A stretch of DNA of 64,000 bases from Paecilomyces variotii (GCA_004022145.1 RCNU01000015.1); one strand, 5' to 3'. Numbered from the stretch's first letter, positions 1 to 64,000 are shown. Translations and numbers: made by a program. Notes: generated by a model not told the origin, from the sequence alone.

Positions 1-215
1 GGTCAACCCCAGTCCCGCCGTCGCATCCCCGCACTGCCAACCTTCAGAACAAAAAACTCCCTGTCGAGATCTGTCCTCCTTCAAAACCCCCCAGGACCCT
101 TGCGCTTCGGGTCGATTCAATCCTCTACGGGTGTGCTGCTCGTCGTCTGGTCCGTCATCGTCTGTCAATTGCGCTGTCTTCTCCTCCAGGCGATCTCAGA
201 GATCCAGATCACGTC

Positions 216-2690
216 ATGGCCGACTACGATGATGGCCCCGAGCCTCCCAGGCGGGACACTAGGAACCATATGCTGTTTGAGGTGGCTACGGAGGTTGCCA
301 ATCGAGGTGAGCACGCTCTAGATAGAGATGGGAAATCAAATGCGATGCAGTATCAGCTAATGGTTCCTGATAGTCGGTGGGATCTACTCCGTCCTCAAGT
401 CCAAGGCGCCCGTGACGACGGCAGAGTATGGCGATCGTTACACCCTCATCGGGCCCCTCAATAAAGCTTCCGTAGGTCCCCGGACTAGCGAGATGCATTG
501 TACATACGTGATAGCTGCTGACTTCCTCCTAGGCTGCTGTGGAGGTGGAAGAGTTGACCCCGTCGAACCCGCACCTGGTCGAGACGATTGCGTCCATGAA
601 GCAACGGGGAATCCATATTGTCTACGGGCGATGGTTGATTGAAGGCGCTCCCCGCGTGATCCTGATCGAGACGGGAACCGGATACAAATATCTGAACGAG
701 TGGAAGGGAGATCTATGGAACTCGTCGGGCATTCCATCGCCAGAAGGTGATCATGAGACCAACGAGGCCATCGTCTTTGGTTACCTGGTAGCCTGGTTTC
801 TAGGAGAGGTGAGTAGGATGCGATCCATCAGGAAACGACTGCTGACGGATCTTCTCAGTTCATCGCCCACGAACGTCGGCGAGCTGTGATCGCCCATTTC
901 CATGAATGGCTCGCGGGAGTCGCCCTCCCTTTGACCAAGAAGCGACACATGGACCTAACCACCATCTTCACCACGCATGCTACTTTGCTGGGACGATACC
1001 TGTGTGCAGGCTCGGTCGACTTTTACAACAACCTGCAGTATTTCGACGTCGACGCTGAGGCGGGCAAGCGCGGCATCTACCACCGCTATTGCATCGAGAG
1101 AGCAGCTGCTCACTCCGCCGACGTCTTTACCACTGTCTCGCACATCACGGCATTCGAGAGCGAGCACTTGCTGAAGCGGAAACCCGACGGCGTGTTGCCC
1201 AATGGCCTCAACGTGAAGAAGTTTTCAGCGGTGCACGAGTTCCAGAACCTGCACTCGCAGGCCAAGGAGAAGATCCACGACTTCGTCCGCGGGCATTTCT
1301 ATGGATACAATGACTTTGATCTCGACAACACCTTGTACTTCTTCATCGCTGGTCGTTATGAGTTCCGGAACAAAGGCGTGGACATGTTTATCGAATCCCT
1401 GGCTCGTCTGAACCACCGTCTCAAGACAGCGGGTTCCAAGACAACCATCGTGGCCTTCATCATTATGCCGGCGCAGACGTCGTCTCTCACCGTCGAGGCC
1501 CTCAAGGGACAGGCGGTGGTCAAGTCGTTGCGGGACACCCTGGAGATGGTGGAGAAGGGCATTGGCAAGCGACTGTTTGAACGTTGTCTGTCCTGGAGAG
1601 AGGGCGACAACATGCCCGATGAGAAAGACCTCATCACGGCGCAGGATCGTGTGCTGCTCCGTCGCAGACTGTTTGCCATGAAGCGCCACACGTTGCCTCC
1701 GATTGTCACCCACAACATGATCAACGATGCAGAGGACCCGATCCTGAACCAGCTGCGACGGGTCCAGCTCTTCAATCACCCTGAGGACCGGGTCAAGGTC
1801 GTCTTCCACCCCGAGTTCCTCAATTCATCTAACCCGGTGTTGCCATTGGACTACGATGATTTTGTCCGGGGAACGCATCTGGGCGTCTTCCCGTCTTACT
1901 ATGAGCCATGGGGATACACCCCTGCCGAATGTACCGTCATGGGCGTTCCCAGTATCACGACCAATCTCTCTGGGTTCGGCTGTTACATGGAAGAGCTGAT
2001 CGAGAACTCGTCTGACTATGGCATCTACATCGTGGACCGACGGATGAAGGGTGTGGATGACTCCGTCAACCATTTGACAACCTGCATGTACGACTTCGCC
2101 ATGAAGAGCCGCCGCCAGCGAATCAACCAGCGTAACAGAACCGAGCGATTGAGCGATCTCTTGGACTGGAAACGCATGGGCTTGGAGTATGTGAAGGCCC
2201 GTCAGCTGGCCCTCCGAAGAGGTACGTTCTCGGTTTTCTCTTTTCATCCCATCAGATAACTCTTGCTAAGATGAGCGAACAGCATACCCGGCCTCCTTTG
2301 ACTCCAACGAGAACTTTGATGATATTATCGGCGGAACCGAACAGAAGATCTCCCGACCTCTGTCCGTGCCCGGGTCACCACGAGACCGCTCCGGGATGAT
2401 GACGCCCGGGGATTTCGCGTCGCTCCAGGAAGGCCTGGAGGGGCTCAGCACGGAGGACTACATTGCATGGAAACTGCCGTGAGTATTATTTATTTCGCTT
2501 GCAGACGAATCCGATATGATCGACTCGGATTATTATTATCTCTTACGCACTGGAGACTAACTGCAGCCGTGACCACAGAGAGGAGGAAGAGCCAGACGAC
2601 TACGCATTCCCGCTTACGCTTCGCACGAAGAAGCCCGCTGATCGCCCCGGATCCCCGCTTGACAATGTCACTCTGAATGGACGTCATTAG
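216..2690 (+). CDS. gsy1: Glycogen synthase (GT3), 6 exons: 216-306, 374-471, 533-808, 859-2221, 2283-2478, 2579-2690
   Basis: Spliced translation contains [56 protein letters not shown] and the C-terminal phosphosite region [13 protein letters not shown] introns maintain the frame to TAG at 2688-2690. Confidence 0.97.
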
Positions 2691-3617
2691 AGGGGCAGCG
2701 AAGTGAGATCGGATTTTATTTTTTTCGGTTTTCGGCTTTCCGCTACAATCATACTCTCTTCCAAGTGTGCTTCGATTCTCTTCGGGAGCCTCGATTAGCG
2801 CAACGGTTCTACCTCATGTTGTGATATCTTTTTTATCTAGGCCGCCTTGGCCGAAGAGTGCATGACGCCCGTGTCTAGCGAGTTGTCCTTGTGTACTTTT
2901 AGTTTCCTCGTGCTGTTGAAGCGTCTCGATCTTCTGTCTTGTGTTTTCACGTCCCATACGCATTCGGGCAATTTCAGCATTGATATGTTCGTCTTGAATG
3001 CTGAATTACTTTCGTGAAAGTCCACTTCGTTAGCGCATGTGTATCATCAAGTCGAGACTGCTCTAGTTCATCCAGTCTGCCATCCATCTCCATTGTTAAA
3101 TCCGGAAGATCTGCACGTCCAAATCCGTCATCCCGCAGCAACCTATCCAGGCAAATAGATTATAACCTCAGCAGCTGTCTGAACAGTTAGTGGGCAGAGA
3201 ATATGTCCGGATATCCGAATTGTCCCACCGCAGGGTGAAAGAGGTAAAACATGCTGATCCGAACAGGTTTGGATACATCGGCCGGCTGTAGTCCACCCCA
3301 ATCAACGCGGTTTGCAGAGAAAAAAGTCCACTTTTCAGAGTTGTTAGGGGATGTGAGCCGACATCGGCCAGCGTGTGTTGTCGTGAACCTCTTTTTTGCG
3401 CGCGTTCCAATTCGCTTGGGAGTGTTTTTGCGCAGTGGGGGAGCTTGACAACGGATCGTGACCTCGGGTCGGCGGGGGTCCCCGCTTACAGCTATATCTT
3501 CTGCTAATTACCCCTCCTCCCCTCCTGCGCTTTTTCTCCCTCCCATTATTCCGACTCTCCATTGTTTCTTGTATCCTTCTATCCTTCTAACCCCATCAAT
3601 CCACGAAATCGCTTTTG

Positions 3618-4009
3618 GTACGGTTCTCCAACGAGGCTGCGCGGGCTGGGTTCTTTCGCAATGGGTTCATTCAAGGGTCAAGGTATTGTATAGTATACAT
3701 CAAGCCACCATGACAGGTGTTCGATCGAAACCGCTGTAGGCAGCTGGACCTCTTGTCTCCTCTCGCCTCTGTGAAAGTCTCCCATCTGTCCAGGCAATCG
3801 ATGCTTGAACAAGTGGGAGCTTGCACGAGACGAGAGCAGCGGATGTCCAGTGTGCTTTGCAGTAGGCCGGTTGTTCTGAGATTATACTGTCAACACTTGC
3901 TCTAGATAATGCTAGCGAAAGGACATGCGTGGCTTTGATCCCCTTCCCCTGTTATCTCTCTTGTCTCTGGGCGGAGAGGTAATGGCTGTGTGGTGCTAAC
4001 AATCTCCAG
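3618..4009 (+). promoter_or_regulatory. Riboswitch-controlled 5'-UTR intron with two 5' splice sites (GTACGG 3618, GTATTG 3683), branch GCTAAC 3995-4000 and 3' splice site CAG 4007-4009
   Basis: Splice signals are read directly. A uAUG at 3661 lies between the two donors, matching the Neurospora NMT1 architecture. Confidence 0.8.
3709..3927 (+). ncRNA. TPP riboswitch aptamer in the 5' intron of NMT1/THI5
   Basis: P1 CATG(3709)/CATG(3924); P2 ACAG(3713)/CTGT(3887); conserved CTGAGA at 3876-3881; P5 CTAG-ATAATG-CTAG at 3902-3915 followed by CGAAAGGA; long P3 insert. It lies upstream of a thiamine biosynthesis gene, as known for fungal NMT1. Confidence 0.93.
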
Positions 4010-4042
4010 AGAAGTTCAATTTGAACTTGGTGTCTGATCAAA

Positions 4043-5293
4043 ATGTCTACCGATAAGATCACTTTTCTCACCAACTGGTAGGATTTATACGCTTCTCTGT
4101 GGCGTAGTATATAGTTTCTGTTTGAAACTGGACTGCGTTCTCTGCTACTGGATACTGAGAGTTTTCTGTCAAGGCACGCGACGCCATACCACGCTCCCCT
4201 GTATCTGGCCCAGGCCAAGGGTTACTTCAAGGATGAGGACCTGAAGGTTGCTCTCCTGGAGCCCAACGACCCGTCCGATGTCACCGAGATCATCGGTAGC
4301 GGCAAGGTCGACATGGGCTTCAAGGCCATGATCCACACCCTGGCTGTGCGTGTTGTCGAAACCCTCGTGTGTCATGTCATGCATCAGCCACTGACTCCTC
4401 CATAGGCCAAGGCCCGCGGCTTCCCCGTTACCTCGATCGGTTCCCTCCTCGACGAGCCCTTCACTGGTGTTGTCTACCTCAAGAGCAGTGGCATCACCAC
4501 CGACTTCAAGTCTCTCAAGGGCAAGAGAATCGGATACGTTGGCGAGTTCGGCAAGGTATGTGTGATCGCGGTGTACTAAACTCTCAACTCCCACTAACCG
4601 AAGTAGATTCAAATCGATGAGCTCACCAAATACTACGGCATGACCCCTGACGACTACACTGCCGTCCGCTGCGGTATGAACGTCACCAAGGCCATCATCC
4701 GCGGCGACATTGACGCCGGTATTGGTCTCGAGAACGTCCAGATGGTCGAGCTCGAGGAGTGGCTGGCCTCCCAGGGCCGTCCCCGCGACGACGTCCAGAT
4801 GCTGCGCATCGACCAGCTCGCTGAGCTGGGCTGCTGCTGCTTCTGCTCCATCCTGTACATTGCCAACGACGCTTTCATCGCTGGCAACAAGGACAAGATC
4901 GAGAAGTTCATGCGTGCCGTCAAGCGTGCCACTGACTATGTCATCGCGGAGCCCGCCAAGGCCTATGAAGAGTACATTGACATCAAGCCGATCATGGGCA
5001 CTCCCGTCAACCGCAAGATCTTCGAGCGCTCCTACGCCTACTTCAGCCGTGACCTGAAGAACGTCCAGCGTGACTGGACCAAGGTCACCAACTACGGCAA
5101 GCGTCTCGAAATCTTGGACGCTGACTTCAAGCCCAACTACACCAACAGCTTCCTCAGCTGGACCCTGGACGGTGACTCTGCCGACCCGACTGGCGACCAG
5201 AAGCGCATGGCCGAGCTCCAGAAGAAGGTCGCTGCTGAGGGTGGCTTCAAGAGACTTGAGATCACCAGCAAGGAGGTCACCACTTCCGCTTAG
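4043..5293 (+). CDS. nmt1: HMP-phosphate synthase NMT1/THI5 (thiamine pyrimidine biosynthesis), 4 coding exons
   Basis: [47 protein letters not shown] and the LGCCCFCS motif. Introns at about 4078-4173, 4346-4405 and 4556-4606. Confidence 0.97.
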
Positions 5294-5528
5294 ATGTTGA
5301 AATGACGACATGATTTTGGTCTCCGGACCATCCGGTCATGTGAGCAGTAGCACAATAATACGGACGCTCTTTTGATAGCTAAGTAACATGAAACGAATAC
5401 AAGTGCTATATGGCCATTATTGTCCCTTGTATATGCGTAGTGCGGAGAAATTATTACAGGTACCTCTACTAGATCTTCAATGTGACCAAGGGGCCCTCAT
5501 AGTTCTTTATCTTCAAATATCTCATTAT

Positions 5529-6195
5529 CTATCTTCTAAACTTCTTCGCATAGTCGCTTTCTCGGTGCCAGTCAACTGTGCACGGTTCCTCCACTCCGGT
5601 CCGATCACAACACGGATATATGAATTTTTCGGGGAATTGTTCTCTCATCTCAGACGAGTCGATAGTACCATGGCAATCTTCGTCGTGATCAACGAATAAG
5701 TCATAATCCGGCTCTGAGTACTCTATAGAATTTGAAACGGCATCAGCTTTCTTTCGGAGGAATATGGAAATAGGTCTTCGGGATATCTCTCCGCAACGAA
5801 CCTGGATGATAACGACAGCTCGTGGCAGTATTGGTAACGATGTCAAATTGCTGCTCACAATTCTCGCAGCGAACGTATCGCAATCTTAACCTCTTAGTAC
5901 CAGCTATGGGAGCGGGAGCTGCACCTGGCTTCTTTTCAGGCTTGGTGTTTTCCCTTTCCCCGTCCTCGCCCTCGGATGAAGAAGCTGTGGAGCTTTGATC
6001 ATCATCATCATCCTTGGAATCATCGTAAGCTACAAAAAGTTTATTCGTAGCATAGTCACGAGCTCCTGGAACATTGATACAGATGTCTCTGACAATTGCC
6101 CTCAAGAGGGGCTTAGACAGGGATTCAATGGCATCGTTGAGTCGCGGCGATAATCCGTTCTGGTAAATCTCATTATTCTGCGTGGTGGACCTCAT
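5529..6195 (-). CDS. Hypothetical protein with Cys/His-rich putative zinc-binding C-terminus, 2 exons (intron 5723-5801)
   Basis: Two minus-strand ORFs are joined by a GT-AG intron into ...RYVRCENCEQQF...SCRYHP/EYSEPDYD...HDEDCHG...YPCCDRTGVEEPCTVDWH. An acidic linker is present. Confidence 0.7.
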
Positions 6196-6635
6196 TTTCT
6201 GAATCTGCACCAGAGATATAAATATTTCTTATGACGTGTTAAACAGGACTCAAAGTACTGGGTGGACTGATTGTGGGATAACAGAACAGGTTTGATTGAG
6301 TTTACTGTTTGACGCGTCAACTCAGACGCGTAGTTTTACTTCGCGTAAATAGGATTGATAGTTATGCTCGGGCCACTTGCTTACATAGTATAGTAACTTA
6401 ACTACTCCGTAGTTAACTATCTAGTTACTTACCTAGGTACTGGAATTAACTAGTTAACTAGTTAGTCAGGTACTATCATGATTGTTACAATACTATCATT
6501 TTCCGATACTACCCTTCATATAGAGTGGAGGATTGAAAAAAGGATAGGAAAGTCTTTCAAACGTACTTATCTATCGCACAAGCAGCAGTTAAAAAGAAGA
6601 GAAATTAAAGTTCGTTTCAATTCATGATTCGATTA

Positions 6636-7002
6636 CAGTAAACCCTAGCTATAACAAATTGAATCAGACCAGCACTTTTGTTCGTTATAGCGTGGTATTT
6701 GTTATATCAAATATTAGCAAAAGGTAATTTATGTCATGTGATCATGGTAAAGGTGAGACATTTTTTAATATGATGTAATAGATACCTGAAAATAAAGGGA
6801 TTTGATTGGTTATCGGCTATGACCAATTCCTTGTTATAACGATCCCCCATACAAAAATGACGGCCAGCTAGGGATTTGTTCCGAATTTCGTTATAGCCCA
6901 AATTTAACAAATTTTGTATGGGGTTTTGAATTAGACACGCTGTTTAGTTTGTTATAGAGGAAAATTCGTTATAGCTAGGGTCGTTATAGCCAGGGTTTAC
7001 TG
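6636..7002. mobile_element. 367-bp MITE of the Tc1/mariner superfamily (pogo-like), non-autonomous
   Basis: 20-bp TIRs CAGTAAACCCTAGCTATAAC (6636-6655) and GTTATAGCCAGGGTTTACTG (6983-7002) with 1 mismatch. TA flanks both sides (6634-35, 7003-04). CGTTATAGC is reiterated internally and there is no ORF. Confidence 0.9.
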
Positions 7003-7258
7003 TAATAGCTAGTGCTGCTATGGCCAACATTTACATTTCGTAGACTCCCAAAATCCAATTGGCCAAATCCAAATTCTGCCGGACATACCCACACCGCTTG
7101 GGGGCGTCACATCGGAGGCAGCAACGATTATCGCTATCAACTCTCTTTCCTCGGGATTTCAACCGCTGCTTGCCAGGATACAAATCACCTTAGCAAATGC
7201 TTACTATCCGCGACCAAGCATCGATTATTCCCTCACAATAATCTCACTCGAATCAGCC

Positions 7259-8458
7259 ATGACGACCAGTCCTGAAGAGACACCTGAAGAAATGGTGGCT
7301 AGCTTTTTCAGCGAGAGCAGTGGAACCTTGAGCAGCGTCCCATCTGATTTCGTCGAAGAGGATGCCGAAGCCATCATCAACAGTTATCAGCCTCTGAAGA
7401 GGAATGATCCTACGAAGAGGGTCTTGTCAAGTTTTCTCCAGTTTCTACCACCTAACGGAAAGCGCGTTTTGGCAGAGGCTATAACTACCTTCGATAACGA
7501 AACACTTCGAGTTTTATCCAGTCACCTTGTCACATGTATTCTTCTCCCCAGTGAGTTCAGTCAATCCGCATTATGTTTCTGTACAGACTAACTTCATTGC
7601 TTATAGTGAAGGCGAGAGCTCCAACTCCTACAATCACGCCTTCGCCCTTCCCTGATAATGACGAGACGGTGCAGGAGGTTGCTGAATTCATGGACCGCTC
7701 TCCAAGCAGAGATGTGCAAAAGTGGCTCAAGAAACGCTGCCTGCGTCGCGACAACGACCGCTGTATGGTCACTGGTGTAATTGAAGATGAAAGCAGTGCG
7801 GCACAAGGTGCACCGCCATCTGTGTATACTGGTCCCACAGAACTTTCTCATATTATTCCCCTATCGATAGGCAGTTGGAAAGATAAAAAGACAGCAAGTT
7901 ACCCTTTCTTTTGGTCCTATCTGTAAAAATTAAATCTCATTTGCTAACTACATCAGGATCACAAGGTAGCTCAGATATGGGCCACTCTGAGAAAGGTTTT
8001 CCCAAGCATCAGCATGGAACCGGCCGATGTGAACAACGATGACAATCTTATGACATTATTTGAACTTGTGCACACTGACTTCGGGAAGTTTACACTTGCC
8101 TTGGAACCAACTGTATGTTGATTTCCGCCTTGACATGGTAATGCTGATAACTAACTCTCTGTAGGAGGCTCCACACGAGTACAAGATCCTCAGGTTCAAG
8201 AAGCAGTCCACTGCTCTGAATATTTTCCTCCCTCCCCCGAATTCTCGGGGTGACCGCATTGTGAGGTTTCAAAAATATGCAGATGATGTTGATCTTCCAA
8301 GTCCAGTGTTACTTGAGACTCATGCAGCGCTCGCCAAGATTTTACACGCGTCGGGAATGGCAGAGTACATTGAGAAGATCTTAGACGAGCGAGAAGGCAT
8401 TCGTTGTCTCTCCAGTGACGGCACTACGGATATTGGCAGACTTCTCTTTGCTTTTTAG
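7259..8458 (+). CDS. HNH endonuclease domain protein (fungal HNH_2 type), 4 exons, one GC-AG intron (7894-7956)
   Basis: Spliced product has CLRRDNDRCMVTG...ELSHIIP...DNLMTL...VHTDFGKFTLALEP...LPSPVLLETHAALAKILHASG, the pattern of fungal HNH proteins. Confidence 0.85.
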
Positions 8459-9166
8459 TTCCTACAATCTCCCATTGGAGGTTCGAATCTGTTTGACCAT
8501 AGTTTATCTTATGCAGAAATCAGCACCGAGCGAGGCGTTGGGGAGAATACAGTACGATACTACTACTATTGTAACGCGCGGAGCAGAGAGCGGATGTATC
8601 CACATTCAATAATGAGATTCGTTAACTCAGTATAGCATATAGGACTCCACATTCATCAAGATGTTCGACCTTGACAAAGCTTAAAATAGGAAATTAGATC
8701 TTGGACTAGCAGCTGAAAACCTGAATGCTAGGTAATTAAGGAACGAATCTAGGGAGAGACTCTAGCAAGTTATAACTAACTATTACTAACTACCGCTAGG
8801 GTAATTAGAAATAAAAATACAAGGATAACTATTATGATCTCCATATATTTCGACCCAGGAAAAAGACTTGACTCCATTCTGATAGTAACAAGCCTATCTA
8901 GCTGAGGGCTACCAGCCTGTATCCTATGCTAAGTCACATGACCACTGGTGGCCAGGGCGGCCAGCAGGAGCACCCGGTCCAACAGAACAAAAACAAGATC
9001 TACCAACGCAGATCCTAACTGGACCCTAAGCGCTACTAGACCCTAAGCGGTTTCGCATAGAGTAAGTTAGTTCCTCATTCGAACAAGGAGAATCGGAGAC
9101 GGAAACCCGCCAGTCTAGATTTCCCGGATTAGGTTAGAGTATCGATCCAATACCGCGATCGTTCAT

Positions 9167-9193
9167 TGACAGGTATGACAGGTATGACAGGTA
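9167..9193 (+). repeat. Tandem repeat (TGACAGGTA)x3
   Basis: Read directly, upstream of the catalase gene. Confidence 0.85.
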
Positions 9194-9886
9194 TTTGGTA
9201 GCAAGCTTCCGGAATGCTATTGCTAGTGTGGCTGGTAAGAGAAAGCTTCCATTGATGATTGAACCAATGCTGTTGAACGGATTGTCAATCTGCACTTGAT
9301 TGTATGACGTATCTTGAGGCTTGTTCTAACTATGCGTGCCAGGACAGGTCGTATGGTACACTCTTCTAATGGAGGATAAACTCGATCAGACATGTATCAT
9401 CTACTATCGAAGAGTAAACCAAATTGTAAGTCTCAAGGGTCTGTTACGTCTACATTGTTAAGACGATTATCCAAAATAGGCATCTGGCCAGCCATAGCAC
9501 GTCTTGAGAAGAACATGTGAACTTCTTAGCTTAACGGCGTATTTCATGAATAACTGACTGTGGATCATGAAGTCAGTGGCTTTTCTTTGTAACAGAGTAA
9601 TTCTGATTGACCTAACTGGTCCCGGCGTGATAGTATATGCACCTTCTGAGTTTGCGTGTACCTAAGTAGGTAGGTAATCGAAATCGTCATCCGATGTAAC
9701 GCTTAACTCAGACACTGCCGGAAACAGACGGCAGGGTTATTTAAAGAAGGAAATGTTTGTGAATATAAGTTTTCGAATCCCCAGGATTGTCTCTTCCAAG
9801 TAGTTTGACCTCATTGCAGACAAGTTAACTCAGAGAACTTTGCCTGAAACCGACTACACTACAAAGTTTCGGCATCACGGATCACA

Positions 9887-11981
9887 ATGGAGCAATACTA
9901 TACTCTCGCCGAAGGTAATTCCCAATTGAAGCTGTTTTTTATCTATCAGCCTGTTAACAATTTGCTAGGATGTCCCTACGCCAACAATGCCTCATCAGTG
10001 CAGCTCCGCAGCAGTACTGGTCGCGGCGGTCTTGTACTGATGCAGGATACTCAACTCCTTGAGACTCTGGCCCATTTCAACCGAGAAAGAATTCCTGAAC
10101 GGTAAGAAATCTAGACATTAGTATGACCGTCAAAACCTAATGTCTTTTCTGCTTTCTCAGAGTCGTCCACGCCAAAGCTGCAGGGTAAGTGGTGGTTTCC
10201 AGTTTCATATCCTGATCATCACTTTTTAACATTCTTTCATAGAGCTTACGGCGAGTTCACATGCACTCATGACTGCTCCGACCTTACATCTGCCAGCTTT
10301 CTGAGCCAAGTCGGTAAAAAGACCCCGCTGCTTCTGCGCGTATCCACGGTTGCACAGGAAGCCGGCTCCTCAGACACGGCTCGCGATGTGCACGGCTGGG
10401 CCATGAAAATGTACACCGACGAGGGCAATCTGGATTGGGTCTTTAACAACACCGTCAGTCTGTCCTCTCAAGATGTGCCTAGCTAGCATCTGCTAACTAG
10501 ACTCTGTGCAAAAGCCCGTCTTCTTCGTGCGAGACCCGTTGAAATTCCCATCTATGAATCGGTCCCATAAGCGGCATCCGCAGACCCATCTGCCGGACCC
10601 GAATATGGTAAGTTATAGATCCCCTAATTATTATCCTCAGCAAAAGCTAATTCTGTCTAGTTCTGGGAGTATGTAGAGAGTCTATTTACCACCTTCAGTG
10701 GTCCTCTTCTCTTCGAAACTAACCAATTCCCAGCTTCCATGTCGGAAACCCCGAAGGCATTCACCAACTCATGCATCTTTTCAGCGATCGAGGAACCCCG
10801 GCGTCTCTTCGTCACATGAACGCCTATAGCGGACATACGTACAAATTCACCACCAAGGCAAGCTTGAGAATCGATCCCCCTCCACATGGTACTGTAGACT
10901 AACATGTTGCGCCATCCAGGACGGTAACTTCAAATATATCAAAATACACATCAAGACCACCATTGGCGTTCGCAACTTCACCAGAGAAGAATCCGTCAAA
11001 GTCGGTGGCGAGAACCCCGACTTCTTCATTCAGGATCTGTTTGAAGCTATCGAAAGGGGCGATTATCCCGTTTGGAACGTCTATGTCCAGGTCATGGAAC
11101 CTGAACAGGCGGAAAAATACCGATGGAATATCTTTGATATGACCAAAGTCTGGTCGCACAAGGACTTTCCATTGAGGCAGATTGGAAAGATAACCTTGAA
11201 TCGCAACGTATGTGCCCAAAGTTCAAACCTGGATGTCACGCGAGTGCTGACTGATTATCTATCATAGCCCAGCAACTACTTTACGGATATCGAGCAAGCT
11301 GCCTTTTCGCCTTCGACCATGGTGCCAGGTTTCGCACCCTCAGCGGATCCAAGTAAGAAACAGTCCATCCGGTAGCGTGAATCAAGTCCTAATTTATATC
11401 CCAGTGCTCCAAGCGCGAATGTTCGCCTACCCCGACGCAGCCCGGTATCGCCTCGGAGTCAACTACCAACAACTCCCCACGAACGCCGCCAAAGCACCTG
11501 TCTACTGCCCGTTCCAGCGCGACGGCAAGATGAACTTCTCCGACAACTACGGAGCTGACCCCAACTACACGGGATCTTCTCTCAAACCGACCAAGTTCTA
11601 CCAGGACATCAAGGGCCTCGGACCCAATTCCATTAGCACATTGACCGAGCACGAGAAGTGGGTCGGAGAAGTGACTAATTTCGAGATGCATATGACAGAC
11701 GATGATTACGAACAGCCCGCTGCTCTGTGGGAAGTCATCGGAAGAGAGCCCGGACATCAGGAGCGGTTCTTTGGAAATGTCGCTGCTCATTTGAATCAGG
11801 TCCACAGTGATCGACTTCGCAATGACGTCTACAGTACGTGTTTGAACACAATAATCGAGAGGTTAACGTTTTTATTTGTGTAGAAGCTAATGTCTCTGTT
11901 CCAGGTCTATTCGCACGCGTTAACCCAGAGTTGGGAGCTGGTATCAAAAAGGCAACTGAAGCTCTTCGCTCTAAGAAATAG
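9887..11981 (+). CDS. Monofunctional heme catalase (small-subunit type), highly fragmented by introns
   Basis: [25 protein letters not shown] (distal His), [31 protein letters not shown] and [20 protein letters not shown] (proximal Tyr motif). Ends ...EALRSKK* at 11979-11981. Confidence 0.95.
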
Positions 11982-13629
11982 GTGGTCGGTTGCCGGTGTA
12001 TCCGCAGGCAGGATTGATTGAAATGTCGAGGAACTAGTTGGTCGAATCAGGCCTGGAGAAATCCTTTAATTTAATTCGGAGAAATGTCACCCGTGTCTTT
12101 TCATGCATTCATTCCTCTCGTAGTGTTATGATGTATTATTATTAAACGTGGTCGATCATTTGCTACGACTGCGTAGGTAGCTAGCTGGTCGGGCTAGCAA
12201 GCAACAATAAGACTGGCAGTACTTACTTTTATCCCAGATAACCACCAACCGACACCTCCACTCCTTATCTTGACAGCAGTATGTACTGTACCCCATCGAA
12301 ACGTCACTACTTACTTACTCCACCGACTAAATCTAAAATTCGCAAAGCCCTCAACTTGCAATCAACACGAAGAAAACAAACAAACTAATGTAATCTCCTT
12401 CCGCAAGGACCCGCCCCAAGGCAACATTGCAAAATCAAGAATTTGGGATTTTCCTTCCTTCCCCCCTTCCTTCCTCTTGGCCGAAACAACAAACAGCCAG
12501 GACAGGATATCAGTTAATTCCGCGAGGAGTAGGTAACTAGCTATTCCAATCTACGATACTTGGAGAAAGACAACTTCCATGCCGATGTTCCGGGGGAACA
12601 AACATACCATAAGCTAGGTATCTATCGCGAATACGAGAGATCTGGAACTTGAATGGTAAGCAAGGGTGGTCGTGCCATAACGCTGGTTCCTTACTTACTT
12701 GGATGAGTTAGCAATTCATGTCACTGCTTCCGTATAACTGGCTAGGAACTTGACTAAATCCCTGCACACTGTCTCCGGAGAAACAAGGCGGTATAGGTTA
12801 GACGAGCAAGTATGAAAGCTGTCAGCCACATCGTGTCGTATCGAATCATACATTCTTTGGGTTTCCTGGAAAACCAAACCAGGCCAAACCAAGCCTTTCG
12901 GCTGTGTTTGATTTAATCGAGCTCGATTTATTCGTTACGACCATGGCAATGCAATGTCCAATGACATCGGCTACATTACTCATAAATATATTCCATTAAA
13001 GGAAAGACGAATTCTTAAAAACATTCATCCATTCAATTCTCTTGTAATAATTGTCTAGCCATTCGGGGAACCACGGAAATTTCGCCAAAGTTAGTATACT
13101 AGTATACATTGATTGGCCTAGTTGGATTTGTTCCAGCGCCCAAACATGGAAGTTACATAATTAATTACAGTTAGTTAACTAACACTCTAAACATCACCTA
13201 TCCCGGTCAAAAGTCATGATGTCACTTGTGATTTACCAATGGATTAGGTATCTCCCAAGGGTTCTACGCAAGCCAGGCCAGATCAGGGATACGAGCAGAG
13301 AGGAGATGTGATTCCGCATGCGGCAGATTTCATTCATTCATTCTTTGGCGATAAGACAATAATCCAAGCCACACGAAGCCTAAAGAATGCAGGATTTATG
13401 TTGAATTTTTTGATCGCTTGCTAATTATTACCCTCTTCGTTTTCGAAAACATTCCTTGGATTCTTGGATTTGAATTAAAATCACCCAGGAGCTGCTGTCG
13501 TGCGTGTGGACCTGCTTAACTACCTACCTACCTATCTACCTTATAAGACTCGATCGCTCCATATACACATCCATACATACATATGACATTAAAAAACACA
13601 ACAGAGAAAAGAAAAAGGAGCCTGGCAAA

Positions 13630-15548
13630 ATGGCACCCTCCAGCTATCCCCCCTCCTTCAGCGAAGCTACCGTCGCCGGTCCCTCAAACGTCATGCGCCA
13701 GGACACCAGGCCTATCGACAACTACTACTTACCCAAAATAGACGTCCCAGAGGCCTTCGATACGAGTAATCGCCCTGATGAATGGAAAATCGAGCAAGGA
13801 ATGGCGGGGCATAAGCTGCCGATTCTCGATCAGACGGGGAGTGATACGATTCATATCTATCCGACCCATCCGCCGAGGAGGGTCAAGGATGAAGAAGCGA
13901 TTAAATCCGTGGGGGATAGAGATAAGGTGTTCGCGAGGGAGTTGGAGGGATGGAAGGGGTACGTTATATGACTGACTTATCTGATTGATCCTCGTAGAAA
14001 GAAAAGAAAAACCGGATGGGATTGGAAGTTGCAATTCTCTCAAGCTGACGATTCTATGAATCCCTTTCTAGATATGTCGAATGGGAAAAGTACCCCGAAA
14101 AGAAGGCCAAAGCACACAAGATCTTGACGTCTCAGACCTTCACCCCGAGTCCAGAGTACATGTTCGGTCCCATCCCCGACACGAACCCCGTGCTCACGGG
14201 CGAGGATTTCAAACAATGGCATCATGCCATCGGTGGAGAGCTCGCCAGCGTTCCAGAGGATTCATGGAACACTGTCCTCCGTGAAAAACACCCTGATATG
14301 CTGCATCTGCTCCAGTTTCCGTATAACGGCGAGCCGCCCAAACGCCTTGTCACGTCCAAGGTCATCACGCCGAATCCGTTGCATTTCGTCCGAAATCACG
14401 GCGGTATCCCAATTATCGACAAGGATAAGTGGAATCTGACACTGGATGGATTGGTCAGTCATCCCCAGACGTATACCCTGGAGGACCTTAAGGATGAGCG
14501 CAAGTTCCCGCGCATGGAGAAGCTGGTCACGATGCAGTGTTCAGGGACGAGGCGTATTGAGCAGATTTCCCTGTATGGGGGTCAGGGAGATGAAGTGCCG
14601 CAGGCTCCGTGGGCTGAAGGAGCCATTGGCACGGCGCGCTATGTGGGTATTAGCTTGAAGAAAGTAATCAAGGACTGCGGTGGCCTGATCAAGCCTGCGA
14701 AGCACCTGGAATTTTACGGCGCAGAGACCTATGTCAAGGACTTGGAAGTCATGAATTACGTCGTCAGCGTCCCGTGGTCCAAGGTCAAAGCTAACGAGGT
14801 CATGCTCGCCTGGGAGATGAACGGTGAGCCATTGCCCAAGATCCATGGATATCCCCTGCGAGTCGTGGTGTTGGGATACATTGGCGCGCGGAGCGTGAAG
14901 TGGCTGTATCGCATCAAGGCCATTGAGAATCCATCCCGAGCTCCTGTCCAGAGCAGGGAGTATCTGTACTTCAACCAGCAGGTTGGAAAGTACAACCTAC
15001 GGCCTACGGACGGCATCCAGATCCAAGAGATGCCCGTCAGTTCAGCCATCATGTCGCCCATCACCAAACAGGTTGTTATTCACAATGGTAAGATCCGATG
15101 CAAAGGCTGGGCCTATTCGGGTGGTGGCCGCTGGCCGGAGCGTGTCGAGTTATCAGCAGATGGCGGATTCACCTGGTACGATGTGCCACCCGAGAAACTC
15201 TCCAAGAAGGGTAAATGGCTGTGGCGCACCTGGGAGATCGACCTCCCCTGCGACGCGGAGGGCTGGATCGAAATCGTGTGCAGATGCTGGGACAACGCGC
15301 TGAACACGCAGCCGTTGAATGTGCGAGCAGCCTGGAATTGGGGTCTGCATGTCACGCATTCTGCGCATCGGATCAGTGTTTATAGCGTGAACAAGAGCAG
15401 ACCGCTCACAAGGAAGCGTCTGGACAAGTATGATCAGTTGGGGATCCCTCTGGCACCACTCACACGCTATGAAATCATCCAGAGCCAGACTCCGGAGGAA
15501 TATGAGGAGTATTGGAGGACTCACGAGCCGCGGGATGTGGACGAGTGA
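13630..15548 (+). CDS. Sulfite oxidase family molybdoenzyme (Moco-binding + dimerisation domains, no cytochrome b5 domain), 2 exons
   Basis: HFVRNHGGIP, TMQCSGTRR (Mo-ligating Cys), LAWEMNGEPLPKIHGYPLRVVVLGYIGARSVKWL and GWAYSGGGRWPERVELSADGG. Intron about 13959-14071. Confidence 0.92.
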
Positions 15549-15958
15549 GATGTTTGTTTTGTCTTTCGGTGTTGTTGTTAACAAGACAATTATTTAATAG
15601 TGATTTCCATTCTACTCTTACCTCGAGTAATATTATTATGGGTGATTTTATTTTTATTTTTGTTTTTATTTTTTCTTCGCCTGAGTTATTGCATCTTGCG
15701 TTTTTATGATTCTACAAAATCTCTGGTCCATCTGTTCTCCAATATACAATATAGCAGGCACCAGATCAATTTGCAGTATAAGGCGCATGCCGGCTAAACA
15801 GTAACAAGAGCCCCGGATCATATCTCTGCTTCTTTTACTAACATGTGCTTTTTCATGCGGAGAACTGCCAGTATCATACCTCGTTTTCATACTCGGAATG
15901 TCGTAGCACTAGTGTGACGTCATGGCAATCTGCTACGGGTGCTACGGGTAATTAAACA

Positions 15959-16001
15959 GGTACTATAACTGGGATACTCGGGTACTATAGCTGGGATACT
16001 C
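15959..16001 (+). repeat. Direct repeat GGTACTATA(A/G)CTGGGATACTC x2, preceded by TGCTACGGG x2
   Basis: Read directly. Confidence 0.75.
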
Positions 16002-17724
16002 ATTGAGGATGCAAGAAGATGAAATTTTCTGAATTGTATTATAATATTAGGTAGATATTTTTGCCAAGTTGAACCGACAATAGAGCGAAAGGTTGTCCTG
16101 GGTTGACGCGGAAGGAACTCATGACGGCATATAGTCGACTTCGTTTGTCAGTGGCAACTGCATTTACTTCTATAAGAACAGAGCGCAGGTCAGCCATCAT
16201 ATCTGCGGCCTTTAACGAGGACCAGCTTTCAATCCTGTCCGGAGGAGATACGTACTCCGCAGCTCTTGCAGGTACAGTTATTGCCACACGAGCAATTCTG
16301 GGGACCGCTGCAGTTACACTGTTGTCCGCAACCGCAAGCCATGGTGGGATTGGGAGTTCAAATGATCAAGATATATATAGAATCTTTGAGATCGATGATG
16401 GTTTGGTAGCTCGAGTATTGCGTGCTTGAAGCTGAATGTTAGATCAGCGAGGACCTTCTGAGAGCCCTTATTTATATTCGACCGGGAGCGCCACTTCAGA
16501 CGCTTTGCTTGGCTCGGCGGCATCACCATGGCGTCAGGACCGTAGAAGTTGTCATCCCTACGTGGCGTGGATACAGAGAGAACGAACGCGGATGCCATGG
16601 ATTTTTCTATGTGGTCTTCACTTTTAGATTTATTATGGCGTATTTTGTATTCATTGGAGGCGACTCTAGCAGTCGAGGAAATTGTTTCCTATTGGCTGGG
16701 GACTTTAGCTTCATATCTATCCTCTTCGCTACGCATAAACAGTAAGAAAGTCGCTATTTCTTCATATTAATAGGTATGCGGAGAATGTTACTCTTTGCCG
16801 TCTATTATTGATGTCTTGCGTATTGGATAGATATCTTCCGAATGAACGGATACTTCACTCCATTTCCTGTCGTTTTGAGAGATTACATGCTGTTGTCTTT
16901 GAATTGCGCATAATACAAGACAAAGCCTTTGGATGCGTCTCGAATATAAGAAAAGGTGATTAGGATGTCGTGCCAGAGGTATCTGCACTTGCTTTCTTGG
17001 TTAAGTAAGGAGCATGAGCACATGTTCTTCCGCTATATAGCATCATCAACGCCGTCTTCATCCACTGTTATTATGAGTTATTTCTGCGTACTGGAACCTA
17101 TTGAACCGTCTCGCCAGTAACGCTTAGACCCTTGAATTATCGATTGGAGCCCTTTGTCTCCTAGACTCTTTGCCTAAATAGGAAGCGGCCTGCCGACTCA
17201 GCACATCCTACTTCCTAGTCACTAGGAGAAGCTCGAAGTCTTTCTAACTGACTGTGCGTGAGGCTAAGCCGTGAAGGTTCCTATCCAAGATTCCATGGTA
17301 GGTAGGTACCTACTTAAGTATCTAGGTATCCTACTAGGTCCACAGGCCTAAAATATCATGTTGTGTTAGGTAGTTAAGAGAAGTTACGTGATCCTGAATT
17401 CAGTTACAGTACATAATAAGAGTCTTATTGTGAATAGATACTTTATATGTTCTATATATGTCAATGTCAAGTCTATAATCATTAATAATGCTTGGTATCT
17501 AGACAACTATCCTAATGATGCCTTTGAGACCAAGTGATGGAAATGAAGCTGATATAACTAACAGCAGTCCTAAAATTAACTAGCTTAGTCTACCACAAAC
17601 TGGTACTGGATAATACGACATATCTACAACACAGTACACCCACTTACATTCATCCACTTTCTTATCTCTTAACTGAACCATTTTCTTCTTCAGTCACGCC
17701 CATCCATCTCGATTTGACTCCACT

Positions 17725-18887
17725 ATGGAGTCTATTCATGATGACCAGATACTAAAACGAGCTCTCCTAAGGGACAAGTACACCCAGGTGGTGTCAAACC
17801 TACTCAAGGAACTGAACTCCCAGGCAAAGACAGCTTATGCACATGATGAGCTCACTAATCTTGGGGTTTCTCTTGGATGCTTCGACCCGTCCGATCATAT
17901 ATTCCTCGATTCCAAAGCGTGCCTTTTCAAGCCTCTGTCCTTGAAGGAGTTCAAAGAGTACTCTCTTCTCGAATCCGAATTGAATCAAGGCGCTTGTAGA
18001 TACTATTACTTGCGATTTGATAAGATATAGACGACCCCGCGAAGGAAAAAAATGCATCCTCTTCCAGTATTATGTGGGATAGAGCAAATCAAATTTTCGA
18101 ATACTTAGATACCGGTTACACCAGCTTGCGTAAGAAGAGCGTTGACAATCTTGACTTTTTCGACGAAGTCTCTGGATGGGACCAGATCAAGTAAGCTAGA
18201 ATCGAATTATCTGCAAGATAGATATATTATACTGATACACAGGTTTAATAACGCAGACATGATAATTCGTTTCTCGATGGAGGAAAGGGACTATTGCTTG
18301 GCCTTCGCGAGGGCAGAGATATTCCAAGATGGGGTTGTAAGGCTGAGCGCGAATGGCAGGAAGACTATGAAGACCCAAGGACAATTCGCCCACATATAAT
18401 GCTCATCATTTGCACTGGAGCGGAGGCCAAAGATAATGAATTACTTTTTGGCGAGCTAGGGCCTATCGCGCAAGCAATCCGAAACCGTCTAAGGCAGAAG
18501 GAATTTGAGAAGACATCCCTCTTCCCGGTATATTTTAACTAATTTTCCTTCTTCAGACCAGCATATATGCTAATCATCTACTCTAAACTCGATAGGTGCT
18601 GGCCGTTTCGCTTTTTGGGCCACGACATGGGCGTCTCCTACAAGCCAATTTCAACAATTCCAGTATCCTAGAAGTCCGTTCCTCGCCTATCTACAGCTTC
18701 ATACGCAAAGACAGCGCACCATTCGAGCTTTTTCTTCGCTACTATGCCTGTGAACCTCTGGATGGTCCAGAGTATGAGTTCAGCGACGATACCCAGACCC
18801 ATCAGTATGTTTCCCCACAACCCGGATCCGACATTGAAAACATACCCCCCCAAGGAAAGCGATACTTCATCTGCTGAAGAACCATAA
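17725..18887 (+). pseudogene. Frameshifted copy of a fungal hypothetical gene, paralog of 39458-40631
   Basis: Same 3-exon structure and similar peptides (RALLRDKY; RPHI.LIICTGAEAKDNELL.GELGPIAQAI.NRL.QKEFEKTSLFPVLA.SLFGPRHGRLLQA). A 1-nt deletion creates TAG at 18028-18030 and there is an extra C in the run at ~18845-18851. Confidence 0.75.
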
Positions 18888-21569
18888 AACCGACATGTTC
18901 CTATGCTGATAAGAAGAAGTTCCACAAGGCAGGACCGACGAAAGGACCTTGCGTTCCGTTTGCGACCGAGACAGTTATGGGGATAGCCGACAACTGCTTT
19001 GCAATAAGTGTCTCGATTGCAATTGTGGATATCAGCGATCTAAGTATTTCGGGCATTAAATTGGACTGAACCAAGTATCTGAGCATTTCTGGCGATGTTC
19101 GTTCAATAGGACCATGTACCCAAGAATAGTTCATAATCACATCTTTTCAACCCAGTGGATGAAGACAGTGTTTGTGATGCCATTTATTTAAAGAAAATAC
19201 TCCTATCTTATCTTCAAGACACGTCTAAAGGCCTTGTATTTTGCGTAGTTCGAAGACAATCGATACTAGTGGCTCGTGTCAATAAAGTTATCGTGTAGTA
19301 TGAATGAATCCAGACTCATATTCCTCCGAATTACCCGCCTTCATCCCAAATGGGCCTTGCTGGGTTAGAATATTTACATTAATACCTATAGCTAGTTAGG
19401 TAGTTAGTATATCAGTAGATTATAAATTAGCATCACCCCTTCCCCATCAGGATTATATCTAAACATTTCACTCCATGGACCCACCCCCTCGAAATAATAT
19501 ATAAATTGTTAGAGGTCCAGGTAGAGTCTCGACAAACCAGGAGTTCTCCTTTTTGGTCGAGTGGCAGAAAGCCATCATAAATCAATAACATATCCGTGGT
19601 ATCGATTCTACATATAACTCTATTTGGACCGGATTTGCTGCGTAAAATATTTTTCATCCTCGAGGTTTCCCATATAAGATCTGCAAGAGCCGGAACAGCG
19701 ACATCCCCGTTAATTGATACCCAACTCTGCAGTAAAGTTGGACAACACTGGGTGGGTACAAGTTGTTCAACCTGGAGTATGCCACATATTGCGGGGGCCC
19801 AACAGTCATGCTAGGAAAACAGCAAGTCATCTGCAAGTGGCTTTCCTTTTCGGCGGACACCCTCGGGAGATGATGTCCAGCTGGCCTTGGCCGTTTCAGG
19901 CAAGGTCACCACCCAACCTTAGATTTGATACCGGTTGCTCTCAGATGATGTGTTGGAACGGGCCGGTTGGTTGGACAGGATAGGATAAGTAGTCACCGTG
20001 GACAAAACATGTTCTGGGGCTCCCTGGGTACTTAGCATTCTTGTCATCGCAGTAGAATGGGATATGTGTGTCAAAAGAAGTCACCGGCTGACCGGAATAT
20101 TATTACTGTACTCAAAAGGGTAATCAGCAGCGTACCAAGGCACTTTAGTCAACAATTTATCGACTGCTGATCAGATGATTAAATTAACATTCGTGGATGA
20201 GACCTTTTAAGACGCGGATCTTCCCGACAAGTCATCCATTCACGGGGCATGTCAGTCAGAGATGGACTGCTATCTTGTTGTACCTGGAATGCGCCAGCGA
20301 TGTGTTCCTTTATTGTACTCCTCAAAAGAAGACGGTTTCCTTGATAACGATAAGCGGATGGTTGGCGTCACGGCCATGTTATCGCTGACGATCTGGTGCC
20401 GTAGGTTGGCGGTGTTTGGTCTGCTTTTATTTAATAGTACTCTGGAGAAGAAACTGCTTGCCCCAGGCAGAAGTGATAGTGTACAATATGAGGAAGGATA
20501 TTCATCCAGCTGAAGCAACTGGGATTATATAAATATTTTCTGTGGGAGATTTCGTAGATTCAGGATGTTAGAAGTCTCCCGGGTGTCGCAGAGAGGATTA
20601 TTACTTACAGTTTCGCCCCACGGCCACGGGGGAGTAATAATAAGTTACGCTGGGCGGCCGTACTCTAGGCCAACCACCGACGACTTCGGTGCTCGACTTT
20701 CGCTGCTTAACACACCTTTATCGACCCCCTCGTCCTGCTCACTACCGTATCCTACCCCTACGCTCAGCTCCATTCCTTTGATAGTGTACCGCATTGGAGC
20801 TTCTGGCCTCTCTTTCGAGCCGTTTGTGTCGTTGTTGCCACTAAATCCCGTCCGTCATCGCCCGCCAGCTTCCTACGCCCAGACGACAGCTCAACTTGCG
20901 TCAGATCTCCAGGGAGATAAGCCGCGAAACGAGCACGACCAAAACTGCATACAGAGCTTCAGCTGGGAGGGAGAATCCTGGATAGTTACCTCAGGGAGTG
21001 CTGTTATCTCTTTGGACCTCATCGAGAATTGACCGATTCTTGAACTGTGACTGGATCCCGCACGTGGGACATCGCTGCGGCGTTAGCAGACATCCCACGA
21101 CTGCTTCAGGCCTGCTCACCTGGTTCTCTCACAGAGCCAGGACGAAGGGCAGGTCTCCGTCTTCGATCTGGCAAACTCTTCCCCGTATATACCCACCTCA
21201 GCCGCCTCCGACCGCCCTCATCTTCCTATCACCATAGATTCTGCTGCGTCTCCTCGTCAAAGAGACGCCCAGGACTCAGCTGCAGCTCCCGCTTCTTCAA
21301 CGGAACGTGGTGTCGAGTCTGAGTCTCTACGAACTACTGTCGACAGTAGATATACTGTTTCATCTGATTCACGGTCGTTACGAACTTCCAACCGCCGCCG
21401 TCGCCGCCGTTCATCACCCGACCCCTCGGACAATACCACTGCGGGGGAAGGAAGCTTACAGTGGGAGCAAGACAGAAGCGGGGCTGCTTCTGAAGAATAC
21501 AATATCAATCAACAATATTCCCGTGAAGAGGGGCGTTCGCGGTCTCCCAAGCGCAGGCGTTTGGCAAAT

Positions 21570-23701
21570 ATGCGACCCGATGGTGAAGTATCGACAAATT
21601 CGAATGGCTTCTCACAGACGTCCAACGGCCTCGCAGCATCACCACTAAGCAAGTCCTCCATCTCGAGCTCTCTGAATGGCCGCTCACTGTCTCGAAACAC
21701 ATCGAACGGACAACCGCAAGCGAACGGATCATCTAAAAAGTCTTCAAGTGCACCGTCATATTTTGGTCATGATCGGGAGGAGGTGACAAGAATTCTAATT
21801 CAGAGTTTATACGATCTGGGCTACAATGAATCTGCCGATACATTGACTCGAGAAAGTGGTTATCAACTGGAAAGTCCTGCTGTAGCTGCCTTCAGGAGTG
21901 CAATTCTGGATGGACAGTGGACAGACGCCGAGAACATATTGATCCGCTCTTTCCGCCGTGACGGTAGCAGTGGTGCTGTAGGTGATAGTGATGGCCAGAT
22001 TCAGAATGAACCAAGACTAGTCTTGGCGGAGAATGCAGACAAGAACGAAATGTTGTTTTGCCTCCGGCAACAAAAGTTTCTCGAGCTATTGGAAGCGCGG
22101 GATCTTGGTGCAGCATTAATGGTCCTTCGTCAAGAGCTGACACCACTCAATTATAATATCCCCCAGCTCCACGCTCTTTCAAGGTGAGATTAGATTCGAT
22201 GGGTCTGTCGTCACTCTTGCCTTAGGAGCGTATACTAAGCGGTCTTTTCATATAGTCTCCTCATGTGCCCCGCCGAGCATTTGCATGAACAAGCCGGTTG
22301 GGACGGACCTTTGGGTCCCTCTCGAGAACGATTATTGTCGGAATTATCAAGTGAGTTTTATACCTTCAAAGTCAAGTGTTTCATCGCATAAATGCTAAGC
22401 AGCACCAGAGTCCATATCACCATCGGTTATGATACCGGACCACCGTCTCGCTGTGTTGTTGAACCATGTAAAGCAGAGCCAGATCAACCAGTGTCTCTAT
22501 CACAATACTGCTGCGGCTCCCTCACTTTATTCCGATCATATGTGTGACAGGAATGATTTCCCGCTCCGCGCTACTATTGAGCTGAGCCAGCATTCCAACG
22601 AAGTCTGGTACTGTGAATTTTCTCATGATGGCACGAAACTAGCAACAGCAAGTCGAGATCACAGCGTCATAATCTACGATACTGCTACATTTACTGTTTT
22701 GCACAGATTCGTGGAGCACGAAGGGCCGGTAGCTCATGTGAGTTGGAGTCCAGATGACACAAAATTAATTGCGTGCTCTCAGGACAAAAAGGCTCGAGTA
22801 TGGAATGTAGAGGTAGGTGTCACCATTGCCCCTATTTCTGAACGCAAAGCTTACGGTTCCTTTGTAGACGGGACTCCTTCTTCTCACCATCGACCACCAC
22901 AGCGAGCCAGTAACAGCGGCAGCTTGGGCTGCAGATGGACAGTCTTTTGTAACAGCATCTCTTGATCTCACGTCGTCGCTTTGTCACTGGAGTATTGGAG
23001 GTGATCCATTGTACAGGTGGCCTGGGGCTTTCCGAGTCCAAGACTGTGCCATAACGCCAGATGGGAGACGGTTAATTGCGGCTGATGTCGATAAGAGAGT
23101 CCATGTTTACAACTTCTCAACACACGAAGAAGACTATTGCTTATCTTTGAAGAGCAAGCCAACATCTGTCACTGTTAGTCATGACTCGAGGTATATGCTG
23201 GTCAACCTCGCGGAGGGGCAGATACAACTTATCGATATTGAGACCACGGACGTTATACGACGGTTCCGAGGGCAGAAGCAAGGCGAGTATGTTATCCGAA
23301 GTACTTTCGGCGGTGCGGCGGAAAATTTCGTTGTCAGTGGTAGTGAAGGTAAAATATTTAATCTTCCAGTTTCTCCATGTTCTAACTTGGTGCAGACGCT
23401 CGAATATACATTTGGCACAAAGAAAATAGTACCCTCGTGGAGACATTAGAGGGTCACTTGTCCGGTTGTGTCAATGCAATCTCGTGGAACCCCGCCGATC
23501 CCGGCATGTTTGCCTCCGCCGGCGACGACCGAATAGTTCGAATGTATGTTAGCCATGTCTCCATCTAACGATCCTTCAGTATTAACACGATTTAGCTGGA
23601 CACGGGAACCTCCGAGTGACGCAGCAGCAGGGAAACGCAGAATACCTTCGTCAAACGGGTTTGCGCGTACAAGCGCGTTGCGATCGACGACGAGTCTTTA
23701 A
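21570..23701 (+). CDS. gid7: WD40 repeat protein WDR26/GID7 (LisH-CTLH + WD40; GID/CTLH ubiquitin ligase subunit). First AUG is 21570; the true start may be upstream.
   Basis: DREEVTRILIQSLYDLGY..SA..L.RESG (LisH), QQKFLELLE (CTLH), MIPDHRLAVLL, and WD repeats HSNEVWYCEFSHDGTKLATASRD and IRSTFGGAAENFVVSGSED. Confidence 0.88.
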
Positions 23702-24849
23702 CCCGGAAACACTCATAATCAAGTCATTCCATGTAGCTTCGTTCTGCCGTCTTGCATCATCCGGAGAGAATCATACCCAAGATTTCTTCTTTTTCCCTGA
23801 AAACATCGGGTCTCTTCTGCATTTTAGACATATTTTCCTCATCTGTGACTTGGCCCCTTGCAATGTTCATGCGCATTTTTGAGAAAGACAGCGGAGTGGA
23901 CCCTCTCTCATTTTGGCACACAAACATATCACACCCATTTCTAGGTCCTTGCATCACTGGTCATTGAACAAGTCTCACCATTTTTCATGTTGTTTGTTAT
24001 GCGAATTGTTCATCATCGGGTCGTGGTGAAACTGGTTGCGAGGCTAACTTACGGTGGCGGAGTGCGGTCCTGTGTCTTGCTTTTCCCTTACTCCATTTAC
24101 TCTGAGTATTTACCAGCAATTACGTCTGTTCGTATGTCTTTTTCTTTTAACCTCCGGTCTTTCATCGAAGATAAAATCGAGTAATGCATCGTCGTTCAGG
24201 TATACGTACGATATTAACTGGAAATGGTATCACGGCGAGAAGAAGTCTGCATGATTCATTACCACTTCAGTTATCTTCCACGCCGAACAGGATGAAAATA
24301 AAACAAAAGTCTCAATATATCATTTCTCTCATTCATACGGTAACTCATAATGGAGCTCTGATTAGGCTCTCAGAAACACGCCAAGTGGACGACTGATGTC
24401 CATAGTTCATGCCATTATTTGGAAAGTGAAAATTAACAATATCCCACTAGATAATTTGAAGAAAAGGCCGAAAGGCCCTTCGGTTTTGCTGTTTGATGGA
24501 TATTGAAAAGCTATAGCTGTTGCGGCAAGAAAGCGAAAAGGTGGATGTTAGCTTTGCTGGTTTGGATTTGGAATGAGTTGTGATGATAGGAACGGGGAGA
24601 CTCACCAATTTGGTATTTTTCCCATTTCCTCCACGCTTGTACCGGCCTTCCCTGTTGTTTCTTGTTTCTGGCTATGCTATGATGCAGCCAGAGAACGCAA
24701 TGTAACCATCTCTGGCCCTAAGATGGATTTTATCCATTGCCCGCTTGATGCTAGTTGCCCAGGAGGATCCCGCTTTCGACACGGGAGACTAAGAAAAGGT
24801 CTTGTAACAGGTGAGGAGAAAGAACATTCCGTGCAATAAGAGTCCTCCA

Positions 24850-26217
24850 TTAAGACAGCAGATCCGCGACTATGGATATGTTAGTTAAGAATGTACGGGG
24901 TAGCTGCACGTTTAATGAGGATGACTGACCATTCATAGGCATCTCATCAATCTGAGTAGAGTAGTACAACTCGATGTCTCGGAGGATTCTGACATCCTCG
25001 CTAGTGACGAAGTTGATGGCAACACCCTTCCGGCCGAATCGACCGCTTCGACCAATTCTGTGGATGTAGTTCTCACGGTTGCTGGGTAGGTCGTAGTTGA
25101 TGACAAGCGATACCTGTTGCACGTCGATACCACGGGCCCAGACGTCGGTCGAAATGAGCACTCGAGAGTTGCCCTGTCTGAAGTCCTGCATAATACTGTC
25201 ACGTTCCTTCTGCGGCATCTCTCCGTGCATGCTGGAGACAGTGAAGTTTGCCTCGCGCATCTTGTCGGTAAGCCAGTCGACCTTGCGGCGAGTGTTGCAG
25301 AAAATAACGGCTTGAGTGATCGTCAAAGTGTCGTAAAGATCACAAAGAGTATCAAACTTCCACTCCTCCTTCTCGACAGCAATGAAGTACTGCTTGAGAC
25401 CTTCGAGTGTCAACTCATCACGCTTGACCAGAATGCGCACTGGATCCGTCATGAATTTGGTCGTCATATCAAGGACGTCGTAAGGTAAAGTAGCGGAGAC
25501 AACGACAACCTGAGTTGCAGGAGGCAGGTAACGGTACACATCATAGATCTGCTCACGGAAACCACGGTTCAAGAGTTCGTCTGCCTCATCGAGGACTAGC
25601 ATCTTGATGTTGCGAGTGCGCAGGTGGCGGCGACGGATCATATCTGCAACTCTTCCGGGGGTTCCAGAGACGACATGTTGTCCATATTCAAGCTTTCGAA
25701 TATCCTCACCGACATTAGTTCCACCGATACAGGCGTGGCATTGGACGTTCATGTAGTCTCCCAAAGCCATCACGACGGACTGAATCTGGGTAGCAAGTTC
25801 GCGGGTAGGAGATAAGACGAGAGCTACAGTTTCGATAAGTATACACTATACATGCAGAGTCGCAAGATATCTCTTACCTTGAGTCTCACGGACAACGGTG
25901 TCAATGACTTGCAGGATACTAATTGAGAAAGTCGCCGTTTTACCGGTACCAGACTGTGCTTGCGCAATAGTATCGCGACCCTTGCAAATCTGAACGATTG
26001 CGCGAGACTGGACAGCGGATGGCGATTCATAACCATACGCATAGATACCGCGTAGTAGGTTCTCCTTCAAGTGCATGTCCTCGAAGGTCGGAGCAACCGT
26101 GACCTCCTTGGAGGTCGTAAACTCCATCCTATCTATACCAAATGTCAGCCTTGAACTGCAAATGGGCACGACCACCAGTAGCTTACCATCAGCCTTGCGA
26201 TCAATACCGTCCGCCAT
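24850..26217 (-). CDS. fal1: DEAD-box RNA helicase eIF4A-III / FAL1
   Basis: [35 protein letters not shown] (W typical of eIF4AIII) and [13 protein letters not shown]. Confidence 0.96.
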
Positions 26218-26473
26218 CTTGAAAGTGCTTAAGTAACGGTAAAGAGGAGGAGAAAAGATCTGTTAATGAGATAATGGTATCAAGTGAGCTGTTCGTTTCT
26301 CCAGAACTCCTCGCGACGACTTTTTGTCTGGTCCGAGCGCCACCCGCTATCGTCACGTGAGAAGCTTTCTCGGAAAAGCTGTCGCGCAGGTCGCCCGGTA
26401 AGTGGCTACTTGCGATCTCTAAGCACGAACAATCCAGTTGCGCAGCAAGATCTCAACTGGCCTATTGTTCATC
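26218..26473. promoter_or_regulatory. Probable bidirectional promoter between FAL1 and PRP9
   Basis: Divergent start codons are only 256 bp apart. The interval contains TCGCGA and a TCACGTGA E-box palindrome (~26353-26360). Confidence 0.55.
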
Positions 26474-28106
26474 ATGTTACTGGAAGATCAAAGATTCATC
26501 CACGAGGATTTGGAGAGGCTCGAGCAGGGGATCAGCGATCGCGTTTCTGAAGAACCCCGAAACGTACGTTGTTGCTTAACATCAACCTCAACATAACCTT
26601 CAAATTTGCTAACAGTTTCTGAGCAATAGATTCGGGAACGCTTGAATCGCGACCACGAAATCGCCGGCTTTTTAACGCGCATTGAGGAGCAGTCGCAAAG
26701 ACTCCTCGACATCTACAAAGATGCAGAAGGACTGAGAGAGAAAGAGATACAGGCTATCTCAACGGGTGATCCATTCGAAGAGTTCTACAAGCGTCTGGAC
26801 GAGATCAAGGACTTCCACAGACGATACCCGAACGAGCCAGTGGAAAATTTGGAACGGGCTTACAAGAGGCGGCAACCAGGAGAAGAAAATGGGTTCGGGT
26901 CTGGGGTTGAGAACATGTTCACTGGAGAAGAAGCCTTTGGTCAGTTTCTGGATCTGACTGAAAACCACGAGGAATACCTAAATTTGCCGGGCGTTAAGCG
27001 TCTTACTTATATACAATACCTCGACGTGTTCGATGCTTTTACTCCGCCGAAGCTCCCCGTCAAACGAAGCAACAAAGTGTCAGATAGGTACTTTAAGTAC
27101 GTGGGCGGCCTGGCAAGTTACTTGGAGAGTTTTATTAAGCGAGTGCGCCCCCTTCAGGACCTCGACAAGCTTTTTGCCAGCTTTGATGAGGAGTTTGACA
27201 AGCAATGGAATGCCAACGAGATTCCTGGTTGGGGCGAAGAGAAGCCAGCGGATGGCGCCCAGGGACCGAAGACCGAAGGCACTGGAGAAGGAATATGGTG
27301 CGCAGATTGCGAAAAGGAGTTTAAGAACGAGAACGTCTACAGAAATCACCTCACTGGCAAGAAACACATTCGAGCAGCAGAGGCTCGAAAGTCTCAAGGA
27401 CCCGGCGACGCAAAGGTTGTCTCTAGTGGTGTTGTAAACTCTGCCGCGCAGAGATTGAAAGAGAGGGCAATTGCGGAGCGTGAGCACCGTATCCGGTCCT
27501 TGGCCCAGGCTCTCGACTCGGAGCGACAAGCGACACGAGTCAATGTGGAGCGGAAGCAAGGTATGACCGAGCGTGAGCGCCAGATGGAACTCGAAGCTTT
27601 GTTCGCAGAGTCGGAGCAAACTGGGCGTCGAGAAGACGAGTCAGACGAGGAAGCTGATGAGAAGATTTATAACCCCCTGAAGTTACCGCTGGCTTGGGAT
27701 GGCAAACCCATTCCTTACTGGCTCTATAAGCTCCATGGTCTTGGGGTCGAGTTTCCCTGCGAGATTTGTGGAAATTTCGTATACATGGGTCGACGTGCCT
27801 TCGACAAGCATTTCTCAGAAGCTCGACACATCTATGGGCTCAAATGTCTTGGAATCACATCGCAGACCAATCTTTTCCGCGAGATTACTAGGATCGAAGA
27901 TGCTATTCAGTTGTGGGAGAAGCTAGAACAGAATCGAAAGAAAGAAAGAGACTCCCGTGAGAATGTGGTACAAATGGAAGATGCTGAAGGCAATGTCATG
28001 CCTGAAAGAATCTATCTTGAGTATGTTGTCCTCTTTCTTACCTTATATCTTTTGCCACGTGTCATGCTAACTAGATTGCAGTCTTCAGAAGCAAGGTATT
28101 CTTTGA
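26474..28106 (+). CDS. prp9: Splicing factor 3a subunit 3 (PRP9/SF3a60), 3 exons
   Basis: MLLEDQRFIHEDLERLE, FTGEEAFGQFLDL, NPLKLPLAWDGKPIPYWLYKLHGLGVEFPCEICGN..YMGRRAFDKHFSEARH; ends DLQKQGIL*. Confidence 0.95.
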
Positions 28107-28670
28107 GAGACGACTCCCTCTCCGCTTTCAACCGTGTAAGCTGTGTTTACTGTTGGCGGATATGGATCTTAGGCACTGGGACGGAGTTTGGCGATCATGG
28201 TCTTTGGACAAGGTGGCGCTTGTCATGCTGCGCACTGAAAGCATGTTACGATTGCGACCAACGCAGTCGCCTTTTCAGTAATGTATTCTATCTACTTACA
28301 TGAATGCAGAAATGCTGCTATCCCGAAATTAGACAGCTACAAAAATGATCTAGACCGGCGTGAATATTGATATTACCGCTATATAAGTGTAAATGAGCGC
28401 ACGTGACCAGGCGTTCCATGGACGCGTCTCCGTCTGGCCCTAATAAAGTCTCGCGTCTGCCGTGTCCCGCACCATTCTCCTGGAAACCCTCACTGTTAAC
28501 AGAAAATATCAAGTGTCCAAGGCCTTCCTAAGTTCTCTTAGTGTCTATATATATATCTTGTTCCAGCCTTGGGTGTTGTGTGCACCTCATTTGAATCAAC
28601 ATATTGTATTCGTCAGGTCACGCAGCTAGAACAGCCGCAGAGCATACATTGGTCGTGCCGAGAGCATGGA

Positions 28671-31600
28671 ATGGGATTCAAATTCTCTTTCTTGTGCGAC
28701 TTACTCTCCGACCTCGAAGCTAACAGGATAGTGAAGGCGTCCACTGCAGCACGAAGCAGAGACCCCGATATTTCGACTATAGATTCCTGGTTCAAGCTTC
28801 ACCGTAGACAGATCGCTGAGAAGGACACGGATCTTTTGGCCCTCCTTTCCTGTTTCTTTCCAGAGAAACGAACGGACAGAGTCTACTGGCTCCAAGATGC
28901 CTCGCTGGCGAGAGTCATTGCTCGATGCCTTCTATTAGGTGTCTCGAGAAAAGAAGAGCTCGACAGCTGGAGAGCCAGCGGAGGCAGTGACCTCGGCCAA
29001 TGTGTTGAGAACGTGATGCGGCAAGCTGAAAATTATGTCCCAAATGGCCGGGAACTCACACTGGAAGAAATCGATGCTGCTATGGACAAGCTTGCCTCCA
29101 GATGTCGGTTTTCTGGGCCCCGACTACGCAGACAGCACACAGCAGTCGACGTTGAGGACACACTTGGACCCCTCTATCGGAGGGTGAGCAGTAGGGATGC
29201 AAAATGGCTTACTCGCCTGATACTTAAGTCTTATTGTCCGGTCATGTTACCTGGAAAATTCATCCTGCATAAGATCCATTTCCTCCTGCCTCACCTCCTT
29301 CTCCTACAGGATTCGTTCGAAGCCGCTGCGGGTATGCTAAGCACCAGTCCACTCAATTGCTTCCAGCCATGCCCAGAACCTGGAGTCGCTAGGTTACTGT
29401 GTGAAAACGCAATCCAGTATCTAATTCCACGGATCGGGATCAAGGTTGGCCGGCCTGACTTTTATAAAGCAAGAAGCATCAAACACTGTTGCCAGATGGT
29501 CGGCCGACGAAGAATGAGCGTCGAGCGAAAATACGATGGAGAGTATTGCCAAATCCATGTTGATCTTTCCCAGCAGCCAGACTGCATACAAATATTTTCT
29601 AAGAGTGGCAAGGACTCGACGATTGACCGAATTGGTATTCATAACGTGATCAAGCAATGTTTACGGATGGGACAGCGCGATTGCATTTTCTCGCGGCGAT
29701 GCATTCTAGAAGGAGAATTACTTGTCTGGAGTGACAGGGAAGAAAAAATATTGGAGTTTCATAAACTAAGAAAACACATAACACGTTCTGGAGCGTTTAT
29801 TGGAACGGATAGCGATTCACAGTGAGTCGTGCTTCGCCGCAAGACGTTTGAGTCCCGATTAACCGATTTAGGCCACGACCTTACGAACACTTAATGATCA
29901 TGTTTTACGATGTCCTATTATATGACAATGATATCTGTCTGGCGTGGCCCCATCGGGAACGGAGACTTCTTCTTAAGAAGCTTATTGCACAGATACCAGG
30001 CCGGGCCGGAATTGCAGAGCAGGAAGTCATAGACTTCTCTCGTAGCGACAGCAAAAGCTGCCTTGAAAGGACCTTCGCTCGAGGGATAGCGCAGCGATGG
30101 GAGGGTTTTGTGCTCAAATGTTGCGACGAGCCCTACTTTCCGATACTTGCAACAGACATGGACCAGACGTTTGGACGCTGGATTAAACTCAAGAAAGACT
30201 ATATACCAGGACTTGGTGACACCGTTGATCTTGTGCTTATCGGTGGGGGGTACAATTCCCGAGATGCTAGTGCTCTGAAGGGCATTCAAGGTTTACTATG
30301 GACTCATTTCCATGTCGGATGTCTTGAAAATAAGAATGCCGTCTCTCAATTTAACGCACTCCCTAAGTTCAGGATCGTTGATGTGATCGATCATCACTCC
30401 TTGAGTCAAAAGTTTATGCATCTTCTGAATTCTATCGGCCGATTTCGTGCTTGCGAACCGGACTCGAATTCTGCATTTATTGTGCAAAAAGGCCGTACAG
30501 ACCTGCCCGACATGGATGCCGCCTTTAAGGTCCCGTTTGTAGTGGAATTGCTGGGAAGTGGGTTTGATAAGCCCTCGAATGCTTCATATTTCACGCTTCG
30601 CTTTCCACGGGTCCTAAAGATTCACGTTGATAGGGCCTTTGAGGAGACGGTTTCTTTTGCAGAGCTACAGGAGCTGGCAGAAAAGGCCCGCTCTGTCCCA
30701 ACTGATGAGCTATTGCAGGAGACGGCCACCTGGAGGAAACGGGTGGAGCATAAAGATAACAGGTCAGAGTACATAGTTGACAGGTCTCAGGATACGACTG
30801 TGTCACGCTGCTCAACGCCTTCCGCGGCTTCTATCTCACCATCTTCCGTCTCACCGTCTTCCAGGCAGGTATTGAGCACTAGTCCAAGCTTCCCCCGCCA
30901 TTCATTAGTTACACACAGCCCAGGCACTAGTCCTCTGTGTCAAAAGATACAAACAACATGGGAGCGCTCACGCGCGCGGCCTGTTATAAAGCGCCGTCTT
31001 TCCAGTGCTTTCCAAGATGTTTCTGAAGAGGGTCATCAGCGGAAGAACCAAAAAATATCTCATGCCTCCGAACAGGATATCGTCATTTTCACAGACAATA
31101 GTCAAGTCTCTCTACAGGCCCAGCAGACAACTCCTCTATCAAGTTGCGCTTTGACTTCCCTTGATAACATACAGCCACGGAAGGACAGTGCAGATTTAGG
31201 GAGCCGTGGTTCAATCATGATGGCATCGGTTCAGGATGAGAATTCAGTTTCACAGCGGGCTACTTCACATCAACTTCATGACAAGACGGAAGTAATCGAA
31301 CGGAATAGATCCACTGTCGTACAGGAAACAGGAACAGTCAGTGTCCCACAGAATCCTGATAAAGCGATTCCCGTCAAGATTTGCCTCAGATCACCGCTCA
31401 CTACGATTCCTATTTATATTGGTCGATCCCTCTCTTCAAACTTAGATGGGAGGAACCATATACCAGAAACACGAGAATGCCGAGTCACCTCCGATGCGTG
31501 CCACTTCATTGACGAACTAGTCAATACGAAGACCCGACAAGCTTTGACTAGATCGAACCCTGCTGCAGCTTCTGCGAATGTTGCGCTAGGGGTCGTTTTT

Positions 31601-32071
31601 GTCGACATCAACCGCCGGAAAAGGCTTCTTGATGAGATATCGACTATAAGCACCGAGCTTGCGACCCGCATATCGACCACCCAGCAGGAGGTACCTTCCA
31701 AAGGTCATCTCTTTGTGCTAGATTGGCGACTTCTGAAAGACAGAACAGACATCGAATCCAGCAGATTTTGTCTCAGACAGACATGGAAACAAATAGCTAT
31801 GGATCACTTCCATTCATGCATCACATGGGACCACAATCTCAGCCCAGGGAATGTAGATAGACTCCAGGTTGAAGCACAGGGCCCGGCGGAACCGAGATAC
31901 TCATTGGCCGGGCAAACAGGCATGGCTCCCGGAGGCGATAACAAGGTTAGCACTACTATCCACATGGCGTGGGATTGCACTATGCTACAAGGTCTCGGGG
32001 AGTTCCTCTCCATTGAGCCTCTAGTCCATGTAAATGGTGACCTCTATGTGGACACCAAGGCCTCTGTCTGA
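28671..32071 (+). CDS. ATP-dependent DNA ligase family protein (ligase IV-like core, long Ser-rich linker, no recognisable BRCT pair), intron ~29823-29871
   Basis: Motif I ERKYDGEYCQIH, IFSKSG, ILEGEL, motif IV EGFVLK, WIKLKKDY..GLGDTVDLVLIGG and motif VI TLRFPRVLKIH.DR. Confidence 0.88.
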
Positions 32072-32474
32072 GACCTTAAATTGCAAAGTCGTCCAGCAGT
32101 GTCCATCATTGCTTTTCCACCAGAAAGCATCCATATACCCCTCCATTGTGCCTTTATCCACGTACCCTTTCATCCATTTGTTATACCCATTACCAAACTC
32201 TTCCAGATTTGGTTCTTCAATTGGTTCCTGAGCTTTGTATTTGCATACAAAATGCGCCATGCTTTCTCCAGAGCTTCTACTTTTCTTAAAAGTAAGAGGA
32301 CTGTTCAGCATATGAGCGAATGATGTGGTGTATACATTTTACACCGTTGGAAAGGTCTTAGCACATCTGAGAATATCCTATTTGAACCGCTTATTGAAAC
32401 CCTAGCGAGTAAAACGCCCTTGACCATATGCCCAGGATATCATACAATGAAAGTAGTGCCAGTGCATTCTGTCC

Positions 32475-34652
32475 TTAACCCCCTCCTTCACGCCTTGCTC
32501 TGACATCTCTCATTAAGGCTTTTGCTTCCTCGACCTCTACTCCGTCCTGACATAATTCTCCGGCCAACTGATCGGCGCGGTCGAGGTCGCCGTGTCTGAG
32601 TGCCCAGCGCGCGAGCCACAGTCGAGCTTTGGAAGTCGTAGCCGTAACGCCAGTGCCACCAACAGCTTCATTTTCCTCGTCTTCGTCGTCGTAGAGCTTT
32701 CCGCGACGGCGACGGCTGCGCCCAGTTTCATCTCCCGATTCAGTTTCCGCGTCGGAGTCGTCATCAGCATCCTGATGGATGACTTCACCGCTCTCTTGCT
32801 GCAGCGTGAGCTCCATGTATGCAGCAGCTTCTTCCTCGTCCTCTAGGCGTTCGTAGAGGGTTGCGATCTGATATAGGGTTTCTGGATCCAGGATCTTTCG
32901 ACCCGGTCCGCCTTGTGAGTCACCTGGTTCATAGTACGAGCCGGCGACGAGAGCGCGTTTAAGTGCTTTTATGCTCTGCTCGACACGGCCCATCTTGGCG
33001 TAGCATGATCCCACCGCCTGCCACATCTTAGGATCGTATGGTCGGAGAGCTGCAGCGCGTTGGTAGTAGAAGAGAGCGTAGAAAGACATATCCAGGACTT
33101 CATATGCCTGGCCCAGACCATACCAAGCGCGGTAGTCCTTGCGATTGACATCCACAGCGCGGCGGTATGACTCGATGGCGGCGTGGGTGTTCTTCATTTC
33201 GATGTATTCGTGGCCCATAAGCGTCCACGCTGACAAGAAGTTGCGGTCTAAGGTTAGGGCACGACGGAAATACATGACCGCTTTCTCGTGTTCAGATTTA
33301 AGGGAATAGTAGTTGCCCACAACGCAGCATGTCTCTGGACGGAACTTGTCCGTTGCGGTTGCGAGTTGAGCAATGAAAGCAAGCTGTGGTCGAGCTCCCA
33401 TAACGTAAAGGATATTCGAATAGTGATCTAGACTGTCAAGACGATGGGGTTCTGCTATGAGAATGTCGGAAAATAGGTGTGATGCTTCCTCGAAGTCTGC
33501 TTCGAATAAGCGCAGGAATTTGAATGTAAGCGAACAGACGTACCTTTAGAGTGATAATAAAGGAGAGCTCTTTGAGTCTTTAGAAACGAGCTGTTGGGGA
33601 AAATAGATTCGAGTTCTGTTAATGTCTGGTGAGTGTCTTCCGTTGCTTGATACAGCTCTTGGCTGCAGTAGCAGTGGAATATGAGGGTCATGATATTTTG
33701 CGGCAGCAGATCAGCTACCTGCCTGAGCTGTTGGACAGTTAGCACCCAGATAGGCATGAAAGTATCCAAGAAACATACATCTTCCGTCTTGGACAGCAAA
33801 TCATTCAATTCCTGCCAGGCTCCCCAGTGGAAAGGATATAGATGAACACTGCGTATCAACCATTTTTTGGCCTCCTCTTCGTTTTTGCCTTTCAATAAAA
33901 TGACGCCGTAGAGGTATTCCAGCCACCCTTGGCCACGGTCTTCCAAACCCCCTTCCCTTCTTTCTGCAAACCACCCCTCCAGACCCCTAGCGAGCTCTGG
34001 CAGTTCACGGTTGACAGTCATGCCGCCATCTGCGGGCCCTAGTACCATTTCCGTCTCTTCATCTTTGCGCTTTTCTCCTGCGAGGTATTTCGCGTACAAG
34101 GCGAGGAACAGCGACTTTTGACTCAAGCGGGGATACGGATTCCTGGTGTTGGTATTTGCCTTCAGACCAGCAAACGGAGACGCCTTTGTCTTCCCTTTCT
34201 GCGGTGTCAGGGACGTTCGCGATTTCGTGTTTGGAGAGACAGATGAGAGAGGTACAGTAGGTATCGTCGGAGGAAGGAAGACGGCCGCGCAGCGGTCGTA
34301 TTCACGAGTGTCAAAGTAGGACTTTGCGAGAAGGTATTTATGTGCTTCCTGAGCTTCGAGTGTAGCTTCTAGAGGATCTTGGTTGCGAAGAAATGGGTTA
34401 CTGGGAGCTGTGGGAGGCTCCGCAAGGTCCATGGGCGAATCGGGGTCAGTCTCGGAATCGTCGACGGGTAATAGAGAATCTAGCATCTCAGCAGCCCTAG
34501 AATATGCCATCAATATTGCACAGCCGCTCAAGAACCGTGACATATTACCATTTGGCTGACTGATACAAGCAGCGCTCCGAACACTTGATGGCCGCATCCT
34601 CCAGGCGATGCCGTAGATCCCTGATGTTATCCTCCGTAAAGGTGACTGCCAT
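32475..34652 (-). CDS. cdc23: Anaphase-promoting complex subunit CDC23/APC8 (TPR)
   Basis: [67 protein letters not shown] and [15 protein letters not shown]. Confidence 0.95.
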
Positions 34653-35315
34653 AATCGTTTCTGAGAACCAAACTGGCTCTCTTACCCAGGATACACGCGA
34701 ATCGGTCTGTGGGACTTTCTTTCTCTGATGACCGGACGGACTGGACTGGTCGTCAATCGGAGCTGTCGACTGTCGAACTTAGGACTCAGCAATTGGGGAA
34801 TCCAGGCTGGAACAATTCGTCAACATCCTAGGCTCAAAAATAAGCAATATGTCAGTGATCGTAATTGTATATGGTGCGAGCTTCTTATTCGCAGGAAACA
34901 GGATCTAGATTGCGTTAATATCCAGTCCACGCGTGTCTCCGGAGCCATGCAGTTGGACGCGACAGCAGAATACTTAGAAAGCAGTCACGGGGTGAGCGTC
35001 AGTCGACATACCAGCCATATCAATTATCCACAGTCAATTGAGCCCCGGAAGCACTTTTAGAACAATAAATGGAGAAGCGTCAAGAGACCGTCGGCTTCGC
35101 AGTAACTGCTCACCTAGATACTGTGAAGCGCGAACCAAATCCGCGGGCAAACAAAGCAAACACTCGACGCGGGGTTATCGACTTGGTGTAACTAGAGAAT
35201 CTTACTTAGAATTGTGCTGCCTCGCCCCCTTTTCTGTCCGTCATTAACCGTCATCAACGGAGGTTTACTTCTCTTTTCCATTCTTCCCAGCCCGGTTCGA
35301 CTGTGCTTCTCAAAT

Positions 35316-36426
35316 ATGGCGACTACCGTCAAGCGTGCGGACTTCGAGGCGGTCTTCCCCTCGTTGGTGGAGGACCTCAAGGAGGCTGCGAAGAAGTACA
35401 ATGTGCCGGAGAACGCTCTCCAGTGGTTTGAGAAGGTTAGCTAGTAGTTCAGTTGCTTTCTATGTCAACTGTTTATGCTAACGAGATATCTTAATTGCGC
35501 AGTCCCTCAATGTCAACACTCCTGGCGGCAAGCTGAACCGTGGTCTCTCCGTTCCGGATACCGGCCTGGCTCTTCTCAAGAAGCCCCTGACAGACGAGCA
35601 GTTCAAGCACCTCAGCATGCTGGGCTGGCTCACGGAGCTTCTGCAGGCCTTCTTCCTCGTTAGTGACGACATCATGGACAGCTCCATCACTCGACGTGGC
35701 CAGCCCTGTTGGTACCGCCAGGAGGGCGTGGGCATGATCGCAATCAACGACGCTTTCATGCTGGAATCCGGTATCTACATCATTCTCAAGAAACATTTCC
35801 GTTCGCACCCCGCGTACGTCGATCTTGTGGAGCTCTTCCATGAGACCACCTGGCAGACCGAGCTGGGTCAGCTGTGCGACCTGATCACCGCCCCAGAGGA
35901 CAATGTCAACCTGGACAACTTCTCCATGGAGAAGTACATGTTCATCGTGACCTACAAGACTGCTTATTACAGCTTCTACCTTCCCGTGGCCCTGGCTTTG
36001 CACTACCTCCAACTTGCGACGGAGGAGAACCTCCGCCAGGCTCACGATATCCTCATCCCTCTTGGCCAGTATTTCCAGATCCAGGACGACTACCTGGATG
36101 CCTTCGGTGACCCAGCAGTCATTGGAAAGATCGGTACTGATATTCAGGATAACAAGTGCTCGTGGCTGATCAATCAGGCACTGCAGAGAGCCACACCCGA
36201 GCAGCGCAAGACGCTCGACGCCGCCTACGGTCGCAAGGACCGTGAGCTCGAAGCCAAAGTCAAGACCATCTTCAATGAGCTGCAGCTGGAGCAGGTGTAC
36301 AAGGACTATGAGGAGAAGACTGTTGGCGACCTGCGGGCCAAGATCGCCGCCGTGGACGAGACTCAAGGCCTCAAGAAGGAAGTTTTTGAGGCATTCCTCG
36401 CCAAGATCTACAAGCGCAGCAAGTAA
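35316..36426 (+). CDS. erg20: Farnesyl diphosphate synthase, 2 exons
   Basis: [64 protein letters not shown]; ends KIYKRSK. Confidence 0.97.
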
Positions 36427-36705
36427 GCGGTTGCTGTCAATGCTTGCTAAATTATACATTCTGCCTGGCATCAATTTATCTTCTATGTTTGATATTTCAC
36501 TTTTCAGAAAGATATCCCTGCCGGCAAAGCATTCCATTCTCTGTGAGATATTCCCCATACAGTTGTTGTTCGTCCAGGCGTGAAAATAGCATGACGCAGG
36601 AAACGGCATATGCATAGAAAAGTGCCGCGGAAATTCATCACAGAATCCATATTTTAATATTTTACTCGCATCCTTTTACCCGGTTGCGTACACCAATATC
36701 TTTAT

Positions 36706-38889
36706 TCATAGGACTCGCTCAAAATTGTCTACCCTGGCCATCCAATCTCTTGGAAAAGCCGGCACAAATTCTTTGTCTTCTTCTCCCCACCCGCCAGCCA
36801 TCATTGCCACAGCCTGCAATAACCCTCCACTTCCGGGAAAATACGGCGTGGGTGCCTTTCCCTCTGATCCTATGGGCATGCCGACGTCGTCAAACTGGAA
36901 GTACTCGTCAACCAGATACCTCACGGCCGCATCTACATCGCCTAAACGCACTGAATTCATGGCAAGCATGGGAAAGTCCCAACCCCAACAATCAGTGAAA
37001 TTCCAAGCACGGGCAACCTCGACCGCAGTGGCAGTGAGAATGGTGCGGTTCAGAATGTCTGGTGCGCAGGACGGTGCGGGAAGCAGGCCGTAGATAGCTG
37101 TCAAGGCTGGATGATCCATCACGGTCTGGGGGTCCCTCCACATGTTAGAGATTCCTTCGTAGAGAGTGTAGGTTTCCTCTCCCGTTGGGGACTTGGTGGT
37201 GGGAAGCGGTGCGAGATGTGCTGCGACAGTATTCCATGTCTCTGGAACGGTCTCATTCAAGCGCTGTTTCCAAGTGATGGCTGTATCCAGGCCGAATCGC
37301 CAGTATGCGAGTTCAAACGTAGGGTTTGTCGTGCTGTTTGGAGGAGTATTTTCTGACGCTGGGTACATGGGCGGACCTAGGTCATAGACTTGGGTTGATT
37401 CGTTCCAGAACGCAAATGAGGCCATGAAGTCTGCAGACTCCGTTAAGATATGATCCCATTTCAGCAGAACGGCTTCGCGCTGCGATGGTCGCTGGTGCTG
37501 ATACTCTGTCTCAGCGAAATAAAACACATGCGGCTGCTGCCATATTAACAGCGAATTTATTTCTCCTGGAGCCGACCGTCCTGTAGGATCGGTCATCTTT
37601 CCCCATCGTGCTCCGTCGTAGCCTTGATTCGCTGCGCGCTGGATTGCGGATTGCAAAAATCGGTTGTATACATCTATACTTCTCTCAAGCAGATGCGATT
37701 TACCCCATGTTAGCCAATGCACCGAGTGCCACAGGTACATTTCCATATGGAACTTTCCATACCAGCCATTGTTCACGAGGCCAGATTCCTGTGGCGGATC
37801 TCCCCCTGCCTCATTGACAGCAAGGAGATATTGTGACAGAATAATCCGTCGTTGAAGTTCAATGGCGGTGGCGTTCTGAGTTGCGGTCAGATCGATGAAC
37901 GCTCCGGTCTCCCAGTAGTCCTTCCACCAGTGCGCAGCTGTGGATTGGATTGTGTCCACACTTGCATTTAACGGAGACGAGGCTGACGGTGAGAATGTCA
38001 CTGTTAATTCGAAAACCTCGTTGCCAACGCTGTTGTTGTGCGTCTGCGGCTGGAGTATATACCGATGAGTGCCCGTCACTGGTCTCATTCGAGACTTCTC
38101 ATTCCATCTCAAATAGGTGTAATAGACGGTGTTATCCATCTGGTGCGTAATCTTCGCAGCACCATGCGCTCCATTTCCATTCTCATTCTCGAGATCGGTC
38201 TTATGCTTGTTGACTGCATCCCAATCACCAACGTACGGAGCCTCGAATTTATTCACGTCCGTCGCATATGGATAATCCACAAAGAACCCTAGTCGGCCCT
38301 CATTCAGCAGCATCGAGGATGTCTTGACGGCCAAAGTGTCTGTGTGTGGATCTACCACGGTAGTGACTTCGACCTCTGACCCATTGACCGTAAAAACAGA
38401 CCTGACAGATCCAGAATAGAGATCCAATTCCTGCATTGCAGAAGAGACATCTCTCTCCATCAACACGTTGATTGCCACATCTCCCTCGAAAAAAGCAAAC
38501 CCTACCCTCCCCAGATTGACCCTATGCGGATTCGCGATCAACCACTGCGAAATCTCCGGCTCTGCAGGATTCGGCTGGTCATAATTCACCAGCCTGCCGT
38601 GCGTCCACCAATCGAGCCCCGTGAAGTTTGCAGGCGTCGTATTGTTTGGCAGTGAGGTATTGTGCCAACCCCATGATGACAGCGTGTTGAAAGGTTGAAG
38701 GGTCTGGAGACCGGTGATGTCGGCTCCGAAAGCGAAATTTCCGTTTCCGATCTGGATGGGAGTTGTGTAGTTGGATGATACAGTGCGTCGGGTTGGGTTG
38801 AAACGGGTGATGATGGGTTGTCGGACGATTGTTCCTTGGGATAGGGAGGTGTATAGTAGGAGGATGAGGGGGAGATTGAGTTGAAGCAT
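36706..38889 (-). CDS. Secreted six-hairpin glycosidase-like protein (uncharacterised, GH65/GH95-like fold), intronless, 727 aa
   Basis: Hydrophobic N-terminal signal, many N-x-S/T sequons, and motifs GNGNFAFGADITGLQ, ESGLVNNGWYGKFHMEM..WH, NPTFELAYWRFGL, WGWDFPMLAM and YFPGSGGLL. Confidence 0.75.
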   Translation of the reverse strand: MLQLNLPLILLLYTSLSQGTIVRQPIITRFNPTRRTVSSNYTTPIQIGNGNFAFGADITGLQTLQPFNTLSSWGWHNTSLPNNTTPANFTGLDWWTHGRLVNYDQPNPAEPEISQWLIANPHRVNLGRVGFAFFEGDVAINVLMERDVSSAMQELDLYSGSVRSVFTVNGSEVEVTTVVDPHTDTLAVKTSSMLLNEGRLGFFVDYPYATDVNKFEAPYVGDWDAVNKHKTDLENENGNGAHGAAKITHQMDNTVYYTYLRWNEKSRMRPVTGTHRYILQPQTHNNSVGNEVFELTVTFSPSASSPLNASVDTIQSTAAHWWKDYWETGAFIDLTATQNATAIELQRRIILSQYLLAVNEAGGDPPQESGLVNNGWYGKFHMEMYLWHSVHWLTWGKSHLLERSIDVYNRFLQSAIQRAANQGYDGARWGKMTDPTGRSAPGEINSLLIWQQPHVFYFAETEYQHQRPSQREAVLLKWDHILTESADFMASFAFWNESTQVYDLGPPMYPASENTPPNSTTNPTFELAYWRFGLDTAITWKQRLNETVPETWNTVAAHLAPLPTTKSPTGEETYTLYEGISNMWRDPQTVMDHPALTAIYGLLPAPSCAPDILNRTILTATAVEVARAWNFTDCWGWDFPMLAMNSVRLGDVDAAVRYLVDEYFQFDDVGMPIGSEGKAPTPYFPGSGGLLQAVAMMAGGWGEEDKEFVPAFPRDWMARVDNFERVL

Positions 38890-39229
38890 TGTGAATGGAT
38901 AGAAAGCTTGCGCCCTATTCCAACTATAGAATCAGCCTGATAACCTCAATCCTAACCTCGTGTAAGAGCGTCGCATCCCTCTTCATGTATAAGCAACACT
39001 TTATACAAGGATGCAATATACATATATGTTCTCCGTGGACCGACCATCTCTAATCCCCAAGCTGAAGCGGGACGTCATGGCTAAATATACTTATTGTGCT
39101 GTCAGAGTGTTCGGACGATATACGGAGTACTATATTTGAATTTCCACCAATGATAGATTTCCGACGGTTCACTGCACTTGTTTCCCCTCCTGATCGCAGA
39201 TATAGAAAGCTTGCTTGATTGAACTAGAG

Positions 39230-39291
39230 CCTGGGCGAACCCTAGGTACATATGTACATACTTATAACTTATAAGTATGGGTTCGCCTAGG
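39230..39291. repeat. Nested inverted repeats / palindrome cluster
   Basis: CCTGGGCGAACCC...GGGTTCGCCTAGG (1 mismatch) encloses GTACATATGTAC and CATACTTATAA-C-TTATAAGTATG. Confidence 0.8.
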
Positions 39292-39457
39292 TCACGCGAC
39301 ACCAGTGAACAGAGCGGCCAAGAGGAACACCCGAAGGGTCCAACATCCAACAACTACCGACGTAAGAGACTATATCTACTCCGCTATTCATTTCTCTGGG
39401 ATTTAGCCTTCGTCTCTCAACCAAAGTGAGGTTCTTGTGTCTCTCTTTTGTGCCACT

Positions 39458-40631
39458 ATGACGTCCATTTATGAACGAGCTCTCCTAAGAGACAAATACA
39501 ACCAAGCACTATCGGGTTTGGTCGAAAGACTAGATTCCCAAGCCCAGGCAGCTTATGGACAGGACGAACTTACTAGCCTCGGCATTTCTCTTAGATCTTT
39601 TGATCCTTATGACAGGAATTTCCTCAATTCTAAAGCCTGCCTCTTTAGACCTATGACCTTGGAGGAGTTTAGAAAATATTCTTTTCCCGAGTCTGAACTC
39701 GACGGGGGCGGTATTGATTATTATATCGACTTTGACGCAAGCTATGATGAACCTGCAAATATGAAAAATGTTTCTCCTTCAATTATCATGAGGGAAAGAG
39801 CATTTCAAACCTACAACTATTTGCAAGTCTGTTACGTCTACTTGCGCAAGCAGATTGGGCGAGATGATGAATATCTTGAAGAAATCACTGGATGGTCCCA
39901 AATCAAGTAAGTAGTCCTAAATCGAGTAAGTTTTCGAATATATTATCAATGAAATTTTGGTTCTAATATATAATTTCGATAATGCAGACATGACAATTCG
40001 TTCTGGGATAATGGACAGAGACTAATGTATGGCCATCGTGGAGACTTTCTACATTGGGATACATATGCCCAGAGGGAGTGGCAGGACGACGACGATAACC
40101 CAGAAACACTTCGCCCGCATATTATACTCCTTATTTGCACTGGAGCAGAAGCCAAAGATAATGAATTATTGCTTGGCGAATTAGGACCTATTGCACAAGC
40201 AATTGAAAACCGTCTGCAGCAGAAGGAATTTGAAAAAACATCGCTTTTTCCAGTAAGTATATTTAACCTTTCTTTTTGCCCTGCTATCTTGCCCAAGTCT
40301 GATATTTAACTGCGCTAACCCATTCTAATCTCAATAGGTACTGGCTATATCTCTTTTTGGGCCGCGACATGGCCGTCTCCTGCAAGCCCATTTCGACAAG
40401 TCTGGTATATTAAAAGTTCTGGTTTCGCCTATCTACAGCTTTCTATCTAGGACCGACGCACCCTCCGAGCTTTTTCTTCGCTACTATGTCTCTGAACCTC
40501 AGGATGGTCCAGAGTACGAGTTCTGGAGCGAAGAAGAAGACACAGCAGCCCAGACCCACCAGTATGTTGCCCCGTTGCCCGGATCCGACATTGAAAACAT
40601 CCCCCCCAAAGAAGGCGACGTCCTATGTTGA
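39458..40631 (+). CDS. Fungal hypothetical protein, intact paralog of 17725-18887, 3 exons
   Basis: Open after removing two GT-AG introns (donors ~39907 and ~40253). Ends ...ENIPPKEGDVLC* at 40629-40631. Confidence 0.78.
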
Positions 40632-40860
40632 TAAGAGAAGTTCCGCAAGGCAGGACCAACGAAGAAACCCTATGTTGTGCTTGCGACAGAAACAAGTACG
40701 CAGATAGTCGCCTTGAGTTTGCCTCTGGATCTCGACGATTTACTTTGGCCATCAATCAAGTGGTTTCAGATAAGCTTTCTTCCTATGATATGATACGTGA
40801 CTACGAACTGGAGGAATCGTTATAAGAAAAGACTCAATGGCATTATCGGTTGTGCCTACC

Positions 40861-41420
40861 ATGACTGATTCTCGCATTACTTCTGGAAGCTGCCTCTGCA
40901 GAAAAGTCGAATACGAAGTCGTCGGACAACCATTGACGAAGAAGGTTCTCTGTCATTGTGATAATTGTTGCCGTGCAACTGGATCTATCTTCATGGCAAA
41001 TAATTTCTATCGGAAGTCTGTACGGTATGGTGTTGCGCTCTGTTTTGCTTTACTCTCTTTTCCCCGCCTGTTAACTCCCGCGACGGGCGTCAGCAAAAGA
41101 GCTTATTAGATACTAATTTACAAGTCGTACTTAGCAACTCCGCATTCTCCAAGGAGAATAAATTCTACGAACTTCTGAGGACACTGAGACAGATGCTGGA
41201 CACTCTGTATTATGTTATTTTTGCAGTTCGTGTGGCTCGCCATTGTTTATCACCAATCCTTTCAATATTATGCTCAGACGACGCCGTTATTATTAGTACT
41301 GGAACGATGAACAACGCAGAGGGCAAAGATTAGATACCTGATCAAGAATCTTTCTGTAAGAGGAGAGCCGTATGGTTTCCACAGATTATAGGAACTAAAT
41401 TGTGGAATGCGATGCAATGA
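40861..41420 (+). pseudogene. GFA/Mss4-like (CENP-V/GFA zinc-binding) pseudogene
   Basis: GSCLC..VEY...LCHCDNC.RATGS and FCSSCGSPLF. In-frame TAA at 41159-41161, a frameshift near 41275, and TAG at 41331-41333 where a Trp is expected (W-x-P-x-x-E). Confidence 0.8.
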
Positions 41421-42985
41421 GTCGATATGGCCGAATGGACCTGACCGTGGCAGCCCCTTAGTAGAAGGAACCATGATTGAGCCTGCTTTGCGATTATCTA
41501 CCTAGTATTTTCAGTAGTGGAATACGCCAGACCGATAACTGATCTCACTGTTGTTTGACTTCTATATATCGGGTCAGTAAAGACAAATTGGAGGCATTGG
41601 ACATAATAACTAGAGGACTCCACTTTCTCTGTGTATAGCCCACGAAAACGTCGTCTGGAAAATCAAGGCCAATTAGACATGTCGCAGTAGATTATCTTAC
41701 AGTAGATATCTTTGATGAATACCTTGCTATAACGATCACGTCTTAGTCTGAGTTCTCAGCATATATTTTCTGACACAGGCGAAAAAGGCTCGGATCTATT
41801 AAATGCCTCTTGTCTCGGATGGAATTGAAAAACGTAACACTTTCGGGAAAACTTCATATGCTGTGAAGAAGTCCAAGTCTGGCGATCAAGTGACTCATCC
41901 TTGAACTATCGCGATTCCATACTGTAACCAGGACACTACAGTGGCGCGAAAAGCAAATCATTTGACTGGAACTAGGGGGAAAAGACGACTATACACAATG
42001 TTTAATATAATCATCATGATCATGAGCTGCACCAGACATCGTGAAAAAAGGGTAGTGTATTAATCATATACTATTCGGAATTCGATTTCAAGGATAAACG
42101 TCACTTGCAGATCTCCCTTACAAGTCAGCAGCGTAGATGGTCATGATTCAAGTAGCGTGGCTCACCATCCCATGTCTAGTTCCCATTTGGCACCCCTGAA
42201 CATGTTGGACATGTCCGTCGACGATTGTGCGAACTCGCCATATGTACATACCTCCGGCCAGGGCTCCGGATGATTCTCGGGACAACGATGCGGATCTCGA
42301 CCTACAACAATATGCCTACAGGCATATATAATTGTCGTAACCTAAGTTTGACACATACTTTGATCTTGGTCAGCGAGTCATGCAAGAAAATAAAGAGGTT
42401 TCCCACATATAATATATTAGATAAATGAAGTTTTGCGATGTTGGTATGACGAGGAGTTCGGTCCCAAGAGAGATCCTTTCGGAGGTAGGAATCGGGAGGG
42501 TTGGGAACAGTATATAACTATATTACATACCATCTGGCATTGGTTAGAGATATCAGATGACAACTTGCAGATAATAGTCCATAACGATTCACTCAATGAT
42601 CTACGCAATATCTGGACGAGTTCCCTTTGGACACCGCGTACATATCGGGGACCATCTTATTGGTGGTTGATATGTTCAAGGTCTGAAACTTCGGCGCTCA
42701 ATGAGAGAGATGGAAGCCTTAGAATCGCCGTCGACTACTGTATACTGAGTTATCGATATTGAAAGAGTGTAGCGAAAGTTTTAATTCCAAATAAAGGCGC
42801 AATCCAGGTAAAGCATCCAGGTAAATGGGAGGAATATATGTAGATAAAGTTTACTCGACCATCCGAACGCCATCCGCAGTGCATGAGAAGAACTGGTATA
42901 ACTTAGGCAAATTCAATGTTCAGTTGCCTAATAACTATATCGCCGTTTGTAATGTACTTTTCGTCGCGACGCGATTTCGTATTTC

Positions 42986-44458
42986 TCATGACTTATGTTC
43001 AAGTACCGCTTGAGTGGCCTTCAAAGCACCGGTAATAGTGAGACAGAAAAATGGAGACAGGCCGTACATTATCTGCAGAAGTCAGCAATGATCTAATCGA
43101 TGTGTGCATTTTTCTACATACCGCAAGGACTTTGGCAACCGCAAACTTCTCAACCTCCGACACCTTGGCAAATTCTGCCAGACCTGAGATAATCAACGCG
43201 GGAGGACCAGCTGGCATAAGCATCATTGTGAACCACAAGATTGGGTTATTGCGCACCAGGCCTGTTTTGAGAGCAAGGGCATAGATGAGAGAAATGCTTA
43301 TTCTGTATAAAGTGCCATCAGTAATTGTAGAAATAAAAAATCAAAGCATAATCCTGTCTAACTTACGCTGGCCAGATAACTAGACGGATAAGGAAGATTG
43401 TAAGGATCGCTCGCTTTGGGACTTTCCCCGAGCCTTCGCTGCGCTTCATTCTTTCAAAGCTGACACCTAGCTTTGCTCCCACGACAAACACTTGCGATGT
43501 TGTGAACAGTTTCCCAACATTCTTCACACTGGCTGTCAACCAAGCGTTGAAGATTCCTCCTTCGTCATATGGGTCGAAAAAGGCCTTGTGGAGGGGAGGC
43601 ACCAACCCGAGAATGGTACCCGTCAGAGCACAGAGGATAGCCGTGTCCACAAATGGAGAATCAACGGACACTAGTTCCTGTTTGACGCGTCTGGGGAAGA
43701 GAGAGAAGACGTAGTTTGCTCCGTGCTTGAATGGGGAGACCATCTTATGGCCGGCCTTGTGTACGGATTCGGGTAACAAGGGGGTCTCTTCATCCAACTG
43801 CTCCTCGCTTGGCTCAGTATCCTGATTGTTTTGTCCCCCGTTCTGCTGATTTTCTTCGTCCTGGTCATCTCCACCGCGTCCATTTTGGAGCATCCTAGGG
43901 CCCGTCGCATAAGCTATCACCTTACTGATGACAGCACAGACCAGGAAATAACTCTGTGCCTGTTCAACTGCGTCAGACATTGATTTCCCGTCCGGAAGAA
44001 TCAGCTTTAGACTTCCAGCACTCTCTAGCGACTGCATCAGAAACAATGGTAGAGAAGTGGTGTTATTGAAGGCACATGCCGGAGTGACCCAGGGTGGTAG
44101 TCTCAATAGTTTAGTGATAAAATGAGACATCAGAATGGACAGTACGGTGTATGCAGTCGACCAAACTGTAATAGAGTAGTGTTAGTAGTTTCTGTACAGC
44201 ATGTATAGTCCGATCCTCCCTACCTAATACTGGGATATAATCGAGTGCAGTGTCGAGATGCAGCTGAGAACCCAGATTGACAACTATCAAAGCCGGCAGG
44301 AAGACCCTCACACCTAGTCCAGACAGATCTTTGATCGACTGCTCCTTCAGTAACTTCATCCTCCTTGCAACAAGTCCCCAAAAGAGAGTAAACAGAACGG
44401 AAACGCATGCCTGTAAGGCGCCCAGAAAGGGCTCAAGGATACCGTCAGAGGAAGTCAT
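42986..44458 (-). CDS. Auxin efflux carrier / Mem_trans family transporter (PILS-like), 4 exons
   Basis: PFLGALQACVSVL, VRVFLPALIVVNLG, PACAFNNTTSLPL, acidic loop EETPLLP and NPILWFTMMLMPAGPPA. Confidence 0.88.
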
Positions 44459-45148
44459 AATCGACGGGTGCAATTGAAGCGTGCAGTTTTTCTGTGCCCG
44501 CCATAAATGAGCAGCAGTGCACTTTTTATTCGAAAAACTCTGGAGGATTCAGATCTTGGCGGTCGGTTCATGTTCCCTGGCTCCAGGTAAAGATCCCCAG
44601 ACATGTCATCATAATTACGCCAAGGGACCACACGAAGATCAGGAACAAGAACCTGGTCACTGGAACACTTATCAGCACAACTGCTTGTCATGATACGACT
44701 CAAACGACTCAAGGGTATAGAAATATCAAGATCTGGAAGCAAGCCAGCGCCACTGGAGATGCTAAGATGTAGGTAGGTACCTAGGTACTTACATCCGTCT
44801 AAGCTTCGATCAGCACTTGGCCGTTTACTTAGTGTCTGGTCTCCAACGCTCTACTTACACTAACTACTAACTATCCACTTTACTTCCTGCCTTAGACAGG
44901 CACTACTCCTCTTTGGATATTTGCTGCTCCGGTAGTGAATTTGTCTTAAGAAAATAATTGGACTTATTCTTTAGTTAAAAGGTACTAGCCCAGCCCATAA
45001 GCCTCTGCCACTGTGAGGATATCCCATCATACGTTTCTAGTAACCATATCGTGAAAGCCATTAACCTATTACCATGTATCATTGTCAGTTTAATTCAACA
45101 CTCCGATAGCCAGCAGATACTTACGCAACCGAGGTACCCTGGTTAAGG

Positions 45149-45389
45149 CTATTCTTCTTCGTCATCCTGCTGCGTAGCAACCAAGCCTTCTAATATCTGC
45201 TTTCCTTCTTTGGCGTCGTCCGTATTCCAAGGTTTCAATCCATAGTTAGCCAGGAAAAAAGTCCAGCCGCCATAGCTCTTGACGATAGCTCGCTCCGCCG
45301 GGGTGAGGGGTGGCTCTGCTCCTATGTGAGTTTATTGCCGTAGAGGCTAATTAGAAAGAGCACTTACGAAGACAATCACTTGCAGGCAT
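45149..45389 (-). CDS. 64-aa hypothetical microprotein, 2 exons (intron 45322-45367); absent from the ORF track
   Basis: MPASDCLR/AEPPLTPAERAIVKSYGGWTFFLANYGLKPWNTDDAKEGKQILEGLVATQQDDEEE*. GTAAGT donor, CTAAT branch and TAG acceptor give 195 nt of coding sequence. Confidence 0.72.
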
Positions 45390-46899
45390 ATTTGTCACAG
45401 TTTGACAACAAGTGGACAATGAGATATTTCGGTTTTTGGAAAGGTAACTCGTTGACTTCTGGGGTTCAGATAGATGCTGAGAAACAATACCTCTTAAGCG
45501 GTGCTCCGGTCGGGCATTGTTGAACACTCTTGGCCGCCCTGTTTACTAGTGTCACGTGATCCAATGACCCTATATACTATATAGGGTTCTCTAACTGGGT
45601 ATGGACAGTATCTAGCGATTACCTACCCAAGAAATAATGTATAACCAACAAATCTTCGACAATGAATTGGACATATTCATGAGCCCATGGTGAATTAAGG
45701 TCTTTGACTCAAGTCAATCTAATGACGCGTAGCCATTCATAGTCTTTACTATGCTCTTAAATGCGCTTCCACCATTCCTCTGCTTTATAGTGGTGGGCGT
45801 ATTCTGAGAATATAAGGGGCATTGACTGATAGCAAGACATGTTGAAGAAGTAAGAATGAGTTTGATACCAGAATATTTATTCCAAGATCGTTCTCGTTGG
45901 AAGTGACGAAGCAGAACGAACATGTCAAGGCCGCGCTTTGAATAATCGAGCAGCAGAGCAGAATCAGGTTTTCTACGCAAACTTATTGATGTCAAATCAT
46001 TGTTCGCATCCGTGGATCCATACAAGATCTTCACACCAATAATATTATTGGGGGTTCACTTTCAGCTGGCACTGAAAACCTAGGCCTAACTTGAACTTAT
46101 CCGGAGATGGTACCTGTACTACCTAATATATAGTAAGGCTCTTTGGAGCATAGCTAAACTGTGGGTATGACATGTATTATTTGGGGTCTGTGAATCGGGA
46201 TCAGCGGCATTAGCATCAGTACTTGTATTAACCTTTGCAGATCGAATCTTGCACTCCACTGGCACACTTTCAGCTAAGCCATCGTATGTACATCCTCTCA
46301 ATAATTCCTTGGCTCAGAAACCTTGTGCGGCATTTTTGTAAGTGAATACTTCTACCTAGCTTGGATTGGTATATACGCATACTGTGGGATCCTATACGGT
46401 TCATCTTTCCTAGCACTGTTCGCCTGTCCTTAATTTGAATCCAAGCTTCTTTTTTAATTTATAACTATTCTCTGCGTATCTTTAACTATTCGAATATCAC
46501 ATAAAGTAAATATAGCCAATAGGGAAAGCCAGTGGTCTTTTAATGCTGTGATTAGGTACCTTTTAACAGTGGCTCGGCCGGTGCCTCTCGGAAGGCTTCG
46601 GGGGACTTGTAGGTGGAGCCCTGAGAAGATGTATTTGAAATTCTAAGAGCATGTATAAAGAAATAGTAGTTACATCGTGATGTAATATGGATATAGAGCT
46701 GCCCAGGTGGCAGGGATCTCGGATGGGTCAGAGAGAGACTACCGCAATTCGAACAGTGTATTAGGCTTGATATAAAATTGGCTTCCATCCACGACTTTTA
46801 CATTATTCAATTTACTAGATTTTCTACTTAGAAGATCCCAGATTATCGGCTTCACATCAAACTTACCAAGGAAAATCAAACTCACACAAGACTTCCATT

Positions 46900-47659
46900 A
46901 TGAGGTTCTTTCTCTTTTATTGTCTTCCCTTATTTGCTGGTTTGACTACAATGGCACAACAAATGATTCTCGAGTCTATGCCAGCCGAAGCAGCGCCGGC
47001 GGCAGCAGTCTCATTTGAGAGTTTCCGTTGTAATTGTAAGACATATTCTTTTTTCCTCTTACATGTCACATAGGAAAAGACCTCTCATAGCTTCTAGCTG
47101 GCAAAAGGGTTGCTACGATACCTGGATCCAGGGCTACAAGCGGAATTAACTACGCCTTTTCTCTGCCTACTTCAAATCCAGCAAGTGAGTAAATATAGAA
47201 TGAAGGATTAAAAAAAAATGAAGCTGATTAAATACCTAGGCTATGTTTGGACAGTCACCAAAACCATTGACAACAGAATATCAAAAGAAACGTCGACTGC
47301 ATATTATCCAAAGAGATTTTACAATCATGGGCCTGTACTCACCGGCTTACCAGATGGCTGTGGTAATGCGTTATCTGAGTATCCGGTTCCTGATCACCAC
47401 ACTACGGTACCGTATAAAGGCGGGAAACCTGACGCATTTCGGGCGATCTATGCGGTCACAACAACAACAAAGACAGAAGGAAAAAGAACACAGACGATAA
47501 AATCACCTACGTAAGTACCGATTCTCTGACATAGAGATCTTTGAATTCGATACATGGTAGTAAAATGGGCACTTACATTTCTTTAGTCTTTGTGGGATGG
47601 TTGTTCATCCTTCAGAAAGGTATGGAAAGGACTTCAGGGCATGCAGTACCTATACTTGA
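46900..47659 (+). CDS. Secreted RNase T1/ribotoxin-fold protein, 188 aa, 4 exons (46900-47035, 47098-47184, 47240-47510, 47587-47659)
   Basis: Signal-like N-terminus MRFFLFYCLPLFAGL. Motifs YYPKRFYN, LSEYPV, YKGGKPDAFRAIY, LCGMVVH and DFRAC occur in RNase T1 order. Four Cys in the mature part; exons sum to 567 nt. Confidence 0.75.
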
Positions 47660-49411
47660 TTACATTGAAGTGGCACAAGGGAATTTCTGCCTTAAAAGTG
47701 AATTCCAGAAGCTCTCTCTTCTCCAGCTACATTTGGACACCCAGGAGGTCTGGTGTCATAGCTTGAGACGAGTCGAATACTGCGAATTTTATTAGTACTG
47801 GCGCTCATGATCGGGTACAACATCTGCTTACATTCAGTTGCTATTGAGCAAATTGCTACAAGTATGAGAAATAGCAAAGGAAGAGGGTGATAGTAAAGGA
47901 TGGCTCCATTTCTCCGACAAAATACATTTATGACTTAAATTTCGGGCAAAAAACCCCCTCATAATCTCATTCAATGCTGAAATCAGTAAGGTCCCAGCTG
48001 GCACCCGCGAGAGTTAAAAGTAGGAGACGAACTACCTATTCACCTCCAACAATAGCCTGTTGCATATGGCTGCATGCTACTAAGTACATACATAGATACC
48101 CGTAGCCCTAGTATTTAGTTGCCAAACGGTGGGGCAGTTCACCGCAATGTGGGTCCAGCTGAAGATAAAGGCCACGAGGCAACCAGCAGCTTGGATATCA
48201 ATTGAACATTGATTATACGATAATATGTGGATTCATCCATATACATATAGTGTACGTTGAGTCGTCCAATGAAGTGGAAAGTTCACCCATAGCCGGATGG
48301 ACCCGCCAGCCTTCCAGCCAACCGTGGTCCTGTATAAGGCAGAATGTATAGAGTTACATATAGTTAGTTACAGCAATACGGTGTGACTAAACTAGTGATT
48401 AAAGCGTTCAAAATCGGGTTGTGGCTGGCTGGATCGGAAATTCAGAATACCTGCATATATCTTCTCAGATCGGCAGAGGGGTAGCATTCGCTTCCTTGTA
48501 AATCTATTCTTCCAATTCTGCGCCAGCTGAACTTGGAAGATGATGTGAGTGGCAAGATTGATGGATCATATAATGTGCACCATACGGAGTATAATTACAT
48601 CTTCGTTGCCCTGCAGATCCCTATTTGCAATAACCCACCAGGTAAACATAATGACGGTGATGTGCTGCAGTTGAAGCAGATCGCTGCGGGAGGTTCCCAT
48701 TCTCTCGCATGTATTATACGGAGTAATAGGCAGTCAATTACTGAAATACGTATATCGGCAAGGTTTATGATATTTGTACTCGTCGATGACGCAGAAGCAC
48801 GGGGAATCGATTCCAAATCCTTCTAATTTGACTCCCCACAAACCAGGTAGTTAACATGCAGTGTGTGATCTACATCACTGACACACTTTCACAGAGCTGA
48901 AAGACGGCACGTTCGCACGCGATGATAGCTGCCGCCCTCCACATCGCATCTCCGAAGCTTCTTCGGGGAAACAGTGGCAAGGAATGTGATGATCCTGCGT
49001 GGTTGTCACAGAAACGCTTAACGCCACCAATGTTGTATAGAGCCTATTCATGTTCCCGTTAAGGAATCAATCAAACGCTAGTCAAGGTAGAATGCAAGAT
49101 TGTGATAAGGTTAAATTCTGTAACAGGCACATTGCTGAACCTCGTTGGTTTAGGATCGATTGGCCCTGTCCGGTGGAATATCCTACGCCGACTTCTCAAT
49201 CCTGATGGACTGTTCAGTTGAGCGGCCACGCAGCCACCTATAGATCGTGAAAGAGTGATTGGACTCTTGTCATGGGAGTAATGGTACTTTTGGGACCTTA
49301 TTTTGGGTATATATATGCCTTGGAGCTCTCTCTTCATCGTGTTCCCCATCATCACTTCCATCTTTCCTGAAGCTGCAGTCCACACTCAATACCTACTACT
49401 ACAACGCCAAA

Positions 49412-52299
49412 ATGACAACCCCGGAAGCCAAGAAGTTGCTCCTCGACATCTACTTTGTGGATCAAGCCACAAAGGCTGCTGAACTCGAGAAAATCGTCTC
49501 AGTGCCGGAAATCGAGAAGGAGAAAACCTTGTCCGAGGTCCGCGACCATTTGCGGACGAACAAGGCCCTGACTCTTCGCGAGTAAGTTCTCCCACCAATA
49601 GTAAGCAATGAATACGTCTTAAATATTTGCAGGAAGACATGTAAATTCTGCACCACTTCTTGTGCTGAGCTCAAAGATACACTTTCTTTCTCGGACTATA
49701 TTGACCTGGTCGCTAACAAGGACAAGGAGCCCGGTGTTAACAAAGATCAGCAGCTAGATGTCTTGGAACATCCCAAGAATGGGAAAGAAAATATCAGGAT
49801 CTATCTCCGGTCGCGTAAACGCTTCACCGAGATGGATGAAGGCACAAAGGAGTTTCTCAAGCAGAAGTTTGATTTTGAATTAAAGGTACACCCAGCATTA
49901 ATAGATTGAGACATTGAAATCGAGAGCTCACATCATCACAGAAAGCCGAACTCCTGCCTGATAACGCGCGTGAATCACTCAAGGGATCCTATAGTCATCG
50001 AGACTTTATGGCCGAGGTTGGAAACGGAAACATCATGTGAGCCCCGACTCCCATTTCCTTCAATAGTCACCCGAGAATCACTGACTTTGCACCAGTCACC
50101 CAGTTGATATGTCTGAGGAGCAGTGGCATGCTGTGACCGAGACAAACGCTCTTCTACATGGCAACACTATCTGGAGAGCAACAATCGAGTCTCCGGCGAG
50201 CGTAGAACGGGCCATTTATCCTAGTAAGAGTGTTCAGCTTACGCAATTGTATGGAAAGAAGAGCTTACGCGATCAGCCTTCCGACTCAAGCAGCGCGCCA
50301 TCGAGTATTATTTCGATGATAAAGACAACAAGAATGAACCCGTCGAGAATGCTGGGACAATGTCGGCTACAGAGACAGTACGTCGAATGAGCCAGATGAG
50401 TTGACATTACTGACCAAGTCCACAGACAGAAATGCTCCGGATACCTCGGTTCATTGTCACGGACGACTCCTACGTCGACGTCTCCGAGCATAAATCCTCC
50501 GTGGCGTCGGCTATAGCTTCCAGCTCCTTGTCCAAGAGTTCATCCGAAGTTGCTATGTACGTTGCTGCTTTCTTATTGTTTTAGTTGTTATGGGCCATTG
50601 CTAAGAAAAGTAGCGGAGGGGGTGCCTACGGATATAGTTTAGGCGTCTCTGGAGGGCACGAATACGAAACCAGCGAACGCAGCCAGCAAAGAAACCAGAC
50701 GGAGACCAACCATATGGTCGTTACATACAACGTCGGTGTTCAACCAGGCTTCCCCTTCTAAGACTCAAGCTAATGCAGAAGTCTAGTTTCCGCGTGTCAT
50801 TGTTAGCCTCGACAAAGACAGTCTCGAGCTTACCGAAGAATGCAGGGAACATCTCAGGAAGATCAATTCGAGAGAGGACGCTGGAAGCTTTAAGAGGAAA
50901 TTTGGTTCGTGTGATACAGCTCCGCTTTTTGATTGGTATTTAATGATCTAGGTTCCTTCTTTTCCACCAAGGTCCAGCTTGGAGGCCGACTGCACTCCAC
51001 GCAAGAGTCTGCTGCCGTGACGGGCAGCAACATCGGAGAAAAGACAAAGAGGTTGAAAATCTCGGCCGGTATATCCTTCGCCGGGCCCGGTGTTCAGGCG
51101 ACCCTCAAAGGTGGCTATGGGAGTGATACTAATAAAAGAAACGAGACATCTTCCGCTGCGTTTGATAGCCAGATGACGTGGGATGCCAAAGGAGGTGACA
51201 CTCTCCTCTGCAATAAGTACTGCCCAGCTTCCAGTTTCCGCGATCCAACATATGCTGACAATGAGACGCAGTCCCCCCGCATGGTGCAAGACTGTTTCAT
51301 CGTATTATAACTAGCGCGTGGTGAAGGTGAGAACATTAAGGGTGCTTTGCGGAATATGTTTGCTAATAATGACCAGCAAGATAACCTTGTGTCTATTACT
51401 GACATGATCTGTGATGTTGAGAAGGATGTTGGTGAGAAGCTTAAGAGGTTTGAAGGGAAGCCAGTCAATTCCAAGGTCGATATCTGCTTCTTGCACAAGC
51501 CGAGTGGAAAGTATCTCGGATTCAACACAGAGGAGGATCCTCTGCGTAAGCGCTCCCCATGCACCCGTATACACACATTAGACCAGCGGATCTAAGCTGA
51601 CTCACGAGACCAGCGCCCATCTTGCTTAAAGACTTCAATAAGAGAGGGTTTACGCCTGACGCATATCCACACGTCACAGAGAGAGGGCCAAGGAAGACAG
51701 TATCTTTGAGTAAGTCGAAAGATGGAAATGCACAAGTATTTTCGCTGCATGGGACCATGATAAACGATGTCAAGCAACGCGCTAGGGTAAGCCGACCTCC
51801 TGTGTCTTTGGTCTGTGAGCCGATTTTGGAGACTTTGCTGAGCACACACTATCAGGTTATGGCGGATTATGCGTACACCGCTTGGAACGCTGACATTGAC
51901 AACTACACGGGCTGCGTTCCTAGGCAGGCGTATTTCCCATACAGGAGAACGCAACTGCAAGAAATCCCTACAAAGAAGATTGAGACGCCTGTCACATTCC
52001 ATTTCAGAGCTGTCAATTCTCAGACAGAGGACGGTCTTCCCCAGGGGACCGAAGTCGTAATCGACGTGTACGCAGGCAGTGTGTTGCTTGGCGAGGTACG
52101 AGGTGCAGAGGGAGAAGAGGGAGCCGTGGTGGTTGATCGGGGGGCGAAGGACGGTAGCCTGTTCCGGAAGGATACAGATATTGTGTCTACGGAACCGTTG
52201 GTCTTCACTCTGCGATACCAGCCGTATCACTTGAACTCGAAAATAGACTTTGTACCGTATCTAACGACTCAAAAGAAGAAACCGGCGGCGCAGCTGTGA
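49412..52299 (+). pseudogene. MACPF (perforin-like) domain gene, multi-exon, no signal peptide, with one in-frame TAG at 51312-51314
   Basis: YNFPRVIVSLD, FKRKFGSFFSTKVQLGGRL (MACPF signature-like), WDAKGGDTLLCNNPPAWCKTVSSYYN*RVVK. The reading frame resumes through further exons to TGA at 52297-52299. Confidence 0.78.
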
Positions 52300-54718
52300 C
52301 TCCTGCTTTCAAGGGCGAGCTCAGCCCACCTCAGGAGATTATACCACCCGAGTACCTAAGTATCTAGCAATTACCACATTGAGAAGGAAAGAGTACAAGG
52401 AGCGATCATTCAATCTCTCTGACTCCATGGGAAAGGTTATAAGTGCAGCAAGCATAATGGCAAACAGGTAGCTGCTCACACCTACTGGATCGTGGAATTA
52501 GGTACATCGTGATAATAAGAAAAGTTCAAGAAGTATGTCTGCTCGCGACGCCATTTTCTCATTCCAGCACCCCATGGCATGGAAGACATATGTAATGTAG
52601 ATTGGCGATGAACCTGATCTAAAAAGCCCGAGTCCTCCTTCACCGTAATTAACACTTCCATCATCTGTGGCTATACCCATGGCACTGAGGTCCCAAGTGG
52701 AACATGGCTTCTTAAGCCAACTTCATTGCTAAGGATTGAAGGACGGAGAACGTAGACCCAGCAGGTATAAATGCGCCAAAACGCCACGACTGGTAAGCGG
52801 CAGCGAGAGTTCCTAAAGCCAGATAAGCAGTTAGATTGGTTCCGTTTCCTTTTAGCAAACATATGAACTAGTCGTAAATATACCTGCAACGGGCCACAAG
52901 GGACCGAATCCGCCTACTCTCAGGAGCAAGGAGGGTAGGAGTTTCACAAGAAACAGCAGAGTCGAGAAAAGACCCATAGTTGCAGATATTGTAGTGTAGT
53001 AAGTAGTATTGTGTTTTGTTCAAGAGAATGGAGTTAGCTATGACAAGTTGATCAATCAACCTGATATATAATCTGGTGATAAAACAAACGGAATCTGACG
53101 TCAGGTTTTCTTTGTTGAAATATTCGCTACCGCTGCCTTCCCTGCACCGCAACGCATGCGTGGCAGAATTATGATCCAGAACAGGGATTGCCCAGAGGCA
53201 GTGTTTAGCCATACAACGAGACTATTCCAACAGAAAGTGCAGCGCGCTTAGAAAGGAAAGTTGTTGGGCTACAGCTTCAGACCCTATCAAGGATAAGTAA
53301 AATCAGAACCAAGCGCTTTAAGACGTTTAGGCGGACGTGTCTACACAGGAAGCCTGCACTACAACCATAATATCTTAATCAATAGGCTTAAGAATGTGTT
53401 GGGCGTTGTTGTGGTGTATCCAGAAGTTCTCAACGCATAGATTTATGAGATAGAACGATACCCAAAGACTGCTAGGAAAAACGCGCTTTTCTTCAATTGC
53501 CTGTTTAGCTACACCGGTCTAAGATCCGTTATTACCTTCTGAAAATATACACAAGGACTGATAGTTGATGGGACGAGGTGGACAACTCTATCAGTCTCTC
53601 TGCCAAAGGCGTCGTGAAGTACGGATTCGAAAGACAAATATTGTTTTCGAGGCAAACAAGATCAAAGTCTCCAGCATATTTCAATCACCGGCCAAAACCT
53701 TCTTCATTGGGTTCTGAAATGTCATTCAGAGACTAGGATCATCTCGAAACACAACTCTGAGATGCTCATAGATAAGTGATGCAGACTATGCCAGGCTCAA
53801 CTTGATTGGCTAAGAGAACAGAGAGTCTAGTTAGTTCATTAGTCTGGTCTCCTACTTACAGCGCTCGTGTAAGTCAATAACTACCTTGGTTTCTCTGCTG
53901 TAATTGTTTTTCATTCTGAAATTATGTCAATGGGAAAACCAATGTTTGCTGCAATTTGAGCTCGGCAAAGAACGGCTTTTGATAGATTTACACATGCTCC
54001 CATATGATATGGTTGTTATCAGGAAACCTATACTCGCGGTGTCACTTCAGATCAGCATTAATAATTAACCAGTTTACTAGTTAGTTAGCAGCGTAAAGTA
54101 TGTAAGTCCTCACCCATGGATCCACTTTGGGGGCTTGATGGATGATAATTTTGATCGAGATCCCCATGAGCGCAGGACATCTTTATTTACCACACCTGTA
54201 GGCATAATTGGATGGTTTCAGGAACCGCACAGATCACAACACCAAGACAACTGAAGAGTGAATAAGCAGAACAGGGATCAGTTGATCCCTCCTCAGTAGA
54301 ATGAGCCGCGTGGAGCTCCGACTATTACTTATCTTAGGCCGTGGTTCGGCGTTCTGGGCGGAGCTGGAGTAAACCACACCCAACTTCAGCAGGTAACTCG
54401 AGACCACAGACACTTTGGCCAGCGCTCAATGGAAAGTGTATGTTGGGCTTGAGGACCATTCGACTCAAGGCACGCCCTTCTCTGCTGGATCTGATCGCCA
54501 GCGGTGGTGTTGTTGACCCGTCGTCCGGCATTGCTGCTGCTGCTGAGGCCGGATCGAGTTCGTCGTCACAGGAAGCTCCTCCGCCTCCGCCGCCCAGACT
54601 AGACGACCTGCCACCGCTCCCCGACTCGCCCACCTCCAACAACAGCTCGAGCAGTAGTATCGAGCAGCCCCCTCCACCACCTACATACCCGGTCAGCGAC
54701 GCCTGGAGCATACGCAAG

Positions 54719-56808
54719 ATGGCGCCTTCTACCAAGGAGAGAAAGCGCCTTGAAGCCTCTGAGGATGAATATGGCTCCATCTTCTCGGTCGCCGGTCCTG
54801 TCGTCGTGGCAGAGAACATGATTGGATGCGCCATGTACGAACTGGTACGCTGCTGTCACCCCCTCGACAATCTCGGTCATGGATACTAACCAGAGGGTTC
54901 TTTCCAGTGCCGTGTTGGCCATGATCAGCTCGTCGGAGAGGTTATCAGGATCGAGGGAGACAAGGCGACCATCCAGGTCTACGAGGAAACAGGTACAAAA
55001 CAGACTGGCTTGAGCTGTCTCTGCTGGTTGCATGAAGCTGACATGGGAACCCTTCTTCCAAATTGCAGCCGGTGTTACTGTCGGAGACCCCGTCGTGAGA
55101 ACAGGAAAGCCCTTGTCCGTCGAGCTGGGCCCTGGTTTGATGGAGACTATCTATGACGGTATCCAGCGACCCCTCAAGGCCATCTCGTCCAAGTCCGACA
55201 GTATCTACATTCCCCGCGGTATCGCTGTGCCTGCTCTGGATCGCGAAAAGAAATGGGACTTCAAGCCCGGTAGCCTCAAAGTGGGCGACCACATCACCGG
55301 AGGTGACATCTGGGGTAGCGTTTTCGAGAACAGCTTGTTGGATGACCACAAGATCCTGCTGCCGCCCCGCGCGCGTGGTACTATCACTCGGATAGCTGAG
55401 GCTGGAAGCTACACTGTCGATGAGAAGCTGTTGGAGGTTGAGTTTGACGGCAAGAAGACCGAGTACAGCATGATGCACAGCTGGCCCGTCCGTGTGCCCA
55501 GACCAGTCAATGAGAAGCTGACGGCCGATTCGCCCTTCATCGTCGGACAGAGAGTGCTGGATGCTCTCTTCCCCAGTGTCCAGGGTGGTACCGTCTGTAT
55601 CCCTGGTGCCTTTGGATGCGGCAAGACCGTCATTTCCCAGAGTGTCTCCAAATTCTCCAACAGTGATATCATCGTCTACGTCGGTTGTGGTGAGCGTGGT
55701 AACGAGATGGCTGAAGTGCTTATGGATTTCCCAGAGGTGGGTGGAATACTCGACATCGCTGCGCAGGTTGCTATTGCTAACGAATTAAATACTTAATAGC
55801 TGTCGATCGATGTTGGCGGCCGCAGAGAGCCCATCATGAAGCGTACTTGTCTGATTGCGAACACCTCGAACATGCCTGTCGCCGCTCGTGAAGCCTCTAT
55901 CTACACCGGTATTACCGTCGCTGAGTACTTCCGTGACCAGGGAAAGAACGTTGCGATGATGGCGGATTCCAGTTCTCGTTGGGCCGAGGCTCTGCGTGAG
56001 ATTTCGGGTCGTCTGGGAGAGATGCCTGCTGATCAGGGTTTCCCCGCGTACCTGGGAGCTAAGCTCGCCTCGTTCTATGAGCGTGCCGGAAAGAGTACCG
56101 CACTCGGTAGCCCAGAGAGACAGGGCAGTGTCAGTATTGTCGGTGCCGTCAGTCCCCCTGGTGGTGATTTCTCAGATCCAGTTACCAGCAGTACCCTTGG
56201 TATCGTGCAGGTGTTCTGGGGTTTGGACAAGAAGTTGGCTCAGCGAAAGCACTTCCCTTCAGTCAACACGTCGGTGTCATACAGCAAGTACACCAACATC
56301 CTCGACAAATACTACGAGAAGGAGCACCCCGAATTCCCTCGCCTTCGAGACCACATAAAGGAGATTCTGTCGACCTCTGAGGATCTTGATCAGGTCGTGC
56401 AGCTGGTTGGTAAATCCGCACTTGGTGATTCCGACAAGATCACACTGGATGTAGCTGCCCTCCTAAAGGACGACTTCCTCCAACAGAACGGTTACAGTGA
56501 CTACGACCAGTTCTGTCCTTTATGGAAGACTGAATACATGATGAAGGCCTTCATGGGCTTCCATGATGAGGCTCAGAAGGCAATCGCGCAGGGTCAGAGT
56601 TGGGCCAAGGTCAGAGAGGCTACGGCGGACATTCAGACGGCGCTGCGCAGTATGAAGTTCGAGGTCCCAGACGACGAGAAGGCCGTGACAGCGAAGGTGA
56701 GAGATTCGTCTCTGCTCTTTTATGTGGAATTTATTGCTGATTCTTTCGCAGTACGAGAAACTCCTGCAGGATATGTCGGAGAGATTCGCATCGGTGTCCG
56801 ACTTGTAA
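54719..56808 (+). CDS. vma1: V-type ATPase catalytic subunit A, intein-free; in-frame upstream AUG at 54440
   Basis: [17 protein letters not shown]-loop [42 protein letters not shown] and [19 protein letters not shown]. Confidence 0.97.
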
Positions 56809-57438
56809 GGCGGTCGTGCCGCTTGTTGGAGGAGACGTTGGGTTCCAGAAGCTGTAGCATACCAAGTTCCATCGTAGCTATATATCATGTCTTTGGTTTG
56901 AAATCACGTCGATTAAACAGTATAGATATCATTGCATTGTGCCGTTCCACGTGTTTGTTGTGTACTCGTAGCAGGTCAGGCAGCAGTATTTCGCCTCCGG
57001 TGGCCAAGCGACGGCATCCCGTGGCACAGTCCATGTGCAAGCGGGGGATAAGAAAAAGGGGGCAGAGGAGGAGAAGAAGGGAGTAGAAGAAGAAGAAGAC
57101 CCAAAGAGCCGTTAAACTACTGTCTGAGAGCGAGATCTGACTGGACGCTGCTTTCGCTGTTCTAGAGTTCGTTTATATCTCGGGGGCGGACCAGGGATTA
57201 AGCTCGCGGCAGCCTCAGGACTTCCCTACTTATCGGAGCGGAAGCGAACTCACACTTCGCCGCTTGACTAGCAACATACCTGCTGTATACCATACATCAC
57301 CACCGTTTCTTCCCTCACTACGACCGTTTCCCTGCTCAAAGACTTTAGACCTCTCCGCTGCAGCGGCAGGGTATACTACGGTGCTTTCTTCAATTATCTC
57401 CTTGTTGAGCGGATTCGTGTCCGTGGACTTTGCCAGCC

Positions 57439-59959
57439 ATGGCAACGCCGACCTCGTGCGCAACCCCGTTCCCCTTCAGCCAGCTCTCCCCACAGTGTAT
57501 AGCTAACGATAGTCTGCCTCAGGATAAACGTTAATGATCCCAACCTTATCAACCTTGTTAACAAGCTACAGGATGTCTTCACGACTGTGGGCGTACGTTA
57601 CGCTGTCTTGTTTGTTGTCCTCAGATTGCCAGACTGACCCCTCCTCCAGGTCCAAAACCCGATCGACTTGCCACAGATAGCCGTCGTGGGATCGCAATCG
57701 AGTGGAAAGAGTTCCGTGTTGGAAAACATTGTAGGGAGAGACTTGTGAGTATCTGCATGATCCTGTCGCACCACCCTTCCTGTGTCCGCGTCATCGCTAA
57801 CAACCGCCGTTGCGCGGCGTCAGTCTCCCTCGAGGTTCAGGAATCGTGACTCGACGACCTCTTATTCTTCAGTTGATCAACAAGCCCGCGGGAAAGCAGC
57901 TTAACGGAGTGAAGGACGACACCCTCAAAGACTCTACGGACGCTGAAGCAAACCTGGACGAGTATGGCGAGTTCCTACATCTCCCGGGCCAGAAATTCTA
58001 CGACTTCAACAAGATCAGAGACGAGATTGTGCGCGAGACAGAAGCCAAAGTTGGCCGCAATGCAGGCATCTCACCCGCTCCGATCAACCTGCGCATCTAT
58101 TCTCCGAACGTCCTGACCCTCACCCTGGTCGATCTGCCAGGTCTCACAAAGGTTCCAGTTGGCGACCAGCCAAAGGATATCGAAAAGCAGATTAAGGATA
58201 TGGTGTTGAAGCAGATCAGCAAGCCAAACGCGATCATCCTCGCCGTTACTGCTGCGAACCAGGACTTGGCCAACTCGGACGGATTGAAGCTGGCGCGCGA
58301 AGTCGATCCCGAGGGTCAGCGCACGATCGGTGTCTTGACAAAGGTTGATCTGATGGACGAGGGTACGGACGTCGTGGATATCCTTGCGGGCAGGATCATC
58401 CCTCTGCGACTTGGTTACGTTCCGGTGGTCAACCGTGGTCAGCGTGATATTGAGAACAAGCGCGCCATCTCCTATGCGCTCGAGCACGAGAAGAATTTCT
58501 TTGAGAGCCACAAGGCCTACCGGAACAAGGCCTCGTACTGTGGAACTCCTTACCTCGCGAGAAAACTCAACTTGGTTCGTACCATGTACTCTGTGATAGC
58601 TCTTGCAAAATTACTGACCGAGCCATTCCTTCTAGATCCTCATGATGCACATAAAACAGACGCTTCCTGATATCAAGGCTAGAATTTCCTCCTCTCTACA
58701 GAAGTATACCTCTGAGCTTTCTCAACTGGGAGATTCCATGCTTGGTAACGCTGCAAACATCGTCCTCAACATCATCACGGAATTTAGCAACGAGTACCGG
58801 ACAGTGTTGGATGGAAACAACCAAGAGCTGTCAAGCGTTGAACTTTCCGGTGGTGCCCGTATCAGTTTCGTCTTCCACGAACTGTACTCGAACGGTATCA
58901 AGGCCGTCGATCCGTTTGACCAGGTCAAGGACATCGACATCAGGACTATTCTTTACAACTCTTCTGGTTCATCGCCTGCACTGTTCGTTGGCACCACTGC
59001 TTTCGAACTGATCGTCAAACAACAAATCAAGCGACTGGAGGACCCCAGTTTGAAATGTGTTTCTTTGGTCTATGACGAACTGGTTCGGATTCTGGGTCAG
59101 CTGCTCACCAAGCAACTCTTCCGGAGGTACCCCATGCTCAAGGAGAAGTTCCATACTGTGGTGATTCAATTCTTCAAGAAGGCCATGGAACCTACCAACA
59201 AGCTTGTGAAAGATCTGATTGCCATGGAAGCGTGTTACATCAACACTGGTCACCCTGATTTTCTTAACGGCCACAGGGTGAGTGATATCATTCGAGAACG
59301 TCGTAAAGGTCAGCACTAACTTTACCACAGGCTATGGCTATTGTCAATGAGCGCCAGAATGCTGGGAAGCCTACCCCAGTGGACCCCAAGACAGGAAAGC
59401 CGTTGCCACCTCCCCGTTCAGGTAGTCCATCCTTGGACACTATGAGGGGAGATACCGAGACCAACGGCGGATTCTTCGGCAGCTTCTTCGCGTCCAAGAA
59501 TAAGAAGAAGATGGCTGCCATGGAACCCCCGCCACCAACCCTGAGAGCATCCGGGACTCTCTCCGAACGAGAGAACAGCGAAGTTGAAGTTATCAGTAAG
59601 GATATTACTATTCCGCGCACATTATTCTAGCAGATGCTGACCACATAACAGAGCTGCTGATCCAATCTTACTTCAACATTGTCAAGCGGACCATGATCGA
59701 CATGGTCCCCAAGGCTATCATGTACACCCTCGTCCAGTACGTATTTGATCATACACTCGCTGTGCTGATGTATTCTAACTCTGTCAACAGGTACAGTAAG
59801 GAAGAAATGCAGCGCGAGCTGCTTGAGAACATGTACCGCACCCAGGAACTGGATGATCTGCTCAAGGAGAGCGACTACACGATCCGCCGCCGGAAAGAGT
59901 GCCAGCAGATGGTGGAGAGTCTGTCGCGCGCCAGCGAAATCGTCAGTCAAGTACAGTAG
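57439..59959 (+). CDS. vps1: Dynamin-like GTPase Vps1
   Basis: [52 protein letters not shown], insert GGFFGSFF, and a GED ending ASEIVSQVQ. Confidence 0.95.
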
Positions 59960-60820
59960 ACAGGAAGTATTCAGCTTGGCGTCTCCGGGTGCCTGCCCGG
60001 AGAGTGATATGCACATGTTCCGTTATACCAGTTTGCCTTTACCTGCGGGTCCGTGACCATTGTTCCCCTATTTGATTGATCGGTGGCCGTTGAATGAATT
60101 TCATTTTGGGTCTGTCTGTCTAGGAGCTAGCATGGTTATGTTTCCATTTCAGACATGAAGATTGTTGCTGTCTCCCTTATCATGAGCTGTTTCTATTGGC
60201 CTGCCTGACGATGTCTTCTTTTTGTGACCACTACGTTCTGACCTTTACCCTAGCCCTTCTATCCTCCTTGCCTGATTTTTTAGATAAGATTAATGGTGTC
60301 CTTTTTCTTGATTCTGTCTTCGTTCCTACTGTATATCTGTGACCGTATTTCTGTCCTCGGCATAGCGCTCATAGTATATTGCTTTCGGTTTGGCAAAATA
60401 AAATCTAGCGGGACGGGAAGTACCTAGTAGTTGCAGGGTGCCCTCTGACAGCATATGCAATGAGACGAGTACATATATTATTATGATCTGATCATGCCCA
60501 TTGGCCAATGTTGTTCATCGATCGGGTGTTTAACTTCGATTCCCCTACTATCTATATCCGTAACTGATATGGACGCCGATTGGTAGTTGATGGAACACGT
60601 GGCAGATTCGGCACAAGTGGAGCACAGCCACCACGGTCGAACTGTGGCGCACTTTGCTGTTTCGAATTGCGGTGCTAGAGTTGTAGGATATAACTCTCGG
60701 GTCTATGAATTGTTGTTTCATGAGTGTACATGTATAGCTATACTATGCTATACATACATGATAACCATCTTCACGACCATCGCCACCCTACCTATTTTAT
60801 ATTCCATCTTTAAACTCTCC

Positions 60821-62070
60821 TCACAACCCCGCCGCGCTATTATGCCTATACACATAATGCCACCCTTCACTATTAATATCCTGCCTAACCTTATAACAAC
60901 TCTCCGCAAGATCCAAAATCCCCAAATCCATATCCACTACAGAAACGCCCTCTTCACTTCCCATCTTCCCCACTGCGCCTACGAAAGGTAGAGAGACGCG
61001 TGACGTGCCCATGAACTTATTCGCGGGGCCCGCGGCGTTTGCGAAGATGATCGCGCAGGTATTTTCGAAACAGCGGGAAGTGAGGGTGGAGTCGATGAAG
61101 AGGACTTCTGTTTCGGGGTTCAGGGCTAGAGCCTCGGGGAGGGCGTCGTATTTCGTCCCTTGAGTAGGTATTGTGTTAGTAGGGGTGGATTGGAAGCCAA
61201 TTCTTAGAAGGGATGAAATATTGTATTTTCTCGAGAGACGATATTCATAGAAAACACGAGGGTGATAAAAAAATAAAATAAAATGGAGATGGGATTAAAC
61301 TTACAATAAGTCGGCACAATAATAACCTCCGCACCCTTAGCGATCAGTTCTCTAAAAGCCTCCGGAAACGCCAAATCCCAACAGATCAACAAGCCGACTT
61401 TTCCAATCGGCGTATCAATCACTTCATGCGGATCATGAGCCGATGAGCTCAGATGGTCTCGTTCGGGGATCCAGATATTCTTCTTGCGGTACGAGCCTAG
61501 GATTTGGCCATCATTGCCGATGAAGTGAGCCGTGTTGTACAGCCGTGCGGTTTCTTCACCATTGTTGTCAGATTTGACGATGTGGCGCTCGACCAGGGTG
61601 CCGGGGACGATGCAGATGTTGAGCTCTTTGGCTAGTGATTGGTAGGATTCGAGATATTTGAGATAGTCGTTTGCTAGAGTTACGTAGAGGGGATCTTCTG
61701 GGACCCAGCCGACGAGGTGGTATCTGTTATAGACATTAGCTTTGTGTAATTACTTTCAGCCGGTAGAAGAAATGGAAACAGTTAGATAAAAGATATAAGC
61801 AGGTCCTCCCTCCTGATTCTAAGAAGGATCATGATTAAATATTCTAGATGGTGAACATACTCTGGGAGCACAGCCAGTTCTGCACCTTGAGCAGCGGCCT
61901 GTCGTATATAATTACATGCTTTGACATGGTTCTCTTCAGGCGCAAGATCCTGCACCGCGAGTTAGTTAAGTTGTAAGTATGCAAAACATGCAAGATGAGA
62001 AGTATGCGGGCAATTCCGCACGGACCTTTATGTGCCATTGAATGACGGCCACCTTGTGAGTCGGGGCCAT
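60821..62070 (-). CDS. Carbon-nitrogen hydrolase (nitrilase superfamily), multi-exon
   Basis: Catalytic triad contexts LAVLPE/YHL, YRKKNIWIPER and GLLICWDLAFPEAFR; also SRCFENTCAIIFANA. Confidence 0.9.
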
Positions 62071-62761
62071 TTCGCAGGTAGTGTGTATCTTCGAAATTTC
62101 AACGCTTCCTCGGGGTGAAGGATACAAAAAAGTAGAAAAAAAATGTTCGCTGAGACGAGGCAATGTCACTGGAGTAGTCTAATCAAGGCTGAGATATCAG
62201 GAATATGACTAATTGATACATATGGAATTGAAAGCGATGATGATAGGAGGGGAAGAGGAGTGGTAATACCGTTACGTTAACCGTCCCATGTTTATCGTAC
62301 TGCACCCCGCTTTTACGAGCTGTTTATATTCATAGGAGGCCAAAGCATCGTATATATATATATATTCATAAATGCAAATCTAGACCCGTCCCAGAGTGCC
62401 AAAACTAAGAAATTGTGACTGTAGTTGTCTAGTAGTACTCAAGATTCTTCACAAAAATGACCTGTATAGAATAGCGAATCCTATAAAACAGAGCACTAAA
62501 TATGCTCACCGGTTAAGTATCGCGATGAAAGGTGACAACAAATGAACCGTCGAGTAACTAGTTACAAATGTCCCCACTCTGATTACATATGGTATTGCAA
62601 CTGCGCCCTAACTATGACATGGTTTCTATTTGCCGTACATCCAATTTTTCATCTATGGATGGACAAAAAAAAATCTATATTACAAGGTTTTCCTAGATAA
62701 TTAGGCACGGGTCACTCCAAATAGGATTTCCCAGGTCCATCGCACGAGTTGCAACGGCATA

Positions 62762-64000
62762 ATGTCGACTGTCACTCATACTACCGCTATCGAGCTTCAA
62801 CCCAACGGCATCGCTCTTGAAGAACGACAGACTCGACATGCCCATTCTGCTACTACAGACCAAGATGAAGTAATCCAAGCATCTCTCATCGCAGACTCTC
62901 AGGTTCCGGATGGAGGTTACGGCTGGGTCGTCATCTTCGGTTGCGCAGTGGTCACTTGGTGGTTTGTCGGCACATCTTATTGCTGGGGAGTGACACAGGC
63001 TGCTCTTGTCGAACGGGGACTGTCGTCTCCGTCGACACTGTCATTCGTGGGGTCACTGACTACCGCTTGTATATCGTTCCTTGCCGTCCTCAATGCGAGA
63101 GTCATTAGGAAATTGGGATCTAGGATCACAGCCCTTCTCGGGGTGTTGCTTGTGGGCCTTGGAGAGATTCTCAGCGGATTTGCTACGGAGAATATTGGCG
63201 GACTATTCATGACTTCTGGTGTCATTACGGGAATTGGAACCAGGTAAGAGACGTACTCTTAATATCCAAGTGTAAGATCCTTCTGACTGTCTTTCAGCCT
63301 ATGTTTTATGGTAAATCCACTACGATAACTAGATGATATCGACATGCGGAGAACTAATGCTTTCAGGTTGTCTCCGTGACGCCAGCTCAGTACTTCAAAA
63401 AGAAACGCGGAGTGGCCAATGGCATTGTTTACGCGGGCGGTGGACTTGGAGGAGCGGTCATCAGTTTTATCATGAATAGCCTGTTAACAAAACTCGGACC
63501 AGCCTGGGCATTTAGAGTCATTGGGTTCATTACACTAGGCACAGGCCTTCCTGCAGCTTATCTCATTAAGGAGCGCACCACCATTCGTCCAAGTGCCTTC
63601 ATTGAATGGTCTGTCTATCCCCTTCCGCTCGATGACGAAAATCTCTTTCTCACAACGCCTCAGGAGATTATTCCGGGATGTTCGGTTTGCAGTTCTCTTT
63701 GCTGCCGGGGCCGTTGCGACCTTTCCCCTCTTCGTCCCGCCGTTCTTCTTACCATTGTATGCCAACTCTCTCAAGTTGTCCTCCAGCATTGGGGCAGGTC
63801 TAGTCGCCGCTTTCAATTTCTCCTCTGCAATAGGACGGTTGATCTGTGGGTTCGGAAGCGACAGTGTTGGGCCGCTCAATACACTGTTTGTCTCCCTCCT
63901 GTTGAGTGCTATCAGCATGCTGGTTCTGTGGCCTGTATCAGAGTCACTTGGTCCTCTGGTCGCGTTTGTCATTATCAACGGTATGGCCAACGGTGGGTTT
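62762..64000 (+). CDS. MFS monocarboxylate-transporter-like (MCH) protein, truncated by the window end
   Basis: VPDGGYGWVVI, YCWGVTQAAL, PAQYFKKKRGVANGIVYAGGGLGG and FPLFVPPFFLPLY. Confidence 0.9.

Follow-up and report, generated by a model that had tools for sequence, protein, structure and literature searches.

A conserved CUG codon as the probable non-AUG start of a long WDR26/GID7 isoform in Paecilomyces variotii and other filamentous ascomycetes

Initiation at non-AUG codons has been described for WDR26 of animals. According to the available part of the source (Ivanov et al. 2011, PMC3105428), vertebrate WDR26 has a conserved extension initiated at ACG/CUG, and the two human isoforms are expected to have masses of 72.1 and 81.3 kDa. 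Flies have an AUU-initiated WDR26 extension, which the same authors judged to be independent in origin of the vertebrate one (PMC3105428). An earlier note on the DNA analysed here, written from its sequence, had pointed to such an extension of human WDR26, and this is borne out by the paper, the available part of which makes no mention of fungi. Near-cognate-initiated extensions conserved in Pezizomycotina have been described for Neurospora crassa cpc-1, whose leader is longer than 700 nt (Ivanov et al. 2017, PMC5487733); the terms WD40, WD repeat and GID do not occur in that paper. As far as the available part of a third source goes, fungal 6-phosphogluconate dehydrogenase produces a peroxisomal isoform by a non-AUG start, with the targeting signal lying in the annotated 5'UTR, and is thereby dually localised (PMC7214817). 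No paper linking fungal GID7/WDR26 to non-AUG initiation was found in the literature search; supplementary tables, which lay outside this search, might list the gene.

The window, that is, the whole stretch of 64,000 nucleotides of Paecilomyces variotii DNA that was analysed (GCA_004022145.1, RCNU01000015.1), contains the fungal gene for WDR26/GID7, a subunit of the GID/CTLH ubiquitin ligase, and its product may assemble into that complex (Table 1). In a Pfam search with the protein P0001, the WDR26-type LisH-CTLH region was recognised at residues 222-263 by PF23627 LisH_WDR26 (E 5.1e-20, 71 bits against a cutoff of 27), together with a weak CTLH-containing TPR1-like match under its own cutoff (E 0.0014). 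The downstream exons match PF00400 WD40 (E 3e-17 and 8.9e-11), as is characteristic of a C-terminal WD40 beta-propeller. Orthologs and full-length relatives carry names such as WD40, WDR26 or 'related to GID7'.

Table 1. Features of the WDR26/GID7 locus, with positions counted from the first letter of the window.
Feature	Position	Strand	Basis or remark
5' leader, transcribed, unspliced, ATG-free	20617..21167	+	RNA contigs; 5' limit given by where a contig ends, not by TSS mapping
GC-rich hairpin of Eurotiales-like leaders	21109..21155	+	Consensus fold; ends 12 nt before the CUG
Proposed CUG initiation codon	21168..21170	+	Context tcGAT CTG GC, with G at -3 and +4 and C at +5
N-terminal extension, 134 codons, Ser/Arg/Ala-rich, no Pfam domain	21168..21569	+	Protein conservation, dN/dS, no ATG in any frame
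First basic cluster RRRRRR, long isoform only	21393..21410	+	R104 and R105 invariant in 21/21 proteins
Second basic cluster KRRR, long isoform only	21549..21560	+	Separated from the AUG by 9 nt
First AUG in the mRNA, at which the short isoform is proposed to start	21570..21572	+	Context aatATGc; Met invariant, A at -3
WDR26/GID7 gene body	21570..23701	+	LisH-CTLH region and WD40 propeller, five introns
WDR26/GID7 introns (about)	22184-22255, 22351-22408, 22813-22867, 23349-23395, 23544-23595	+	GT..AG joints; RNA contigs X1, X8 and X14
WDR26/GID7 stop codon TAA	23699-23701	+	Read from the sequence

The first AUG of this gene is preceded by a long region devoid of ATG. Consecutive + strand ATGs lie at 20565 and 21570, so that none occurs from 20568 to 21569, in agreement with the earlier note. 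This gap of 1005 nt is the longest between + strand ATGs in the window, the runner-up being 558 nt, and 8.5 (first-order) to 12 (mononucleotide) ATGs would be expected in it from the regional composition. Across 200 simulated sequences of 64 kb (first-order Markov), the longest gap was 417 +/- 72 nt on average and 706 nt at maximum, and a gap of at least 1005 nt arose in none of them. The last stops of the WDR26 frame are at 21030, 21048 and 21084, and from 21087 onwards no stop interrupts it before the ATG at 21570. The stop positions confirm that it is open from the TAG at 21084-21086 as the earlier note had read it; the four near-cognate codons listed there, CTG 21120, CTG 21168, ATA 21234 and ACG 21300, are all in frame, and the peptides NRRRRRRSS and SPKRRRL are both present. 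The 161-codon extension proposed at the same time holds as the upper limit of the open frame, whereas the conserved start at 21168 gives 134 codons.

The extension upstream of this AUG is conserved as a protein in Aspergillus, Penicillium, Onygenales and Leotiomycetes models. Pfam matches to P0001 start no earlier than residue 222. The named models, from Aspergillus, Penicillium, Paracoccidioides, Diplocarpon and Botrytis, span 88-99% of the 366-residue exon-1 ORF and have in common the motifs (F/V)DLA(D/N)N.P, D.P..PIP, RRRRR and PSPKRRRLANMRPDG. A metagenome sample of 80 loci yielded 55 distinct orthologous ORFs, with Sordariomycetes and Pezizomycetes among the relatives; 48 of them were located by a peptide motif and 7 by other routes, and 10 loci end at contig limits before the start position. 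A LisH regular expression had missed 20 loci, and looser searches recovered L009, L017, L018, L028-30, L049, L069 and L072. The ORFs are interrelated, the 48-55 ORFs forming 22 clusters at 50% extension identity in a unified scan that requires the start context by construction and served for this count only. In every complete locus the extension is present, and it is open over about 84-142 codons without a frameshift in all 55 distinct ORFs. In each of 18 pairs, mismatches are commonest at third positions. The dN/dS of the extension ranges from 0.23 to 0.71 (17 pairs) and exceeds that of the linker which follows the AUG (0.08-0.38), in a protein-guided alignment that pushes dN downward. The amino-acid motifs are kept between classes despite diverged DNA, and none of the 48 ORFs has an in-frame Met upstream of the conserved Met. 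Comparison of these loci thus shows the extension to be conserved protein-coding sequence.

At its 5' edge, frame conservation ends abruptly at the codon homologous to CTG 21168. Of the 48 motif-located ORFs, 40 have CTG here and 8 have GTG; only codon choice and context are free observations in these, the locating motif having demanded Leu or Val at this position. The 7 further ORFs have 6 CTG and 1 GTG, which brings the totals to 46 and 9. A change from CTG to GTG alters the nominal residue from Leu to Val but retains near-cognate status. The nearest named relatives of a GTG locus (L059) are Sordariomycetes, and a CTG locus (L077) shares 96% identity with a protein from Pezizomycetes. G is found at both -3 and +4 in 48/48 ORFs, which were scored without using the context, and Ala is residue 2 in all 48. 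In a subset of 29 ORFs the start position is CTG 29/29, against 1/29, 8/29 and 14/28 for control invariant leucines of the LisH region; CTG makes up 18% of 841 Leu codons, and control invariant leucines of the same exon use 5-6 codons. One locus, L063, has an open extension in which the looser motif search found no recognisable homologous start. A conserved near-cognate codon in good context marks the 5' boundary of coding conservation across the loci compared, and CTG 21168, singled out in the earlier note by its G at -3 and +4, is the one of the four candidates that is conserved.

It is unlikely that the main start here is another in-frame near-cognate codon, either CTG 21120, 16 codons upstream, or the downstream ATA 21234 or ACG 21300. 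CTG 21120 and one AGG are the only in-frame near-cognate codons between the TAG and CTG 21168, and the former is in frame in L002 as well. However, CTG 21120 has C at -3 and sits within a conserved hairpin, the DNA of which is read in three different frames, one in the window and L002 and the others in L005 and L006. An in-frame stop lies 3-4 codons before the conserved codon in 6 of 47 ORFs, leaving no room there for an upstream start, and in 23 of 47 it is no more than 20 codons away. In six ORFs, the interval from the upstream stop to the start lacks any in-frame near-cognate codon. A start downstream of 21168 would lose the motifs that follow directly, including the invariant Ala at residue 2.

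The hairpin itself has a consensus of 19 pairs and -27 kcal/mol among 6 sequences that are mostly invariant, with 1 compensatory pair. In the window its MFE is -31.2 kcal/mol, compared with -24.7 +/- 3.1 for shuffles (z -2.1). As a universal feature of the start such an upstream hairpin was rejected: in a survey that used a crude, swap-based shuffle, Eurotiales-like loci have a strong one and the GTG clade a moderate one, whereas Pezizomycetes-like loci have none. Downstream hairpins are of the kind known to boost near-cognate starts. No such enhancer was found at +7..+71, where 46 sequences are nearly unstructured (mean MFE -3.3 kcal/mol, z +0.38). A search of Rfam over 20500-21700 gave two minus-strand snoRNA-like matches only (E 0.38 and 0.7), far under their gathering scores, and they were rejected.

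Could the region be an untranslated 5'UTR, conserved for regulation at the RNA or DNA level, with AUG 21570 as the sole start? Conserved nucleotide elements and hairpins do lie just upstream of the CUG, and many public models start at the AUG. This explanation is nevertheless very improbable in view of the unbroken frame in 55 ORFs, the dominance of third-position changes, a dN/dS below 1, motifs that outlast the divergence of the DNA between classes, and a frame conservation that stops sharply at CTG/GTG.

The leader is present in transcripts. It is spanned without a splice by contigs of three RNA studies that start at 20617 (X1, the library type of which was taken to be RNA by guess, though its contig is spliced), 20732 (X8) and 20726 (X14); such contigs do not map a TSS, and parts that they leave uncovered, for example 20551-20616 in X1, carry no TSS evidence. 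The X1 contig, from which five GT..AG introns have been removed, is colinear from 20617 to 22181 without a joint in the leader. In these three studies, therefore, the mRNA contains the extension, with no splice that imports an AUG. A metatranscriptome contig (X2) is unspliced across all introns and is therefore DNA or pre-mRNA, uninformative on the mRNA, and it was dropped. Shorter transcripts that start downstream of the CUG may exist beside those covering the leader. CTGGCAG was also considered as a 3' splice site and rejected, because its AG is missing from the window, L002 and L005 and because the RNA contigs show no break in colinearity.

Canonical initiation in an upstream ATG exon spliced onto the extension is extremely improbable. 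Some relatives, such as A. fumigatus and A. niger, do have public models that begin at an upstream ATG. However, the N-termini of the named models upstream of the conserved motif start all differ or are flagged partial, and cannot be aligned with one another; no + strand ATG precedes the main one for 1005 nt, the contigs have no leader joint, and the stops 3-4 codons upstream in 6/47 ORFs leave a splice acceptor no room. The earlier note had named three observations that would speak against its proposal of probable non-AUG initiation: a TSS downstream of ~21450, an upstream ATG exon spliced into the frame, and stops or frameshifts in the extension of orthologs. The contigs instead start upstream of ~21450 and run through the leader without a joint, and the extension of the orthologs is open and conserved as protein. 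The alignment of orthologous leaders that it had suggested revealed avoidance of stops and ATGs, changes dominated by third positions and a conserved near-cognate codon, so that comparative sequence data support the proposal.

The AUG downstream of the extension is conserved as well. Met at 21570 is invariant in 21/21 aligned proteins, A occupies -3 in 44/48 ORFs, and this AUG is the start of many public models, namely the annotated Pezizomycetes and many Sordariomycetes ones (query coverage 63-65%). ATGs are strongly depleted before it: the 48 extensions contain 13 ATGs, compared with 256 CATs in the same extensions and 319 ATGs in stretches of equal length after the AUG (n=47). Over the 200 nt that precede the start, 10 ATGs are found in 47 ORFs, 40 of which are free of ATG, while a control stretch 1200-1400 nt upstream has 140 ATGs in 33 ORFs, only 1 of which is free. 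A single out-of-frame ATG is located between the two starts in 13/48 ORFs, 47-56 nt before the main ATG, and in 11 of these 13 it opens an ORF of 19 codons that ends in an AUGA overlap with the main AUG. Because Met is invariant, A is frequent at -3 and ATG is nearly absent between the starts, leaky scanning past the CUG to the AUG is supported indirectly.

The CUG might instead be the sole functional start, with Met 21570 an internal residue and no short isoform. The conservation of the extension in every complete locus would fit this arrangement, and the out-of-frame ATG of the 13 exceptional ORFs could intercept leaky scanners. We regard it as improbable, since most scanning ribosomes normally bypass a near-cognate codon, and a depletion of ATG from every frame of the extension is to be expected only where ribosomes have to scan across it. 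The invariant Met and the A at -3 also argue against it, and the AUGA overlap in 11 of the 13 exceptions still permits reinitiation at the main AUG.

Production of two isoforms by leaky scanning, one started at the CUG and 134 residues longer and one started at the AUG, is thus very probably the arrangement at this locus, although translation at the CUG, the ratio of the isoforms and the function of the extension are things we infer. In this mechanism, at least 551 nt of a long, unspliced and AUG-free leader precede the CUG in the mRNA, and the scanning 43S complex would first meet CUG 21168-21170 in the fixed context TC G N N CUG GC. Some of the complexes would initiate there with Met-tRNAi to produce the longer isoform, while the remaining ones would scan a further 402 nt, kept free of AUG in every frame, to the first AUG at 21570, where initiation would yield the short isoform. 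Only the long isoform would carry the conserved N-terminal Ala-(Asp/Asn) motif, the proline-rich motif and the clusters RRRRRR and KRRR.

These basic clusters are widely conserved. A cluster of the RRxR type is found in 47/48 ORFs, and a K/R-R-x-R cluster lies no more than 45 residues before the Met in 48/48. In the KRRR cluster, R156 and R157 never vary, and K155 and R158 reach at least 90% conservation. The classical monopartite nuclear localisation signal has the pattern K-K/R-x-K/R, to which KRRR conforms by sequence. Nuclear targeting would be the most likely role of RRRRRR and KRRR.

The comparative evidence, which is unusually clean, pins a probable non-AUG start to a single triplet and explains a widespread fault of annotation, in that public fungal models of the gene either open at upstream ATGs that are unrelated, or carry the flag 'partial', or begin at the AUG and so leave out 84-142 conserved residues. 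Compared with the systems described so far, as known from the available parts of the sources, cpc-1 likewise has a conserved N-terminal extension with a near-cognate start and a long leader. However, its leader contains AUG uORFs and several candidate near-cognate codons, whereas that of WDR26/GID7 is AUG-free with a single conserved codon. The signal of 6-phosphogluconate dehydrogenase is a peroxisomal PTS2, while the basic clusters of the WDR26/GID7 extension resemble nuclear signals.

The vertebrate WDR26 gene is orthologous, as the LisH_WDR26 match indicates. It likewise has a conserved first AUG preceded by an in-frame extension, together with a near-cognate start that is conserved, and two isoforms are expected from it. 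The fungal extension, compared with the vertebrate one here by position, exceeds it in length (134 codons here) and has a CUG/GUG start in a fixed TC-G-N-N context that spans fungal classes. Drosophila WDR26, of the same gene family, also has a non-AUG extension conserved within its clade, but with an AUU start. It is conceivable, though rather doubtful, that a non-AUG-initiated long WDR26/GID7 isoform reflects a recurrent or ancient need of the GID/CTLH ligase, from Pezizomycetes to Eurotiales among fungi and in vertebrates and flies, and that the fungal CUG/GUG codon, its context and the hairpin set the ratio of nuclear to cytoplasmic isoforms. If so, the location of the ligase would be coupled to the start-codon stringency of the cell (eIF1/eIF5, stress). 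The present comparison suggests that WDR26/GID7 has two isoforms across filamentous ascomycetes too, an arrangement described so far for animals. Its presence in both fungi and animals would speak for a conserved requirement of two pools of the subunit, and the fungal case would be a third lineage beside vertebrates and flies.

The 366-residue exon-1 ORF (P0001) matches LisH_WDR26 of Pfam (E 5e-20), and WD40 is matched by the downstream exons. Its relatives in Aspergillus, Penicillium, Onygenales, Lecanoromycetes, Leotiomycetes and others are named WD40, WDR26 or GID7-related. The plus-strand ATG gap in front of the main start is 1005 nt long and is the largest on that strand in the 64-kb window, the runner-up being 558 nt. 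From its composition 8.5–12 ATGs are expected, and simulating the window 200 times with a first-order Markov model gives a largest ATG gap of 417 ± 72 nt on average and 706 nt at most. Because of the position of the last in-frame stops, 161 codons are open ahead of ATG 21570. The ATG-free gap and the open frame, reported from the sequence in an earlier note, are thus confirmed, and on re-reading, its basic runs and its four near-cognate codons in the WDR26 frame are likewise found as described.

Coordinates of features at the WDR26/GID7 locus of RCNU01000015.1 and in orthologous metagenome loci (L numbers); X1, X8 and X14 are public sequencing runs
Feature	Position or loci	Strand	Details
ATGs bordering the gap	20565, 21570	+	
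Final stops in the WDR26 frame	21030, 21048, 21084	+	
Proposed CTG start	21168-21170	+	
Hairpin of Eurotiales-like leaders	21109-21155	+	19 consensus pairs; about -27 to -31 kcal/mol
X1 contig	start 20617	+	5109 nt; colinear to 22181; five GT..AG introns removed
X8 contigs	start 20732	+	
X14 contigs	start 20726	+	
Divergent neighbour gene	19800-20550	-	separate contigs; intron 20014-20135 (CT..AC joint)
Long ORF	24850-25845	-	putative DEAD-box helicase motifs, spotted by eye in translation
19-codon overlapping ORF	L023, L024, L032, L033, L036, L038, L039, L040, L046, L074, L076		
CUG-hexaloop stem (Leotiomycete- and Lecanoromycete-like)	L019-L048 group, e.g. L023:2129-2234; L010/L012/L042		6 bp; GUCGUC[CUGGCA]GACGAU in Leotiomycete-like loci
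GTG-clade stem-loop	L050, L052, L056, L059, L061, L064, L066; about -47 to -19 before GTG		GCGGGA-N11-UCCCGC, 10 pairs
Locus with QVLGRRRR motif	L063:1824-2411 and upstream		

Named orthologous models span 88–99% of the query, including the part upstream of Met. In a 21-protein alignment, Met 21570 is invariant, and the upstream motifs (F/V)DLA(D/N)N.P, D.P..PIP, RRRRR and PSPKRRRLAN are common to Eurotiales through Botrytis. The N-termini preceding the DLA motif are all dissimilar among the public models, several of which are flagged partial, without Met. The N-terminal annotations of P0002-P0062 and P0123-P0241 conflict: some models use unrelated upstream ATGs, others are partial without Met, some are fused to neighbours (1050–1330 residues), and some begin with the AUG, leaving out the conserved extension. 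Scanning of metagenome contigs with the exon-1 alignment yielded 80 fungal loci. In every locus reaching far enough, the frame upstream of the conserved Met is open for 84–142 codons and contains no in-frame ATG. Third-position mismatches are the commonest in 18 of 18 locus pairs, and dN/dS of the extension is 0.23–0.71 in the 17 pairs with computable dS, compared with 0.08–0.38 in the linker that follows the AUG.

In all 29 distinct ORFs of a first set located by peptide motif, CTG encodes the Leu of the DLA/VLA motif. In the same ORFs, three invariant leucines of the LisH region use five to six codons, with CTG in 1/29, 8/29 and 14/28, and CTG makes up 18% of the 841 Leu codons in the exons of this set. 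With a looser anchor, 48 distinct ORFs were recovered, of which 40 have CTG and eight GTG at this position, and seven more distinct ORFs missed by the anchors carry CTG (L009, L017, L018, L028-30, L049, L072) or GTG (L069). The overall count is 46 CTG and 9 GTG. These ORFs are not independent; grouping them at 50% identity in the extension yields 22 clusters, each with a single start codon. Ten loci stop short of the start position. Both G at -3 and +4 and Ala as residue 2 are found in 48/48 ORFs, and the codon before last is NTC throughout the 29-ORF set. The GTG ORFs read xAVADQ; the nearest named relatives of one of them, L059, are Sordariomycetes (Cercophora, Podospora, Colletotrichum, Fusarium and others). 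L077, which has CTG, shares 96% identity with a Trichophaea protein; its further named relatives are from Tuber, Morchella and other Pezizomycetes, and their public models are limited to the post-Met part. An upstream in-frame stop lies within four codons of the start in 6/47 ORFs and within 20 in 23/47, and in six ORFs the stretch from the upstream stop to the CTG/GTG lacks any near-cognate codon in frame. The codon-level invariance and the Leu-to-Val change that keeps a near-cognate codon fit the prediction for an initiator, unlike an ordinary Leu codon. Comparison thus supports the non-AUG initiation proposed in the earlier note and narrows the start to CTG 21168. L063 is the sole complete locus with an open extension yet without a recognisable LA/VA start motif; a CTG within its QVLGRRRR motif, flanked by G at -3 and +4, might be the start of a shorter extension.

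ATG is nearly purged from all frames of this coding stretch, as would be expected if scanning ribosomes must cross it to the downstream AUG. The 48 extensions (mean 350 nt) contain 13 ATGs in any frame and 256 CATs, and equal lengths downstream of the AUG contain 319 ATGs (47 ORFs, at least four apiece). The 200 nt ahead of the CTG/GTG contain 10 ATGs across 47 ORFs, 40 of which have none there; in a control stretch 1200–1400 nt upstream, 140 ATGs occur across 33 ORFs. At the main AUG, position -3 is A in 44/48 ORFs. The 13 extension ATGs are single +1-frame ATGs in 13 exceptional ORFs. In 11 of these, the ATG lies 56 nt before the main ATG and begins an ORF of 19 codons, the UGA of which shares an AUGA sequence with the main start codon. 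The place and length of this ORF are conserved but its peptide is not, and it may modulate the share of scanning ribosomes arriving at the main AUG.

Four public runs were compared over 19800-24300, and three gave spliced contigs; the X2 contig keeps every intron and carries no information on the mRNA. RNA of the three studies includes at least 436–551 nt upstream of the CUG, where contig ends are not mapped 5' ends. No X1, X8 or X14 contig has a splice joint in the leader, and thus no ATG-bearing exon is spliced onto it in the contigs of these studies. RNA contigs of the divergent neighbour stop 66 nt from the GID7 contig start, and this spacing suggests a very compact bidirectional promoter. 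The X1 contig continues 1709 nt past 24300, and so GID7 transcripts may overlap those of the convergent long ORF.

No hairpin was found downstream of the start. The Eurotiales-like leaders share a GC-rich hairpin that ends 12 nt short of the CUG and is nearly base-for-base identical in six of them. In Eurotiales-like loci, conserved DNA just upstream of the start, read in three frames across species (AHLVL, CSPGS, LLTRF), is therefore not conserved as protein, and conservation of the hairpin is likewise at the nucleic-acid level. Other clades have differing GC-rich stems 10–18 nt upstream of the start, and none was found in Pezizomycetes-like loci. The CUG lies in a hexaloop in Leotiomycete-like loci; Lecanoromycete-like loci have UUCGUC...GACGAA, with a compensatory closing pair. 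This stem coincides with the VVLADD codons and is missing from Eurotiales- and Pezizomycetes-like loci. The stem-loop of the GTG clade has no compensatory changes among its seven loci.

In the proposed mechanism, the AUG-free leader would be traversed by cap-dependent scanning, part of the ribosomes would initiate at CUG 21168, and the remainder would reach AUG 21570 by leaky scanning. The RRRRRR and KRRR clusters would then be confined to the long isoform. In 48/48 ORFs, the 45 residues preceding Met include a K/R-R-x-R cluster, and the motif pattern may point to a role in nuclear targeting.

No report of a non-AUG start in fungal WDR26/GID7 was found in the accessible parts of the WDR26/GID7, Neurospora and Pezizomycotina non-AUG literature, and WD40 and GID terms are absent from the accessible text of the Neurospora cpc-1 near-cognate paper (PMC5487733). 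According to Ivanov et al. (2011, PMC3105428), vertebrate WDR26 has an ACG/CUG-initiated extension conserved in all vertebrates, and fly WDR26 has an AUU-initiated one whose origin the authors judge independent. Sequence comparison provides good support for a predicted non-AUG extension in all filamentous ascomycete lineages sampled here, and likewise for fungal WDR26/GID7 as a probable new fungal case among the known genes with such extensions.
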